In this document: piece by piece, positions 1 through 53,127 of the stretch | How the letters are laid out: each line of letters begins with the position of its first letter | Numbering within the stretch: position 1 is the stretch's first letter | Source of the DNA: a virus | Taxonomy: Duplodnaviria > Heunggongvirae > Uroviricota > Caudoviricetes | Length of the DNA: 53,127 nt | Direction: 5' to 3' (one strand) | Virus record (IMG/VR): IMGVR_UViG_3300046523_000117 | Made by a program: the position numbers and the translations under genes | The notes under the pieces: model-generated | The model's database searches: none | What the model saw: the letters and a program-made list of their open reading frames with translations, nothing else | Told to the model about the DNA's origin: nothing

Positions 1-288
1 CGAAATCGTTGATGCGAACTTGGTTACATCATTTCGAAATACGTCAATACCGGACTCTTTAGAGGCGTTGATGAACAACACATCGGCATCGAGTTCGTTG
101 CAGATAGCTTGGGCTACCGTCGTTTTTCCTGTGCCGGGGTTGCAGCTAGCGAGAATCATGTTTTTGATTTCGCCGCCAGCAACCATCGCTTTAAAATCCG
201 ATTTCATCTGTTCGGGCAGAATGCATTCATCCAGCGTTTGGGGACGATATTTCGTCTCCCAAAGCCAGTCTCTCGGATTAACGCTCAT
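1..288 (-). CDS. gp44: Clamp loader AAA+ subunit, N-terminal part (runs off window)
   Basis: Manual translation MSVNPRDWLWETKYRPQTLDECILP...PGTGKTT...INAS; WxxKYRP RFC box and Walker A; directly downstream of gp45 as in T4. Confidence 0.95.
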   Translation of the reverse strand, partial: MSVNPRDWLWETKYRPQTLDECILPEQMKSDFKAMVAGGEIKNMILASCNPGTGKTTVAQAICNELDADVLFINASKESGIDVFRNDVTKFASTIS

Positions 289-959
289 TATTCAGCCTTG
301 ATGAAGGTACTGGTCTTGTCCAGACCGACATAGTATTCGATGTCGGTTGCTTCAAATTTGGTGATCAGCTTGTACGAAACACCAACCTTGTAGTCCGCAC
401 GGACCATTTTGAGTAGGTCTACCGGGACTTGTAGGTCGTAGGTATGGCCGCTCAAATCAGTGCCTACAATGACGCTATAGGCGTTGCTGTTCGGGTTCTT
501 CGGATCAATCGCTTTCAGAACGATTTCGTCCTTGTCGTTGCGGGTGATCGTCAGTGTTGACAGGCTCAGTGTTGAAGCTGCCTTCATGATCTTTTCAAAT
601 GTGTCTTTGGTAAGATCAAATTCGATATCAGCACCGGGGAAAACCACTTTCTTCGACGGACTAACAATTACATCTTTTTCAGAGTAACCGTAGGTACACT
701 TCGATGTACCACCAGTGATGGAGGCGAATTCAGTTCCGAATGCGATATCCACATTGTCGAACAGGTTGATGGTCGAAATGAAGTTGTTCAAGTCGTAGAT
801 GCCGCATTCGACCGGGAAGTCTTCTGGAACTTTGGCATACGCGATTACAGATTTGTGGTTGTTCATGGTGCTGATTTCGTTACCAACACGCAGGACAATT
901 GATGGATTGATGCCACTGAAATTTTTCAGGGTATCAAGGGTGGCTTTACTGATTTGCAT
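288..959 (-). CDS. gp45: Sliding clamp
   Basis: MQISKATLDTLKNFSGINPSI...GIYDLNNF matches T4 gp45 N-terminus; synteny. Confidence 0.95.
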   Translation of the reverse strand: MQISKATLDTLKNFSGINPSIVLRVGNEISTMNNHKSVIAYAKVPEDFPVECGIYDLNNFISTINLFDNVDIAFGTEFASITGGTSKCTYGYSEKDVIVSPSKKVVFPGADIEFDLTKDTFEKIMKAASTLSLSTLTITRNDKDEIVLKAIDPKNPNSNAYSVIVGTDLSGHTYDLQVPVDLLKMVRADYKVGVSYKLITKFEATDIEYYVGLDKTSTFIKAE

Positions 960-1339
960 TATTCGGTAGCACTCTCAACGGGTGGGGCGACAGGTTTGGG
1001 TTTGGTCAGGGCTTTAAAGTCCAGCTCAGCGATTACATCAAATGCTACACCTGACAGTCTCAGGTCGGTTGGCAGTTGGTCTTTCGACTGGCGGATTGGA
1101 CCGTAGCCTTTAACGTGGATGGTGAACAGGTCTTCGTTCGCCTTGGTAATGGTTTCCAAGTAACGGGTCTTCACCAGTTCATCGATAGCCTTGTAGACTT
1201 CGAATCGTTGGGCCTTGACCATCCCACCGACATTGGTTTTCTTGTCACCGCGCAGCATGAACAACTGGTCTTCGGTCAGTTTCTCGACCCAAGCGGCACG
1301 CACGGCGATATCGTGTTCAAACATTTGGCTATTGCTCAT
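959..1339 (-). CDS. rpbA: RNA polymerase-binding protein RpbA-like
   Basis: VRAAWVEKL / VYKAIDELV / DLRL resemble T4 RpbA motifs; position between gp46 and gp45; start placed at MSNSQ. Confidence 0.7.
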   Translation of the reverse strand: MSNSQMFEHDIAVRAAWVEKLTEDQLFMLRGDKKTNVGGMVKAQRFEVYKAIDELVKTRYLETITKANEDLFTIHVKGYGPIRQSKDQLPTDLRLSGVAFDVIAELDFKALTKPKPVAPPVESATE

Positions 1340-1389
1340 TACTAAAATCCTCACAAGAACAGTTGGTTACGGCTGGGTTATGTGATGAA

Positions 1390-1420
1390 TCATACACCGT
1401 AACCACCTGTTTCTAAACAC
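1390..1420 (-). promoter_or_regulatory. Phage sigma70-type promoter (GTTTAGA ... TATGAT)
   Basis: Member of a recurring TGTTTAGA-N17-TAnnnT motif. Confidence 0.7.
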
Positions 1421-1431
1421 AATCAGTTATT

Positions 1432-3141
1432 TTATTTCGATTCTTCAATTTCGGAAAAGCGTCCGACCAAGCGCACGTCGATTCGTCGGTCAAAGTCCAT
1501 CGCATCTAGCTTTTCGTTGTGACTTATGATAAAGACAGATTCCTTGATTCGATCCAGAATCTCTACCAGACACTCAATACCATCGGTATCGGCTGCCGAG
1601 TCCATGACTTCATCCATTACCATCAGGTTCAACATCGAGCCTGTACGTTGATGGATCAAATCCCGCCATGCGAACAGAATCGCAAGGTCGATTCGGAATT
1701 TCTGACCCTGACTAAAGCTGTTATAGCTAAAGCTCTCCATCCCACGGGTCTTGATGGTTTCATTAAATTCTGAATCCAGCTCGAAGCTATAAGGAGCGCC
1801 GAAATCAGCCAGATATTTGTTGATCAGATCATTGACAACCGGGATGAATTGGTTTATGACAACCGATTTCACGCCTGTATCTTTCAGCATGGCCGTAATA
1901 ACAGCATGGCAATACTTATCGTTGACCAAATCGTCTCGTTGCTCGCGTAGCTGCTCACGCTTGGTTTTCAGGGCTACCAGAACTGCGGAGTTGTCTTTGA
2001 ATTCCTTGCCACGGATCTTTTCGATTTCCAATTTGATGGATTCGATCTGAGATTCGTACTGGCGGATATTCGCTGATTCCACAGCCAAGGTCTGTTTGAA
2101 GTCCCCAAGTTTGGATTGAATCAATTCATCGCGGGTTTGAATCTTTCTGTGTGCGTCACATTCTTCATTGACAGTTGAGATTTTGAACCCCAAATCATCA
2201 ATTTCCATATCCAACGCAAAGATTTTCTTGTTGCGGAAGTCTTCGGCAATTGCTTGAGTACATACCGGGCAATTTGTGTTATCCGATAAGAATTGCTGCA
2301 TCTTGCGGGCGGTGCCCATTTGTGCGCTCAAATTACCAGACTGTACCGAAAGCTGACCGATTTTGGTTCGATGGCTACCATCCGATGTTGCCGCTTCCAA
2401 TTTCTCTACAGAAGCCTTCGCATTCGAAACCTTGATCTTGGAACCACCCAGCTTTTGATCCAACTCCGACTGTCTATCGTTCAACTCGACAATCTTGGCG
2501 TCAGCTTGATCCTTCGATTCAGCCTGTTGACGCTCAAGCAATTGATTCTTCTGTTCCAGCAAGTCAATGTTGTGGTCAGCTTGGGTAATGCTGTTCTGAA
2601 TCGTCGCGATCAGTTCCTTGTTATCGGCGGTCATCTTACTGAATAGATGCAGCTCTAGGAGGTCTTCAACGACGGTACGGCGGTCGGCAGTCTTCATCTG
2701 CATGAATGGGGTAAACCCGGCTGTACCGAGTACCACAAGCTGTTTGAAGGTCTTGTAGGACATGCCTAGAATCGACTTCTCTAGGTAGGTCTGGTAGTCG
2801 CCAACGGCAGCGTCTTCCGGGATCAAAATCCCTTCTTTGTAGATTTGGAACAGATTCGGGCCGATACCACGGCGAATTTCGAATTCTGTCTTGCCGATAC
2901 TAAACCACAGGTTGACAACCAAACCTTTTTTGTTGAAGGTATTGACCAATTGTGGCTTATTGATATCACGATACGGTTTGCCGTATAATGCAAACGCCAA
3001 CGATTCGACCAGAATGGTTGACTTACCTGAGCCGTTCCGACCGGAAATCAGGGTTTTCTTATGGGAATCCAACTGAATCACAATCGGTTTGTTACCAACC
3101 GACATGATGTTCTTGGCTTCGAGCTTAGTGAATTTGATCAT
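1432..3141 (-). CDS. gp46: Recombination endonuclease subunit, Rad50/SbcC-like ATPase
   Basis: Walker A GRNGSGKS, CPVC zinc hook, FSQGQ signature, MDE Walker B, coiled coil. Confidence 0.97.
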   Translation of the reverse strand: MIKFTKLEAKNIMSVGNKPIVIQLDSHKKTLISGRNGSGKSTILVESLAFALYGKPYRDINKPQLVNTFNKKGLVVNLWFSIGKTEFEIRRGIGPNLFQIYKEGILIPEDAAVGDYQTYLEKSILGMSYKTFKQLVVLGTAGFTPFMQMKTADRRTVVEDLLELHLFSKMTADNKELIATIQNSITQADHNIDLLEQKNQLLERQQAESKDQADAKIVELNDRQSELDQKLGGSKIKVSNAKASVEKLEAATSDGSHRTKIGQLSVQSGNLSAQMGTARKMQQFLSDNTNCPVCTQAIAEDFRNKKIFALDMEIDDLGFKISTVNEECDAHRKIQTRDELIQSKLGDFKQTLAVESANIRQYESQIESIKLEIEKIRGKEFKDNSAVLVALKTKREQLREQRDDLVNDKYCHAVITAMLKDTGVKSVVINQFIPVVNDLINKYLADFGAPYSFELDSEFNETIKTRGMESFSYNSFSQGQKFRIDLAILFAWRDLIHQRTGSMLNLMVMDEVMDSAADTDGIECLVEILDRIKESVFIISHNEKLDAMDFDRRIDVRLVGRFSEIEESK

Positions 3142-4175
3142 TTCTGTGCGTCTGCTAGTAGTCCGGCCATGATACGTTTGATTTTATTCTTATCCGCATC
3201 GGTTTCTTCCAATGCATCAATATATTCTTCAACGATTTCATCAACGGTACGGATGGCAGACACGGTGATTTTACCCGAGGCTGTAGCCTGACTCACATCG
3301 ATTCGATCAATTACAGAGATTTCATGCGCAACCGCTGCGATTGCTTCAACGATCTTTTCGAACTTCTTCACATCACCGCGATTTTTGACGGTAATCTTGA
3401 TGTTCATCCCGGCGTAGCGTTCCAGTTTTTTTGCATCAAAAGTGTCTGCATCGAAGTAGATACGGCTAAACTTCGGCATGTTATTTGATACAAACTCAAA
3501 GCTGCTATCGTCAGTGTCAAAGATCCAAACCCCGCGTTCATCATCCGCATCACCATAGGTCAACTGGTAAGGAGTGCCGATGTACTGGATGTGATTGTTC
3601 TTCGAAATGGTGTGGAAGTGACCAGACCAGACCTGAGAATAGTTATTCAGGAACTTTGATGATTCACCAGAAGACTCAATGCCCTTGTAATACTGGAACC
3701 CAGACAGCTCAAAGTGTCCGAGGCAAAGATTACTGGCACTGGAATTGATGAATTCCATGATTTCTTGGCGGTTGTCCCGGCAGATCCACGGAATCATGTC
3801 GATAGCAATTCCATCAATTGTCACAGCTTTCGGGCTGTTGTAAACCGTGAAATTGTCGTATTGAGACAGAAGCTCTTGAACCGAGTTCGGGAATATGTTT
3901 TCCCGTAGGTGCATATCATGGTTACCCACGATCACATGCCATTCCTGACCTTTGGTCTTCGGAATAAAATACTCGCGAACCAATTCCATCGTATCGTGAC
4001 GGATTGCCTTCCGGGAGTCGAAGAAATCCCCGGACTGGAATATGTGTTTGATCTTGTGCTTCTTGATCAGCGGAAAGATGAATTGATCAAATACCTGCAT
4101 CTGGTATTCGGCAGTCTCTTTATCGCCGTTGCGGTGACCGAAATGTAAGTCACCGATGAACAGAATTTTTGCCAT
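3138..4175 (-). CDS. gp47: Recombination endonuclease subunit, Mre11/SbcD-like
   Basis: GDLHFG, GDFFD, GNHD, GHFH phosphoesterase motifs; adjacent to gp46. Confidence 0.97.
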   Translation of the reverse strand: MAKILFIGDLHFGHRNGDKETAEYQMQVFDQFIFPLIKKHKIKHIFQSGDFFDSRKAIRHDTMELVREYFIPKTKGQEWHVIVGNHDMHLRENIFPNSVQELLSQYDNFTVYNSPKAVTIDGIAIDMIPWICRDNRQEIMEFINSSASNLCLGHFELSGFQYYKGIESSGESSKFLNNYSQVWSGHFHTISKNNHIQYIGTPYQLTYGDADDERGVWIFDTDDSSFEFVSNNMPKFSRIYFDADTFDAKKLERYAGMNIKITVKNRGDVKKFEKIVEAIAAVAHEISVIDRIDVSQATASGKITVSAIRTVDEIVEEYIDALEETDADKNKIKRIMAGLLADAQK

Positions 4176-4681
4176 TAAACTAAAAACTCACTTAATCCAA
4201 TTGACTCGTCCGTTTCGGGCTCGTCCTTGTCTTTGTTATAGGAGAACGGATCACCCTTGAGCTTTTCGCCCATATCGCGGTAGAACGAATAATCGAACTG
4301 CATCGGGTTGCCGTCTTCATCAAATTCCTCAAGGTCTGGGATAGCCTCAAGGTAATACCGGTACTTGACTTTCAGTTGCTTGTTTTCTTTCTTCAATCTA
4401 TTGATGAAAGCTCGCTCACACGTCTTTGTAATATAGGCATGAACGTTTTTGTATTGGGTATCGTATTTGTGCAGGTATCGGCAGCAAATTTCAATTGCAT
4501 CGCCTTCCATTTCCTGCTTCCAAGTATAATTCTGAAACTTCCATAACTTGGTCAATCCATTCGCGATTGATAGAATTGCGTTTGCAATAAACGGGCTCAT
4601 TTCGGCATCCGGGTTTATTGCACGTCTTTCCTGCCACGCAACCATTTCGGCATAAAGTATTTTATTGTCAACGTAGCTCAT
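4175..4681 (-). CDS. gp55: Late transcription sigma factor
   Basis: YVDNKILY..., F.NYTWKQEM.GDAI, HAYIT..C..AF typical of gp55. Confidence 0.93.
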   Translation of the reverse strand: MSYVDNKILYAEMVAWQERRAINPDAEMSPFIANAILSIANGLTKLWKFQNYTWKQEMEGDAIEICCRYLHKYDTQYKNVHAYITKTCERAFINRLKKENKQLKVKYRYYLEAIPDLEEFDEDGNPMQFDYSFYRDMGEKLKGDPFSYNKDKDEPETDESIGLSEFLV

Positions 4682-4715
4682 TACGGCTCTCAAGATTTCG
4701 GGGTGTATACCACAT

Positions 4716-4747
4716 ATAGTACCACAGTTTCAACCCATTCTAAACAG
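4716..4747 (-). promoter_or_regulatory. Phage sigma70-type promoter for gp55-47-46
   Basis: CTGTTTAGA-N17-TACTAT. Confidence 0.7.
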
Positions 4748-4752
4748 AATGC

Positions 4753-4789
4753 AAAAAGGCCAGATTCAATCGAAACTGAATCTGGCCTT
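4753..4789 (-). terminator. Rho-independent terminator
   Basis: AAGGCCAGATTCA / TGAATCTGGCCTT stem followed by T run on minus strand. Confidence 0.8.
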
Positions 4790-4805
4790 ATGTACCCACA
4801 GCACG

Positions 4806-5081
4806 CTATGGGGTTTTGAATATTTCAAAGTTTTTATAGAATTCTTCGATTTTCATATCAAAGGTTCCAAAGGGTTCTTTGGTTTCAACCTCAAAGGTTC
4901 GCACCCGCATGTTCCCTGTTTCAATCGATAGGGTAAGCACCTGAGCCAGCAACCGTTTGGAACCCACCGGGACATGTGCCCATGTGTTGTCTTCTCGCTG
5001 TTGCCACTCCAAAACGGTTCTATCAAATTCGAACCAGTAAGGCGAATCTACCCGACCGCTTCGATTCATTACACCATTCAT
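4806..5081 (-). CDS. Hypothetical protein
   Basis: ORF in operon context, overlaps the upstream ORF by 4 nt; ends in TAG. Confidence 0.65.
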   Translation of the reverse strand: MNGVMNRSGRVDSPYWFEFDRTVLEWQQREDNTWAHVPVGSKRLLAQVLTLSIETGNMRVRTFEVETKEPFGTFDMKIEEFYKNFEIFKTP

Positions 5082-5509
5082 AGCGTTACAATCTTTCCTG
5101 CTCTGATCGGTACTCGACCTTCACCCAGCACAACCATTTGGTATCGGTTATCCCCGAGTTCTATCAATTCTTTCCAATAGGGTTTCCACGGTCCAGTTAC
5201 AAGGAGCGTCCAACATCCATCGCTCTTTGTAATTCGATGATATTCATCCCTTGGGATATAGATCAATCGATTTCTGTTCCGATTAAGCTTTACAATCTTT
5301 TGATCAATTATGATTTCTTCGACGTAATTGCCCTTGAGCAACAGACTGAATGCCCCAAATGAATGGGTGTGAAATCTATCTTGACCACCAGATGTTTGAT
5401 GGAACTGGAATAGTTTGATGCTAAAAAGCTTCTTCCATTCCAGTATCGTTAACTCGGTGACGTTTTGATCACCTAAATTAATCGATTTTCGTTTCCAAAA
5501 TACCATCAT
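5078..5509 (-). CDS. Cupin-fold protein
   Basis: FHTHSF...GNYVEE...EYHRI metal-binding cupin-like motifs. Confidence 0.65.
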   Translation of the reverse strand: MMVFWKRKSINLGDQNVTELTILEWKKLFSIKLFQFHQTSGGQDRFHTHSFGAFSLLLKGNYVEEIIIDQKIVKLNRNRNRLIYIPRDEYHRITKSDGCWTLLVTGPWKPYWKELIELGDNRYQMVVLGEGRVPIRAGKIVTL

Positions 5510-5520
5510 TCATCCTTGGT

Positions 5521-5606
5521 TGGTGCCCGTGGCGGGAGTCGAACCCGCATGACCGTAGGGCCGGCGCATTTTAAGTGCGATGTGTATACCGTTCCACCAC
5601 ACGGGC
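5521..5606 (-). tRNA. tRNA-Leu(UAA)
   Basis: Cloverleaf, loop CU-UAA-AA, long variable arm, encoded CCA. Confidence 0.95.
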
Positions 5607-5612
5607 TTAATT

Positions 5613-5697
5613 TGGAGTCTGGTAACAGATTCGAACTGTTGTACCTTTCGGTTTAACGGATTTGCAATCCGCCGCCTAACCACTCGGCCAACCAGAC
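5613..5697 (-). tRNA. tRNA-Cys(GCA), with enlarged variable arm
   Basis: Loop UU-GCA-AA, U73 discriminator, CCA. Confidence 0.9.
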
Positions 5698-6147
5698 TTA
5701 TTTAATCAAAATCTCAAGCACGCCTTTAGCATGTCGGATATGATTTCCGCGAATCAAAGTGATTGCGGTTTGCTTCAAAATCTGCTCAGCGGACTTTGAA
5801 GGCTTGAGAATCTTTGCATCAATCTTGTTCAAGATGTCATCAAGTTCACGATCCGTTTCTTTGAAGTTTTTGCCGTTGATCATACGAGCAATGTCGCACT
5901 GACCATGACGGATCGCCAAGTTGTTATCCAGATGCGCGAACGCAGTGAACCGTTCTGTATCAAGGACGTAAAACGGTTCCGCAATCCTAACCTGCGGGTC
6001 ATATCTGAACTTATCGTAACAGAAATCACACACAGCTTTTGCTTCACCCAACCCAACCCTAGTTTGTTCACGGAATCGTTTGATCCAATGAATTTTACCA
6101 GACCAATCACCACGATCATTACGGAAATTCTTGACTTCAATCAACAT
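5698..6147 (-). CDS. Protein with ribosomal bL12 C-terminal-like motif
   Basis: KIHWIKRFREQTRVGLGEAKAVCD resembles the L7/L12 CTD pattern KI.VIK.VRE.TG.GLKEAK..VE. Confidence 0.55.
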   Translation of the reverse strand: MLIEVKNFRNDRGDWSGKIHWIKRFREQTRVGLGEAKAVCDFCYDKFRYDPQVRIAEPFYVLDTERFTAFAHLDNNLAIRHGQCDIARMINGKNFKETDRELDDILNKIDAKILKPSKSAEQILKQTAITLIRGNHIRHAKGVLEILIK

Positions 6148-6159
6148 AATCTATTTATC

Positions 6160-6384
6160 TCAAATTCGTTCCAAGAAGATTTCCTCTTGGTGACGGTAAA
6201 CATTATCGGTGTAGATATCCGCCAGTTCCTTACGCAGTGCGACTCGGAGGACGATATTCTTTGAAGTACCCACGATAGCATAAGCTCCACGGGACAATCC
6301 ACCATTTAATTTCGAACCCCTGATAAATTGCATTTTGATACATTCCATTTCTGGAAAATACTTTGATACAATCCATTCCATCAA
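6160..6384 (-). CDS. Hypothetical protein
   Basis: ORF co-oriented with neighbours. Confidence 0.5.
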   Translation of the reverse strand: MMEWIVSKYFPEMECIKMQFIRGSKLNGGLSRGAYAIVGTSKNIVLRVALRKELADIYTDNVYRHQEEIFLERI

Positions 6385-6501
6385 ACTGCGACTAAACGAG
6401 ACGCGGTGTAATTTGTTGGTCTTGGGGTCAAAGACCCCATATACCAGATCAGAAGATTTGCAATTACAGCTAATGTTCTATTCTTTCATCATTCTATCCA
6501 A

Positions 6502-7782
6502 TTAGACGACTTTAACAGCGGTCATTTGACCAACTTTGACAACACCACCGATTGGTAGGTTCTGGCAACCAAAAATTACAACCCGTGCTTCAATGGAGGT
6601 TTCAGTTCCATCCAAAGTCAGGATTGGACTTTCGAAAGATGCAACAAGCGATTCACCAGACATCGAAAATGCTTCGGTGTATCTATCGTTGGTTTTCGAG
6701 TAATACGTTGTAGACGCACGAACAAATCGAATTTCCAATGCAACCCCAGCAACGTTTACCAAGTTAGCATGAGCAATTCTAGCCACAGCCTTGATTTTGT
6801 TGCCGGATGCAACGTTAGCCAGCGTAATGGTTTGAGAGAATACTAAGGTCGATCCTGTAGCGGTTGGAGTACCACCCAAGGTCAATACCTGATATTCACC
6901 ACCGGTCGGGTTGGCTTCTTTCGAAAGAGCAACCGTTGCACCAGTCCATGCAGAACCAGAACATGACCAACCATCGGCCAATTGACCTGTAGCGTTAGCA
7001 GATCCAGTCGGGACACCCGCTGTACCGGTACACAATGGGTTAGTGGTTAACTGACCATATTTATTGTTTACAGCCTCATACGGCGAAGCAAATGTTGGGA
7101 GCAACAGTTTCGCCGGGAACAAATCGATCAGTTGTGCAGCAATGTGTTTACCCATGATACGGGCACCGTCCGGGGATGGGTGTAAACCGTCAATGGTCAC
7201 GTTAGCTTTTGGCAAACCTGCGGCAGCTTCGGCTGGGACACTACTAATCAGTTCCGGCCAAGGATCAGCCACACGTACCCCAATAGTTGGGAAGTAGGAT
7301 TTGATCCAATCGCGTACAGCCAAATGGTTTGTTAGGTTAGTACCTGTTAGTGCGTTTGCCCCGCCGCGTGGAGTTTCGGCCACGATGATCGGGATACAGC
7401 CTGCTTCGAGTTGCGCACGGATACCGGCATCTATGTTGTTTTTGGTAACTTCGAGACTTAATCCAGCTCCACGATCATTGGTACTGATCAGGTTGACGAT
7501 TACTTTACCGCCGTATGCAAGAACTGTTGGTAGTCTAGCCAGCCACTGAGCGGATGTATCACCACCAACCCCGCCATTTCTGGCTTTGGTTGTGCGTACT
7601 CGGCTATCGGCATAAAGAGCCATCCACGCAGCATAACCGTAGTTTTCTACGTTTTCACCAGCGGTAACCGTACCGTGACAGTTTGCAGTTCGGCTATCAC
7701 CGTAAATGGTGACATGACGATCTAAGGGGATGAACGGCGAAGCGCTTCTAACACCCTTTAGGTTAATTGATTGAATACCCAT
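6502..7782 (-). CDS. SGNH/GDSL hydrolase with C-terminal beta-sandwich (putative polysaccharide esterase)
   Basis: Blocks GDS (YGDSRT), G (GVGGDT), N (STND), DxxH (DGLHP). Confidence 0.85.
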   Translation of the reverse strand: MGIQSINLKGVRSASPFIPLDRHVTIYGDSRTANCHGTVTAGENVENYGYAAWMALYADSRVRTTKARNGGVGGDTSAQWLARLPTVLAYGGKVIVNLISTNDRGAGLSLEVTKNNIDAGIRAQLEAGCIPIIVAETPRGGANALTGTNLTNHLAVRDWIKSYFPTIGVRVADPWPELISSVPAEAAAGLPKANVTIDGLHPSPDGARIMGKHIAAQLIDLFPAKLLLPTFASPYEAVNNKYGQLTTNPLCTGTAGVPTGSANATGQLADGWSCSGSAWTGATVALSKEANPTGGEYQVLTLGGTPTATGSTLVFSQTITLANVASGNKIKAVARIAHANLVNVAGVALEIRFVRASTTYYSKTNDRYTEAFSMSGESLVASFESPILTLDGTETSIEARVVIFGCQNLPIGGVVKVGQMTAVKVV

Positions 7783-8045
7783 TATGCGGCCTGTACTGAT
7801 AGACGACCATTACCTTTCACCCAGATTTTAGGATCACCCAGACCCAATTGATACAAATCAAAGGCTTTTAGTGTGAACCCATCCTGAGAATCAACGGCTG
7901 GTTGTGTATCTGAAAATTGAACTTGAAAAGTGTAATTATTCTTAAACTGCATTGTAACGGCAGATCCAACAGGAATGCCGGTAGCTGTATTGATGTCTTG
8001 AAAGGTTTTACCGTCAAGAATGACATCAGGAAGTGTTTGACCCAT
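7782..8045 (-). CDS. Small hypothetical beta-rich protein
   Basis: ORF translationally coupled to the SGNH gene. Confidence 0.7.
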   Translation of the reverse strand: MGQTLPDVILDGKTFQDINTATGIPVGSAVTMQFKNNYTFQVQFSDTQPAVDSQDGFTLKAFDLYQLGLGDPKIWVKGNGRLSVQAA

Positions 8046-8094
8046 TTTATTGATACCTAGTGTTTGATCATTATTGACCTATAACACTATTTAG

Positions 8095-8376
8095 TTACCA
8101 ATAAAATTTGGGTACGCTAACGAAACGATTCCCCACCAACCACCCTGCTTGGTTTCGGATCATATGCACGATAACGTATTGCCAGAGTTTAACCATAGTA
8201 AAACCCGCACCGGGTCTATCTGGATTCAAGAAATAGAATTCAGTATATTCCTCAGTCGCAATGTAGAACGAAACCGAGACGAGTATCCCATCTACAAGGA
8301 ATCGATTACCAGCTCTGGATATCAATACAATTGTCAAATCATCAAACGTACTTGCAGCACTTCTTTGATAGTTCAT
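8095..8376 (-). CDS. Hypothetical protein
   Basis: ORF with upstream GAG RBS. Confidence 0.55.
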   Translation of the reverse strand: MNYQRSAASTFDDLTIVLISRAGNRFLVDGILVSVSFYIATEEYTEFYFLNPDRPGAGFTMVKLWQYVIVHMIRNQAGWLVGNRFVSVPKFYW

Positions 8377-8392
8377 GTGTTACTCACAAAAT

Positions 8393-8469
8393 TGGTGCAG
8401 TTAACGGGATTCGAACCCGTGTATGAGGAATTTAGAGTTCCCTGCTTTGCCAGACTTAGCTATAACTGC
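8393..8469 (-). tRNA. Amber suppressor tRNA (anticodon CUA)
   Basis: Full cloverleaf GCAGUUA/UAACUGC-ACCA, anticodon arm GGGAA-CUCUAAA-UUCCU. Confidence 0.88.
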
Positions 8470-8474
8470 TTTAA

Positions 8475-8599
8475 CAGGATGGAATTTTATCTACGCGCGT
8501 CTACCAATTCCGCCAACCCGACTCATTGTGCCGGGTGAGGGACTTGAACCCCCAATGTACGTCCGCCAAATGGAATGATTAAATTGCTGTTACCATCCT
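8475..8599 (-). ncRNA. Y-RNA-like RNA 1 (ACAGCA family) with permuted tRNA domain
   Basis: AGGAUGG/CCAUCCU terminal helix + ACAGCA; inside, T arm (GGGGGUUCAAGUCCCUC), then closed acceptor-like hairpin, then D arm (UGGCGGAAUUGGUAGACGC), the YrlA order. Confidence 0.8.
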
Positions 8600-8624
8600 A
8601 AAACTTTTTACATCAAAATCTTTA

Positions 8625-8781
8625 CTGGATACCGCCCGATTCACGCCGGGGGTTGTGGTCGCTGTCCTACCATTAGACCAACTGTCCCGTTCTCCATTGC
8701 GACTTAACACGTAGGCGGGCACAGTATCGGAATCGAACCGATATTAGCGACTTGAGGCTGAAATGATGCTGTCAGTATCCA
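8625..8781 (-). ncRNA. Y-RNA-like RNA 2 (ACAGCA family) with permuted tRNA domain
   Basis: UGGAUAC/GUAUCCA helix + ACAGCA; T arm AUCGGUUCGAUUCCGAU precedes acceptor-like stem and D arm UGGUCUAAUGGUAGGAC. Confidence 0.8.
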
Positions 8782-8889
8782 AAACTAAATGATGCAACGA
8801 CAATGCCATGTTCGAGGGGTGGTTTCACCTTCCCGGTCCCATTCATGGCTTTACAGGCCACTAGGCCAGCGTGAATGCATCAAAATCTT

Positions 8890-9084
8890 TTAATCCCAAC
8901 CCCAGTACCACTTCGCATATGCAGAAGCTTTCACAGGGTCATCAAACAATTTACCGAGAACCACCTTACGAGGATTTGGATTCGGTCTGACTCGCGATGT
9001 ATTACCAAACACAACAAACATCCTAGCGTAACGAATAGTTCCACCGGGACCAGCTTTTCGTGCCATAAAAAGGTCGATCATCAC
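8890..9084 (-). CDS. Hypothetical protein
   Basis: ORF with AGGA RBS. Confidence 0.55.
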   Translation of the reverse strand: MMIDLFMARKAGPGGTIRYARMFVVFGNTSRVRPNPNPRKVVLGKLFDDPVKASAYAKWYWGWD

Positions 9085-9097
9085 GATTCCTTAAATT

Positions 9098-9172
9098 TGG
9101 GGTGAACTGGAGATTCGAACTCCAACAACCGGGTCACAACCGGAAGACTGTATCCAGACAGTACGGGTCCAC
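9098..9172 (-). tRNA. tRNA-His(GUG), atypical D arm
   Basis: Loop UU-GUG-AC, C73 discriminator, T arm UUCGAAU, CCA. Confidence 0.75.
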
Positions 9173-9223
9173 TATTAAGCATTTGTTTCTGTTTCAAGTC
9201 TCGGTTGCCGTTGACTTGAAACA

Positions 9224-9255
9224 AATATACCACTGTTTTGGGTGTTTCTAAACAC
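9224..9255 (-). promoter_or_regulatory. Phage sigma70-type promoter
   Basis: GTGTTTAGA-N17-TATATT. Confidence 0.7.
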
Positions 9256-9257
9256 AA

Positions 9258-9440
9258 TCAGTCAAAAATATTCAAAATATCTGCAACCGCTTCTAAACCA
9301 TCACCTACCGCATCCAGAACCGACCAGCTACTGCTAGAGGATTGGTGCGATTTGTACGGCTGATACACAGGCTTCGGCGTTTCAGCCTCTTGGATCGGTT
9401 GCATCAAATTCTCATCTGATTCGGTCATGCTTATCCCCAA
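9258..9440 (-). CDS. Hypothetical protein
   Basis: Short ORF overlapping the acb1 stop. Confidence 0.5.
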   Translation of the reverse strand: MGISMTESDENLMQPIQEAETPKPVYQPYKSHQSSSSSWSVLDAVGDGLEAVADILNIFD

Positions 9441-9931
9441 GACAGGTCAAGTGATTCTGAATATTCTGTACTGATCACGATCTTGCGTTCTGATAGGAAC
9501 GATACCGGTCCAAGCTGGATCGGGAAATCGCCAATATCATAGGACAAGGTGATGTGTGGAATGAAGCTAGGATGATCCCACGTTCCGTTGTGAATTTCCA
9601 TCAGATCAGCATGTCGAGCCGATAGAAAGTCGCAATCGTATTTCAGGACCAAAGCGTTCTTACCGCTCTGGGTCTTGAACACAGTCAATTCGAACTGATT
9701 GGTGTTAGATGTCGGAGCAACCGGATATTCCCCGAACGGAACATAATTTGGAAGCGGTCTGCGACTGAATAGAAGCGTGCTATGGAATTTCTGAGCATCA
9801 AGAGGATTTGGGATCATCAACGTTTCTTGTAGAAGCCGTAGATCCCGGATCGTGTACTGGTCAAAATGAACCCCAGCATACGTTCCGTGAACCCCTTCGA
9901 TTAAGAAGGGGAGCATTTCAATAAAATTCAA
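9431..9931 (-). CDS. acb1: 2H-phosphoesterase, anti-CBASS nuclease Acb1 / gp57B homolog
   Basis: Two HxT motifs (FHSTLLFSR, PHITLSYD) and GTYAG N-terminus as in T4 gp57B; located beside tRNA cluster as in T4. Confidence 0.85.
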   Translation of the reverse strand: MNFIEMLPFLIEGVHGTYAGVHFDQYTIRDLRLLQETLMIPNPLDAQKFHSTLLFSRRPLPNYVPFGEYPVAPTSNTNQFELTVFKTQSGKNALVLKYDCDFLSARHADLMEIHNGTWDHPSFIPHITLSYDIGDFPIQLGPVSFLSERKIVISTEYSESLDLSWG

Positions 9932-10816
9932 TTATTTTACCCTGCCAACCCATCGCCCTTCCGAATCCATCACAAGCGGTTCGAGAACTGGCATTGAGTT
10001 AATGATTAAACCAGTACCGATAATTGGTCGCTGGATGTTGACGTTGTTGTAGCTGAAAGCCAATGAATCATCATCGACCAGACAACCTACCTGTAAGCCC
10101 CAGTAGAGCCCTGTAGAGTTACCCCAGTACCCAACACTGAAACTGTTGTGATAATGGCCCTGAACAGCGCACATGCCCATTTGCTGGCTTAGCTGGACAA
10201 CGCTTGAGGATTTCCCGTGGTGGAAATAACAGTTCTGGCCGTTTGGTAGTTTGACGGTTAGATCAAAAGACCATTTCCAGCTTGGACCGACGCCCAGCAC
10301 TTCGTTATAGGATTTGATGTAATGCTTAGGGATTCCGTTCGTCTTCGCCTTACGCCACACCAAGGAACCGTGATTGGATTCGATGATGTCCATCTTAGGG
10401 AACATTTGATACAACTTGGCAATCACTTCCTGACTCTTTTTCAGTTCATCACCGGCAGACATCAGGTCTGGGTCATGATCGTGGAAGCTCAGTGCGTGCT
10501 TGTCTAATTCATCCCCGGTACAGATTACGCGAGTCGGCTTGTATTTCTTTTTCAGATATGCAAGGAACTCAAGAGTATCCGGGTGCTGATATGGGATGTG
10601 CATATCAGAAATGATCAAAATACGATCATTGTTTTCCGTTTCGGCATCTAGCTTGCGGATTGCAAACGATGCTTTAGCTGTAGTTGGCTTACCGAATTCA
10701 GCACGTAGGAAATCAGAAACTGTAGACTTTGGCTGTCCAACGGTTTCGGAAATACTGCGCCACGAATAGTTTTGTTTAGCCAGTTCAACAGCCTTCGATT
10801 TCCATTCAACCATCAT
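9932..10816 (-). CDS. HTH + calcineurin-like metallophosphoesterase
   Basis: N-terminal HTH (SWRSISETVGQPKSTVSD); DMH, GDELD, SNH, HHG, GHYH motifs. Confidence 0.85.
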   Translation of the reverse strand: MMVEWKSKAVELAKQNYSWRSISETVGQPKSTVSDFLRAEFGKPTTAKASFAIRKLDAETENNDRILIISDMHIPYQHPDTLEFLAYLKKKYKPTRVICTGDELDKHALSFHDHDPDLMSAGDELKKSQEVIAKLYQMFPKMDIIESNHGSLVWRKAKTNGIPKHYIKSYNEVLGVGPSWKWSFDLTVKLPNGQNCYFHHGKSSSVVQLSQQMGMCAVQGHYHNSFSVGYWGNSTGLYWGLQVGCLVDDDSLAFSYNNVNIQRPIIGTGLIINSMPVLEPLVMDSEGRWVGRVK

Positions 10817-10851
10817 TGTCTCACTAGTGGGTTATATTGATTATTTACCGC

Positions 10852-10881
10852 AATAAAAAAGGGAGCCGATTGGCTCCCTTT
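10852..10881 (-). terminator. Rho-independent terminator
   Basis: GGGAGCC-AATC-GGCTCCC followed by T run. Confidence 0.85.
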
Positions 10882-10895
10882 AATTGGATGATCTA

Positions 10896-11309
10896 TTATG
10901 ATCGTGCGATAGACGCGGCAAGTGCCCTGTCAAACTGTCCCGGATAGTTGCTACCCAGAAATTGCATCACGGCTGGAACGCCGGATAGTTCGTTTTTGGC
11001 GATGATTTCTCGAAGTTGGTCTTCGGAAAGCTGTTTTGGCAACAGGGTTTCGAGGATTTCGTTTTCTTCGATAAGTGCCGGGTACAGGCGATGTTTCAGA
11101 GTATCGTTGTTGGATTGGATCAATTTCTTGACCATCGCAATGGTATCGGTATCTGTGAACTCTCTAGACTGGCTACGGGCCTTTTCAGACGCCTTGTCTA
11201 GTTCACCTATCAGTACACCCAGTACAGTAGCTGCGACGGTGTTCTTGGCCTTGCGGGCATCAAGTCTCATACGCTTCACGGTATCGTAAAGTGTTTCGCT
11301 CATTATCAA
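10896..11309 (-). CDS. GatB/YqeY domain protein
   Basis: EnEILETLLPKQLSEDQL...VMQFL...PGQFD typical YqeY. Confidence 0.85.
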   Translation of the reverse strand: MIMSETLYDTVKRMRLDARKAKNTVAATVLGVLIGELDKASEKARSQSREFTDTDTIAMVKKLIQSNNDTLKHRLYPALIEENEILETLLPKQLSEDQLREIIAKNELSGVPAVMQFLGSNYPGQFDRALAASIARS

Positions 11310-11324
11310 ATTCTCATTAATTGA

Positions 11325-12038
11325 TCAAAAGTCGTGCGCGATTTCCAGTTTGTGGAAAATGGCACGGCTGCCCTCGTCGGGCGTGGTTGTTTCGGTTGGG
11401 TCTTCTTGGTTGTAAACACCAGCTTTCATGTACAGTTCGCGAACTGCCCAGCTAGGTTCAAACGCCAAGTCGAGTTTTCCATCACGGCGTAGACCGGTTT
11501 GATCGGTATAGCTCGCATTGAAAATAACTTTCCCGGATTTGGTTACGTGGATAACGAATGTGAATCGAGCCCCAACAGGGATATCTTTCAGCAAAACGTA
11601 ATCTACAGGATTCGGTTGATCAAAAGCTTTACGGAATCCAACAGTCAGTTGACCAATGCCGTCTTCTGCTTTATCAAAAGACAGTTTGACAGGCGGTCGG
11701 GTTGAATCCTTAACGTGGATTTGACCGATAACTGTTTCGCCACCCAATGGAACTTGAACAACCGTCATTGCAACACGTAGCCAATGGTCAGTGAACGCCG
11801 GGTATTTCCAATTGTATGTGGAACCGGTTTCCGTTACTTCACGTAGTTCTGTACGGGTACGACTGGTTGACTTGGTTGATGCGCCCTTGGTCGGTGCCCA
11901 AATACGGATGTCACCATTTGATTCAACGGTGAAGTAATCGTTCTGGGGGAAATTGCCCGGTGCATATGTAATGCAATCATCACTACCGGGGAATTTTGGT
12001 TCGGGTGTAGTGAGATTAAGCAAATTCAACAGGATCAT
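11325..12038 (-). CDS. Polysaccharide lyase family 7 (alginate lyase)
   Basis: PL7 motifs RTELRE, QIH, Y(M)KAGVYNQ. Confidence 0.9.
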   Translation of the reverse strand: MILLNLLNLTTPEPKFPGSDDCITYAPGNFPQNDYFTVESNGDIRIWAPTKGASTKSTSRTRTELREVTETGSTYNWKYPAFTDHWLRVAMTVVQVPLGGETVIGQIHVKDSTRPPVKLSFDKAEDGIGQLTVGFRKAFDQPNPVDYVLLKDIPVGARFTFVIHVTKSGKVIFNASYTDQTGLRRDGKLDLAFEPSWAVRELYMKAGVYNQEDPTETTTPDEGSRAIFHKLEIAHDF

Positions 12039-12053
12039 TAGTAAAACCTAAAG

Positions 12054-12132
12054 TGGTAGCGGGGACACGATTCGAACGTGTGATTTCTTGGTTATGAGCC
12101 AAGTGAGATAGGCCAGACTTCTCCACCCCGCG
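12054..12132 (-). tRNA. tRNA-Met(CAU), initiator-like
   Basis: CGCGGGG 5' end with C1 mismatch, loop CU-CAU-AA, CCA. Confidence 0.88.
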
Positions 12133-12139
12133 ATAAAAT

Positions 12140-12215
12140 TGGTGTTCCCAGTCGGTTACGATCCGACTACCTCCGGCTTGTAAGGCCAGCGCTCTCCCGA
12201 TTGAGCTACAGGAAC
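12140..12215 (-). tRNA. tRNA-Val(UAC)
   Basis: Cloverleaf, loop CU-UAC-AA. Confidence 0.92.
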
Positions 12216-12220
12216 TTTAA

Positions 12221-12278
12221 CAGGTTACAGTTTGGTTTCTATTCGTAGGAGAAATTTTGGACTGCTGTTTTGTAACCT
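12221..12278 (-). ncRNA. Y-RNA-like RNA 3 (ACAGCA family, short)
   Basis: AGGUUAC/GUAACCU helix + ACAGCA; single hairpin UUUCU-C-CUACGAA-U-AGAAA. Confidence 0.7.
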
Positions 12279-12282
12279 AAAT

Positions 12283-12359
12283 TGGCAGGGGTAACAGGAT
12301 TTGAACCTGTGATTTCGACTTCAAAGGACGACGTGATTACCGGGCTTCACTATACCCCA
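12283..12359 (-). tRNA. tRNA-Gln(UUG)
   Basis: UGGGGUA 5' end, loop CU-UUG-AA, CCA. Confidence 0.9.
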
Positions 12360-12489
12360 ACTTAATTGATTAGCCGCTGCCTAATCTAATACTACTTGTT
12401 CTTTACGAACTGGCCGTATCTGCGCTACGCGGGTCCACTTGGATTTTAACCCAGCTTCATGTTTAAAGTGGTTGGAACTCATGCAACCA

Positions 12490-12771
12490 CTAATCGATCT
12501 TGACGTAATTCGGGATGTCCTGAATGTACTTCTTGATCAGAATCTTTGCGTGGCTTTTAATCGCACCGGCAAGTGCGAACCGATATTCGGCATCCAATTC
12601 TTTTTCCAGAAGGTCGGCTTTCACAAACTTAACTTCTAGTGGTGTTTTCACGCCCTTACGAACAATGAAGTCACCGAAAAATCTTGCATCACTGATAGTG
12701 CCCTTCATGACAAAATGGGCAACGCCCGTTCTATGCCACTGGACCTTAACAGTCTTTACATCAAATAACAT
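12490..12771 (-). CDS. Hypothetical protein
   Basis: ORF coupled to upstream ORF; ends in TAG. Confidence 0.65.
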   Translation of the reverse strand: MLFDVKTVKVQWHRTGVAHFVMKGTISDARFFGDFIVRKGVKTPLEVKFVKADLLEKELDAEYRFALAGAIKSHAKILIKKYIQDIPNYVKID

Positions 12772-12986
12772 TACGAGTCAAAACTACACGAACCTGAATC
12801 GGTACTTGAAGCCGGGGAGTCATTTCCACCACAACCAGTATCGGGCGTGTTGTAATATTGAGTCGATTCGAAAAAACCATCCGTTGCAAAAGGAGTTGAC
12901 GGCGACGACGAACCTTGTTGACGACGGCGTTTAGCTTCTTGTTCACGTTTAGCACGTTCTCTCAGTTCTTGAACTGTAGGCATCAC
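12771..12986 (-). CDS. Hypothetical protein with low-complexity S/G/D tail
   Basis: ORF with AGGT RBS. Confidence 0.6.
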   Translation of the reverse strand: MMPTVQELRERAKREQEAKRRRQQGSSSPSTPFATDGFFESTQYYNTPDTGCGGNDSPASSTDSGSCSFDS

Positions 12987-13008
12987 AATTACCTGTTTGA
13001 TTAAATTT

Positions 13009-13093
13009 TGGCGGATACAGTAGGTATCGATCCCAAACCCGTAGAGTCCAAACGCTTAGCAAGCGCCGCTGTCACCTTGACAGATCAGTATCC
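13009..13093 (-). tRNA. tRNA-Ser(GCU)
   Basis: Loop UU-GCU-AA, long variable arm, G73, CCA. Confidence 0.8.
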
Positions 13094-13284
13094 AATTCGT
13101 TTAAAGCCATTCTCACACAATCCTGACAACGATAAATTGCCATTGTGGCTAGGTCGCTGTTCAACATTGGGTCATGATTCCCTAGAATCACTTGATACTC
13201 TTTCAATTTCTCGACAGACATTTTCAAGTAATCACTTGCATGGACATCTTTCAATTCCCATGCAAGTTGATCAGAGTACATCAA
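13072..13284 (-). CDS. Hypothetical protein
   Basis: ORF in tight operon; 3' end overlaps tRNA-Ser. Confidence 0.55.
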   Translation of the reverse strand: MMYSDQLAWELKDVHASDYLKMSVEKLKEYQVILGNHDPMLNSDLATMAIYRCQDCVRMALNELDTDLSR

Positions 13285-13550
13285 TCTGTCAATTCATCGG
13301 TGAAATGAACAAGGTCTGTTGCGTCGATGTAATCCAGATTCTTCTGGGTCAATACACCGCCACGGCAGATCAATTCAATACCGTATTTTTCTTTCAGTTC
13401 TTTACCGGCAGCGATGGCTCGCTCTAAAGCTTCCATACGCTCTCTACGGCGTTGTTCGTGTTGCTCTGGGGTAAAGCTATCGTTATAAGCTTTGATCTTC
13501 CCAGAACACAAGTGCAGCTCTGTGTGTCCACAATGAATGCATTGCATCAT
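13281..13550 (-). CDS. Hypothetical protein (N-terminal CxxC)
   Basis: ORF in tight operon. Confidence 0.6.
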   Translation of the reverse strand: MMQCIHCGHTELHLCSGKIKAYNDSFTPEQHEQRRRERMEALERAIAAGKELKEKYGIELICRGGVLTQKNLDYIDATDLVHFTDELTD

Positions 13551-13729
13551 TACTGTTTCTCACTACGTCGATACAAATTCCGAACTTTTAAAAATGCCTC
13601 GGCATATTGAAACGCAATATCAGCCGCCACATTCGGATCTTTATTAGAATCCGGTGTGGATAACCTAGCTGTGAAAACCTGCAACGCAATAGTTTCTTTA
13701 AGAGAAAGAAGTTTGATAACAGTAGACAT
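13550..13729 (-). CDS. Hypothetical 59-aa protein (not in ORF track)
   Basis: Manual translation MSTVIKLLSLKETIALQVF...RRSEKQ*; GAGA RBS, stop overlaps next start. Confidence 0.6.
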   Translation of the reverse strand: MSTVIKLLSLKETIALQVFTARLSTPDSNKDPNVAADIAFQYAEAFLKVRNLYRRSEKQ

Positions 13730-13745
13730 ATATTCTCACAAGTAA

Positions 13746-13870
13746 TGGGCTTTGCTGCGGAGTCGAACCGCATTGTATCTAAGTGTCTGGGCCACATTAT
13801 CCCAGCTTTTAGGGAAGCTATCCCAGACGGCACATAAGCACATCAAACAATACAAGTCCACTCACAAAGC
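13746..13870 (-). ncRNA. tRNA-like RNA with tmRNA-like ends (no D stem, long insert replacing anticodon arm)
   Basis: GCUUUG/CAAAGC-CCA acceptor-like stem, T arm GCGGUUCGACUCCGC, UUGUAU/AUACAA helix enclosing an ~80-nt structured insert. Confidence 0.7.
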
Positions 13871-13880
13871 ATAATCAAAA

Positions 13881-13983
13881 TTAGATCCACCCAGACTGAA
13901 TTAACCCGCGTTCCAGTAGGTGATACAGAACCATATTGCTATGGTCAGCGGCCCTCGTTACTGTAACCAACCTGTGAATCTAA
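13881..13983 (-). ncRNA. Candidate structured RNA
   Basis: Terminal helix UUAGAUUCAC/GUGGAUCUAA enclosing internal hairpins; no ORF; flanked by tRNA-type genes. Confidence 0.5.
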
Positions 13984-13988
13984 AAATT

Positions 13989-14064
13989 TGGTGCAGATAT
14001 CGGGGATCGAACCCGATTCGTCCGGTTGAAAGCCGGGTGTTCTAACCATGTAAACTATATCTGC
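13989..14064 (-). tRNA. tRNA-Glu(UUC)
   Basis: Cloverleaf, loop CU-UUC-AA. Confidence 0.92.
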
Positions 14065-14068
14065 AAAG

Positions 14069-14181
14069 CTGGCTGCATAAACTGTAGTCACCAGACCAGA
14101 GTTAGGATTCTCTGCCGGGGATCGAACCCGGTGATTTTCGTCAAAAGGAAAGTTTAGTTTAATGGGTTGCTGTTAGCAGCC
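14069..14181 (-). ncRNA. Y-RNA-like RNA 4 (ACAGCA family) with T arm
   Basis: GGCUGC/GCAGCC helix + ACAGCA; internal T arm CCGGGUUCGAUCCCCGG followed by closed CAGAG/CUCUG hairpin. Confidence 0.75.
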
Positions 14182-14192
14182 GTTCCTGTTTT

Positions 14193-14277
14193 TGGTGCCC
14201 CCTGAGAGACTCGAACTCTCACGCCCGAAGGCGCCGGAACCTAAATCCGGTGCGTCTACCAATTCCGCCAAAGGGGC
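14193..14277 (-). tRNA. tRNA-Leu(UAG)
   Basis: Canonical class II cloverleaf, loop UU-UAG-GU. Confidence 0.95.
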
Positions 14278-14299
14278 ATATCTTGTTGCGTATGTCTTT

Positions 14300-14331
14300 A
14301 TTCTACACCATTCGGAACACAATCTAAACAC
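14300..14331 (-). promoter_or_regulatory. Phage sigma70-type promoter
   Basis: GTGTTTAGA-N17-TAGAAT. Confidence 0.7.
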
Positions 14332-14347
14332 TTTCAAAACATATATT

Positions 14348-14421
14348 TGGTGGACCGTGCCAGAGTCAAACTGGCCCTTCCTACGTGCAAGGCAGGCGAA
14401 CTATCGAAATTCTTACAGCCC
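14348..14421 (-). tRNA. tRNA-Ala(UGC)
   Basis: G3:U70 pair, loop CU-UGC-AC, divergent D arm. Confidence 0.85.
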
Positions 14422-14476
14422 GAAGGTTCCAACGTAACAAAGAACAAGTCTAAGCCAGTGGATGGAACTCGATTAT

Positions 14477-14551
14477 TGGTGGTTCTGCCCGGTTACGATC
14501 CGGGGATCTGTCCTTATGAGGGACTTGGTTTACCAACTAGCCTACAGAACC
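14477..14551 (-). tRNA. tRNA(CAU), Met or Ile2
   Basis: Cloverleaf, loop CU-CAU-AA. Confidence 0.85.
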
Positions 14552-14617
14552 AAATCGCGGTAACGACATTCTTTCGCTACGATGCACCAACCACGCCGCT
14601 GTTCCGTGGTTTGAATT

Positions 14618-14691
14618 TGGTCCCTATAAGAAGAATTGAACTTCTATCTTTCGGTTATCAGCCGAGTGCATTACCACTATGCTATATAGGG
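14618..14691 (-). tRNA. tRNA-Ile(GAU)
   Basis: Cloverleaf, loop CU-GAU-AA. Confidence 0.9.
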
Positions 14692-14696
14692 ATTTA

Positions 14697-14858
14697 TCAT
14701 TTAAATCTTTCGGTTTGTTCAACCCTGAGTTTGGCGAGATACTTTCGATAGAACGAACAGATTGCTAAAGCCATCGGATCATCCGACAGTTGCCGCGTTC
14801 TAACTTCGTGTTCTAATCGTTGACATTTAGCCAACAGTTTCTTCGAACCCTTACTCAT
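14697..14858 (-). CDS. Small basic hypothetical protein
   Basis: MSKGSKKLLAK...; AAGG RBS; fills the gap between tRNAs. Confidence 0.55.
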   Translation of the reverse strand: MSKGSKKLLAKCQRLEHEVRTRQLSDDPMALAICSFYRKYLAKLRVEQTERFK

Positions 14859-14875
14859 GGTCAAATACCTTAAAT

Positions 14876-14951
14876 TGGTCACTCTACACAGATTCGAACT
14901 GTGTCTTCATCGTCCCAAACGACGTGTGCTACCGTTGAACACTATAGAGAG
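14876..14951 (-). tRNA. tRNA-Pro(UGG)
   Basis: C1:G72, loop UU-UGG-GA. Confidence 0.9.
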
Positions 14952-14959
14952 AAAATAGA

Positions 14960-15112
14960 CAGGATGGCACCCTTAAACTTTTGTATCTGAGGTCAATTTC
15001 CGATACGCACACAGTTATTACCCACTGTTCGGTCTAGAATTCCGTCTAGTCGGTACATCTGGAGCCCTATTGGGCGATCAGTATGGTTTGAGGTTTTGCT
15101 GTATTCCATCCT
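14960..15112 (-). ncRNA. Y-RNA-like RNA 5 (ACAGCA family) with non-tRNA multi-hairpin cargo
   Basis: AGGAUGG/CCAUCCU helix + ACAGCA; internal hairpins GCCC/GGGC, CUAGA/UCUAG, ACAGU/ACUGU. Confidence 0.72.
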
Positions 15113-15174
15113 AAATTTTGTAGGGTTAGATAGTCCCTACTTGACACGACACTGGGGAGTGGCTGTGTTCTGTA

Positions 15175-15462
15175 TCACTTGATATTGGATAGCAAGTGAT
15201 TTAATTCTGCTTGTTCTTGAGCAATGGCACGTTTGACATTGTTGTCATAACGGGTTTGCATCTTTTCTGGAGTCATCAACTCCATATGGATTACATCAAA
15301 TGTTGGTCGAATCTTCGACTTCATGATGATAGTTCCATCAGGCTTCATGAGTTTCCGGCATGTAAACGTACCGGGTTTGCTGCCAGCGGCTTCAACGACA
15401 AAGAATCCGTTGCGGTCGCCCCAATGTTGGTTACAGTAAACAACGTTTCCAATCTGTATCAT
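15175..15462 (-). CDS. Hypothetical protein (SH3-like start)
   Basis: ORF in operon. Confidence 0.65.
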   Translation of the reverse strand: MIQIGNVVYCNQHWGDRNGFFVVEAAGSKPGTFTCRKLMKPDGTIIMKSKIRPTFDVIHMELMTPEKMQTRYDNNVKRAIAQEQAELNHLLSNIK

Positions 15463-15466
15463 CTAT

Positions 15467-15805
15467 TTAGCGCCTACGATTTGAGAGCAAATGTTCACGA
15501 ATTCGATCTGCCAGTGAGACAGCTTCTTCATGAACCTTGTGAATTGCGCTTTGATCTAGAACAGAACAATAACAACGGTTGATTGTAATAGACGCTGCTT
15601 TCTTGGTTCCCACGTTGACTAGAAGCCCATAACGGTCAACAAGTCGTTTGTATGACACAAGATCACTAGTTGCAATTGTTTCAGTCACCACACCATAACC
15701 TGTGTATCGCTTTCCAGCAGACTCACGGATATGGATAATATCACCAACTTCGATTGGAACTTTCATTAAATTCTCACAAGTTAATTGAATCACCGGGTCA
15801 GTCAC
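15467..15805 (-). CDS. Hypothetical protein
   Basis: ORF in operon; start uncertain. Confidence 0.6.
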   Translation of the reverse strand: MTDPVIQLTCENLMKVPIEVGDIIHIRESAGKRYTGYGVVTETIATSDLVSYKRLVDRYGLLVNVGTKKAASITINRCYCSVLDQSAIHKVHEEAVSLADRIREHLLSNRRR

Positions 15806-16050
15806 GCAACACCCTTTCGGGCACCCAATCTTTCAGGGCTTTACCGGTTAGCTGATTTTAGGGCTTTCGCCTTCGATTCAAATTTAGTATGTCCCGCAGG
15901 GTATTTGCCGGGTTATTATTCCCCACGATTACGACGCCATGACCAAGTTACCAACCTTGGCTTAACCGCTCGGTTGACCTCCCCACTACCTTTGATGCGG
16001 AATAGGCTGGATCGCCCTGTTTACGCATTTAAAGCCGTGGTGGCCTGAAC
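15805..16050 (-). ncRNA. Candidate ~245-nt structured RNA
   Basis: No credible minus-strand ORF; GGC-GAAA-GCC and CCC-GAAA-GGG tetraloop hairpins, GCCAAG/CUUGGU stem; directly after tRNA-Thr CCA. Confidence 0.55.
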
Positions 16051-16055
16051 ATATT

Positions 16056-16131
16056 TGGTGCCGGAAACAGGACTCGAACCCGCAACATCCTGATTACAAA
16101 ACAGGCGCTCTACCATTGGAGCTATTCCGGC
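16056..16131 (-). tRNA. tRNA-Thr(UGU)
   Basis: Cloverleaf, loop UU-UGU-AA. Confidence 0.93.
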
Positions 16132-16475
16132 AATTTATACTCTTGTCTCATTACAAAACGATTCATCAACGCATTCGCTAATGGATCATTGAGTAAATTT
16201 GTAAACAAATCTGATGCCATCGGTTGAACCGATAGAAGTTCTCTTGCAAGTTGTTCCATGTCCGGCATATCAACAACCACTTTGACTGCATAACAGCAAC
16301 CACGATGTTTGTGATACAACATCCGAAAACAACCAGACTTCCATTCCAGAGGCTTTCGATTTTGAAAGAACGGCTTATTCAGCTTGTTCCACCAAATCTT
16401 ATCGACTCCGAAGTGCATCAGAGCGGCCACATAAAACCGCTCTGGGATTTGTTCATGCGTCAGCATTGACTTCAA
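16122..16475 (-). CDS. Hypothetical protein
   Basis: ORF; TAG stop lies inside the 5' end of tRNA-Thr. Confidence 0.6.
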   Translation of the reverse strand: MKSMLTHEQIPERFYVAALMHFGVDKIWWNKLNKPFFQNRKPLEWKSGCFRMLYHKHRGCCYAVKVVVDMPDMEQLARELLSVQPMASDLFTNLLNDPLANALMNRFVMRQEYKLPE

Positions 16476-16653
16476 CCAAACGAGTTACCGGATATCGTTC
16501 CCGGCTATTGATATGGTCACCACATTTGGTGCAGATATGGACATACTTAGGCGGATAAGACATCAACGCCTCGCCAGTGGGTTTGAATTCACCACCGCAT
16601 TTGCAGTCCGCATACACCAGATGCGTTTCAACTTTTACGCTACGTTCGATCAT
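16453..16653 (-). CDS. Small zinc-ribbon protein
   Basis: CKCGG...CTKCG; start placed at MIERS downstream of promoter. Confidence 0.65.
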   Translation of the reverse strand: MIERSVKVETHLVYADCKCGGEFKPTGEALMSYPPKYVHICTKCGDHINSRERYPVTRLVEVNADA

Positions 16654-16681
16654 GTTGCTTACTCTGTTGAGGTTTGAATTA

Positions 16682-16713
16682 ATTCTAACACACTCGAAAC
16701 AGAATCTAAACAC
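16682..16713 (-). promoter_or_regulatory. Phage sigma70-type promoter
   Basis: GTGTTTAGA-N17-TAGAAT. Confidence 0.7.
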
Positions 16714-16728
16714 AATCAAAACAAAATA

Positions 16729-16821
16729 TCTGTAATGCGCTTTAACCAGCGTAAGCTAATGGCCCTGTTAGATAGGCGGGCCGTCCGAATCAAGGGAGTT
16801 GAACCCAAGTTCTCATTACAA
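16729..16821 (-). ncRNA. Circularly permuted tRNA-like element
   Basis: UUUGUAAUG/CAUUACAGA closing helix; T loop GGGUUCAACUCCC, then GGCCC/GGGCC hairpin, then D arm UAGCUUACGCUGGUUAAAGC. Confidence 0.6.
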
Positions 16822-16834
16822 AATTCATCAAATT

Positions 16835-17031
16835 TGGTCGTGGGGGCTGGACTCGAACCAACGACCTTCGGCTTAGTTGCCGATGCTCTTAAAAACCACC
16901 ATCGCTGCAAAGCTTACGCAAGATAGCTAATCCCCGTCCACATTCCAGCCACAGAGGCTCCTAGCGTCTAATCCCCGGTGCGCTCTCCGGCTTTCAACAT
17001 TCGGAATTTAATCCAACTGAGCTACCCCACG
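16835..17031 (-). ncRNA. tRNA-like RNA with ~120-nt insertion in the D loop and 6-nt anticodon loop
   Basis: CGUGGGG/CCCCACG-ACCA acceptor, D stem GCUC/GAGC split by insert (~16891-17009), anticodon arm UCGGC-AACUAA-GCCGA, canonical T arm. Confidence 0.75.
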
Positions 17032-17109
17032 TTGATTTTGGTTTTCGCCTTTACGGTAGACGGGGAACCATCGCGATCCCATAACCGATTAATACGTTTA
17101 CATCAAATT

Positions 17110-17196
17110 TGGCTCCACGAGTTGGACTCGAACCAACAAGACACTAAGGAAGCTCCGTTAACAGCGGAGTGCAGTACCAATTATGCTTATCGTGGA
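17110..17196 (-). tRNA. tRNA-Asn(GUU) with expanded variable loop
   Basis: Loop CU-GUU-AA, G73, CCA. Confidence 0.8.
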
Positions 17197-17327
17197 ATTA
17201 TAAAACTATTTAGTGAGTCGAAATCCAACCCACCAAAGATCGATTCGGATAAACCAGTTACCATCGTTCAATCCACCACCAAGGCGAATCATTCGGTTCT
17301 TGCTATCCATTGGAATCTTAGTCAGGG

Positions 17328-17567
17328 TCATATCAAAATCTCTCTTGGGATTAACTGAGCGCTATGCTCGATGATGTATTTACCACCGGTTTCGGTGAAG
17401 AATTCGACACATATTGGAACAGTGACCGCATATGCAACCCCTAATACCCAATGACCAGTACGGCGTTTACCATCCAACACCATAGGCGGTGAATGGTATT
17501 GTCCATTATGAACAAACGCATGGCACACCAGCGGGTATTTGAAATCTAATAACCGTTTATCGATCAT
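17328..17567 (-). CDS. Hypothetical protein
   Basis: ORF with GAGAG RBS. Confidence 0.6.
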   Translation of the reverse strand: MIDKRLLDFKYPLVCHAFVHNGQYHSPPMVLDGKRRTGHWVLGVAYAVTVPICVEFFTETGGKYIIEHSAQLIPREILI

Positions 17568-17587
17568 ATATCTCTCTCACAATAATT

Positions 17588-17664
17588 TGGTGGGGTCATC
17601 TGGATTTGCACCAGAACCTCCGAGGCTGAATGCCACGACGCTCTCCTAATTGAGCTACAACCCC
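17588..17664 (-). ncRNA. tRNA-like RNA, non-canonical anticodon arm (5-nt loop AUUCA)
   Basis: Acceptor, D and T arms and CCA intact; arm GUGGC-AUUCA-GCCUC. Confidence 0.7.
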
Positions 17665-17733
17665 TTCGTCACCCGATTCTTTCACTTCGGGTCTAGCGAG
17701 TGTTCGTTACCTTAGACATCGGGGTATCGAATT

Positions 17734-17810
17734 TGGCTCCGGTAGCTGGACTCGAACCAGCGACATGACCGTTAACAGCGGACTGCTCTACCAACTGAGC
17801 TATACACGGA
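17734..17810 (-). tRNA. tRNA-Asn(GUU)
   Basis: Cloverleaf, loop CU-GUU-AA. Confidence 0.9.
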
Positions 17811-17832
17811 ATAAAACCTTTACATCAAAATT

Positions 17833-17909
17833 TGGTGGGTTTGGATGGAATTGCACCACCGACGCATCGGGCTTCGACCCAACCGCTCTACTAACTGAGC
17901 TACGCACCC
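17833..17909 (-). ncRNA. tRNA-like RNA, Phe-like but 6-nt loop UCGAAG
   Basis: D/T arms and CCA intact; anticodon arm UUGGG-UCGAAG-CCCGA. Confidence 0.7.
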
Positions 17910-17955
17910 AGATCCGAGAAGTTAACCACTGACTAGTATCGCGGTCTACTTCCCT

Positions 17956-18033
17956 GCTCTGTTACAGATATCACATTCTCATTACATCACCATTCCAGTG
18001 ATGGAGGGATTGCACCCCTGATATAGCAACAGC
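17956..18033 (-). ncRNA. Circularly permuted tRNA-like element
   Basis: CUGUUGCUAUAUC/GAUAUCUGUAACAG closing helix; T-arm-like GGGGUGCAAUCCCU, then CAUCAC/GUGAUG hairpin, then D-like segment. Confidence 0.5.
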
Positions 18034-18059
18034 ATTCTTTTTGATCGTTAGATCGAATT

Positions 18060-18134
18060 TGGTGCGGACGGCTGGAATTCAACCAACACTGTCACCCCGC
18101 AAATGGGGCTGCCTCTACATTGGGCTACATCCAC
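18060..18134 (-). ncRNA. tRNA-like RNA, 6-nt anticodon loop AUUUGC
   Basis: GUGGAUG/CGUCCGC-ACCA acceptor; arm GCCCC-AUUUGC-GGGGU. Confidence 0.65.
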
Positions 18135-18290
18135 TTTGGCCACTGTTCTTTTAAACCGTATACGTGGGTCACGGTACATACTATCCCCGGTTGTGGCTAC
18201 ACCGGCTGGGCTCTTGCTTCCAATGCCGCTAAGCATTTGATGGAATCCTAAGACGGGCCTTACTTCGCCTAATTAGCACTACAGCATGTT

Positions 18291-18370
18291 TGGTGGACCT
18301 GCAAGGAATCGAACCTTGTTGCTTCCGCACCGGGTTACAGCCGGGTGACTCGCCATTTGTCATCAGATCC
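18291..18370 (-). tRNA. tRNA-Tyr(GUA)
   Basis: Loop CU-GUA-AC, enlarged variable arm, CCA. Confidence 0.85.
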
Positions 18371-18374
18371 ATGT

Positions 18375-18666
18375 TCTATTTAGATCGGAGCAAATGGCTC
18401 AACAATCTGGAATTAGTAGCACCGGTAAAGGCTTAGTTCGGGTCCGACGTTGCAACGCCTCGAACTCAGTATGCAATAACTGGACACTTTGTCAGTCAAC
18501 ATGGGTTACATATAATGTCGAACCTATGAAAACTCCATCGGATGGTAACGTCACCCACAAAACCGCCGAGGTTTTATCGATAACCTGAAAACGCCGCCAT
18601 TTAAGGGTTGGTGGACCAACCGACATATCCCTATATGTCAGAGGACTTCGCTGTTTACCCAGCGGA
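18375..18666 (-). ncRNA. Candidate ~290-nt structured RNA
   Basis: Consecutive hairpins CGCUG/CAGCG, GACAUAU/AUAUGUC, GGUUGG/CCAACC, AGUUCG/CGAACU; no credible minus-strand ORF. Confidence 0.5.
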
Positions 18667-18669
18667 ATT

Positions 18670-18764
18670 TGGTGGATCGGATGGACTTACACCATCGTCT
18701 TTGCTACGGCCCGTCTAAACGGTTTCCATCAAACGCAACGCTCTCATACCTGAGCTACTAACCC
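18670..18764 (-). ncRNA. tRNA-like RNA with extended anticodon arm
   Basis: D arm GCUC/GAGC, T-like arm and CCA; anticodon arm lengthened, capped CCGU-UUAG-ACGG. Confidence 0.7.
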
Positions 18765-18770
18765 ATAATT

Positions 18771-18861
18771 TGGTGGGAAGGGGCAGATTCGAACTACCAT
18801 CCTATGACACCCTTCTAGCTAGTGATGTCAATTGCTTTATCCAGCAATAAGCTACCTTCCC
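18771..18861 (-). ncRNA. tRNA-like RNA with extended anticodon arm
   Basis: GGGAAGG/CCUUCCC-ACCA acceptor, T loop UUCGAAU; arm UGACAUC/GGUGUCA with 12-nt loop. Confidence 0.72.
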
Positions 18862-19051
18862 ATATGAACTGGCTGATTAGACCGGAAATAACATCCCATA
18901 CCACTATTTCAGATACTTCGATTATCCCCGCATACGTTCTCATATGCACGATTGAGCGAACCAATCGCAAATCCCCTTTGATATACCCCCTCCGGCTAGG
19001 ACATCTATTTAACGTGCGATGACACAGCTTTCGAGGAATCACCCTCAAAAA

Positions 19052-19138
19052 TGGTAGGTTGTGATGGATTCGAACCACCCGGATTGCCATCACAACCGAA
19101 GTCGAGTTAACAATGCTGTCCCATATAGCAGACAACCC
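19052..19138 (-). ncRNA. tRNA-like RNA whose anticodon arm is a long helix capped by cUUCGg
   Basis: GGGUUGU/ACAACCU-ACCA acceptor, T arm GGUGGUUCGAAUCCAUC; arm AUUGUUA..CGAC-UUCG-GUUG..UGGCAAU. Confidence 0.75.
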
Positions 19139-19144
19139 ATAATT

Positions 19145-19217
19145 TGGTGAGGATCGATGGAATTGAACCATCATTTCCGACGCAAAGCCCCGGTGTCCTA
19201 ACTTAGACGACATCCCC
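19145..19217 (-). ncRNA. tRNA-like RNA, irregular anticodon arm
   Basis: D arm GUC/GAC, T arm GAUGGUUCAAUUCCAUC, CCA; arm CCGG-GGCUUUGCG-UCGG. Confidence 0.6.
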
Positions 19218-19348
19218 ATGTTGATGATTGGGCTCTATTGGTAATCATCAAACCGCAATACCCCTGAACCTTTGGGGGCCACACGCTTATCCCCTTGAGC
19301 GTGGGCAGAAACCGTCGTACCGAAGTACCTAACGAGGGAGTTTCAATT

Positions 19349-19426
19349 TGGTGGGCCGCCCGAGACTCGAACTCGGAACCCCCGGATTAAAAGTCCGGTG
19401 CTACTAACCAATTGAGCTAGCGACCC
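19349..19426 (-). tRNA. tRNA-Lys(UUU)
   Basis: Cloverleaf, loop CU-UUU-AA. Confidence 0.95.
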
Positions 19427-19447
19427 ATGAAACTATTACAACAAATT

Positions 19448-19522
19448 TGGCGACTCTGAACGGATTCGAACCGTCACAACATTGCTAGACAGGCAATTGC
19501 ACTACCGTTATGCTACAGAGCC
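19448..19522 (-). tRNA. tRNA-Asp(GUC)
   Basis: Loop CU-GUC-UA, G73, CCA. Confidence 0.88.
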
Positions 19523-19528
19523 TTTTAA

Positions 19529-19596
19529 CTGGATACCGTCTTTATCTTTCAAGATTAAATGGTTTGAAATATATTTGGGTTTGCTGTTGGTATCCA
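19529..19596 (-). ncRNA. Y-RNA-like RNA 6 (ACAGCA family, short)
   Basis: UGGAUACC/GGUAUCCA helix + ACAGCA. Confidence 0.72.
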
Positions 19597-19600
19597 AAAC

Positions 19601-19658
19601 TGGTGTCGAAGGTTGATTAAGGATCAACACCCAGACCTTGTATTTCAAAGGCTTCGAC
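19601..19658 (-). ncRNA. Mini tRNA-like RNA with ACCA end
   Basis: Perfect 7-bp GUCGAAG/CUUCGAC stem + ACCA enclosing two hairpins (CCUU/AAGG, GUUGAU/AUCAAC). Confidence 0.6.
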
Positions 19659-19667
19659 ATAAAACTT

Positions 19668-19862
19668 TTAATTACAACTTGGAGCTAAGCGAGCATCGAC
19701 AAGTTGTATTGCGTGGCGAATGGCGTTTTCAATCACCATCTTGTTGCTGGATCGATTGCTCGCACTTCCGTTGAAGATTACGGCTTCTGCCCGATCAACC
19801 AATGTTGTAATCTGGTGATTGGAGATAGTTTGCAATTTCCGTTCACATCTACATTCGCACAT
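19668..19862 (-). CDS. Hypothetical protein
   Basis: ORF downstream of promoter motif; start uncertain. Confidence 0.5.
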   Translation of the reverse strand: MCECRCERKLQTISNHQITTLVDRAEAVIFNGSASNRSSNKMVIENAIRHAIQLVDARLAPSCN

Positions 19863-19922
19863 TATGTTACCATTCTATCACAAGTTGATTGGGAACTAAA
19901 CACAATCTCAAAATTCTTTTAG

Positions 19923-19975
19923 CTAGTTGCCATTCTGTTTTCTATACCAAGAAGTTTGAATGCTGTTGGCAACTA
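19923..19975 (-). ncRNA. Y-RNA-like RNA 7 (ACAGCA family, minimal)
   Basis: UAGUUGCC/GGCAACUA helix + ACAGCA; one small hairpin. Confidence 0.72.
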
Positions 19976-19980
19976 AAAAC

Positions 19981-20057
19981 TGGTAGGCATATCGGGACTC
20001 GAACCCAAACTATAAACTTAGAAGGATTATGTGCTGATCCAGTTACACTATACGCCC
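19981..20057 (-). tRNA. tRNA-Arg(UCU)
   Basis: Loop CU-UCU-AA; weak anticodon stem. Confidence 0.85.
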
Positions 20058-20089
20058 ATTGTATCACTGTTTCGAGTCAATCTAAACAG
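20058..20089 (-). promoter_or_regulatory. Phage sigma70-type promoter
   Basis: CTGTTTAGA-N17-TACAAT. Confidence 0.65.
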
Positions 20090-20090
20090 T

Positions 20091-20264
20091 TTAGGATTTT
20101 TCTTTCTTATCGGCTAGCGACTTGTAATAAAACCCACTACCGGGAAGTACCGCAAACAGCCAACATTTCCAACCGGGTGTTTCAAACTTCTCATGGTAGC
20201 GAGCGAAGAACACACAATCCCAGATCAAAAAGATCCAGAATATAATCAACAGGATAAAGGTCAT
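20091..20264 (-). CDS. Small membrane protein (57 aa, not in ORF track)
   Basis: MTFILLIIFWIFLIWDCVFF...; GAGG RBS. Confidence 0.6.
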   Translation of the reverse strand: MTFILLIIFWIFLIWDCVFFARYHEKFETPGWKCWLFAVLPGSGFYYKSLADKKEKS

Positions 20265-20281
20265 CACAATTTCCTCAAATT

Positions 20282-20372
20282 TGGCGGGTGGTAAAGGAGT
20301 CGAACCCTCACCGGCTCATCACCAGCGGCGACAGATTTCAAGTCTGTTTGTGCGCCATGCACGCTACCACCC
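20282..20372 (-). tRNA. tRNA-Ser(UGA)
   Basis: Loop CU-UGA-AA, long variable arm, G73. Confidence 0.88.
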
Positions 20373-20379
20373 ATTTACA

Positions 20380-20601
20380 TCATTTTCTATGAATAGATGT
20401 AACCATTTCATATTCTTCTGTCAGGGTGTACATTTGACCCCTGAATAGAAAGTCCGCTTGACACATACCACCCAACAGAAAGATTGGTTTGATCCATTCG
20501 ATATTTGGTTGGGTAGTGACCTGCAAAGCATCACGAATTTCTTGCAACTCAAACTGCGTCAGGTTCGTTTGAACCTGTGCCAATTCTTTAGGAAATGCCA
20601 T
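20380..20601 (-). CDS. Hypothetical protein
   Basis: ORF coupled to upstream ORF. Confidence 0.6.
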   Translation of the reverse strand: MAFPKELAQVQTNLTQFELQEIRDALQVTTQPNIEWIKPIFLLGGMCQADFLFRGQMYTLTEEYEMVTSIHRK

Positions 20602-20849
20602 TAATGCAACCCCAGAATTTTGTTTCGGTGGTCAACGTATTGTTTCTTACGTTGCTGTGCAATCGTCAAGGTCTGACCGTGAACGATTCGAGTCTGTACA
20701 GACTTTTGTTTCGTTTCTTCGGTTAACTGCTTGATTTTCTGGAACAGACCGTCTCCGATAAGCATCGTGGCTTTTCGACCTTGATAGTCAACCAAAACTC
20801 GATGTTTCGTGCTAACTCCGTAGCTAGCAAATGGGCAACCACAATTCAT
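20601..20849 (-). CDS. Hypothetical protein
   Basis: Start moved to MNCGC so it does not overlap tRNA-Gly. Confidence 0.6.
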   Translation of the reverse strand: MNCGCPFASYGVSTKHRVLVDYQGRKATMLIGDGLFQKIKQLTEETKQKSVQTRIVHGQTLTIAQQRKKQYVDHRNKILGLH

Positions 20850-20871
20850 AATATGTTTCTCACAAAGAATT

Positions 20872-20946
20872 TGGAGCGGATAGTCGGATTCGAACCGACG
20901 ACGAACAGCTTGGAAGGCTGACACTCTACCACTGAGTTATACCCGC
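20872..20946 (-). tRNA. tRNA-Gly(UCC)
   Basis: GCGG 5' end, loop CU-UCC-AA, U73. Confidence 0.93.
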
Positions 20947-21067
20947 AAAATAGAAAGCACGTTTCCCAACGTTCTCGCTATCCGAATACCCAAGGCGTTT
21001 AGGTATTTGGTTAAGTCAGCACCGGATAACTTGAATCTTTGTCCGTCTTGCCCTGACTTGTGAACCT

Positions 21068-21099
21068 ACTATAACACTGTTTCGAATCATTCTAAACAG
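21068..21099 (-). promoter_or_regulatory. Phage sigma70-type promoter
   Basis: CTGTTTAGA-N17-TATAGT. Confidence 0.7.
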
Positions 21100-21113
21100 A
21101 ATTACATTTTATT

Positions 21114-21572
21114 TTAAATCTTTGTTGGTGGCATGGTTGCGACCAGCTTGGCGTGTGATGGATCGTAAATAGCTTGGGTACTACCAATCGCTACTTTATC
21201 CTTTGGAATCAGATACTTAGCTACGATCAAACCTTGCTGTTCGAGCTTTTCCTTCCACTCGTCTTTATGTACCCAATCGCGCATCTGCTTTTTTGATGCA
21301 AAGCCGAATTTACATTCGCGGTGGAATAGCTCATAGCTTGCTTCACCCTCAAGACCTTTCTGACGCACTTCATCTTTCAATCGACGGTCAGACCAAGGGC
21401 CGGGGTGTCGATCCGTTGACATTTCCATCGTAGCAACACGGGTATCGCCTTTTGCGAAATACATTCCGAGACGGCTTTTAGGACATTCAACGCGGTACAC
21501 ACCCATTTGATCCATTTTGGTCACCATGTTTTTGACATGGGAGGATCTTACCACATCCGAATCTGTTTTCAA
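21114..21572 (-). CDS. Conserved phage hypothetical protein
   Basis: VYRVE...GMY...HPGP..D...FGFAS..Q...W pattern; start uncertain. Confidence 0.7.
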   Translation of the reverse strand: MKTDSDVVRSSHVKNMVTKMDQMGVYRVECPKSRLGMYFAKGDTRVATMEMSTDRHPGPWSDRRLKDEVRQKGLEGEASYELFHRECKFGFASKKQMRDWVHKDEWKEKLEQQGLIVAKYLIPKDKVAIGSTQAIYDPSHAKLVATMPPTKI

Positions 21573-21593
21573 TAGTCTCGGAACAAAATAATT

Positions 21594-21669
21594 TGGTGTG
21601 TCTGAACGGTAACGATCCGTTATCTATGGCTTTTCAGACCATCGCTTGTACCATATAAGCTACAGACAC
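21594..21669 (-). tRNA. tRNA-Phe(GAA)
   Basis: Loop CU-GAA-AA, CCA. Confidence 0.88.
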
Positions 21670-21674
21670 AAAAT

Positions 21675-21759
21675 TGGTGGATCAGGAGGGGTTCGAACCC
21701 ACATCGCATTCAGCACCGGGTTACAGCCGGTTAGGACTACCAATTGTCCCATCTGATCC
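21675..21759 (-). tRNA. tRNA-Tyr(GUA)
   Basis: Loop CU-GUA-AC, long variable arm. Confidence 0.88.
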
Positions 21760-21774
21760 AATTACATCAAAATT

Positions 21775-21850
21775 TGGTACGCACTGCGGGAGTCGAACCC
21801 ACCACCTCTCGGTTCGTAGCCGAGGATTCTTCCAGATGAACTAAGCGCGC
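21775..21850 (-). tRNA. tRNA-Arg(ACG)
   Basis: Loop CU-ACG-AA. Confidence 0.92.
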
Positions 21851-21851
21851 A

Positions 21852-21884
21852 ATAAAAAAGGGAACCCATTGCTGGATTCCCTTT
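21852..21884 (-). terminator. Rho-independent terminator immediately upstream of tRNA array
   Basis: AAAGGGAATCCA-GCAA-TGGGTTCCCTTTTTT. Confidence 0.85.
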
Positions 21885-21904
21885 ATGAAAAACTGAGACG
21901 TGGG

Positions 21905-22045
21905 TTACATGAACCCTAGGTCTATCTCTTTCATGAGAAATCCATTGATTGAAACTTTCTTGCCGAAATCAAAGGCAAAGCGATCCTGTACCGGATATCC
22001 AGCATTATTCAGGGAGCGTTTTGGGGAGGTAGTCATTGCGGACAT
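21905..22045 (-). CDS. Putative 46-aa leader peptide
   Basis: MSAMTTSPKRSLNNAGYPVQDRFAFDFGKKVSINGFLMKEIDLGFM*, GAGA RBS, ends ~20 nt before terminator. Confidence 0.5.
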   Translation of the reverse strand: MSAMTTSPKRSLNNAGYPVQDRFAFDFGKKVSINGFLMKEIDLGFM

Positions 22046-22129
22046 TTTTGATTTCTCAGTAAGAAGTTTTTACTTGGTATATGTATTTAGCGATGTGTTT
22101 TTCAAAAATTCGAAAATAATTGAAATATT

Positions 22130-22411
22130 TTAAAAATATTTTTCGCCGGTGTCCAGATAGGTCAACCAATCGACCATCATATAGCCCAAACGATCACGTT
22201 TCGACCAAGCATAGCCGTAGTTTGCGATGTCTCTGGGGCCGTGTAGCCACATCACCCGTGTCAGTTCCTGCATTTCATTCGAAATCAGCTCATACGACGA
22301 CACAGAGCGTTCTAGCAGGTCGTCCATGTATTCGCCTAACCACGTTTCACCACGTTTGGTGAAGTAGTCTTTGTAGCCGACCATGAATTGTACAAAGGTC
22401 CATTGCATCAA
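22130..22411 (-). CDS. Hypothetical protein
   Basis: ORF with AGGTG RBS. Confidence 0.6.
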   Translation of the reverse strand: MMQWTFVQFMVGYKDYFTKRGETWLGEYMDDLLERSVSSYELISNEMQELTRVMWLHGPRDIANYGYAWSKRDRLGYMMVDWLTYLDTGEKYF

Positions 22412-22448
22412 ATCACCTAAAGGGTGGGTTGCCCCACCCTATCACGGA

Positions 22449-23840
22449 TTACCAGTCGTAGCGGCTGATATTCACGGCTTCCAACATCATAGACATTGGA
22501 GTCATTTCAGGAACATCAGTTTGCGCCAGAACAGCTTTCAGAATTGCAGGGCTGAAACCAGACAGCATACAGGTTCGACCCGCCCCGAATGTAACCGGGA
22601 AGTTCGGTTGATTGGCAGCAACGATCCAGAAAATGATTTCAGGACGTTTGTAGCCAGCGGAAGCATACATGTTGTCGATCATGATATAGGCCGATTCTTT
22701 GTCCCAACCGCGTGCCGCCGAATTGAACTGCATATCCGAAATCAACAGGATCTTGGTTGGCATATCCGAAGCCGGTACACTGTTCTTACGAGCAGTTTCC
22801 AGAATCAAACGGAATGTCTTTTCCAGATCGGTCGAACCGCCCCACGGTGCAGACTTGGTAGTCTGGTAACGCTGGGTCAATGTCTTCTGATTGCTCAGAT
22901 CGATCATTTTCGGATTCGAATCGAAGGTAATGAATTTGTCTTGGAAAGCGCCTTTAGAGCGTTCCGCAACATACATACCCAACGAAATCGCAACATCCAT
23001 CGCAGACAGGTTTGCAGATACCGGCGTGTTCATCGAAGCCGAAACGTCGATAATCGGCAGGATGTTTTCGGTAGAGCCTTCCATGTAGTCAGGCAGAGCC
23101 TTCCACTGGGCATCAGCGATACCGGCAACCCCATTCAACCCACGAATTACATCATATGGGAAAATGGCCCCCGCATTGATCTTGGTCTTGCCAGTTGCCA
23201 GACCGTCGATATATTCCTGATACAGCTCTGGAGTATGGCGACTGAATGCTTTCTGGTAGTTCTTCGCAGCCAGCGATGGAATCTTGCCGAACTCAATTTC
23301 ATCCCATTGCTGGGCGCACATTTGCTGTTCAACAGTCTTCGACAGACCGACGATCAGTTTACGGTATTGACGCTCGGTCAATTCGAAAGCATTCATGAAG
23401 AATCGGGAATACTTCTTGCCTTCACGCGGCATCCATTTTGCTGCAAGACCATTCTTCTCGACCAGTGCCTGAGCAAAGGTTTCAGCGATCACACCGTCGA
23501 TTCGATCCGAATTACCGATCACACCAAACAGGTCATCCCAACGGCCAATCTCTGGAACCTTGGCGATCAGACGAACCACATCCTCGGTGTTATTATGCGC
23601 AAGGCTGATCAACAGCTTACGGAAGGTTTCACGTTCACCAGCACCACCGCGAACATCACGCGCCCATTGAAGGATACGGAATGCAATGTTTCGATCTTCA
23701 CGAACAGCCTTAAAGAAGGCTGGAGTAATGTCCTTACCACGCGAGGAACCAATCTGAGCGAACAGATCGACACACGCATTCAGGGACGATTTCACAGCAG
23801 TCATACCGTTGGTGGTTTGGGTCAGGTTCTGGTAGCTCAT
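22449..23840 (-). CDS. Ro60/TROVE-like helical repeat + vWA protein (DUF2828-type)
   Basis: N-terminal RDVRGGAGER, GRWDDL, LAAKWMPRE helical domain; C-terminal MIDAS DVSASM, GGSTDL, ISDMQF, SGFSP. Confidence 0.82.
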   Translation of the reverse strand: MSYQNLTQTTNGMTAVKSSLNACVDLFAQIGSSRGKDITPAFFKAVREDRNIAFRILQWARDVRGGAGERETFRKLLISLAHNNTEDVVRLIAKVPEIGRWDDLFGVIGNSDRIDGVIAETFAQALVEKNGLAAKWMPREGKKYSRFFMNAFELTERQYRKLIVGLSKTVEQQMCAQQWDEIEFGKIPSLAAKNYQKAFSRHTPELYQEYIDGLATGKTKINAGAIFPYDVIRGLNGVAGIADAQWKALPDYMEGSTENILPIIDVSASMNTPVSANLSAMDVAISLGMYVAERSKGAFQDKFITFDSNPKMIDLSNQKTLTQRYQTTKSAPWGGSTDLEKTFRLILETARKNSVPASDMPTKILLISDMQFNSAARGWDKESAYIMIDNMYASAGYKRPEIIFWIVAANQPNFPVTFGAGRTCMLSGFSPAILKAVLAQTDVPEMTPMSMMLEAVNISRYDW

Positions 23841-23887
23841 TCTAAATTCCTCACAATGGATTCAATATATTCTGTTTCGATGTGCAA

Positions 23888-23919
23888 AGCATACCACGTT
23901 CGAAACAGATTCTAAACAC
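23888..23919 (-). promoter_or_regulatory. Phage sigma70-type promoter for the Ro-like gene
   Basis: GTGTTTAGA-N17-TATGCT. Confidence 0.7.
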
Positions 23920-23941
23920 TTTCTCAAAATATTTTTGAGAC

Positions 23942-23970
23942 AAAAAAGCCCGGAAAATCCGGGCTTTTTA
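23942..23970. terminator. Bidirectional rho-independent terminator
   Basis: AAAAAAGCCCGGA-AAA-TCCGGGCTTTTT. Confidence 0.85.
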
Positions 23971-23977
23971 TTTTGTT

Positions 23978-24052
23978 TGGCAGGTTAGCTAGGACTCGAA
24001 CCCAGAACGCACGACTTTGGAGGCCGGCATGTTGCCATTACACTACTAACCT
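23978..24052 (-). tRNA. tRNA-Trp(CCA)
   Basis: AGG 5' end, loop CU-CCA-AA, G73. Confidence 0.9.
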
Positions 24053-24146
24053 AAAACCGGTCACGATTGATGTACTGTCTTTCCAGACAAGGACCGGTAT
24101 CAAAGCTGGTGGGGTCATAAGACCGCATTTCCTGCTTCTGTACTTC

Positions 24147-24154
24147 TATTTATA
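24147..24154 (-). promoter_or_regulatory. T4-type late promoter TATAAATA
   Basis: Exact gp55 consensus; also overlaps the -10 of a GTTTAGA-type promoter. Confidence 0.7.
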
Positions 24155-24206
24155 TCATTCATTTCTCAAAATCTAAACAAAATGCAGAAATTTTGAAAAA
24201 TATTTT

Positions 24207-24587
24207 TCAGCTCCACATCCATTCGGCATCTTGTTGGAGCCGAACCAGAATCATTTCTTCTTCCGACCCATTACGGATCGCATGATGCAGAGCAGCTTTG
24301 TGTAAACGCTTCTGACGCTGTACTTCGATCCGGTGGCAGAACCCCGGCGTTTTGTGCCACGGTCTGTAATCGGAATGATACTGCCGGATTTTCTCAGCCG
24401 CGTATTCCTCATATGTAGTAGGATCGTCATTGCCATTCTTCCAGATTTCGGATGTGCCACCGGAATAGAACCGATAGCCTTCGCATATCGACAGCCAAAC
24501 ACAATCGTATTCTCCATGAATTACACCCAATCCGATGTAACGATGGAATTGACGAGTTGGCTTACCGCGACGTGTTGTTCTTGACAT
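24207..24587 (-). CDS. Hypothetical protein (MSRT.RR basic N-terminus)
   Basis: ORF with GAG RBS. Confidence 0.7.
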   Translation of the reverse strand: MSRTTRRGKPTRQFHRYIGLGVIHGEYDCVWLSICEGYRFYSGGTSEIWKNGNDDPTTYEEYAAEKIRQYHSDYRPWHKTPGFCHRIEVQRQKRLHKAALHHAIRNGSEEEMILVRLQQDAEWMWS

Positions 24588-24662
24588 GCTTTATTCTCTT
24601 TAGAGAAGTTCGGGATTGAACTTCAAAATCGAGAATAGTTGTCGTAAATGAATTTGATCAAA

Positions 24663-24904
24663 TTATTCAGCTCCAGTTGCCCAGCAAGTCAGTTCCGACC
24701 GGTGGGTGTGTTCACGGCAAGATACCTTACCACCTTCGATTTCATACATGATGTAACCACGCCCGACATCACGGACGTTCTGATACCCTGCGGTATGGCT
24801 CAAACGTTCTGATACCCTGCGGTATGGCTCAAACGTTCTCTGTAGTCTTCACAGCCGACCAGAGCGATTGCCATAAGGCAGATCAATGCAATTTTGGTTT
24901 TCAT
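24663..24904 (-). pseudogene. Lipoprotein gene frameshifted by 29-bp tandem duplication
   Basis: MKTKIALICLMAIALVGC lipobox; removing one repeat unit restores a 70-aa ORF ending ...SELTCWATGAE*. Confidence 0.8.
24781..24838. repeat. Perfect 29-bp tandem duplication
   Basis: TGATACCCTGCGGTATGGCTCAAACGTTC x2, preceded by ACGTTC microhomology. Confidence 0.95.
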
Positions 24905-25107
24905 TCTACTACCTTGACTTCGAGTGAACTGAATGAATGGTTTGAATAGCCGGGGCCATCCCAATCACTGGATTGTAATTTGAAATCCAGTGATACACAT
25001 CTTGGGTCAACGCCCATATCAGCCGCGATCAGTTTCTTGATGTCATCGGCCTTGAGGGTTGCTGTAGTGGTTTTGGTCACAACAGATTTTGATTGAATCA
25101 CGCTCAT
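24901..25107 (-). CDS. Hypothetical protein
   Basis: ATGA-overlapped operon. Confidence 0.65.
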   Translation of the reverse strand: MSVIQSKSVVTKTTTATLKADDIKKLIAADMGVDPRCVSLDFKLQSSDWDGPGYSNHSFSSLEVKVVE

Positions 25108-25382
25108 GCTTGAGGCATCCAGTAAGGTGCATCGGACAGGGTATAACGAACCCGAGCCAGCTTGAATGCATCAATCCGCCGTTCTGCATAGAAGCCATTT
25201 GCATCAAATGGTCGGACGATTACATCATTTACATGAGCGAAGCCGATAGCATCGACAACGACATGACCAGCCTTGCTACCGTCAGCGGCCAAATAAATCT
25301 GACCGTCTGCGATACCGTAGCTTGGTTGGATATCCGGTTTTGGTTGTCGTTTTTGTACGACGATTGTTGGTTTCGGTTTCAT
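25104..25382 (-). CDS. Hypothetical protein
   Basis: ATGA-overlapped operon. Confidence 0.65.
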   Translation of the reverse strand: MKPKPTIVVQKRQPKPDIQPSYGIADGQIYLAADGSKAGHVVVDAIGFAHVNDVIVRPFDANGFYAERRIDAFKLARVRYTLSDAPYWMPQA

Positions 25383-25621
25383 CGTGTTTGCTTCCGATGT
25401 TGTTTGTATTGGCGAATTTGTTTCGCTTCGGCTTTACCCGGTACATGTTCACGGGTAGCCAGAACCGATTTAATCAAATTCACATCGGCTTCGACAGCTT
25501 CCCGCTGTTCTGGGGTTGGTTCACCATACAGACCATTGATCAAAGTCATGCTAGCACGGGTGCTGCGCAGTTTATCGATCAATTGTCGGGTGTGCATTGC
25601 TTCTAACGATTGCCTTTCCAT
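25379..25621 (-). CDS. Hypothetical protein
   Basis: Operon context; VLATREHVP.KAEAK motif. Confidence 0.65.
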   Translation of the reverse strand: MERQSLEAMHTRQLIDKLRSTRASMTLINGLYGEPTPEQREAVEADVNLIKSVLATREHVPGKAEAKQIRQYKQHRKQTR

Positions 25622-25959
25622 GAAACGGAATGTCCTCTTGGTCGGGGTACGACTTGTTCGATCTTTGCAATCATCGCACAGAATTCAGCTTCTGTCAGCG
25701 TAATCGAACCATATTGTTTGACATGACGAATTTGATCCCGGCATTGCTGCCTGACAGGATGTTTTCCATCAATTTTCATTCTTTCTTGAATCCGCAACGT
25801 TGACAGTGCTGGAAATGCACATACCGCTTGGATGGGGTATACCCAAATGGGTAGCGTTCGATCACAGTAAATTTGCAACCAATTGCGATACAAATCAGAG
25901 ATTTCATTCTGGTAGATACCCACAGCGAATGCAGCGATCAGATTTATGGTATTCCACAC
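25603..25959 (-). CDS. Hypothetical protein
   Basis: Operon context; start uncertain. Confidence 0.5.
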   Translation of the reverse strand: MWNTINLIAAFAVGIYQNEISDLYRNWLQIYCDRTLPIWVYPIQAVCAFPALSTLRIQERMKIDGKHPVRQQCRDQIRHVKQYGSITLTEAEFCAMIAKIEQVVPRPRGHSVSWKGNR

Positions 25960-26022
25960 GTCCGGTACACGTACCCATGAATTCCATACGGAAAATGAAC
26001 TTGTGTCCGAACCACCGGCAAA

Positions 26023-26250
26023 TTACTGGGAAATGCATTCAGTCACTTCCACGGGTACGAACATCGCCATGTTAAAACCATGACCCGGTACACCATCCAG
26101 AAACAGAAAGGTATTATAGGGGCTTGTGGTTTGCATGAAATTCACCGTGTATTCCTTGGTGGTATTCAGCCCATGATAGGCCGCATTACCCAGCTCTTGC
26201 TGGTGACCATTGGTAGCGGTGAATTTTACTTTGGAACCTACGGTAATCAT
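26023..26250 (-). CDS. Small SH3-like hypothetical protein
   Basis: Similar to neighbour 26247-26459. Confidence 0.65.
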   Translation of the reverse strand: MITVGSKVKFTATNGHQQELGNAAYHGLNTTKEYTVNFMQTTSPYNTFLFLDGVPGHGFNMAMFVPVEVTECISQ

Positions 26251-26459
26251 TCTACAACCTCGAACATTACGGTGTTGAAATCGATGTCTGGGAAGTCTTG
26301 CAAATACACATCAGACATCCAGTTACCAATGTCGATGATATCCACTGTATAAACTTCACCCACGGTCAGGTATTTGTAGCCACGCTCTTGATCAGAGTCG
26401 TAACCACCTTCACCCGTGAATCTGATTTTGTCACCTTGCTTGCATCCAAGAATCGACAT
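26247..26459 (-). CDS. Small SH3-like hypothetical protein
   Basis: Start moved to MSILG to avoid tRNA overlap. Confidence 0.65.
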   Translation of the reverse strand: MSILGCKQGDKIRFTGEGGYDSDQERGYKYLTVGEVYTVDIIDIGNWMSDVYLQDFPDIDFNTVMFEVVE

Positions 26460-26477
26460 AAAATTCTCACAAAAATA

Positions 26478-26555
26478 TGGTGGGCCGCACCGGGCTCGAA
26501 CCGGCATCTTATCTGTTATGAGCAGACAGCATTAACCGATTTATGCTAACGGCCC
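26478..26555 (-). tRNA. tRNA(CAU), Ile2 or Met
   Basis: GGGCCG acceptor, loop CU-CAU-AA. Confidence 0.88.
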
Positions 26556-26563
26556 GTTTGTAA

Positions 26564-26827
26564 TTAGATCAAACCGTCAACGGCTTCATCGGTGGTTGCT
26601 GCGCTGTACTTGACGGACAGGTCTTTGACGGTCTGTACCAGCTTGTCGTCTTGATCCAGAGCATCGAGCAACATCCATTCAGTTAGACGACCTTGAGCAT
26701 AGGACTGGGCCATTGCTTCAATTTCTTGACTGGTGTACCACTCGCCATCTTCACTTGTGTACATGGTGATTCCTTTTTGGTTTGAGCCCCTACGACTCAG
26801 AACAGAATCGTAGGTTACCGAAGTCAT
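26564..26827 (-). CDS. Hypothetical protein
   Basis: ORF; true start may be MYTSE. Confidence 0.6.
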   Translation of the reverse strand: MTSVTYDSVLSRRGSNQKGITMYTSEDGEWYTSQEIEAMAQSYAQGRLTEWMLLDALDQDDKLVQTVKDLSVKYSAATTDEAVDGLI

Positions 26828-27351
26828 GCGGGTTGTGCAACCCTTTTTCCAACTTTAATTCGTTTACCCAGTTTCAGGGTGTCCCGATCAGCTACAGTCG
26901 AACCGCACCATGCCTCTGGTTTCAGTTTTGGTTTGAAACCAAACGTACCCAGAACATAACCAACCGCTTCCTTTACAGCACAGTTGGATTTGTGAGCCTG
27001 ATCCGGGTTTAGATCCAAATGGATTTCAAATGGACGCCCTTCGAGGTGGTCAACAAGGTGGTAAGCCATTTCAACCGCCTTGTAGACCTCGTTCATCAGT
27101 CGGCCTTTGATGTTTCCATACCAAGGCTCGACTTCGATTTTTTTAAAGATTCTACCACCATGATTTCCATCAAAGTGCAAGCAAACGACAGTAACGTAGA
27201 CAACCTTGTTCTTCACTCGCTTGGAGTCGGCACCCACGTAAATGCGGGTTGTCGGGCTGGAAGCTTGGATTGCATCAATTACTTCTTGCATATCCAGAGC
27301 TTTCAGTGTGTAGGTCTGGGCTTGTTTCTGTACTGCCATTCTGCTCACCAC
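26824..27351 (-). CDS. RNase H-like YkuK (DUF458) family protein
   Basis: IYVGADS, RLMNEV, EIHLDLN, KLKPEAW...VAD motifs. Confidence 0.8.
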   Translation of the reverse strand: MVSRMAVQKQAQTYTLKALDMQEVIDAIQASSPTTRIYVGADSKRVKNKVVYVTVVCLHFDGNHGGRIFKKIEVEPWYGNIKGRLMNEVYKAVEMAYHLVDHLEGRPFEIHLDLNPDQAHKSNCAVKEAVGYVLGTFGFKPKLKPEAWCGSTVADRDTLKLGKRIKVGKRVAQPA

Positions 27352-27392
27352 TTCCTTATTTGATCCCTAGATCAATTCTTTAGAATTTTTCA

Positions 27393-27575
27393 TTATGCTT
27401 TCCAGATTGTTGAATTCGGGTTTTCGTACCCGAGTTTTTTGCGTAAAGCGAGTATGTCCGCTTTTATGACATCGGCATAGATTTGACTCTTTGCATCAAA
27501 TCTATCCGCCATTGCTACGTCAACCAATCGATTTTCGAGGCGGCGTAGCTGGTATTCCTGTAACCAACGTATCAT
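27393..27575 (-). CDS. Hypothetical protein
   Basis: ATGA overlap with dNMP kinase. Confidence 0.6.
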   Translation of the reverse strand: MIRWLQEYQLRRLENRLVDVAMADRFDAKSQIYADVIKADILALRKKLGYENPNSTIWKA

Positions 27576-28231
27576 TCTGTTTCGACTTCCACGGTTTTAA
27601 CGACCCAATCCAGTTGCTCATAAAGAGCTTTGAGGGTTCCGTTATTATCAATGATAAATTCACCGTCCAGAGGTTCCAGACCACGTTCGGTGATATGGGA
27701 ATCACTCAAGCCGGTTTGACGTTGGATGTGAATCACGGTGCTTTTCAGGCCACGCAGGAATTCTATTTCATGGGGCTGTCTGCAATCTGTTACGACTACA
27801 TTATCATAGATTAGCTTCATTCTAAACAGATCGTTCTCAAATTCTTTCAACCAGATATGAGAATCAATCTGATTCACACCAATATCTGTTCCGATGCATT
27901 GCATCAATCTGCGAATGGTCCAGCCGTTGAAGTCGTAGCGGGTTAGATCAATTTGTGGGTATTTGTTTAGATCATATCCGAAATCAGCGAAAACCCTATA
28001 GGTGGCTTCTTCAAAATCGGTAGAGTCGATGTAAATGATGAAATTGTTTCGATCAACACCATCACCGAACACATCAGCTCTTGACATGTATTCAGAGAAA
28101 TGCTTTGCAATGGATTCTTTGAATCCGGCAGCTAAGGCATAGGAAACGGTATTGGGAATTGTTTTCATTAAATGGGATGCAGCCGTGTCTTTGCCACAAC
28201 GGGCTTTGGCTGAAATGGTATAGATGTTCAT
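27572..28231 (-). CDS. gp1: Deoxynucleoside monophosphate kinase
   Basis: AKARCGKDT P-loop, R.LMQ.IGTD, VVTDCRQPHE, DSHITE. Confidence 0.93.
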   Translation of the reverse strand: MNIYTISAKARCGKDTAASHLMKTIPNTVSYALAAGFKESIAKHFSEYMSRADVFGDGVDRNNFIIYIDSTDFEEATYRVFADFGYDLNKYPQIDLTRYDFNGWTIRRLMQCIGTDIGVNQIDSHIWLKEFENDLFRMKLIYDNVVVTDCRQPHEIEFLRGLKSTVIHIQRQTGLSDSHITERGLEPLDGEFIIDNNGTLKALYEQLDWVVKTVEVETE

Positions 28232-28259
28232 TGTGGGTAAAACTCCTAGATGGTTCGTT

Positions 28260-28970
28260 CCGAACCTGTATAGAAGTATTTAACAATGATATTTGGAAGG
28301 GTTCTGTTAAGCCTACGGCTAGCATCTGCGATGCTAATTCTATTAGGTAGAATCTATATTGATTGTGACGAAGGAACAATCAACCCGAAGGGTTATTTGG
28401 AAGGCTTCTAAAAGCTTTAGAAGTATTGACGTTTGTTGGAGGCGTAATTCTCCTAAACAGGAGAAAAACGTAAAACGAATTTGACTATTCGCCATCGTAC
28501 ATAATCATGCCAGATTCCCATTTTTGGGGGCCGGGGTAACGCTATCGGCTCTTATATCTGTTCTCAACGCTACGGAACTGCATCAAATCGGGCATGACCA
28601 ATCTTGAGGCAGGGACAGTTGTATCTGTTTCACAGAGCTGTCATCCTAAAGGAGAATGAAATTGTTTAGGCTTCCAGCTAGAGGCTGATGATCACCCAAC
28701 TCCAATTTTATCGGAATGACCTTTTACACAGCAGTAGCTTGCATCATCCACACCCAGCGCTTAATAATCGCCTTTTGGATTTGATGCAGGAATTGTCAGC
28801 GGTATCACACATCCCGCTGTTGCCGTGTTCTTCTACAGTTTACATTCACTACAGGTCGAAAGTGGATGGACTGCCCATTGAAGGGTAAATTTTAATCGTT
28901 TGTGGTCGGTAGTACGTGAACCGGGTTACCGCCCCGGACACGTCCCTCGAAAGGGAATCAATTCATATGG
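28260..28970 (-). ncRNA. Candidate large (~700 nt) structured ncRNA
   Basis: No credible ORF; more than 10 hairpins including cUUCGg and GAAA loops; promoter-like motif at 28975-29007. Confidence 0.55.
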
Positions 28971-29018
28971 GTCAGTTATACCACACAACTGACCCCATAA
29001 TAAACAGAATTGATAAAT

Positions 29019-29540
29019 TTAGATTGCAGAACCTACAGCGACTTCAAGATCATAGGTATCGTAGGCGAATTCAACCACACACGTCAACGGTGTGGGGTCT
29101 GTGACAGTTACATCATATGATGGGCCTTTCAGACGTACTGGGTACAGCCTGTTGAACGTGAACACCTTCCCGGTAGGGCTATGGTTGTTCGTCATGATGT
29201 GGATCGCTGCGGTGCTTTCGGCTTGACCGTAGAGGTTCGTGGGCTGATTTTCGTAGGGAGCAACGATTTCTTTGATCCACTCCTTAATCTCAATCCACGC
29301 CTCAAGGTCTTCATCCAAAAGGAATTCTACCACGAGTCTATCGTAATTGATAGCAGTACCGGCAATGTTCCATGAACCCACTTTCGGACTCGATGTCGCC
29401 TTGGCTGTACTGATATTTATATCGGGCACATCGAATTTTTGGACCTGCCAGTTAAATATTTTTGTGTTGGCCTTGTGAAGCACAAATTTGTGGTTTGTGC
29501 TTGACATAGTGTTCTGAATCATGCTAGGGCGAGTTGTCAT
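29019..29540 (-). CDS. gp3: Tail tube terminator / sheath stabilizer
   Basis: YD.L.VEFLLDEDLEAWIEI.EW motif; tube-fold protein next to gp1 as in T4. Confidence 0.88.
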   Translation of the reverse strand: MTTRPSMIQNTMSSTNHKFVLHKANTKIFNWQVQKFDVPDINISTAKATSSPKVGSWNIAGTAINYDRLVVEFLLDEDLEAWIEIKEWIKEIVAPYENQPTNLYGQAESTAAIHIMTNNHSPTGKVFTFNRLYPVRLKGPSYDVTVTDPTPLTCVVEFAYDTYDLEVAVGSAI

Positions 29541-29548
29541 TATTTACC

Positions 29549-31297
29549 TCAAGCGATTTCCCGTTGACGTTGCTGCGTTTCGTAAGGAGACGCCGACATA
29601 ACACCGGGTTGAACCGTAGTTTGATTTTGAATGCTAGTTGTAGGAGCATTGATGTTTGGACCACCACTACCACTACCACCCGATCCAGATTTGGCAGCTT
29701 CAACCTCTGCGGACTTCTGAGTTAGTTGCTGCTCTGCTTCATTTTCCGGGCTTGGTGCAAGTACGGGTGAACGGATTAGTGGTTGATATTGCCCATTAAT
29801 CTGTGGTGCCCCTGTTGGTGGACTAAGCAACTGTGTATTTTGCGTGGCATACCGCCCATACTTCTTCGCGTAGGCTTGTTGTTCCGGGGTTTGATGATCT
29901 GGGTCATTGGCATTTCCCTCTTGCTCTGCAATTTTATTTGCACTTTCAAGATTTTGTGCTTCAACCGGATCTGCACCACTAAACCAGCTACTTGGAATTG
30001 CCTTGTATACGGCATATGCCACACCACCAATCGCGGCAACGACGGCACCGGCTGCAAGGATTTCAGGTAGAGCTGCAATTACTGCACCACCTAACGCTGT
30101 AGCCCCGCCTGCAAGAACTGCACCACCCGCCATAGCCATTGTACCTAAACCACCAATTGCAGATGTTGCAGCCCCGGCGATAGTACCAACAGCACTAACA
30201 GCGGCGAACCCTGCGGATTCTTCTGCGGCATCCAATTGTTTCTTCTGCATCTTGATTTGGGTTTCTTGGTTTTTCAATTCCTTGATACGATCATTGGCCG
30301 CTTCAACAAGTAACTTCTCAGTTCTAGATGAACTTCCGCTCAATCGAGCAACATGCCATTTGATTGTCCCTACATCTTTCTGCATCAGTTCGAGAACTTT
30401 GTTATCACCACCCTTGTTACGATCCTGCATCAACTTTTCAATACGGTTAACCGTATTACTCTGTCTTGCAGTATGCCACTTGATGTTTGAAATATTCTTT
30501 CCAATAGCTTTGGTTTCACCCAATGCATGTTCGGCAATTGCCGCATTCTCTTGGGTTAGATAATCAATGCCGTGAAGGTATTCAAGTAGTTTCGCGTCAT
30601 GAACTTTGCTCGCATCATTGGCTTTATTGTCGTGCATCGCTTCAACAACTTCCGACATCTTTTCGACAGTCTCATGGAAAGTCTGAATAGCCGGTGTCAT
30701 TGATATGACGGTTGCCTGCATATGCATTGCTGCATCGGCCATTTTTTCAACCGCCGCCGACATCCCACCTTTACCACCAGATTTCGGCTCTGGAGCGTCC
30801 CCAGCGTCTCTCTGGGCGTCTTCCAGCTTACGGGCTGATGCTGCCTTGGCTTCGGCTTCTTCGCGTCGTGCGTCGAGCTTGGCTTTGATCTTTTCCATCC
30901 TAGCCATTTCCTTGATTTCGAGTTTTCTTCGAATGATCAAGGTCTTTTTGTATTGCTTGCGTTCGAGACTTGCGTTAGCAAATTTCTTCCCGAGGATTCT
31001 AAAGATCGCACCGGCAATAGGAATACCGCCGATTTCTCGACCGATAAATCCACCCGCTGCTTTGCCAACTGCACCAACGCCAGCCTTTGCGCCTCTACCT
31101 AATGCACCAACACCGCGTTTTGCAACATGAACAGCTCTGTTTGAACCAGCCGCCCGAGCATGACGGTTTTGTTTCCTTAGTTCTGCCAGAAGGGCTTTAT
31201 CAGCCCTTTTAGCTTGATGACTATCTAGTCGTTGATTGTCTAGGGCAGTTCGTAAACTGCTCAGGACATCAACTAGGTCTTCGTTATTGTCGGCCAT
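29549..31297 (-). CDS. gp29: Tape measure / baseplate hub protein
   Basis: 582 aa, helical, A/G-rich hydrophobic segment, C-terminal INAPTT; position among hub genes. Confidence 0.7.
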   Translation of the reverse strand: MADNNEDLVDVLSSLRTALDNQRLDSHQAKRADKALLAELRKQNRHARAAGSNRAVHVAKRGVGALGRGAKAGVGAVGKAAGGFIGREIGGIPIAGAIFRILGKKFANASLERKQYKKTLIIRRKLEIKEMARMEKIKAKLDARREEAEAKAASARKLEDAQRDAGDAPEPKSGGKGGMSAAVEKMADAAMHMQATVISMTPAIQTFHETVEKMSEVVEAMHDNKANDASKVHDAKLLEYLHGIDYLTQENAAIAEHALGETKAIGKNISNIKWHTARQSNTVNRIEKLMQDRNKGGDNKVLELMQKDVGTIKWHVARLSGSSSRTEKLLVEAANDRIKELKNQETQIKMQKKQLDAAEESAGFAAVSAVGTIAGAATSAIGGLGTMAMAGGAVLAGGATALGGAVIAALPEILAAGAVVAAIGGVAYAVYKAIPSSWFSGADPVEAQNLESANKIAEQEGNANDPDHQTPEQQAYAKKYGRYATQNTQLLSPPTGAPQINGQYQPLIRSPVLAPSPENEAEQQLTQKSAEVEAAKSGSGGSGSGGPNINAPTTSIQNQTTVQPGVMSASPYETQQRQREIA

Positions 31298-31442
31298 TTT
31301 TCTTTCTATCCATTTTTCTCTTTTCTTCGTCCAGCCACATCATAACTTGGGTAATCAAAGTTTTTCTTTCCCAAGGCATCATGGCCTCTAATTCAGACAG
31401 AGTATAATTGTGGTATTTTTGCAGACCGAAGTTGGTTTTCAT
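31284..31442 (-). CDS. gp51: Baseplate hub assembly protein (gp51-like, MPWER motif; probably the -1 frameshift extension of upstream gene)
   Basis: Manual translation MKTNFGLQKYHNYTLSELEAMMPWERKTLI... Confidence 0.75.
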   Translation of the reverse strand: MKTNFGLQKYHNYTLSELEAMMPWERKTLITQVMMWLDEEKRKMDRKKNGRQ

Positions 31443-31474
31443 GTAACTACCAAGGCTGTCTTCGGCCTGAGTTA

Positions 31475-32278
31475 TCAGAAAAAATCTTGTAGGCCACGCA
31501 ACTCAATTTTTGCATGATGTCCGCATTTACGGCACGTAAAATCTGCATGTCCAGACACTGATGGGATATTGGTAAAGAACGCAATAACTTCATCAAACAC
31601 GGTCTGAGGCATCAGTTCGAGGAATTCAAGTGCATCATCGGCTTCGTAGTCTTCACCATATTTCAGAACAGAACCATCCGCTTTATACAGATAGGTCATG
31701 CACTCGGCGTAGACTGCCATAGTTGCATCAATGTCGTCTTCCGCGATACCGACATCATGGCGTGTAATCTGTTCGAAGTTAGGGTACTTCAAAATCAACT
31801 TTTCGATGGTTGCGGATTTAACTTCGATGATGCCTTTACTGATTTCGCTGGTAGCAACTTTGGCTTCTTTCAAACTAACAACCACACCATTTGCTTGATC
31901 GCAAGTGATTGGTTCTTGGTTTTCATTCAGTGTTTGGTTGCCTTCGTCGTCAAGTACCGGTGCTTTGCATAGGTAGAATGACTTGGATTGGGTTGTACCG
32001 GTTGAATGCATATGCAATTGGATGTAAATGTATTCAAGGTCGAAACTTGGTAGTTCGCCAATGTTGATATCACCGGACGTGACACAGTTTTGAATCAATT
32101 GAGTAACCGCGTTCACAATGTTGTCGAGTTGGTCATCACCCTCGGACTGTTTCGCGATCATCAATAGTTTTTGTTCTTTGGTCACGAAAGAACGTAGCGT
32201 AATCATCTTTCCGAGACTAGGAACTAGACATTTGAAAGTTGGTAGCGAATCTAATGCTAGGTTGGCAAGTTTGCCCAT
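31475..32278 (-). CDS. gp26: Baseplate hub assembly chaperone (gp26/gp51 family)
   Basis: LPTF...PS....LRSF.TKEQKLL, FDLEYI, C-terminal CxxC and LRGLQDFF*. Confidence 0.8.
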   Translation of the reverse strand: MGKLANLALDSLPTFKCLVPSLGKMITLRSFVTKEQKLLMIAKQSEGDDQLDNIVNAVTQLIQNCVTSGDINIGELPSFDLEYIYIQLHMHSTGTTQSKSFYLCKAPVLDDEGNQTLNENQEPITCDQANGVVVSLKEAKVATSEISKGIIEVKSATIEKLILKYPNFEQITRHDVGIAEDDIDATMAVYAECMTYLYKADGSVLKYGEDYEADDALEFLELMPQTVFDEVIAFFTNIPSVSGHADFTCRKCGHHAKIELRGLQDFF

Positions 32279-32290
32279 AATAAAATACTC

Positions 32291-33061
32291 TTATAAAATC
32301 TTGGTGATACGTTTGATGGAATCGTACCAATGTTTGGCTTCTGTAAAGATGTTGCCATCGCCTTCATCTTTGGCTTCTTTGGTTACAACGTTCTTGAATT
32401 TGAATTGAACATCAAATGTTGCAAGTTGGTTGTTGCTGTCATACGACATTTGCATATCGGAGACGTGAACCGGGTAAGCTTCCGCAATTTCCGTCTTCGA
32501 GGACATGTTGCCCTGTCTATCACAGAATTTGATGTTAATGTTGGCAACGTAGTCTTCATAGAATCCGAATTTGAAGTTATCCATGTTACACGCCCGGTTC
32601 ATCCAGTCTAAGAAGAACTGACGTTCTTTCTGCGACGGGGTTACAAGGAATGTCATGTTCAATAGATCAAATTCAGATCCGGTGACCATGCTATACGGCA
32701 CTTGGTTGGAATTGACTTCCGTGGTATTCAAGGTTCGCCCCGGAATACCCACATCCTTTACATACATTCCCAAGTCGTATGGATATTGCAAGTATTTATC
32801 AAGCATATCCCCAAGCCCTACCGCCCTGATAATCTCAGGGCTAAAGAATCCGGTCAGGTGTCGAAGGGGTTCAACCCGCGATAACACTTCCTTGGTCACG
32901 CTATCGGTGATGGATCTAAACAGGCTTCCGCCGTTATCTCCATCGATAGACTTGATCTTAATACCAATCTTGCTTGGGAATTCGACCTTGAACAAGTTTG
33001 CTCGTCCAAGGTCGTCTTTCAGTAATGCAGCCCTGAATTTGTCGATATCGATTGTTGCCAT
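32291..33061 (-). CDS. gp54: Baseplate-tail tube initiator
   Basis: DLGRANLFKVEF, PGR.L, AYPV...MSYDSNNQL.TFDV.F; start placed at MATID. Confidence 0.88.
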   Translation of the reverse strand: MATIDIDKFRAALLKDDLGRANLFKVEFPSKIGIKIKSIDGDNGGSLFRSITDSVTKEVLSRVEPLRHLTGFFSPEIIRAVGLGDMLDKYLQYPYDLGMYVKDVGIPGRTLNTTEVNSNQVPYSMVTGSEFDLLNMTFLVTPSQKERQFFLDWMNRACNMDNFKFGFYEDYVANINIKFCDRQGNMSSKTEIAEAYPVHVSDMQMSYDSNNQLATFDVQFKFKNVVTKEAKDEGDGNIFTEAKHWYDSIKRITKIL

Positions 33062-33654
33062 TAGTGTGTCTTCCCATCCGCCCAAACTTTTCGTGCAGAG
33101 AAACGTTTGCCGTCTTTGTCCAAGAATTGTTGTGTCGGTAGATAAATTGCGTTGGCCCAATACATCGGATTGATTTCAACCATATGACCCTTGATCCGAG
33201 AACGGATATAGCACTTGATCATTTTCTCAGCACCCGGATAACGTTTAACCGCATCCCAGTTGATTTTGAAATATGCTCTAGGCCCAAGGTTCTTTTGGCT
33301 TAACATCTTTAGAATTTTCTCCATGAAAACCTGTCTGGCCTTCGGCGGGAGATAGTGTAGGTTCAACCCCAATTGGTGGGTTGGTGTTACATCCAACATG
33401 ATGATAAGCGGGAATCGATCCCAGTACGGGAGTGTCTTTTTGTACTTTGCATCATACACATAGGTGTACATCTTCCCAGCCTGTAGCTTAGGGGCGATCT
33501 TGGACTTGGGGATACCTTCTACAGTGTCCTTGAACCATTTGATGCTTTTGTTGTTCTTCTTAGCGTTGGGTAGGGCATCCATTGCAGCCAATGAGGCTCT
33601 AAACTGGGCTACCCTATCCGGTTCTTTACGAACCCGTGTTCTTGTCTCTGCCAT
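33061..33654 (-). CDS. gp2: DNA end protector protein
   Basis: GKMY.YVYDAKYK.TLPYWDRFPLI, GLNLHYLPP. Confidence 0.93.
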   Translation of the reverse strand: MAETRTRVRKEPDRVAQFRASLAAMDALPNAKKNNKSIKWFKDTVEGIPKSKIAPKLQAGKMYTYVYDAKYKKTLPYWDRFPLIIMLDVTPTHQLGLNLHYLPPKARQVFMEKILKMLSQKNLGPRAYFKINWDAVKRYPGAEKMIKCYIRSRIKGHMVEINPMYWANAIYLPTQQFLDKDGKRFSARKVWADGKTH

Positions 33655-34124
33655 TATGTTGTCAGAATCCCATATTTGCGGAGTGCTTTTTCGGTCAGCA
33701 CTTTGAATATCCAACTGCGTTCATCTGCGAACTTTTTCGCTGCGATCCACTTAGCCTTGTTTTTCTGGTAAGTGAATACCTCTTCTAGATGTCGCGCCTT
33801 GGAGGCTGGGGTAACTCGTTTTGGGGGGATCGGAATTTGTGTTTGTGCATAAGGTTTAACCTCCCACAAATATACAATTCCATTTTCAAATTCAACCCAG
33901 AAGTCGATGAAGTATCTGTGATTTTTCTGATCAAATGTATCTTTATATTGGATTACAACATCCTCAGAATTCCAACGTTTGACCAATGGCGAGAAGTCCA
34001 GCCACTTCATTACGGCAAGTTCCCATGAACTGCGGTAGTGAACTTTCTCTATGTTGCCCTTGTATTTGTTTCTATTAGTCGGTGCATATCTCCCCCGATA
34101 AGTACCGGATTGCGAACCCGCCAT
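33654..34124 (-). CDS. gp4: Head completion nuclease
   Basis: Y.GRY.P.N..KYKG, YRSSWE, HRYF.DF, EVKP (TnsA-like). Confidence 0.93.
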   Translation of the reverse strand: MAGSQSGTYRGRYAPTNRNKYKGNIEKVHYRSSWELAVMKWLDFSPLVKRWNSEDVVIQYKDTFDQKNHRYFIDFWVEFENGIVYLWEVKPYAQTQIPIPPKRVTPASKARHLEEVFTYQKNKAKWIAAKKFADERSWIFKVLTEKALRKYGILTT

Positions 34125-34173
34125 ATACAACCTCATAAATACTATATTATTACTTATTTACTATGGTGAATTT

Positions 34174-35067
34174 ATGGCTACAATTTTACCAACCCCAAAT
34201 CAGGCTGCGGGCTGGGCAGCGGGGAAAGTCCAATCCGGTTGGGATTCGATTACAGGTATGCTTGGTGGTTCGGGAAACGGCACCAGCAAAACTAAAGGTA
34301 TTTGGAAATTTCCAAATACCTTACAAGGAACCCACCACACTTCCCGCCTAGTCTTTAATGCAACAGATGCTATTCAGGGTAACGAAGAAGGTTCCCGTCG
34401 ATCTGAAATTTTCGGTGGCCTAACAAGATTAAGAGAAAAGAATATCGGCGCTGTGTTCCTGTATATGCCGGAACTAGAAACGTCCTATACCCAGAATTAC
34501 AACGAGGACGGTCGGGGGTTACTATGGGTACTGAATAACGCCATTCAAAACGGTGGTGGATACGACAACCTGTTCGGTCAAGCCGGTGTTGAAGGTGCCA
34601 AAGCTGTACTTGGGTACGAATTAGATAAACATGCTCCAAGTTTGATGAAAGACTTCGGCAGATCGGTTCGGAACAAACACAACTCTGCGAACTTCACCGG
34701 TACAGCACTGCGTAAACAGGCATTCACCTTTGATTTACGCCCGCGTAACAAGGAAGAATTGATCCAAATTGCTGGTATCATCAAATTCTTCAAGTCGAAT
34801 TCCGCGACCAGTTTGGTGTCAAACGATTATATTCGTGTACCAAGTCGTTGGTATATCGAGGAAGTACAGGCGTCAGGTATTTCAAACCGTATTATTCCAC
34901 CATTCAAGTTTGGCCCTTGCTTCCTGACTAACATTGAAATCGACTATACCCCAGATGGTATGTGGAAAAGTTTTGAAAATGGTGACCCAATCGCATTGAA
35001 ACTGAAATTGGAATTCATGGAAAACACCATTGTAACCCGCGAAGACATTCAGGATTTCAATCTATGA
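34174..35067 (+). CDS. gp48: Baseplate tail tube cap
   Basis: R...FTFDL.PRN..E, FGPC.LT.I..DYTPDG, LEF.E. Confidence 0.88.
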   Translation: MATILPTPNQAAGWAAGKVQSGWDSITGMLGGSGNGTSKTKGIWKFPNTLQGTHHTSRLVFNATDAIQGNEEGSRRSEIFGGLTRLREKNIGAVFLYMPELETSYTQNYNEDGRGLLWVLNNAIQNGGGYDNLFGQAGVEGAKAVLGYELDKHAPSLMKDFGRSVRNKHNSANFTGTALRKQAFTFDLRPRNKEELIQIAGIIKFFKSNSATSLVSNDYIRVPSRWYIEEVQASGISNRIIPPFKFGPCFLTNIEIDYTPDGMWKSFENGDPIALKLKLEFMENTIVTREDIQDFNL

Positions 35068-35687
35068 TTTTAAATAAATTCGGGACCGCGCAATACGGTG
35101 ACTATCTACTTCCAAATCTATTCGTGGATTTGGGATTGACCTATAGTCAGATTAAACACATGTTTGTTCATCGTCAGTACACGATCACCGGTGCCCCTCG
35201 CCCAGAACAGCTCGCACACCGCCTGTACGGGGATTCAAATCTGGAATGGGTTCTGCTACTGGTTAATGGGATCATCGATCCTTGGCATGGCTGGATTCGT
35301 CAGGACGATACTGTTCGGGCATACGCGGAAAAGAAATACAAAGATTTCGGCGGTGCCGATGGTGTTCATCATCATCTTGACCCGAAAACTGGTGATAAGT
35401 ATTTCAATGTGATTCCAGAAACGGGTGTCACTTTCTATTATGATGGTTCCGAAACATATGATGGTAGAATCAGAAACAATAGTGTTGACCCAGCCAACAT
35501 CAAGTGGTTCAACAAATACGATACCGCTTTGGAACACATCCAGTTTATCGGAGATTTGATCCCGATAACTAACGTTGAACATGAAATTGATAAGAATGAA
35601 GCACTGCGAAAAATTCTTATTATCCGACCGGAGGATGTCCGGGTGTTTGTTGACGCATTTGTGAGTAAGCAGAATGGGCGTACCTAA
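35064..35687 (+). CDS. gp53: Baseplate wedge protein (LysM-like)
   Basis: RPEQLAHRLYGD..L.WV.LL.N.I.DP. Confidence 0.92.
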   Translation: MILNKFGTAQYGDYLLPNLFVDLGLTYSQIKHMFVHRQYTITGAPRPEQLAHRLYGDSNLEWVLLLVNGIIDPWHGWIRQDDTVRAYAEKKYKDFGGADGVHHHLDPKTGDKYFNVIPETGVTFYYDGSETYDGRIRNNSVDPANIKWFNKYDTALEHIQFIGDLIPITNVEHEIDKNEALRKILIIRPEDVRVFVDAFVSKQNGRT

Positions 35688-36906
35688 TGGTTTAAACCAA
35701 CCACAAAATTCCCACATCATCAAATACATCAATCTGATTAACTTTCAAGATAGCAAGTATGACATTTCAAGAGTCATGCAAAAGCTAACAATCTTTGAAA
35801 ACATGGTAGGGAAACAACCCTACCAACATGGAACGATTTCAGTAATTGATGATAACGGGTTGCATATCAACTTACCGATTGTGGGTCAGGAATGGTTGGA
35901 AGTATCATTTCAGACCCGCGTAGATGGTGGTGCGGTTGGTGAAGCGGAATATGTGAAGCGTTATAAGATCACTCAAATCTATAACCTACAGAAACAAAAA
36001 GACAACAACAACCAAGCATTGGTTATGGATTTTGTATCGGAAGGCTTCTGGAAATCTGAATCGAATCTATTTTCCAAGTCTTATAAACAAGCTGTTACCT
36101 CCGATATCGTTACCGATATCATGGAAAACGGACTTGGGTTGAAAGTCGAAGTCGAACCTACGCTGTATCCGCGTGATTGGATCATTCCAAACACAACTGG
36201 AATTGATTTTATCTACCGTCTCACAAACGAATCGACTAGCAAAGACAATCTGTCAAGCGACTATAGGTTGTTTGAGAACATTTCCGGTTGGCACTTCAAA
36301 TCCATGTACACATTGGGTAAAGCTGAATTCAAGAAGCGATTGAACGCCAACATCGACAACATTTCTCAATTTGATCGAATGAAGGCCGATGCAGTTTCGA
36401 AAGACGTACACTTTGATCTGCATGACCGGATCGAAGGTGGATATCAGATCACGATTGACGAAATTGATACAATTGAGAAGCGGGCTGTAAATTCTCAGAT
36501 TGGGTATGATGATTATGTCACTGCATTCCCAACCATGAACCCGGAAAAGATTTACGTTGGTAAGGTTGCCCCTGAGTATCCAAAAGATATGCACTACCGA
36601 GTGCTACCGGGCAATTCTGTATATGATTCAAACCGCGACTCTCAGGTTAACCAGAGATTGAAGCGGATTATGAGTAGATCACTGTTGAATTCCACGGAAA
36701 TGACTCTAAAGATTCCGGGAAACATTGATTTGCAACTTGGTGATACTGTTTATTTCGATTTCAAATATGAAGACATGATTGATCACACTAGTTCGGGTAA
36801 GTATCTGCTTTGTCAAATTAAGCATGAGATTACCATGAAAGATTATCACATGATCGTAAATATTCGAAAAGAATCGAATATCAAAGGTGATAAAATTGAA
36901 GAGTAA
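35674..36906 (+). CDS. gp27: Baseplate hub protein
   Basis: D..GL...LPI.G.E, FEN..G.HFKS, IPGN..L.LGD, SGKYL...IKH; upstream of gp5. Confidence 0.8.
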   Translation: MGVPNGLNQPQNSHIIKYINLINFQDSKYDISRVMQKLTIFENMVGKQPYQHGTISVIDDNGLHINLPIVGQEWLEVSFQTRVDGGAVGEAEYVKRYKITQIYNLQKQKDNNNQALVMDFVSEGFWKSESNLFSKSYKQAVTSDIVTDIMENGLGLKVEVEPTLYPRDWIIPNTTGIDFIYRLTNESTSKDNLSSDYRLFENISGWHFKSMYTLGKAEFKKRLNANIDNISQFDRMKADAVSKDVHFDLHDRIEGGYQITIDEIDTIEKRAVNSQIGYDDYVTAFPTMNPEKIYVGKVAPEYPKDMHYRVLPGNSVYDSNRDSQVNQRLKRIMSRSLLNSTEMTLKIPGNIDLQLGDTVYFDFKYEDMIDHTSSGKYLLCQIKHEITMKDYHMIVNIRKESNIKGDKIEE

Positions 36907-38158
36907 GACACAATTCGAGCTGAATTGGTTTTTCGGGAAAGTTGAAGCCAGAAATGACCCCCTTGAAATGGGTAGACTGCGCGTCCGGGTCTACGGCTGC
37001 CACACCGCCGACAAAGTAAAAGACCAATTCAAGGGAATCCCGACCAACGAACTGTTATGGGCACAAACCATCAACAGCGTGCAGTCGGCTTCCGTAAGTG
37101 GTGTAGGTCTATCTCCAAATGGCCCTGTAGAGGGTTCTATGGTGTTTGGGTTCTTCTTGGACGGCCATCTGTGCCAGCTCCCGTATATCATGGGAACAAT
37201 TGATGGTATCCCAGTAGCGGCTGCCGACAAGACCCAAGGGTTTAACGATCCGAAAGGTTTGTATCCAAAGTATTTGAACGAACCGGATCTAAACCGTCTG
37301 GCACGTTCTGCTTTCAGAACCCACGCTGGGCTTGTAGCCAAGATGGCCGGTCGGATTACGGGTATCCCAACCGCTATGGATAACGTGGCTGGTACGGGGG
37401 TTCTGGGGTCTACAAACACCCTTGGGCCGAAGTGGGACGAACCAGCCCCGGCGAACAACACCCAGTACCCATATAACCATGTTCGAGAAACCGAATCGGG
37501 TCATGTTGAAGAATATGATGATACTCCCGGTGCGGAAAGAATGCATTGGATGCATGGTACTACCGGAACCTATGAAGAATGGCAACCGGATGGAACGGTT
37601 TCCCAAAAGGTTACCGGTGATTCAATCGCTATTGTAGTCGGTGACCGCAAGATTCTAGTTGGTTCAAACCAGCAAATCACTATTATCGGTAATGCAAAGC
37701 TTCTGGTTCAAGGAAACGTGCAGGAACAGGTTAATGGAAACGTAACCAGATTGATCAAGGGTAACCTATCTGAAAAGATTGAAGGTAACTACGCCCGCGA
37801 TGTTTTGGGTGAATCGTTCACAAACAGCCAAGGTAACGTAATACAACGCGATGGCTCCAACAGAACAGAAGTTGTCGCCCTAAACAAAACCGAATCGATT
37901 GGTGCAAACAACTCTCTACAAATCGGTGCTACAAATTCGGTTCAATGTTTGGGTGATTGGACACAGACCGCCGCTACCAACTTCACCCATATTACCGGTG
38001 GTAAAAGAACCGATATGGTTGGTGGTAACTACGGGATCAACGTTTCGTCTGCATATGGCCTAGCCTGTGCGACATTCAGTGTTGGTGTTTCTGGGGCCGC
38101 AACAATTGATGCAACTGGTCCAACCGCGATTCTCGGTTCCCGGATCGATTTAAACTAA
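36887..38158 (+). CDS. gp5: Baseplate central spike (OB fold + beta-helix, no lysozyme domain)
   Basis: WFFG.VE.R.DPL..GR.RVR, YPYNHV.ETESGH..EYDDTPG.ER, VxGN repeats. Confidence 0.92.
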   Translation: MIKLKSKTQFELNWFFGKVEARNDPLEMGRLRVRVYGCHTADKVKDQFKGIPTNELLWAQTINSVQSASVSGVGLSPNGPVEGSMVFGFFLDGHLCQLPYIMGTIDGIPVAAADKTQGFNDPKGLYPKYLNEPDLNRLARSAFRTHAGLVAKMAGRITGIPTAMDNVAGTGVLGSTNTLGPKWDEPAPANNTQYPYNHVRETESGHVEEYDDTPGAERMHWMHGTTGTYEEWQPDGTVSQKVTGDSIAIVVGDRKILVGSNQQITIIGNAKLLVQGNVQEQVNGNVTRLIKGNLSEKIEGNYARDVLGESFTNSQGNVIQRDGSNRTEVVALNKTESIGANNSLQIGATNSVQCLGDWTQTAATNFTHITGGKRTDMVGGNYGINVSSAYGLACATFSVGVSGAATIDATGPTAILGSRIDLN

Positions 38159-38166
38159 GGTGATTT

Positions 38167-38760
38167 ATGTCAGCTTGTAAAAATTTAGACAACTTACTTG
38201 AATCGGTAGAATCGGCGGCTAGTAAAGCAGTAGATGGGATTGTTGGTACGATTACCAACAATCCTACAGCGGGAACCGCCGCCGCCATCGGTGCCAAGAT
38301 TAGTTCTGCTATAAATACCGTTAAAGCCGAGGCCGAAGAAGCCATTGCCGCCGCTAAGGGTGCAGTGGCTAATTTTGAGAAAACTTTGATGGAATTTGCC
38401 GAAGAAGCTCAGGCTCAAATCGCAGATATCCAACAACAAATGATTGGGGCAACCCAAGAAGTGATTGCTCAATTGCAAGCACAAATTGATGAAATAAAAG
38501 CTGAAATTGATTCCAAAATTCCAGCATGGATGCACAAAACCCCAGAAGAATTGCTACAAGATGTAATAAGTGGGATATGTGATCCAAATGTTGATGGGAT
38601 GGTGGTTCCAGAAGAAGGGACTGCAAAAACGATACAACCAGCCACCGCCCCGTCGATAAATCCGGGTCCGAGTCCTATTGAAACTTTTGCTGCCCCTGCC
38701 AAACCGCCTATTAACACAAACCCAATCATACCAGATCCAGAAACAGGTGTAACTCTTTAA
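38167..38760 (+). CDS. Hypothetical helical protein with Pro-rich tail
   Basis: ORF between gp5 and PAAR gene. Confidence 0.7.
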   Translation: MSACKNLDNLLESVESAASKAVDGIVGTITNNPTAGTAAAIGAKISSAINTVKAEAEEAIAAAKGAVANFEKTLMEFAEEAQAQIADIQQQMIGATQEVIAQLQAQIDEIKAEIDSKIPAWMHKTPEELLQDVISGICDPNVDGMVVPEEGTAKTIQPATAPSINPGPSPIETFAAPAKPPINTNPIIPDPETGVTL

Positions 38761-39767
38761 TGACTAATATAGCCAGAATTGGCGACACATGTGTTCCGGG
38801 GCCGAACGGTGGTATACCTACCGTCGCTCTAACCGGTTCACCAACTGTCAATGCCAACCTATTACCGGTTCACCGGGTAGATGATTCGTGGGTTTTGCCT
38901 AATCCAAACCATAAAACTTCTACAGGTTCACCGACAGTGTTCGTTAATCAGAAGCCAGTTGCTAGGGTATTTGATGAAACCAATATCGGGTCTATTATCA
39001 ACGTGGGGTCACCTACGGTGTATGCAAACGAAGCGTTTGTAACGGTGTTTGGCGTCACCATGCCTTCAAACCAGAATTCGTTCAAGAACGCCGAACCCCT
39101 GATTAACAACGTTGGGCATTCAGGTATCGATGATGAATTTGAAGTAAATTCTGGATCGCCTGTCTACCCACCGCTGCCACAAGTTACACCACCGACACCT
39201 ATCCCGGTAGAAGTACCGATTGCTGTAGAAGACGATGTGAAACCACCAGAGCCACCAAGTACCCCAGTTTCAGACTGTTCCATGATTACATCACCAATTG
39301 ATTATGATTTTCAATTGAGTGCGAATTTTAAACTGCGTCATCTAAGTATCAACGCATTGTTCCCACATACAATCAAAGCACAAAATGGGTTAACTCAAGC
39401 TCAGATGGTATGTAACTTGAAAGCCCTTGCTGAAAATATTCTGGAACCATTCAAAGCTGCACATGGAAGTTTCCGTATCAACAGTGGATTCAGAACGCAC
39501 CAAAATGGTAAATCGCAACATGAGAAAGGTCAGGCTGTGGATATTCAATTTCCCGGTAAGACATACGATCAAATGTTTGCGATCGCCCAATGGTGTAAAG
39601 ACCATCTGAATTATGATCAATTGCTTTGGGAACATGGGAACGCCCCGTGGATTCATATTTCGTTCAATCAGGCCGGTAACCGACCAAAGAATGCATCAAA
39701 TTCTGTGATGACGATGTATCAAAACCACTATTCATCAGGTTTGAAAAAAATTGCCAGTTATACATAA
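38760..39767 (+). CDS. PAAR (gp5.4-like) domain fused to peptidase M15A-like domain
   Basis: N-term IARIGD, GSPTVFVN.KPVAR repeats; Pro linker; C-term INSGFR, SQHEKGQAVDI, WIHIS Zn-peptidase motifs. Confidence 0.85.
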   Translation: MTNIARIGDTCVPGPNGGIPTVALTGSPTVNANLLPVHRVDDSWVLPNPNHKTSTGSPTVFVNQKPVARVFDETNIGSIINVGSPTVYANEAFVTVFGVTMPSNQNSFKNAEPLINNVGHSGIDDEFEVNSGSPVYPPLPQVTPPTPIPVEVPIAVEDDVKPPEPPSTPVSDCSMITSPIDYDFQLSANFKLRHLSINALFPHTIKAQNGLTQAQMVCNLKALAENILEPFKAAHGSFRINSGFRTHQNGKSQHEKGQAVDIQFPGKTYDQMFAIAQWCKDHLNYDQLLWEHGNAPWIHISFNQAGNRPKNASNSVMTMYQNHYSSGLKKIASYT

Positions 39768-39776
39768 GGAATTAAC

Positions 39777-42700
39777 ATGAGTGAAATACTCGAAAGTAGC
39801 ACATGGGAAAATACGATCTACCGAATCGCGAAAGAAGACCTTGTATTAGGTGGTACACCGATTATCGAGGACAACGTAGTTATTTCAGGTGTTGCTAACG
39901 TTGCCTCACAGCAACTAACCAACCGTACCAATTACCTGAAAGATCGTGCTGATGTATCAGATGGTAATATCAATACTCTGAATACTCAGATGGCAACCGC
40001 AATTACCAATATTGCTACAGCGGCACACCGTCTGGATATCCTTGAACCGGTTGTTTCAACAATTACAGCTAACGTTGTACTTGCAACCGATGATGCCCGT
40101 CAATCGGCAAGTGCTGCTGCTACAAGTGCAACTAATGCCGGTGTAAGTGCAAACCAAGCCGCTGCTTCGGCAACTACAGCCTTAACCGCTGGTCCGAATG
40201 CTGCTGCTGCCGCTGCAAGTGCTACAAGTGCAAGTACAAGTGCAACTAACGCTAATACATCTGCCATCGCGGCTGATATTAGTGCTCAAAGTGCAACTGC
40301 TAGTAAAAATGATGCTGCTACAAGTGCAACATCGGCTTCGGCTTCGGCTTCGAGTGCTGCTACAAGCGCATCCAATGCCAATGCCAATAAAAACGCCGCC
40401 GCTACAAGTGCAACTAACGCTGGGGTGAGTCAAACCGCTGCTGCAATATCAGCATCAGACGCGGCAACATCGGCAACATCGGCAACGGCTAGTAAAAACG
40501 CCGCCGCTACAAGTGCAACTAACGCTGGTAACTCGGCAAGTGCTGCATCTACAAGTCAAACTGCTGCTGCTACAAGTGCAACTAACGCTGGTAACTCGGC
40601 AAGTGCTGCATCTACAAGTGCAACTAATGCCGCCAGCTCAGCTACCGCTTCTGCTGGATCGGCTACTGCTGCATTAGGCAGTGCAAACAATTCGGCAAAC
40701 TCAGCTACTGCTGCATCTACAAGTCAAACTGCTGCTGCCACAAGTGCAACTAATGCCGCCAGCTCAGCTACCGCTGCATCTACAAGTGCTTCTGCGGCTT
40801 CGACGTATGCAACTAACGCTGGTAACTCAGCGACCGCCGCTGCTGGATCGGCAAGTGCTGCTGCTACAAGTGCAACTAACGCTGCTGCATCCGCGACAAC
40901 GGCATCAAATGCCCAGACTACCGTTGCAGCATCTGCGACAACCGCTACGAATGCGGCTACCGCTGCATCTACAAGTCAAACTGCCGCTGCCGGATCGGCT
41001 ACTGCTGCCGCTAGTTCCGCATCTGATGCCGCTGCTAGTGCTGCTGCTGCATTGGCATATTCGGTCCCACATTACAAGGGTTATTTTACTACATATGCCG
41101 CTCTGGTAGCGGGTACAAGTGGGATGGTCGCAGGGGATTACGCGGACGTAGACGCCGGAACTGGTACAGATGCGAAAATGTACATATGGGATACCAACGA
41201 TACTAAGTGGGTAGTTGGTAACGCTCCAGATCCTATGACATCCGCCCAAGTAAAAACGTTATATGAAGCCAACCTGAATACCAACGCCTATACAGATGCT
41301 GAAAAGACTAAGTTAGGTGGTATCGCAGCATCAGCTACATCCAACTCTAGTGACGCTGTACTGTTAGCCCGTGCCAACCATACAGGTACACAGGCGATAA
41401 GCACTGTAGTGGGACTACAGACAGCCATTGACGGTAAAGAACCGGTTATTACTTCCGGTACAACAAGCGGATTTTGGCGTGGTGATAAAGTTTGGACTGA
41501 CTTCGCAACTACAGTTCGTGCAACCATCCTAACCGGACTATCGGTTGCAACTTCAACCGCCACATCAGCGGCTGATACAATTTTGGTAGCGATTGGTAAA
41601 TTACAAGCTCAGATCACAGGACTAAGCACCAGCAAATTAGATGCAACTGCGAACTCCGTATCGGCCACTAAGTTACAAACTGCTCGCACGATCAACAGCG
41701 TATCATTTGATGGTACTGCGAACATTACCATTGCAGACGGAACAAAAGAACCTGTAATTACTGCCGGTACAACCGCACAGTATTGGAAAGGTGACAAATC
41801 TTGGGCAACTCTGGATAAAACTGCGGTTGGTCTTGGAAGCGTCGATAACACAAGCGATGTGAGTAAACCGGTATCAACCGCAGCACAAACCGCCTTGGAT
41901 TCGAAGCAAGATGCGTTGGGGTTCACACCAGTTCAACAAGGTGGTGGTACTGGTCAAGGGACTAATAAAGTATACATTGGTGGTGCCGGGGGTGGGTTAA
42001 AAGCAACCGTCGATTCTACTGATCTTGGTGCATTTGTTTTTGCAGGGGCCAACTCTAGTATTACAAGTCTCACAGGATTGACAACCGCACTATCGGTTGC
42101 GCAGGGCGGTACAGGGACTAACACAGCAACCGGTACTGGTAACGTTGTACTTGCTGCTAGTCCGACTCTGACAGGTACACCGCTGGCCCCTACAGCCACT
42201 GCTGGTACTAACACCACACAACTTGCGACAACTGCTTTTGTAACAAGTGCTGTGGCTGCCGGTGGATCAACACCACCGGGTACTGTTAACTGGTTTGCTA
42301 CAATGGCCGCACCAACTGGGTTCTTGTCTGCAACGGGTGCTGCAATATCCCGTTCTACATACTCGACATTGTTTTCTGCAATAACAGCCCCGGCGACGGG
42401 TACTGTTACATCAGGCAGTGCTGTTATTACATCGGTCCCTAGCACACAGACAATGTGGGTTGGTATGCCAATTAGTGGTCCCGGTATTCCGTTGTCTGCA
42501 ACCATTTTATCTATTGTTGCGAACACCAGCATTACAATGTCGATAAATGCAACTGCTACAACTTCCGGTGCGACACTGGCGATTTGTCCGTTCGGCGTTG
42601 GTGATGGTTCTACAACATTTAATGTTCCAGACCTTCGTGGTCGTACTGCTCGCGGTTGGGATAACGGTGCAGGTGTTGATGTTAACCGTGTATATGGTAG

Positions 42701-42929
42701 TTATCAAGCCGATGCTTATGCGTCACACAACCACGGGGTAACCGATCCGGGTCACTTCCACTCAATGGGTGTAACAACAGGTACGGCGTATACAGCGGGT
42801 GGTGTGTTCAGTGCTATTGCAGGATCTACAAACACCGGGTCTAAGACAACAGGTATTAGTATCAACAACTCCGGTGGTACAGAAACTGTAATGAAAAACC
42901 TTGCACTTCTACCTTGCATTAAATACTAA
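39777..42929 (+). CDS. Tail fibre protein
   Basis: N-term QQLTNRTNYLK anchor, Ala/Ser/Thr coiled repeats, SPTLTGTP.APT motif, tail collar (GDGSTTFNVPDLRG), C-term ET..KN.ALLPCIKY. Confidence 0.92.
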   Translation: MSEILESSTWENTIYRIAKEDLVLGGTPIIEDNVVISGVANVASQQLTNRTNYLKDRADVSDGNINTLNTQMATAITNIATAAHRLDILEPVVSTITANVVLATDDARQSASAAATSATNAGVSANQAAASATTALTAGPNAAAAAASATSASTSATNANTSAIAADISAQSATASKNDAATSATSASASASSAATSASNANANKNAAATSATNAGVSQTAAAISASDAATSATSATASKNAAATSATNAGNSASAASTSQTAAATSATNAGNSASAASTSATNAASSATASAGSATAALGSANNSANSATAASTSQTAAATSATNAASSATAASTSASAASTYATNAGNSATAAAGSASAAATSATNAAASATTASNAQTTVAASATTATNAATAASTSQTAAAGSATAAASSASDAAASAAAALAYSVPHYKGYFTTYAALVAGTSGMVAGDYADVDAGTGTDAKMYIWDTNDTKWVVGNAPDPMTSAQVKTLYEANLNTNAYTDAEKTKLGGIAASATSNSSDAVLLARANHTGTQAISTVVGLQTAIDGKEPVITSGTTSGFWRGDKVWTDFATTVRATILTGLSVATSTATSAADTILVAIGKLQAQITGLSTSKLDATANSVSATKLQTARTINSVSFDGTANITIADGTKEPVITAGTTAQYWKGDKSWATLDKTAVGLGSVDNTSDVSKPVSTAAQTALDSKQDALGFTPVQQGGGTGQGTNKVYIGGAGGGLKATVDSTDLGAFVFAGANSSITSLTGLTTALSVAQGGTGTNTATGTGNVVLAASPTLTGTPLAPTATAGTNTTQLATTAFVTSAVAAGGSTPPGTVNWFATMAAPTGFLSATGAAISRSTYSTLFSAITAPATGTVTSGSAVITSVPSTQTMWVGMPISGPGIPLSATILSIVANTSITMSINATATTSGATLAICPFGVGDGSTTFNVPDLRGRTARGWDNGAGVDVNRVYGSYQADAYASHNHGVTDPGHFHSMGVTTGTAYTAGGVFSAIAGSTNTGSKTTGISINNSGGTETVMKNLALLPCIKY
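40105..41050 (+). repeat. Imperfect coding repeats (GCTGCTACAAGTGCAACTAAC; AATSATNA)
   Basis: Many near-identical units within tail fibre stalk. Confidence 0.85.
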
Positions 42930-42943
42930 CATTTGGATGTATT

Positions 42944-43372
42944 ATGATTGTTTATAGCTATAGTCCGTTTACACTACAATTTAACGGACTCACAAAAGCA
43001 GATGAGTCACCATTGGAGCCGGGTGTGTATCACTACCCGGCCCATACCACGACTATTGCACCGCCAAAGTTTAACCCAACTACACAAGTTTGTCTGTTTA
43101 TTTCAGGTGATTGGGTGGTTGAAGAAATTCCGGCAGAACCACTCCCGGCAGAACCAACACAGGCTGAGATTGAAGAATCTGCGGCGGTAAATGGTCGTGC
43201 ATGGAGAGATAGTGAACTATCGCGTGCCGATATTCAAATTAACATACTCGAAGACAGTTCTATGATGGTTGGGGCTGCGACGGTTTGGCGGGCATATCGA
43301 GTGATATTGCGCAACTGGCCTGCTACTTCGGATTTCCCGGAAACCAAACCAGTTGCACCGGATTGTATGTAA
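42944..43372 (+). CDS. Tail fibre assembly chaperone
   Basis: ADESPLEPG...PA..T..APP; R.WRDSEL...D; WRAYR..LR.WP....FP. Confidence 0.85.
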   Translation: MIVYSYSPFTLQFNGLTKADESPLEPGVYHYPAHTTTIAPPKFNPTTQVCLFISGDWVVEEIPAEPLPAEPTQAEIEESAAVNGRAWRDSELSRADIQINILEDSSMMVGAATVWRAYRVILRNWPATSDFPETKPVAPDCM

Positions 43373-43373
43373 T

Positions 43374-43955
43374 ATGGATTACATCAAAGCCGCACTCCAA
43401 TTTGCATTTCTGCTGGTGTCCAATGTTGTTTTTGATTTGATCGGATTGGTTATGGTTGCAATCGCCTTACCATTTAGAGTTTCCGGTATTAGCGTGTCCG
43501 ATGGGAGAAAGATTATCAATCTCCCTAAATGGGCTTGGTTATGGGGAAATGACTTTGACGGGGTTCAAGGTGATAAACGCGGGTGGTGGGCTGCTAATAC
43601 ACCATTCGGGTGGGATGTAAACGGCTACATGGCAATGTACTGGTGGACTGCGATTCGCAACCCAGCCAATAACATGCGTATGTTGAAATTATATCAAGCA
43701 CCAATTATCGGTAGCACAATCACTTATAAAGGTGATTACAATGTTGCTGATAGGCCGGGTCAAGGTGGTTGGCAATTTGTTAAATTGGTTAGCTCGGAAG
43801 GTCGTGCTTATTATGGGTTCTATCTGGTCAAACAATGGTCACAGACCCGTGCATTTGTTATCAGATTAGGATTCAAAATTTCACCAGCTCAACAGGGGAC
43901 TAATGATCTACCAAAAGGTGGAACTACCAAAATCAACCCTTGGAAATCAATTTAA
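43374..43955 (+). CDS. Conserved phage protein, probable membrane anchor
   Basis: Hydrophobic N-terminus, LP.W..LWGND.DG..GD, W.AIRNPANN. Confidence 0.75.
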   Translation: MDYIKAALQFAFLLVSNVVFDLIGLVMVAIALPFRVSGISVSDGRKIINLPKWAWLWGNDFDGVQGDKRGWWAANTPFGWDVNGYMAMYWWTAIRNPANNMRMLKLYQAPIIGSTITYKGDYNVADRPGQGGWQFVKLVSSEGRAYYGFYLVKQWSQTRAFVIRLGFKISPAQQGTNDLPKGGTTKINPWKSI

Positions 43956-43962
43956 ATAACCT

Positions 43963-43989
43963 AAAAGGGGCCAATCGGCCCCTTTTTAT
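43963..43989 (+). terminator. Rho-independent terminator
   Basis: AAAAGGGGCC-AATC-GGCCCCTTTTT. Confidence 0.85.
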
Positions 43990-43994
43990 TTGAT

Positions 43995-44002
43995 TATAAA
44001 TA
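43995..44002 (+). promoter_or_regulatory. T4-type late promoter TATAAATA
   Basis: Exact consensus upstream of gp25. Confidence 0.85.
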
Positions 44003-44025
44003 CACAATACACAACAGGAATACAT

Positions 44026-44421
44026 ATGGATACTATAATCTATTCCGATATTCGTAAGAATATGTTATTAGACCCGATTACACACGATTTATCCGCCGCT
44101 ACCAATGACCGGGCTATTATCGATTCTGTTATGAATCTAGTATTGACCGAAAAGGGTGAACGTCTGTACCAACCAGAGGTTGGTGGAAACATTTCCGGGC
44201 TATTATTCGAACTAATGTCCGATGAAACAACTTATATGATCAAACGGGAAATTCAGGAAGTCCTCACCAACTGGGAACCTAGAGCGGTTCTACAACAGGT
44301 TGATGTAATCGCTGATTATGACAATAACTCTTATTTCATCACCGTTCGATTCTTTACAATCTACAACTTAGAGCTGCTGCAAGTAGCGTCTCTAAACCTA
44401 AATTCTAAGGCCACTTCATGA
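44026..44421 (+). CDS. gp25: Baseplate wedge subunit
   Basis: YSD, AI..SV.NL.LT.KGER.Y.P..G, LFE, WEPR. Confidence 0.93.
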   Translation: MDTIIYSDIRKNMLLDPITHDLSAATNDRAIIDSVMNLVLTEKGERLYQPEVGGNISGLLFELMSDETTYMIKREIQEVLTNWEPRAVLQQVDVIADYDNNSYFITVRFFTIYNLELLQVASLNLNSKATS

Positions 44422-46265
44422 TTAATACTGACTTCTCCGCTTTAGCGTTTGCAGATGTTAAGAACCGTTTAATCGACCATTACAAAAACAGTGCAAGTTT
44501 TGCGGACTATGATTTTGAAGGTTCGCGAATGAACACCCTGATCGATGGTTTAGCGTATGCAGCATTGTATCAAGGTACATTTGCCAACGCCGCATTATTT
44601 GAATCGTTTCTACAATCTGCTCGAAACCGTGGATCGGTTGTTATGGGCGCTCAAAATATCGGTTATACCCCGGCTTCTATCCGTGGTTCTTCGATTGATA
44701 TGGGTGTGACCCTGACATACAACCAACCCGGAACATTACCCAATTCAGCTAAAGTTCCATTTGGGTTCAAATTCTTTGGTACAATGGGTAATTCGAAATA
44801 TGAATTTGTAACTTTCAAAGATACTATTCTAACGAAAAACCTCGCCGGTACTTACACTGGGAACTTGAATGTTGTCCAAGGTAAGATCATCCGTCAGCAA
44901 TACGTGTGGTCGAACACTGCTCGTATTTTTATTCGAGATACCACAATCGATAGACGTTACATCCGTATTACGGTAAATGGTGTTGAATACACTCTAGCAG
45001 GCAACGCCGCTCGAATGGGTTCGACAGATGCTGTTTACTACTTCCGTGAAACTCAAGACGGTTGGACGGAAATCTATTTCGGTACTGGTGAACTTGAATT
45101 AATTCCGGGGCAACCTGACCTAAGAAAATACGTGGGTGGTTTAAGACCTGCCGTTGGTCAAACTGTAGTTATCGAATACCTTTCGGTTAGAGGCCGAGAC
45201 GGTAACGGTATCACCACATTCAAAGCTGTAGACTCAGTTGCCGGGTTTGATTTTGCAATCACTCTTGATGCAGACGCGATCAGCGATGGTGGTGGTGATA
45301 AGGAAGACATAGAACGTATCAGAGCCGTGGCCCCGAAAGTATTTGAGGCTCAAGGCCGATGTGTAACAGCTCAGGACTATGAAGCATTTGTGCTTAAAGA
45401 GTTTGGATCAATTGTTGAAGCGATTCGTTGCTTTGGTGACAACACCAAGCCGGGTTATGCGTTCATCGCAATCAAACCGGTTAATGAGTTGGTTATGAAC
45501 AATGCCCAGAAGCAAGCGATTGAAGAGTACCTAAAAGACTACAATATCGTGACCATCGCCCCTCGAATTGTTACCCCAGACTATGTGTTTGTGGAAAAAA
45601 CGGTTTCGGTTGACTATAAGGTTGTTGAATTGAGTGTTTCAGAAGATCAGTTGATTAGTAGTTTGATGCAATCAATTGAAAACTATTACAATCAGAACAT
45701 TACAACGTTCTCGGCTAGTTTCCACGTTTCCAAACTTCTAAGCTATATCGACAACACCGATACCGCTGTATTGGGTTCACGTTGCAGCATTCGATTGGTT
45801 AAAGAGCTTGAGGACAACTACCTGACCCCAACTACAGGGGTTAGTTTCCTGAATCCGTTGGTAACCAGAACATTTATCAGCTCGGCTATCTCTTTCATCA
45901 AAGATCCGGTCCATCCGTATAACGTAAACATCGTTAGTACAGATTCCGGTCAATTGGTAATCGGCCCATTCAAGGCTACTGCTGATATTTCCGTACCGGC
46001 TTATACTGAAACAGATTTCGACGGGCTTGGAACAAGTCCTGATAATAAATATTACCCGATTGGTACGATTGATCATACTTCCGGTAATGCATACTTCAAT
46101 CTGGGGGCACTTGGATTGCCACGTAGCAACTTTTCTGTTGCCAACCTGCAAATGTATGCAACCCCGAAAGAAACAGATATCTATACCAAAGACGGTTCCC
46201 TGATTGTATACGAACCATTACTGCGTCCGAAATACATTTCAGTTGCTATCCAACCAATTTTGTGA
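44418..46265 (+). CDS. gp6: Baseplate wedge subunit
   Basis: F.DYDFEGS, ESFLQSA..R.SV, Q.RCVTA.DY. Confidence 0.95.
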   Translation: MINTDFSALAFADVKNRLIDHYKNSASFADYDFEGSRMNTLIDGLAYAALYQGTFANAALFESFLQSARNRGSVVMGAQNIGYTPASIRGSSIDMGVTLTYNQPGTLPNSAKVPFGFKFFGTMGNSKYEFVTFKDTILTKNLAGTYTGNLNVVQGKIIRQQYVWSNTARIFIRDTTIDRRYIRITVNGVEYTLAGNAARMGSTDAVYYFRETQDGWTEIYFGTGELELIPGQPDLRKYVGGLRPAVGQTVVIEYLSVRGRDGNGITTFKAVDSVAGFDFAITLDADAISDGGGDKEDIERIRAVAPKVFEAQGRCVTAQDYEAFVLKEFGSIVEAIRCFGDNTKPGYAFIAIKPVNELVMNNAQKQAIEEYLKDYNIVTIAPRIVTPDYVFVEKTVSVDYKVVELSVSEDQLISSLMQSIENYYNQNITTFSASFHVSKLLSYIDNTDTAVLGSRCSIRLVKELEDNYLTPTTGVSFLNPLVTRTFISSAISFIKDPVHPYNVNIVSTDSGQLVIGPFKATADISVPAYTETDFDGLGTSPDNKYYPIGTIDHTSGNAYFNLGALGLPRSNFSVANLQMYATPKETDIYTKDGSLIVYEPLLRPKYISVAIQPIL

Positions 46266-46274
46266 TAATAGAAA

Positions 46275-49200
46275 ATGGCACAATCACCAGCATTAGAAAT
46301 AGTTCGTATTAAGAATGTCGCCGGGACGTTCGCCATGATTACATGGGATGACCTAGGCGGAATATTCACCTATGAAATTCAAAAATCAGCAAACGGTGGT
46401 GATTACATCGCCGTTGATTTTACAAACAACTCTGAATATTTTGACCAGCATGTCACACCCAATACGAAATACATCTATCGGGTGCGTGCTGTATCGACTG
46501 AATATAGTCCAAGTGAATGGACTCTATCCGAAGAATTTACCACATTCGCAAGCAATTCGTATGTGGTAACTTCACAGGCGTCAGTTTCGATTTATCAAAA
46601 TTTCATCAACGAAAAACTTACCAAAGCCAACAGCACATTCGATTTCAATCGTGATGAAATCAATGGGGTGTTGATCAAAGAAGGTTTTGTATTCGATAAC
46701 AAGAAAACAACAATCGCAGAACTTGAGGGGTATATTCTCTATCAAGATGAATCTTTGAAACTATATGGTGATGTATCAGAAGCATGTGGTGATAGATACA
46801 AGCTGTTACCTGCATATTTTAATGATATATTCTTTTCGTTTGAACGACTACAATCGATTGTTCGCTATTCAAAAAATAATGCCGCATCGTGGATTCTCCA
46901 TCGTGGTATTCTTGGTCGAGTTGGCAACCCAGTTGGTACTCAGGTTGCGGTAACATCAGATTCCGCTATGTATATTATGGGTTATGATGGGATCTATACC
47001 TTAACATTTGCAACCGATATCAAATGGTCCAACGATGAAATTACGCTAAGTTCTGTAACCCAGACATTCAGTCCGGGGAACACAGGTACATTCCGTATTT
47101 CTAAGTTGATTGATTTACCGACAGGTTTAGGTCTTGGTTCAATCGAAGCTATGGCTATCAATGATGATGGGTCTAAGCTATATGTAGCTTCCGCCAATAC
47201 CGTATATTCTTTGGAATTAAAAACTCTAAATTTAGATGGTAGTGGTAGACGGGTATGGAACTCTGTTGCGGTAACCGTAACCGATGACACAACAAACAAC
47301 GTACTGATTAAAAATCTGGTGTGTTTCGGTGACTCTGTGTATGCGTTTGTACCGGGCACTAGATCATCGACAGGGGTAGCCATTGATAGCGGTTACAAAG
47401 TTGCTCCATCGGACTATGAGGGGGTTTATAAACTAAATTCGACCCTGACATCATCGGTTCGTGTATTAGGTAACACCACATATGACCGTATAACCCTTGA
47501 CCCAGTTATTTCCAACCTGTCTCGATCACCAACCCACATCCTAATTGATGGAATCAACCGTCCATATGATGTAATTGCAGATGATTCTAGTATCGAGCCG
47601 GGAACCCCCGGATATGATGATGGGGAAGTTGACCCGGAACGTGTGGATTACGCGGTTAAGTATGAAATTGATCCAAATAACATCGTAACCAATAACCGTG
47701 GGTACAGAACACCATTGCGTTCGGATGATGGTACAACTTGGGTAACTCGCGAAGAAAATTATCACTTCGAATCTCAGTATCTGTGGTTTGCTGGGAACAG
47801 AATGTGGGTCAACTATAAAGCTAAACTGGCTTTGATTAGCAAACGTACCGATTTTGTTCACACCCTAACTAACACATCCGAAACTCTGGATAATGGTAAG
47901 TTCACGTTTTACGCGGATTCGTTCAATATCAGTGGCTTCCCCGGATATGTTATCGGGATGGTATTCTATAAAAAATCGACTGGCGATATAATCGGCTATT
48001 ATAGCCTTGGATTCCGTACAAGAGATAATGCAATTTTCACTTGGACACCAAATCGTCAGGTTGCAACCGCAATTCTGGCATCCAATGTAATTGATGCAGT
48101 TGTGGTAGATGAAACCCCAACTAACGAATCGGATATTGTTCCACCATTGGATGCAATGGTTGCACAGTTCCTACCAGAGCATTTCATTCAGAATGAACCG
48201 CTGTACGTTTCGTTTGTCGAAGAATACTTGAAATTCCTGTCAAGTGATAGAAAGTCTGATTATGGTCAGTTGTACAATTTGATTCAAAACCATGATGTGA
48301 ACGAAACCGAATATCTGGAAATGTTCTATAACGATCTGTCAAAACGCAATGTTTATCTTGATACTGCGAAGTGGACAGAACTGTTGAAGTTTGTGAACAA
48401 TCGGGCATCGGATCTATATTCAATCAAAGGTGTTAAGGATTCGTACAAGTTCCTATTCAAGCTGCTGTATAACGAGGAAGTGACTGTAACAACAGAAACC
48501 GACTCTCAGTATGAATACGACATCATCATTGCATCTGACAATCTGACATCGGATTTGGTAGGTAACCGCCTAACAACCAGCACCGGATACGGTGATGTTG
48601 TGTATTACGACAGATATTTTGATTCGGATGGTACGGCTTACTGGTTAGTGACGCTAAATAACATCATAGGGGAGTTTGATGAAGGTGGTACGCTTTCTGC
48701 AACTGTAAATCCGGCATTCACCGGCACCGTTATTCGCGGTGTGGTTGGTAAGGAAGCACCACTTGATAGTCAGGACTATTTGAAACGCGGTCCAACGTAT
48801 TACGCGATTTCCATTTATTCCCAAATGCAAGTTTCGAAATATCGCGATGATGTGCTTCGGTTTGTACACCCGGTCGGATTCGGATTTGTTGGTATCATGA
48901 TGATTACCATGTTCGTAAATTCTGGGGTGTCCACGACACACAAAGAAACCTTAGTTGATATCCTACAGACCCTGAAATGGGATATGGGATTGCCGCGTAA
49001 ATACCCAATGACGATTCCTGATTTGGATACTAACGGTAAATACCAGTTTAGCAACTATGGTGAAATTCTGACCATCGACCACCCATTGGCTGGGCAGGAC
49101 TTCCCATTACGACCAACGTACATGGCAGACAACCCACAAGTTATTGACGGGCAGGATTCAGATCAACGCCGTAAGGATTCGTTCTTATTCGATAGTTCAA

Positions 49201-49277
49201 ACCTGCGGTTTATCAACACCCGCAAACTGGTTAACCTACGTCTCAAAGATGGGTTGACCCAAAGGAAAGATTCTTAA
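46275..49277 (+). CDS. gp7: Baseplate wedge initiator
   Basis: FN3-like N-terminus, YSIKG..DSYKFLFKLLYNE, VLRFVHPVGF. Confidence 0.93.
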   Translation: MAQSPALEIVRIKNVAGTFAMITWDDLGGIFTYEIQKSANGGDYIAVDFTNNSEYFDQHVTPNTKYIYRVRAVSTEYSPSEWTLSEEFTTFASNSYVVTSQASVSIYQNFINEKLTKANSTFDFNRDEINGVLIKEGFVFDNKKTTIAELEGYILYQDESLKLYGDVSEACGDRYKLLPAYFNDIFFSFERLQSIVRYSKNNAASWILHRGILGRVGNPVGTQVAVTSDSAMYIMGYDGIYTLTFATDIKWSNDEITLSSVTQTFSPGNTGTFRISKLIDLPTGLGLGSIEAMAINDDGSKLYVASANTVYSLELKTLNLDGSGRRVWNSVAVTVTDDTTNNVLIKNLVCFGDSVYAFVPGTRSSTGVAIDSGYKVAPSDYEGVYKLNSTLTSSVRVLGNTTYDRITLDPVISNLSRSPTHILIDGINRPYDVIADDSSIEPGTPGYDDGEVDPERVDYAVKYEIDPNNIVTNNRGYRTPLRSDDGTTWVTREENYHFESQYLWFAGNRMWVNYKAKLALISKRTDFVHTLTNTSETLDNGKFTFYADSFNISGFPGYVIGMVFYKKSTGDIIGYYSLGFRTRDNAIFTWTPNRQVATAILASNVIDAVVVDETPTNESDIVPPLDAMVAQFLPEHFIQNEPLYVSFVEEYLKFLSSDRKSDYGQLYNLIQNHDVNETEYLEMFYNDLSKRNVYLDTAKWTELLKFVNNRASDLYSIKGVKDSYKFLFKLLYNEEVTVTTETDSQYEYDIIIASDNLTSDLVGNRLTTSTGYGDVVYYDRYFDSDGTAYWLVTLNNIIGEFDEGGTLSATVNPAFTGTVIRGVVGKEAPLDSQDYLKRGPTYYAISIYSQMQVSKYRDDVLRFVHPVGFGFVGIMMITMFVNSGVSTTHKETLVDILQTLKWDMGLPRKYPMTIPDLDTNGKYQFSNYGEILTIDHPLAGQDFPLRPTYMADNPQVIDGQDSDQRRKDSFLFDSSNLRFINTRKLVNLRLKDGLTQRKDS

Positions 49278-50278
49278 TGACAATTATATATCGTGGGGTT
49301 GTAACCCCTAAATTTAGAACCACTGCGATGATGAACTTTATTGGAAGAATTGCGGATACTGACGACTCGAACACATATTACATGTCGTTCGGGCGGGCAG
49401 TCCCGTGGTCTACCTACGAATCTAGTTCATACTTCAAGCCACCATTCCCGGTCACTAATGACACTGGTATCGCGGCGCTCTGGGATGATATGCTTGGGCT
49501 GATCAAAGTTTCCAAACTGTCTTGGATTCCTGTGATCCCTCGCAGAGACTGGGGTAATCCGAATTATCAAGATAGTTTAACATTCCATGTTGATGATGTT
49601 GTGGTTGTAAACTCCCTAACCGGTGTGAATAAATACGACACATCTGATGCGGGTTACATGGTTTATCGCTGCGTGCAAGAGCCTCAAGAAGATGGTGTTT
49701 GTAGCGTCAACCAACTACGTGATAGAACCGCGTGTTTAATGGCCGGTGGATCATGGACACCAACTGCATCTTTGGGTGAACCGGGTAATATTCCGAAAGG
49801 GAAAAACTCCGCGATTGATACGGGTGATGGTTACTTATGGGCCTACCTGTATACGATTCCGCCTGATGAAGTTATTAACTCGACCAACGATGACTACATT
49901 GTGGTTCCGACCCCAGATGAAATTCAATCAAATCCTAGCAAGTGGGGGATTGTGGATCTAGGGAATATCAACCAAATTAGCCGGACGATCTTTGACATCA
50001 ACTGTAGTTCCCTGATGGGTTCTGCGCAGTTGACAGATAGAGACTTCACAAACACAAACCGGGTGGGTAACACCGGATATCGTCAGTTAGCAATTATTGT
50101 GAACCCGTTGCTTGCGAAAGCACATCAGGGTGACCCCGATGTAAAGGCTACTGCATATTCCTACAACCCCGACCAACTTCTGGTTGAATCTGGCGAAGTT
50201 CTTTATATTGAGAACCGACCGCCGATATATCGCTCTAGCGATCAAACAGAATCTATCCGAATTATCCTGAGTTTCTAA
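49277..50278 (+). CDS. gp8: Baseplate wedge subunit
   Basis: IYR.VVT.KFRT, VIPRRDWG, DGY.W.YLYTIP, SGE.LY.ENR.PI.R..DQTE. Confidence 0.95.
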   Translation: MTIIYRGVVTPKFRTTAMMNFIGRIADTDDSNTYYMSFGRAVPWSTYESSSYFKPPFPVTNDTGIAALWDDMLGLIKVSKLSWIPVIPRRDWGNPNYQDSLTFHVDDVVVVNSLTGVNKYDTSDAGYMVYRCVQEPQEDGVCSVNQLRDRTACLMAGGSWTPTASLGEPGNIPKGKNSAIDTGDGYLWAYLYTIPPDEVINSTNDDYIVVPTPDEIQSNPSKWGIVDLGNINQISRTIFDINCSSLMGSAQLTDRDFTNTNRVGNTGYRQLAIIVNPLLAKAHQGDPDVKATAYSYNPDQLLVESGEVLYIENRPPIYRSSDQTESIRIILSF

Positions 50279-50280
50279 TA

Positions 50281-51090
50281 ATGAGTAAAAACCTGCTTAT
50301 CACGGGTGTTGCTGGTGATAACACCACTGGCGACACGCTATATAATGGTGCAACCAAGCTCAATGCGATGTTAAGCGAGATATACGACGCCTTTGGTCTA
50401 CAAGGTTCTAATCCGCAAGACATTCATGCGACCGGTTATTACCAAACCCCGGCCCGTGCCTATTACACATACCCGGTAGAGGCCGGTAGTATGTTGAACG
50501 TAGACACCCGTAACGGCGTACTAACCGTCAAACTTCCAAATGGTAAGATTGGGGAAATGGTTAAACTTCGCGATCCATTTGGTTCGTGGGCAACTAACCC
50601 AATCTCCGTAAAAGCGGATGGCATCGAAGAAATCGATAGTCTGTTGACGCCTGTTGTATTGAACATCAACTTTATCGAAGTAACATTTGTATGTATCAAT
50701 GACACACCCGGACAAGTAAACTGGACGTACACCCTCAAGAGTTTGATGGATCGTGATGTTCGTTTAGTTGATTCTGTTTTTGTACTAACTCCATCAAATC
50801 CAGTTACTTACACAATCGGTAGTACGGCTTCATTTACATCTGCGCAATTGTTCATCACAGGGCTACAACGCACAGGTGGTACGGCTGTTACTTCCTCGGA
50901 AATCCATCTTGCTCATGACGGAACAACGCATGTTTATAATGAATCCTCGGTTCTTAGTACCGGCACTACTCGTGTATATGACATCGATTTTTCTATTCAG
51001 TCTGGTTCCGTCATTATGACAATAACCACAACTTTACCACAAGTAAAAGTTGCTGTTAGATCAACTGATTTCACCCGTATCGTATTGTGA
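50281..51090 (+). CDS. gp9: Baseplate tail fibre connector
   Basis: G...D..TGD.LY.G..K.N, HATGYYQ. Confidence 0.9.
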   Translation: MSKNLLITGVAGDNTTGDTLYNGATKLNAMLSEIYDAFGLQGSNPQDIHATGYYQTPARAYYTYPVEAGSMLNVDTRNGVLTVKLPNGKIGEMVKLRDPFGSWATNPISVKADGIEEIDSLLTPVVLNINFIEVTFVCINDTPGQVNWTYTLKSLMDRDVRLVDSVFVLTPSNPVTYTIGSTASFTSAQLFITGLQRTGGTAVTSSEIHLAHDGTTHVYNESSVLSTGTTRVYDIDFSIQSGSVIMTITTTLPQVKVAVRSTDFTRIVL

Positions 51091-51101
51091 TGGTAGGCTA
51101 A

Positions 51102-52865
51102 ATGAAACAAGATATTATTTTAGGTGCGGCTGTAGATGATTCCACTGGCGATTACATTCGTCAGGGTGGGCTCAAGATCAAGTCGAACTTTGATGAAGCA
51201 TATACCATGCTGGGGGATGGAACAGAATTCCATCCTGCCGGTGCTTTCAAAACATGGTCGTGGAGCGATGGTTCAACACTAGGCCCAGATTTCGGTGAAG
51301 CCTATAACATCAATACCCTACAGGGTGTGATATCGGTAACACTACCAAAGGGTTCCCCTGCGGAATATGGTCGTGTGATTAAATTACGCGACGTACATGC
51401 CTCTTGGGGTACGAATGATTGTATTGTTCGTCCAATGTCTGGTGATTCCATCGGTGGTTCGACTAACCCAGTTAACTTTGCAACTGACTTTAGCGACATG
51501 ACCTTTGTATATTCTTCACCGGCGACATGGCGTTACATCAACAACATGAGATTGGATTCTGTTCCGCAAGCTCCGGGTACAGGTGTTGTGGTTCAATCTT
51601 TCCGTGTTACTGGTAGTCAATATACTGATGGATTCTTCACCAATATTAGCACCGCTGGTTATAACTCCAATGCGGTTCAGGTGTATCGTAACGGTACGCT
51701 GTTGACATACGATTCGACATTGGTTAACACCGACTATGGTTCTAAATCTGGATCAACTGTTGGTAGATTGAATGGTGTGGATATCTATGTGCCATATGTG
51801 GTTAACGGTGATGTAATTACAATCATTAGTTACAGTAAGGGTATTGCAAGTTCTCCAGTATCATATGTTCGTTATGATGTACAGATGCTTGACCCGCTAA
51901 ACCCAACAACTGTTGTGTCTGGTCAAACAGCACGAATCAAAGTTGGTGGGGCATATAACCTGACAGACTTCGGGTGTCCAGAGGATGAAGAAATTAACCC
52001 GGCTGCATGTCAGATTCTGGTAAACGGTACAGTATTGGTTGAAGCTGGTAAAGCTGGATTAAACCCTGCTGCGAATGAAGACTATAAATTTGATGTTGAT
52101 AGTCTTGGTCGCTGGAACAAGGTTTACATCAGCCCTGACTTAACAGACGGTGATATTGTAAGCATCATTTACTACAACACCGAAATTGGGTCAATCCTAG
52201 AATGGGATAGCCCTGATGGGATCAAATCCCGCGCAGCAACTGTATTCTTGGATACTTCGTTTATATTCAGCCGCTCGGACAAGATTCGTTATACCGACAC
52301 AAGCGATGCAACCGCACAGAACATGGCCCCGGTAGCCGGTACTGAAACTAACATCCGTTTTGCAAACGTAGTTCAATTACTTGAATCGATCTACCCGATT
52401 GGTTCTCTATACATGAACGCGAATAACCCAGCCAACCCAAGCTTGTATATGGGCTTTGGCACATGGGCTAGATATGCAAAAGGTCGGACTATTTTTGGGT
52501 TTGACGACACGTTAGATAATACCAGTCAACCAGATCCATTGTTTGGTATTAACTCGGCTGTATTGGATGAATACAACAACCCAGCGAAAATTGCCGGTAA
52601 CTTGATTGGATCACGTCAAGTACAACTGACGACAGAGCATATCCCACAATTGGATTCGGATCGCGAATTCCTGCGTGAAGCTCTATCTGGTACAGGTGAA
52701 ATTAACCTGACCGGTTGTTTACCAGACCCAGACCAGACATTAACGCCATTGGCAACTTATGAATTGGCCACGGTTAATTTCAATGCCACATCGGGTCAAA
52801 CCGCATCTGACTTTGCGATTATCCCACCGGCAATTACAACATATATTTGGGTGCGAACTGCATAA
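51102..52865 (+). CDS. gp10: Baseplate wedge subunit and tail pin
   Basis: MKQ.I..G..VDD.TGDY.R.GG.KI..NF, IYPIG..Y.N..NP.NP..YMGFG.W, P.IT.Y.WVR.A. Confidence 0.95.
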   Translation: MKQDIILGAAVDDSTGDYIRQGGLKIKSNFDEAYTMLGDGTEFHPAGAFKTWSWSDGSTLGPDFGEAYNINTLQGVISVTLPKGSPAEYGRVIKLRDVHASWGTNDCIVRPMSGDSIGGSTNPVNFATDFSDMTFVYSSPATWRYINNMRLDSVPQAPGTGVVVQSFRVTGSQYTDGFFTNISTAGYNSNAVQVYRNGTLLTYDSTLVNTDYGSKSGSTVGRLNGVDIYVPYVVNGDVITIISYSKGIASSPVSYVRYDVQMLDPLNPTTVVSGQTARIKVGGAYNLTDFGCPEDEEINPAACQILVNGTVLVEAGKAGLNPAANEDYKFDVDSLGRWNKVYISPDLTDGDIVSIIYYNTEIGSILEWDSPDGIKSRAATVFLDTSFIFSRSDKIRYTDTSDATAQNMAPVAGTETNIRFANVVQLLESIYPIGSLYMNANNPANPSLYMGFGTWARYAKGRTIFGFDDTLDNTSQPDPLFGINSAVLDEYNNPAKIAGNLIGSRQVQLTTEHIPQLDSDREFLREALSGTGEINLTGCLPDPDQTLTPLATYELATVNFNATSGQTASDFAIIPPAITTYIWVRTA

Positions 52866-53127
52866 TGAGTATTAATAGATCAGCCGCTAGTGTGACAACT
52901 AAAAATGCGGTAAACATTGAATATGATCAAACCCTATTCCCGCAAGTTGGGTCTGCTACGGCAGCCCAACTTGCGTTGGGTATTGATACACCAAACGTAC
53001 AAGCTGCGTTGGATCAAATCTGGGACGGTGCTACGGTTCAACCCGGTCAGGTAATTGTAACCCTAAGTTCACGTAACCCAAACCTCGCGCCAACCACAAG
53101 TTCGTCGCAGGTAAGCGTGATTACGGT
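52865..53127 (+). CDS. gp11: Baseplate wedge subunit / tail pin, N-terminal part (runs off window)
   Basis: ATG overlapping gp10 stop, open to window end (MSINRSAASV...); synteny. Confidence 0.7.
   Translation, partial: MSINRSAASVTTKNAVNIEYDQTLFPQVGSATAAQLALGIDTPNVQAALDQIWDGATVQPGQVIVTLSSRNPNLAPTTSSSQVSVIT

Follow-up and report, generated by a model that had tools for sequence, protein, structure and literature searches.

The 53,127-nt stretch of DNA analysed here (hereafter the window) is part of the genome of a T4-like phage, as indicated by the sliding clamp, late sigma factor, baseplate and tail genes among its 41 scanned proteins, and its nearest cultured relatives by sliding clamp are the Pseudomonas phages Milchi and Astolliot (56%). 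It carries a tRNA cluster of ~21 kb, in which ARAGORN (default settings) called 28 tRNA genes, all on the minus strand. On this same strand, flanked by tRNA-Asn(GUU) and tRNA-Thr(UGU), we read a 197-nt tRNA-like RNA gene running from 17031 to 16835. This element was not among the ARAGORN calls, none of the 27 tRNA matches obtained in the window at the Rfam gathering level fell on it, and the Rfam tRNA family (RF00005) aligned to its 3' half only, with a score of 17.8 bits, below the gathering threshold of 29. Folding of its minus strand was more stable than that of shuffled sequences (z -2.19, with 4 of 200 shuffles equally stable), and folding of the plus strand was no better than that of shuffles (z -0.56).

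In the element, the acceptor stem has 7 bp, the D stem 4 bp, and the anticodon and T stems 5 bp each. U8/A9 and G18-G19-A20 are present, the variable loop is 5 nt long and the T loop is canonical; A73 and an encoded CCA close the gene, and an AAUUU-type trailer follows, as after many tRNAs of the cluster. The distance from A20 to G22 is 123 nt versus 2 in insert-free relatives, giving a net insert of ~121 nt. A first-pass annotation of this DNA had described a complete tRNA frame interrupted in the D loop by ~120 nt, and this description is borne out on the minus strand, with a net insert of 121 nt; it had left the strand unstated and had missed both the arginine-type frame and the signature of the 6-nt-loop family described below. 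Its 6-nt anticodon loop, AACUAA, which lacks U33, was likewise recovered, as were the CCGG hairpin with an 8-nt loop and the CGCU downstream of it. The features are the following, position p of the RNA corresponding to 17032 minus the window coordinate:

16835..17031, minus strand: whole tRNA-like RNA gene, 197 nt (sequence and homologs of 197-198 nt; 209.7 bits with model R1, by construction)
17025..17031, minus strand: 5' strand of the acceptor stem (C1); 7 of 7 pairs kept in six sequences, three changed on both sides
17012..17024, minus strand: U8/A9, 5' strand of the D stem and D loop through G18-G19-A20; invariant in six sequences, A20 being arginine-type
16889..17011, minus strand: D-loop insert, 123 nt between A20 and G22, its last base being the canonical A21
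16993..17011, minus strand: 5' segment of the insert including UUAAA, with an invariant CGAAUG at 17003-16998 (invariant columns)
16975..16990, minus strand: short hairpin P2 (CCGG/CCGG), 8-nt loop with GCGC; 2 of 4 pairs changed on both sides
16964..16966, minus strand: invariant CGC that may pair with the P2 loop in a pseudoknot; three pairs, no variation
16890..16963, minus strand: long irregular 3' hairpin P3; 16 pairs, seven changed on both sides, 90.6% of cells paired
16885..16888, minus strand: 3' strand of the D stem, GAGC; invariant
16868..16883, minus strand: anticodon arm, 5-bp stem with the AACUAA loop (16878-16873); 3 of 5 pairs changed on both sides
16846..16862, minus strand: T arm with canonical T loop (sequence, alignment)
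16835..16845, minus strand: 3' strand of the acceptor stem, A73 and encoded CCA (sequence)
24147..24154, minus strand: TATAAATA, a late-promoter match in the orientation of the cluster, with tRNA-Trp ~95 bases downstream

An assembly slip is ruled out as the origin of the element. Run X1, which may be the source of this DNA, contains the stretch in one contig at a depth of 414 with no alternative letters, and run X3, from a separate study, covers positions 16830-17249 with 16 other letters, one of them listed inside the element, where AACUAA becomes AUCUAA. Regarding expression signals, TATAAATA, the T4 late-promoter consensus, occurs four times in the window against 1.9 expected, which is weak support alone, and a scan for sigma-70 promoters and terminators gave no excess over shuffles.

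The cluster holds other unusual sequences on the minus strand. Further aberrant tRNA-like genes with odd loops or extended arms were seen at 17588-17664, 17833-17909, 18060-18134, 18771-18861 and 19052-19138. After tRNA-Thr, a long non-coding stretch (15770-16056) matches L010 at 87% identity over 286 nt, and L009, L011, L020 and L105 at ~90% over 120 nt; it has no Rfam match at the gathering level and may be a further structured RNA.

Conservation and covariation in related phages

Pattern and protein searches recovered full homologs of 197-198 nt on five other phage contigs (L009, L010, L011, L020 and L105), so that the conservation in related phages whose absence the first-pass annotation had named beforehand as grounds for rejection is indeed seen. 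All five lie upstream of tRNA-Thr and, in the four with enough flanking DNA, also downstream of tRNA-Asn, and the anticodon loop is 6 nt long in each of them as in the window. Among 25 viral loci encoding a DUF2828 protein, the element is present at four, which are those with 63-84% protein identity. A BLASTN search of 50,697 phage records with the element matched short pieces in 279 records, none covering 80% of it. One further pattern match, L003, was discarded as it has no tRNA frame, and a pattern for frames with long inserts returned seven matches, namely four known members and three tandem tRNA pairs.

In an alignment of the six sequences covering the cloverleaf, P2 and P3, 92.7% of cells are paired and 15 of the 48 pairs have changed on both sides (acceptor stem 3, anticodon stem 3, P2 2, P3 7), a number reached in 0 of 500 shuffles, slid controls giving 2-7 pairs; these counts come from only six related sequences and from a structure drawn from the same sequences, which leans the figures in its favour, and the tool warns that kinship alone can beat shuffles. 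Mean pairwise identity is 0.95 and 0.90 in the two frame parts, 0.83 in the 5' part of the insert and 0.57 in P3, where the sequence varies and the pairing is kept, the total length staying at 197-198 nt. The P2 stem differs in L010 and L011, and when homologs are folded one by one, their inserts do not adopt a common fold. Taken together, the comparison supports structural selection on the tRNA frame, with insert helices that appear to covary, and the element is, as predicted from sequence, a real, conserved and structured non-coding RNA gene.

Two of the pairings put forward by the first-pass annotation fared less clearly. The helix UUAAA/UUUAA, thought to close the insert, can form, but its five pairs never vary in the six sequences and show no covariation; it also shares bases with the foot of the better-supported P3, of which one position alternates between G-U and A-U. 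Similarly, the proposed pseudoknot between the P2 loop and CGCU can be drawn as GCG/CGC, but its three pairs are invariant in the six sequences and show no covariation. Since both are invariant, covariation neither supports nor refutes either of them. The GCGC palindrome in the P2 loop might also allow a kissing-loop dimer, which the sequence makes possible.

The same alignment bears on whether the element could be a pseudogene, i.e. a tRNA-Arg broken by a neutral insertion. Phage tRNA clusters do hold many degenerate tRNA-like genes, several of them in the window, but the frame and the insert both carry compensatory changes, and the length and slot of the insert are fixed even though the DUF2828 proteins of these phages are only 58-84% identical. 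Covariation largely refutes such a decayed origin, to which we attach a minimal probability.

Milchi and Astolliot, reached via the sliding-clamp protein and synteny, carry a gene in the equivalent slot. In both genomes, a 197-nt RNA gene lies between tRNA-Asn and tRNA-Thr (Milchi PQ464597.1, 67651-67847; Astolliot OM982621.1, 67004-67200). Standard annotation misses or mislabels such genes, the Milchi one being annotated as tRNA-OTHER and the Astolliot one unannotated. In each, A20 is followed by 122 nt, and the 7-nt anticodon loop contains C33, C35 and G36. Their inserts gave no BLASTN alignment with that of the window, and share with it CGAA-N-G, a GCGC and the foot of the 3' hairpin. The two genes differ from each other at three positions, two of which turn G-U pairs of a short 3' hairpin into G-C and A-U. 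A well-formed tRNA with a CUA (amber) anticodon and a normal 7-nt loop, found in the window at 8393-8469 (minus strand), is also present in both phages.

The first-pass annotation had left open whether the insert is an RNA domain displayed on a tRNA or an unusual intron. If it were an undescribed intron, self- or protein-spliced, its removal would give a tRNA-like RNA of ~75 nt, and several observations would fit: insert-free members of the frame exist (L102, L103, L110), the ends of the insert can pair (UUAAA/UUUAA), and Milchi and Astolliot, with their 7-nt anticodon loop, have one U...G boundary pair that would leave a 12-nt D loop keeping G18-G19-A20. In addition, the available text on Lak phages describes inserts in phage tRNA genes that are predicted to be introns and have intron-free alleles (PMC6784885). 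Against this, a search of Rfam with the insert, as the first-pass annotation had suggested, gave no match at E<=10, known self-cleaving ribozymes, riboswitches and introns included; Rfam detects no group I catalytic core, and the 41-124-nt inserts of the wider family share no catalytic core either. Neither the window nor its five close homologs offer a U...G boundary pair that would leave a D loop of 7-12 nt with G18-G19 retained, and the spliced product would retain a 6-nt loop without U33, incompatible with normal decoding. No insert-free allele was found in close phages, no splicing endonuclease, as an archaeal-type bulge-helix-bulge intron would need, is encoded among the 41 proteins scanned in the visible 53 kb of genome, and no deletion of the insert occurs in the run contigs that span it (those of X9, X15, X24 and X7 did not cover it). 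In contigs from runs X8 and X23, the frame is kept and 94 bases of the insert are swapped for 93 others. No RNA run was found for the region, and X23 and X24 are flagged as probably DNA. Altogether, we consider splicing of the insert improbable.

A wider family of arginine-type frames

A 6-nt-loop pattern extending from the D stem to the T arm gave four viral matches, all known, eight from metagenomes and two from genomes, the latter being one Acidobacteriota MAG and one Terracidiphilus MAG; the metagenome and genome matches include L105 and a duplicate of L010. Some members of this frame have the same loop and no insert (L102, L103/L104 and L110), and others bear hairpin-like D-loop inserts of 41 nt (L106), 49 nt (L108), 65 nt (L107) and 76 nt (L111). 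A loop-blind pattern for 35-65-nt inserts added one new member, the viral L128, with a 64-nt insert and the loop UUUUAA. Across genomes, the slot after A20 carries from 0 to 124 nt, and most insert-free and short-insert members have no encoded CCA. In L002, the anticodon arm is identical letter for letter to that of the window and a long insert occupies the variable arm instead, the D loop being of normal length and devoid of its GG, of A20 and of G18-G19. RNAs of the L002 type were not found in phage records, nor those of the L107 type in plasmids.

The identity set of arginyl-tRNA synthetase (ArgRS) comprises A20, C35, U/G36 and A/G73. The element holds these tRNA-Arg identity bases when its 6-nt loop is numbered from the 3' stem, which gives C35, U36, a purine at 37 and A38 as in tRNA-Arg(UCU), one base of the 5' side being missing. 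Among the ordinary tRNAs of these phage loci, an A follows the GG of the D loop in 32 of 38 arginine tRNAs versus 44 of 462 others. Across the wider comparison, 17 of the 18 sequences compared have A20 and 16 of them have a loop with C35 and U/G36, bearing in mind that 15 of the 18 came from patterns or homologs requiring an AWCURA loop, leaving only A20 and the Milchi pair unforced. The two sequences without C35 are L128 and a gene of Rhodococcus phage ReqiPepy6. The latter (L112:1479-1554), annotated 'tRNA-OTHER', has A20, the 6-nt loop AGCAAU and no insert.

Distant members share the frame and no detectable insert sequence, and may consequently do different jobs. Together with the structural selection on the frame and the covarying helices of the insert, the fact that slot and frame hold other inserts elsewhere argues for the alternative that the first-pass annotation had offered, an RNA domain displayed on a tRNA. 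One could suppose that the frame is only a processing or stabilising cassette for an active insert (a ribozyme, an antisense RNA or a protein sponge) and that its arginine-type bases are relics, since the cargo is exchangeable on a constant frame and the 5' segment of the insert is well conserved (0.83). But insert-free members and unrelated carriers have preserved the odd 6-nt loop, for which a neutral cassette would have no use. Outside the frame, moreover, the insert core turned up only in what look like chance matches: a pattern for it gave 62 matches, four being known homologs, and none of the 56 others (out of 58) searched with model R1 reached E<=1e-6. We thus give little credence to a purely passive frame.

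Some specific activities were also considered and rejected. For tmRNA, the D stem is present and stops fall at differing places in all three frames across homologs, with no conserved ORF. Resemblances to HDV-like (CGAAUG) and twister-like (CCGG hairpin) ribozymes did not fit the helix order on inspection and had no Rfam support, and, for an RsmA/CsrA sponge, GGA counts range from 1 to 6 across homologs.

As for the genomic setting of distant members, L106 adjoins an IS1595 transposase, L110 adjoins an integrase and a GIY-YIG nuclease, and L103 lies near a weak HEPN match. In a survey of Acidobacteriota, the pattern occurred in one of 401 genomes, the centre genome itself, and was not found in the rest of those searched. 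These neighbours and this sporadic occurrence point to mobile DNA as the carrier of the frame. No protein family is shared among the neighbours of distant members, in a scan of 30 ORFs taken mostly from a list of 39. As a tentative generalisation, which we regard as possible and rather doubtful, the AWCUAA-loop chassis with arginine identity may form a family of modular display platforms on phages and mobile DNA, whose body would dock ArgRS or a tRNA-cutting defence nuclease and whose swappable D-loop or variable-arm cargo would recruit a second protein.

Candidate roles and known phage RNAs

For the element itself, we propose, with a rough probability of 0.55, that its conserved tRNA-Arg-type frame is that of an unspliced, non-decoding RNA serving as a decoy or tether aimed at host proteins recognising tRNA-Arg, with the insert on display. 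The element would be co-transcribed with the cluster and excised like its neighbours by host tRNA-processing enzymes (RNase P and 3' trimming), and the conservation of core tertiary bases suggests an L-shaped fold. A20, C35, U/G36 and A73 may let it bind ArgRS and perhaps be charged, while the loop, one base short and devoid of U33, would keep it from normal decoding. The cargo, made of the 5' segment, the hairpin with the GCGC loop and the long 3' hairpin, would bind a second partner. Comparison of the family places this cargo after A20 in most members and in the variable arm in one relative, L002. In tRNA structures, positions 20a/20b and the variable arm are close together, which would explain the location of the L002 cargo in another arm. 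Several considerations weigh against a decoy or tether: a bulky insert right after A20 could block ArgRS, the arginine-type bases may be inherited without being used, and L002 is devoid of A20 and G18-G19, as are L128 and the ReqiPepy6 gene of C35.

Decoding by the element does not seem needed, since ordinary tRNA-Arg(ACG) and tRNA-Arg(UCU) are already present in the cluster of the window and the phages with the element carry ordinary genes for tRNA-Arg(ACG) and/or (UCU). An unusual form of translation could still be envisaged, in which the element, once charged, enters the ribosome and through its short loop provokes frameshifting, read-through of stops or stalling at selected codons. With its acceptor and T arms intact and a CCA present, it could indeed be bound by EF-Tu, and the loops of close homologs contain CUA or CUG. 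We nevertheless judge such a role very unlikely: U33 is absent and A32 invariant, the Milchi gene has a different loop in the equivalent slot, a D-loop insert of 121 nt would probably cause steric clashes within the ribosome, and the phage has a separate CUA tRNA with a normal 7-nt loop (8393-8469).

A gene of the same cluster suggests another partner:

22449..23840, minus strand: DUF2828/DUF7788 protein with a predicted Ro60 fold, possible partner of the element (Pfam, AlphaFold, Foldseek)

The AlphaFold model of this protein has a mean pLDDT of 80.5, and its best Foldseek matches are all Ro60 proteins, the first being 9kop, a protein of Thermus phage phiLo (E 1.9e-9), with no match to solved Ro60 at the sequence level. 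DUF2828/DUF7788 proteins, labelled 'RNA-binding protein', are widespread in phages (710 matching phage records), and our literature search combining DUF2828 and phage retrieved no paper. The element might then be a Y-RNA-like partner of the DUF2828 protein, which would bind CGAAUG, with the tRNA body tethering an effector as YrlA does. In line with this, the DUF2828 gene lies 5.4 kb from the element in a shared cluster and is also present in all close relatives and in Milchi and Astolliot, and CGAA-N-G occurs in the insert of all eight long phage members. Moreover, CGAA is the motif that served to find the Y-like RNAs of phage phiLo, in the available text of a study on phage Ro60 with Y-like RNAs (PMC12135203), and Yrn1 of D. 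radiodurans has been modelled with a 6-nt 'anticodon loop' in the accessible part of PMC4201824.

Several observations make this association unlikely. The insert has no match to YrlA or Y_RNA in Rfam, and the arms of the element follow the order of a tRNA rather than the T-AS-D permutation described for YrlA in the available text of PMC4201824, in which the RNA ends lie within the Ro-binding stem. The invariant site, YYCGAAUG, has no leading G as in the motif GNCGAAN0-1G of the same text (PMC4201824); this motif matches somewhere in 4 of the 8 long members, never at the invariant site, and short-insert members have no CGAANG. In the DNA fetched, 21 of the 25 DUF2828 loci have no element. Instead, KVP40, S13, Aeh1, LAh_6 and L027 carry another class of long tRNA-like RNAs, marked by a CAGCA motif, among them the following:

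L117:2849-2971, 3477-3592, 3600-3723 and 5274-5389: tRNA frames of 113-127 nt whose anticodon arm is a hairpin plus a CAGCA-type module
L115:16871-16994 and 17002-17114; L116:19166-19287; L119:12503-12622; L027:11884-12006 and 12585-12711: further CAGCA-type tRNA frames of 113-127 nt

The window itself has eight intergenic spacers with an ACAGCA motif on the minus strand (8590, 8772, 12268, 14173, 15102, 19119, 19587 and 19966), several of which are preceded by a GGAUAC-like stretch. Given the CAGCA-class RNAs of other DUF2828 phages and these eight motifs, such RNAs appear to be better candidate ligands of the Ro60-fold protein than the element.

The decoy or tether that we favour can be set against several known systems. 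Like the element, species 1 and 2 of T4 (rnaC and rnaD; NC_000866.4) and RNA1 and RNA2 of T5 (NC_005859.1) sit among tRNA genes, possess a T arm and an acceptor-type end, are longer than tRNAs and carry an extra domain. The T4 RNAs are late RNAs listed with unknown function in the accessible texts (PMC9697503, PMC12685909), and those of T5 are annotated as 'tRNA-like stable RNA with unknown functions' (NC_005859.1). In our folds, a long hairpin replaces the D arm of T4 rnaC, whereas the element keeps all four stems, and the anticodon arm is extended in T5 RNA1 and RNA2, whereas the element has its cargo inside the D loop and a 6-nt arginine-type loop. No sequence match links the element to any of these four RNAs. 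On this basis, the element would belong to the descriptive class of phage tRNA-like RNAs, known here from genes, with a different build.

Compared with bacterial and phage tRNA-Arg (RF00005), the element shares the 7/4/5/5 stems, G18-G19-A20, C35, U/G36, A73 and CCA, and differs by its D loop of ~130 nt, its 6-nt anticodon loop without U33 and its Rfam score below gathering. Unlike YrlA (Rfam RF02553), the element is not circularly permuted and ends in a genuine acceptor with CCA; its CGAA motif is not preceded by the leading G, and Rfam gives no match. According to the parts available of PMC4201824 and PMC12135203, YrlA and phage Y RNAs resemble it by a tRNA-mimicking domain with an extra module, a Ro60-fold gene nearby and CGAA. 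The Lak phage tRNAs, as described in the accessible portion of PMC6784885, also have conserved inserts within phage tRNA genes; in contrast to them, the element has no insert-free allele in close phages, and the frame left without its insert would be non-decoding. Finally, the long 'pseudo-tRNAs' annotated in GenBank for KVP40, Aeh1 and Cronobacter phage S13 combine, like the element, a tRNA frame and a cargo in DUF2828-bearing T4-like phages, but their CAGCA module replaces the anticodon arm and their D loop is normal.

We found no description of an arginine-type RNA with a D-loop cargo and a 6-nt loop in the literature covered, mainly open-access main texts. The available text of PMC5389517 deals with 8/4 and 9/3 acceptor/T stems and contains neither 'D-loop' nor 'anticodon loop'. 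While the stable tRNA-like RNAs of T4 and T5 have long been known with a function still listed as unknown, the anatomy of the element is sharply defined, with an intact frame, arginine identity bases, a disabled anticodon loop and an exchangeable cargo slot. The ortholog of a cultured phage, Milchi, which grows on P. poae, makes processing, charging, partner binding and fitness effects directly testable. Should the element act as a decoy for ArgRS or for a nuclease, it would represent an RNA-based route by which phages manipulate translation or defence. It also suggests that the D loop of a tRNA may tolerate a domain of 120 nt, which makes this site attractive to those engineering tRNA scaffolds.

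Two minor observations concern the surroundings of the element. By inspection, a compact sequence resembling an H-type pseudoknot lies a few bases 5' of the element in L009, L011, L020, L105, L100 and L101, and is not evident in the window or in L010. Elsewhere in the window, a gp57B-like gene on the minus strand (9431-9931), labelled 'RNA ligase' by PHROGs, matches the Pfam family Acb1 (anti-CBASS) with an E-value of 1.9e-32.

Follow-up and report, generated by a model that had tools for sequence, protein, structure and literature searches.

The window, a 53,127-nt stretch of DNA, carries seven odd cloverleaf genes, all on the minus strand and inside a phage tRNA gene array (Table 1). The genes are cassettes that related phages have shuffled between fixed positions, with conserved structured spacer RNAs in between, and comparison with related genomes indicates that they are under selection and that decay is not the explanation. 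We tentatively propose, at not quite even probability, that each is a tRNA chassis, mostly left uncharged, on which a variable payload arm is displayed, probably as a decoy against tRNA-directed defence. The host of this tRNA-array island is a large T4-like phage whose nearest isolates are the Pseudomonas phages Milchi and Astolliot. An Acb1 gene also lies in the phage context of the island and, with the Ro60-fold gene, favours the decoy proposal.

Table 1. Cassettes, spacer RNAs and associated features of the island, with the loci of cassette homologs in related genomes
Feature	Position	Strand	Description	Homologs
DUF2828 protein, Ro60/TROVE fold	22449..23840	-	upstream in the same array, 3.2 kb upstream of the cassettes	
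Spacer RNA A	19218..19348	-	multi-hairpin, upstream of a cassette slot; 6/8 genomes, 70-86% identity	
tRNA-like cassette	19145..19217	-	Glu-type D arm, 4-nt variable loop	L015:14535, L034:3096 (central UUC)
tRNA-like cassette	19052..19138	-	anticodon arm replaced by long helix; UUCG cap in window copy only	L004:15047
Spacer B	18862..19051	-	non-coding; common to L004 and relatives in sequencing runs	
tRNA-like cassette	18771..18861	-	7-bp stem, 12-nt loop	L004:15324
tRNA-like cassette	18670..18764	-	43-nt arm, G3.U70, G55	L034:2711
Spacer RNA C	18405..18669	-	5' hairpin loop complements a segment ~230 nt downstream (predicted long-range pseudoknot); 7/8 genomes	
Spacer RNA D	18135..18290	-	terminal helix and predicted H-type pseudoknot just before cassette slot; 8/8 genomes	
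tRNA-like cassette	18060..18134	-	5-bp stem, 6-nt loop	L004:16305
Spacer RNA E core	17955..18034	-	circularly permuted tRNA-elbow module: T arm, closed hairpin, D-like loop, closing helix; 7/8 genomes	
tRNA-like cassette	17833..17909	-	extended stem, 4/6/8-nt loop, A18/G55 elbow	L004:16530, L034:3628
Spacer F	17665..17733	-		
tRNA-like cassette	17588..17664	-	5-nt loop closed by C-G, A18/G55 elbow	L005:15612, L006:15297, L015:15230, L034:3831
CCA-ended tRNA-like RNA, 197 nt	16835..17031	-	C1-G72, ~120-nt structured D-loop insert, 6-nt anticodon-position loop	

The acceptor, D and T stems and the 3' NCCA of a tRNA are found in all seven cassettes, with imperfect acceptors in three (two mismatches at 17833, a bulge at 18670 and a G.G at 19145). 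A canonical anticodon loop, defined as 7 nt with Y32, U33 and R37 on a stem with at least 4 of 5 pairs, occurs in none of the seven, in 3 of the 42 curated odd copies of the clade and in 163 of its 183 ARAGORN tRNAs, copies that are not independent of one another. The central claim of the initial annotation, seven CCA-ended cloverleaf-like genes without a canonical U33 loop, is thus confirmed. The odd arms that it described are real, but the loop sizes vary with the closing pairs drawn (17833 can be given an 8-nt U33 loop and 17588 a 7-nt A33 loop). The arm at 19145, termed irregular, does lack U33 but is readable as an arm of canonical length with C33 (G32, C33, UUU, G37, C38). At 19052 the reported long helix is present, with a G-C pair changed to A-U in the sole homolog, but the cUUCGg cap is missing there; the minimum free energy fold of the whole molecule is not a cloverleaf. 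The homolog of 18771 has an identical loop, a stem C-G pair changed to U-A, a different acceptor stem and no CCA, and both acceptor mismatches of 17833 are kept in 3/3 copies. ARAGORN had been expected to return undetermined or pseudo calls; it called three cassettes, two as undetermined but one as Glu, and left four uncalled. The Rfam RF00005 gathering score was reached by three cassettes in one search and by 18771 in another. The ARAGORN search yielded no tmRNA, and G3.U70, a criterion for tmRNA, is present in only one of the seven.

Stem pairing in the odd copies is close to that of the tRNAs, with 282/294 acceptor pairs intact (tRNAs, 1246/1281), 203/210 T-stem pairs (897/915) and 160/164 D-stem pairs (703/706). 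An AU-rich trailer follows the CCA in 40 of the 42, as in true tRNAs, and position 73 is A in 41 and G in one. Between the window elements and their 12 homologs 38 pairs have changed, of which 31 still pair, 19 of them through two-sided change, in line with the covariation proposed as a check in relatives. The homologs are equally odd, so that a history of ordinary tRNAs decaying in this phage fails. Intact stems, pair-keeping changes, A73, co-variation in the elbow (see below) and the missing canonical loops together argue for selection rather than decay, as originally suggested. Some acceptor mismatches, the lost CCA of L004:15324 and the arms of three of the seven cassettes, which fold no better than shuffles, might point to decaying pseudogenes left by array recombination. 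Set against stems of true-tRNA grade, pair-preserving changes, elbow covariation and occurrence in 8/8 genomes, this is extremely improbable, and covariation has largely refuted it already. The statement that the arms stay paired needs qualifying: taken alone only two of the seven arms beat 95% of shuffles, and across the clade 35/42 arms have z<0 and 13/42 reach p<=0.05. Several arms have a weak fold or homologs in a single genome.

Such elements occupy the equivalent location in all seven related genomes found, or 8/8 including the window. Pattern scans recovered four IMG/VR contigs, repeatedly, and one extra metagenome contig; an 18-mer search gave three genome matches, which is within chance. 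A sequencing-run contig of depth 414 is identical to the window over 16700-19500, the run possibly being the window's own source. A 261-nt contig covers 17950-18207 with 3 differences (two small-share runs were guessed to be RNA and one is probably DNA; the contigs are uninformative on transcription).

Six cassette families are each found at more than one slot, and their order changes between genomes. Spacers that are 93-100% identical sometimes precede arms that are only 25-71% identical, and four relatives from sequencing runs match this clade pattern, with spacers kept and cassettes replaced. Slot F holds an odd cassette in four genomes and a true tRNA-Asn in the other four, which fits a role for shape only. 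Payload and chassis are also exchanged separately. One 12-nt payload loop is invariant in L004, L006, L001 and L002, on a different chassis in L004 and with a stem A-U pair changed to G-C, and pseudo-tRNA-4 of vibriophage KVP40 has 56/58 chassis positions in common with L015:14998 but a different insert. Identical loops on different chassis can be explained by recent exchange. Pairing between the 19145-type and 17833-type loops was considered and rejected, as these are complementary over 6-8 nt yet occur together in 2/4 genomes holding either, and a CAU recurring at loop starts in four families was too weak to use.

The spacers themselves covary. Both halves of the spacer C pseudoknot change jointly in L001 and L002, and spacer D has three loop variants, each with a matching complementary 3' strand. 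The elbow of spacer E, whose structure was derived using RNAalifold and a descriptor search, carries A18/G55 in four genomes and G18/U55 in three. The 197-nt RNA measures 197-198 nt in 8/8 genomes and has two-sided changes at 15/54 consensus pairs. This eighth element was missed by the initial annotation, which also did not report the Ro60-fold gene, the conservation of the spacer RNAs or the shuffling between slots.

G18G19 together with a UUC T loop is found in two of the seven cassettes (19052 and 18771), the remainder having A18/G55 or another elbow. G55 is present in 16/42 odd copies (13 with A18, none with G18) and in 0/183 tRNAs, and within two cassette families, as in spacer E, the elbow has switched between A18/G55 and the alternative in both directions. 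A18/G55 was rejected as a mark of mimics only, being shared with ordinary phage tRNAs whose anticodons are normal; the search that located these forced both bases and so is no test of covariation. G51-C63 occurs in 0/42 odd copies and 65/183 tRNAs, 30/42 odd copies having U51-A63. Using the T-stem energies in Table 2 of PMC3239215, which warns that G49C65/G50U64 stems are not additive, the mean predicted EF-Tu binding energy is -9.09 kcal/mol for the 36 scorable odd copies and -9.93 for the 165 scorable tRNAs, with none of the former and 81 of the latter predicted to bind tighter than -10. Predicted values for the seven run from -8.1 to -9.5 kcal/mol, and the Glu-type cassette family has a predicted mean of -9.47, compared with -10.61 for tRNA-Glu of these phages. 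Weak binding is also predicted for three of the phages' tRNAs, Trp (-8.87), Ile (-9.22) and Tyr (-9.27), and an Ile/Val/Phe-like ancestor may have passed on both the weak T-stem and A73. The non-ribosomal character ascribed to these RNAs at the outset is supported by their loop anatomy and by T-stems with a weak predicted affinity for EF-Tu.

Judged by the identity table of PMC9976931, synthetase identity sets are incomplete in all seven, 18670 having a partial alanine identity. The idea that the RNAs are aminoacylated gains little: the G3.U70 alanine mark is confined to 18670 and the other cassettes lack anticodon identity elements. As aminoacylated non-ribosomal donors for a tRNA-dependent transferase, comparable to staphylococcal non-proteinogenic tRNA-Gly, the cassettes would make sense of a common acceptor (G3-C70 in 36/42, with A73), an altered elbow and a weak T-stem, and LeuRS does not need the anticodon arm. 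Such a role is very unlikely: G3.U70 is present in 3/42 odd copies, G73 in one and the long variable arm of the Leu/Ser type in none, no transferase was recognised among the 40 plus 16 window proteins scanned, and the diversity of the arms is left unexplained. The tRNA-Gly type combines a weak EF-Tu T-stem with an intact synthetase identity set; in the seven, the former is predicted and the latter is lacking.

Under the decoy proposal, the cassettes would be co-transcribed with the tRNA array and released by the tRNA-processing enzymes of the host: RNase P would cut at +1 and RNase E downstream of the CCA, freeing the spacer RNAs too. The products would be stable, non-ribosomal RNAs, mostly uncharged and predicted to bind EF-Tu weakly. 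They may then engage defence effectors, whether anticodon nucleases holding on to the tRNA body or CCA-end-modifying enzymes, with neither productive cleavage nor a loss of translation as the result. Cassette swapping makes the suggested decoy role plausible, but target searches were empty. With E. coli standing in for the host, arms compared with rRNA, the tmRNA region and RNase P RNA gave 5/80 tests at <=0.05, three from one family, which is within chance. An antisense role within the window was rejected, the longest complements of the seven arms being no longer than those of shuffles. Promoter and terminator scans of the sequence returned chance level only, and exact T4 late boxes are found at 24147 and elsewhere, with none inside the island.

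It is conceivable, albeit unlikely, that the tRNA shape is only punctuation, marking where RNase P and RNase E cut to free functional spacer RNAs, while the arms drift, provided they are folded and non-decoding. Conservation with covariation in spacers A, C, D, E and F points this way, as do the predicted pseudoknot of spacer D abutting a cassette 5' end, the tRNA-Asn in slot F and the hypervariable arms. However, no spacer separates the tandem pairs 19145/19052 and 18771/18670, which have 6-nt gaps, payload loops are retained on different chassis and in phages whose Ro60-like proteins are ~58-65% identical to that of the window, and many true tRNAs in the phage could punctuate. Altered but working decoders, whether nuclease-resistant tRNAs or frameshift or four-base decoders, are quite improbable, since the arms of 18670, 18771 and 19052 are much longer than a decoder allows, the cassettes lack synthetase identity sets, T-stems are predicted to be weak, central triplets vary within families, and the phage has canonical tRNAs for the same amino acids. 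Such decoders would suit the canonical arm length of 19145 and 18060, the 8-nt drawing of 17833 (ARAGORN: cgaa), C33 in four tRNA-Ile genes of relatives and the U33 loop on a full 5-bp stem in three odd copies of relatives; nuclease evasion by anticodon-loop changes is proposed in PMC10264068. Nuclease-proof replacement in the style of T5, one of the roles first put forward, is not supported, because such a replacement must decode and canonical tRNAs for the amino acids concerned are already encoded by the phage.

The top 11 Foldseek matches of the DUF2828 protein share the Ro60 fold, and the protein is 41% identical to Bas63 gp130, a homolog that counters a defence system; the PhageMaP preprint suggests that some Bas63 "tRNA" genes are Y RNAs. 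The cassettes could thus be Y-RNA-like partners of this protein, in particles serving RNA repair, control of PNPase or counter-defence. Like the Y RNAs (YrlA/YrlB and phiLo Yrl1/2, with Ro60/Rsr) they are non-decoding tRNA mimics, here with a Ro60-fold gene in the array, and spacer E has the permuted order of YrlA, namely T, closed hairpin, D (PMC4201824). The GNCGAAN0-1G motif, expected near the 5' end, is absent from that of spacer E and among the seven occurs only in the apical loop of 17833 (GUCGAAG). Partnership of this kind nevertheless seems distinctly unlikely. The seven are unpermuted, with open CCA ends in place of a YrlA-type closed acceptor and without a terminal Ro-binding stem, and spacer E, despite its order, has a conserved closed hairpin of 3 bp and no D stem. 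Rfam Y RNA models gave zero matches for the seven, and such clusters are absent from the fetched flanks of 21 more distant DUF2828 loci and of Bas63. The ACAGCAA-handle RNAs, a separate family of anticodon-loop hairpins that lies near the cassettes here and is clustered beside DUF2828 genes in many phages, are likelier partners of the Ro60-fold protein than the cassettes; the handle occurs in 1/42 odd arms, inside a tetraloop hairpin, and in none of the seven. In a bolder and unlikely version of the decoy proposal, there would be two arsenals, loop-less bodies (the cassettes) and body-less anticodon loops (the handle RNAs, in the grip of the Ro60-fold protein). Each family of cassettes would sponge a different tRNA-cleaving or CCA-modifying defence, and families would be traded between slots as anti-defence genes are, making the whole a modular counter-defence island built of RNA only.

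RNA C and RNA D of T4 (species 1 and 2; rnaC, rnaD) are non-decoding RNAs of the T4-like tRNA cluster with no assigned function (PMC9697503). As here, RNAs with tRNA-like ends but no decoding role lie inside a T4-like tRNA cluster, and the plan of RNA C, in which a large 5' domain and a hairpin whose loop has 6 nt come before a T arm, is that of the 197-nt RNA. blastn detected no homology to rnaC or rnaD, its matches being to T4 tRNAs only, and T4 has two fixed RNAs, whereas at least seven full cloverleaves per genome, of many families and slot-shuffled, are found here. The T5 tRNA-Lys that opposes PARIS (PMC11464382) and the tRNAs of PMC10264068 likewise come from phage tRNA arrays, have altered anticodon arms and are linked to counter-defence. 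T5-type tRNAs decode and replace a lost host tRNA, whereas the cassettes lack a decoding loop and lie beside canonical counterparts; counter-defence by T5 tRNA-Lys is replacement, not decoy (PMC11464382). The tRNA-Pseudo and tRNA-OTHER genes of KVP40, Aeh1, S13 and Milchi in GenBank share the CCA-ended chassis with a replaced anticodon arm, Milchi's own cassette copies being annotated tRNA-OTHER. Inserts in KVP40, Aeh1 and S13 are longer and have a common motif absent from the seven, and the literature searched held no function or family description for the pseudo-tRNAs of these four phages. In the engineered tRNA scaffold of Ponchon and Dardel, an RNA put in the place of the anticodon arm is reportedly processed and stabilised through the top half of the tRNA. 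That scaffold is a laboratory device; the cassettes would be a natural, diversifying version.

Whichever reading holds, most of a 2.5-kb RNA island has been missed or mislabelled by gene finders. Phage pseudo-tRNAs, together with T4 RNA C and RNA D, have for decades carried annotations with no function assigned. Within the clade, chassis, payload and position vary independently of one another, which makes it a natural set for comparison. If the cassettes are punctuation, the five spacer RNAs would be new structured RNA families. Decoy arms, in contrast, would make RNA sponges a second phage route against tRNA-directed immunity, beside replacement tRNAs.

The window comes from a T4-like phage genome; among its genes are those for the gp45 clamp, RpbA, Acb1 and a late sigma factor, along with baseplate and gp46/47-like genes. 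Its minus strand carries a tRNA array (5.5-26.5 kb; 28 genes by ARAGORN). The closest isolates are the Pseudomonas phages Astolliot (L001) and Milchi (L002), and from these alone we infer the host. Being 86% identical to each other, the two are hardly more than one sample; passages on Milchi tRNAs in the same source give a count only (PMC11780129). Eight genomes were compared: the window, both isolates, IMG/VR contigs L004, L005, L006 and L015, and metagenome contig L034. From these, 55 non-standard CCA-ended elements were picked by eye; removing five without the T-loop consensus and handling eight 197-nt RNAs apart left 42 "odd" copies. Controls were 183 CCA-ending ARAGORN tRNAs from the same sources (the whole window and 12-21 kb per locus). 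Copies share descent, so that p-values overstate independence.

The seven CCA-ended elements are present as the initial annotation described, with some qualifications. All lack a properly stemmed Y32-U33-R37 loop. Canonical tRNAs for most amino acids, Lys(UUU), Glu(UUC), Phe, Gln and Tyr among them, are encoded in the window too, so the seven fill no decoding gap. The annotation's claim of selection rather than decay is upheld by stem pairing near the tRNA level, mostly pair-keeping changes and co-switching at the elbow. Odd copies keep 282/294 acceptor, 203/210 T and 160/164 D pairs (tRNAs: 1246/1281, 897/915 and 703/706). Twelve comparisons of window elements with homologs yielded 38 differing stem pairs (bulged 18670 acceptor excluded; a single change may be counted repeatedly), 19 changed on both sides, 12 on one side yet still pairing, and 7 with a mismatch, two of these being the window's own G.G, repaired in a relative. 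Two-sided changes also occur within the arms of 19052 and 18771. A73 and CCA are each found in 41/42 odd copies. G55 replaces U55 in 16/42 (0/183 tRNAs), 13 of these with A18 and none with G18, and the two positions switch together inside the 17588 and GGGGAAU families; this covariation indicates that the D/T elbow is maintained. A18/G55 was rejected as a mimic-only mark, ordinary phage tRNAs having it too. An AU-rich trailer, of the kind that guides RNase E, follows the CCA in 40/42 odd copies and 156/183 tRNAs.

Pair 51:63 is U-A in 30/42 odd copies versus 20/183 tRNAs, and G-C in 0/42 versus 65/183. From measured increments (PMC3239215, Table 2), predicted mean EF-Tu affinity is -9.09 kcal/mol for odd copies (36/42 scorable) and -9.93 for tRNAs (165/183 scorable); by group, 16 family means differ from 23 anticodon-class means at p = 7.5e-6, with independence inflated by kinship. 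The phages' own Trp, Ile and Tyr tRNAs are predicted to be just as weak, and G49C65/G50U64 T-stems are non-additive (PMC3239215). Part of the signal could stem from a weak-binding ancestor. Cassettes of the Glu-type D-arm family, however, have the weak T-stem in 7/7 copies, whereas true tRNA-Glu is predicted at -10.61 kcal/mol. Weak EF-Tu binding would keep the cassettes off the ribosome, a prediction not to be over-read. Most synthetases require the anticodon (identity table, PMC9976931), and 18670 alone among the seven has G3.U70, so most cassettes would probably go uncharged.

Between tRNA-Lys (19349) and the 197-nt RNA the stretch is mainly non-coding, and inter-element spacers A, C, D, E and F are conserved and structured in themselves. 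Spacer C has no match in Rfam; its hairpin loop and a distant segment co-change in L001/L002. A pseudoknot is predicted at the 3' end of spacer D, with three loop variants, each matched by its partner strand; covariation carries the case for the spacer's structure, because the full-length fold is no better than shuffles. A descriptor search recovered the spacer E module in 7/8 clade genomes (A18/G55 in four, G18/U55 in three, the same switch as in the cassettes), with three extra matches in unrelated loci that resemble pieces of ordinary tRNAs. AUGCUGU, complementary to an ACAGCA handle bulge, opens the closing helix of both spacer D (18135-18290) and spacer E (17910-18059) on the minus strand.

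Features of the structured-RNA region and its relatives (window coordinates unless a locus is named)
Feature	Coordinates	Strand	Description
Spacer C	18405-18669	minus	~265 nt; conserved central motif; predicted long-range pseudoknot
Spacer E core	17955-18034	minus	permuted tRNA-elbow module, YrlA-like order
197-nt RNA	16835-17031	minus	CCA-ended, tRNA-like; structured D-loop insert; fixed length in 8/8 genomes
DUF2828 protein gene	22449-23840	minus	Ro60/TROVE fold
Handle RNAs	19529-19597 (near 19587); near 15102; 14089-14185 (14173); 8506-8600 (8590)	minus	
Handle RNAs, other loci	L017, L020, L022, L024, L025, L027, L028, L059		
Hairpin elements	L001:9707-9780; L001:10105-10171; L002:11517-11676; L034:3178-3255		CCA-ended; no standard T loop; left out of counts
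Pseudo-tRNAs of KVP40, Aeh1, S13	L060:3477-3723; L060:5274-5389; L061:22166-22287; L062:19871-20114		

The spacers stay while the cassettes change. Relative to the window, spacer D is 96% identical in L005 and the arm 3' of it 25%; spacer F is 96% identical in L004 and the arm 41%. Relatives in sequencing runs X3, X7, X9 and X11 likewise retain spacers with cassettes replaced. Five cassette families share slot D across the eight genomes. Six families are each seen in at least two slots, and L034 has its cassettes in another order than the window, so this is shuffling, not deletion alone. A tRNA shape that serves only as a mark for cutting accounts for the fixed slots and for slot F, where a true tRNA-Asn sits in 4/8 genomes, but leaves unexplained both tandem cassettes without a spacer and the persistence of payloads, the inserts replacing the anticodon arm. 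One 12-nt payload loop shows no change among four genomes, although these carry it on two different chassis (acceptor, D and T arms) and its stem has a compensated change, and the 18771 loop is identical in a homolog despite four differing acceptor pairs. Conversely, KVP40 pseudo-tRNA-4 and L015:14998 agree at 56/58 positions of the chassis, and the other two make up one compensated pair, yet the KVP40 insert is longer and unrelated. Chassis and payload thus behave as separable modules. Since recent exchange could also yield identical loops without selection, the persistence of payloads supports a role for them, short of proof. Tests of payload arms for antisense targets in the window and for mimicry of E. 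coli rRNA were negative.

Several true tRNAs of the array are themselves unusual: a high-scoring Rfam match with a CUA anticodon (ARAGORN: Pyl; 8393-8469), possibly an amber suppressor; tRNA-Asp with U37 (19448-19522), which several relatives share; tRNA-Tyr whose D arm and 8-9 linker are unusual (18291-18370); and a long-variable-arm tRNA-Asn (17110-17196) adjoining a normal one, all on the minus strand. C33 replaces U33 in tRNA-Ile(GAU) at L006:18123, L015:19703, L034:8331 and L002:15805.

Closest to the seven are T4 RNA C and D, of "yet unknown functions" (PMC9697503), Y RNAs (PMC4201824; PMC7824862) and genes annotated as pseudo-tRNAs in other T4-like phages. The seven would work like tRNA-scaffolded stable RNAs. 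The 197-nt RNA shares the plan of RNA C and is annotated tRNA-OTHER in Milchi. In the KVP40, Aeh1 and S13 pseudo-tRNAs a common insert motif stands where the anticodon arm would be, and one of these genes has a chassis nearly that of a clade cassette family. The seven fail the defining tests for a decoding tRNA, YrlA, tmRNA or T5-type replacement tRNA, and no such cluster or cassette shuffling was found described in the literature searched, which covers few subscription journals. Scanned flanks in pf16, Bas63, KVP40, Aeh1, S13 and DLP6, and at 21 DUF2828 loci that are more distant, contained isolated odd genes and no cluster of this class.

The modeled DUF2828 protein (pLDDT 81) retrieves Ro60/TROVE structures as all of its top 11 Foldseek matches and is 41% identical to Bas63 gp130, a protein reported to counter Ppl defence and encoded upstream of tRNA genes (bioRxiv 10.1101/2024.10.10.617714). 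One phage Ro60, with Y-like RNAs, damps host PNPase (PMC12135203). The DUF2828 gene is tracked by a different family, short RNAs with a closing stem, ACAGCAA bulge (the handle) and inner hairpin, whose copies cluster next to it. In distant DUF2828 loci and Bas63, handle matches number 58 sense (24 with a canonical-type anticodon loop) versus 15 antisense (1). Inner hairpins frequently bear canonical anticodon loops (Lys, Asn, Tyr, Gly, Arg, Ser), and copies 14173 and 8590 run on into T arms, resembling permuted tRNAs; at three handle loci no Rfam families other than tRNA were found. The handle occurs in 0/7 cassettes, and the Ro60 link of the seven is probably indirect. Genes for Acb1 (anti-CBASS; 9431-9931) and alginate lyase (11325-12038) lie on the minus strand inside the tRNA region.

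CCA-modifying toxins are candidate targets for tRNA-shaped decoys. A defence role is suggested by the swap-prone, diversifying pattern, the gene neighbours and the growing list of tRNA-directed defences, including PARIS and PtuAB (PMC11464382), HepS and Schlafen-like nucleases (PMC13434031; see also PMC10264068). T5 tRNA-Lys protects by replacement, the host tRNA still being cut (PMC11464382). This route is closed to RNAs that do not decode; if engaged in defence, the seven would therefore work as decoys for host tRNA-directed systems, the leading though unproven reading. The seven are real and under selection; they belong to a battery of tRNA-shaped cassettes that do not decode, found across the clade within a larger structured-RNA island.
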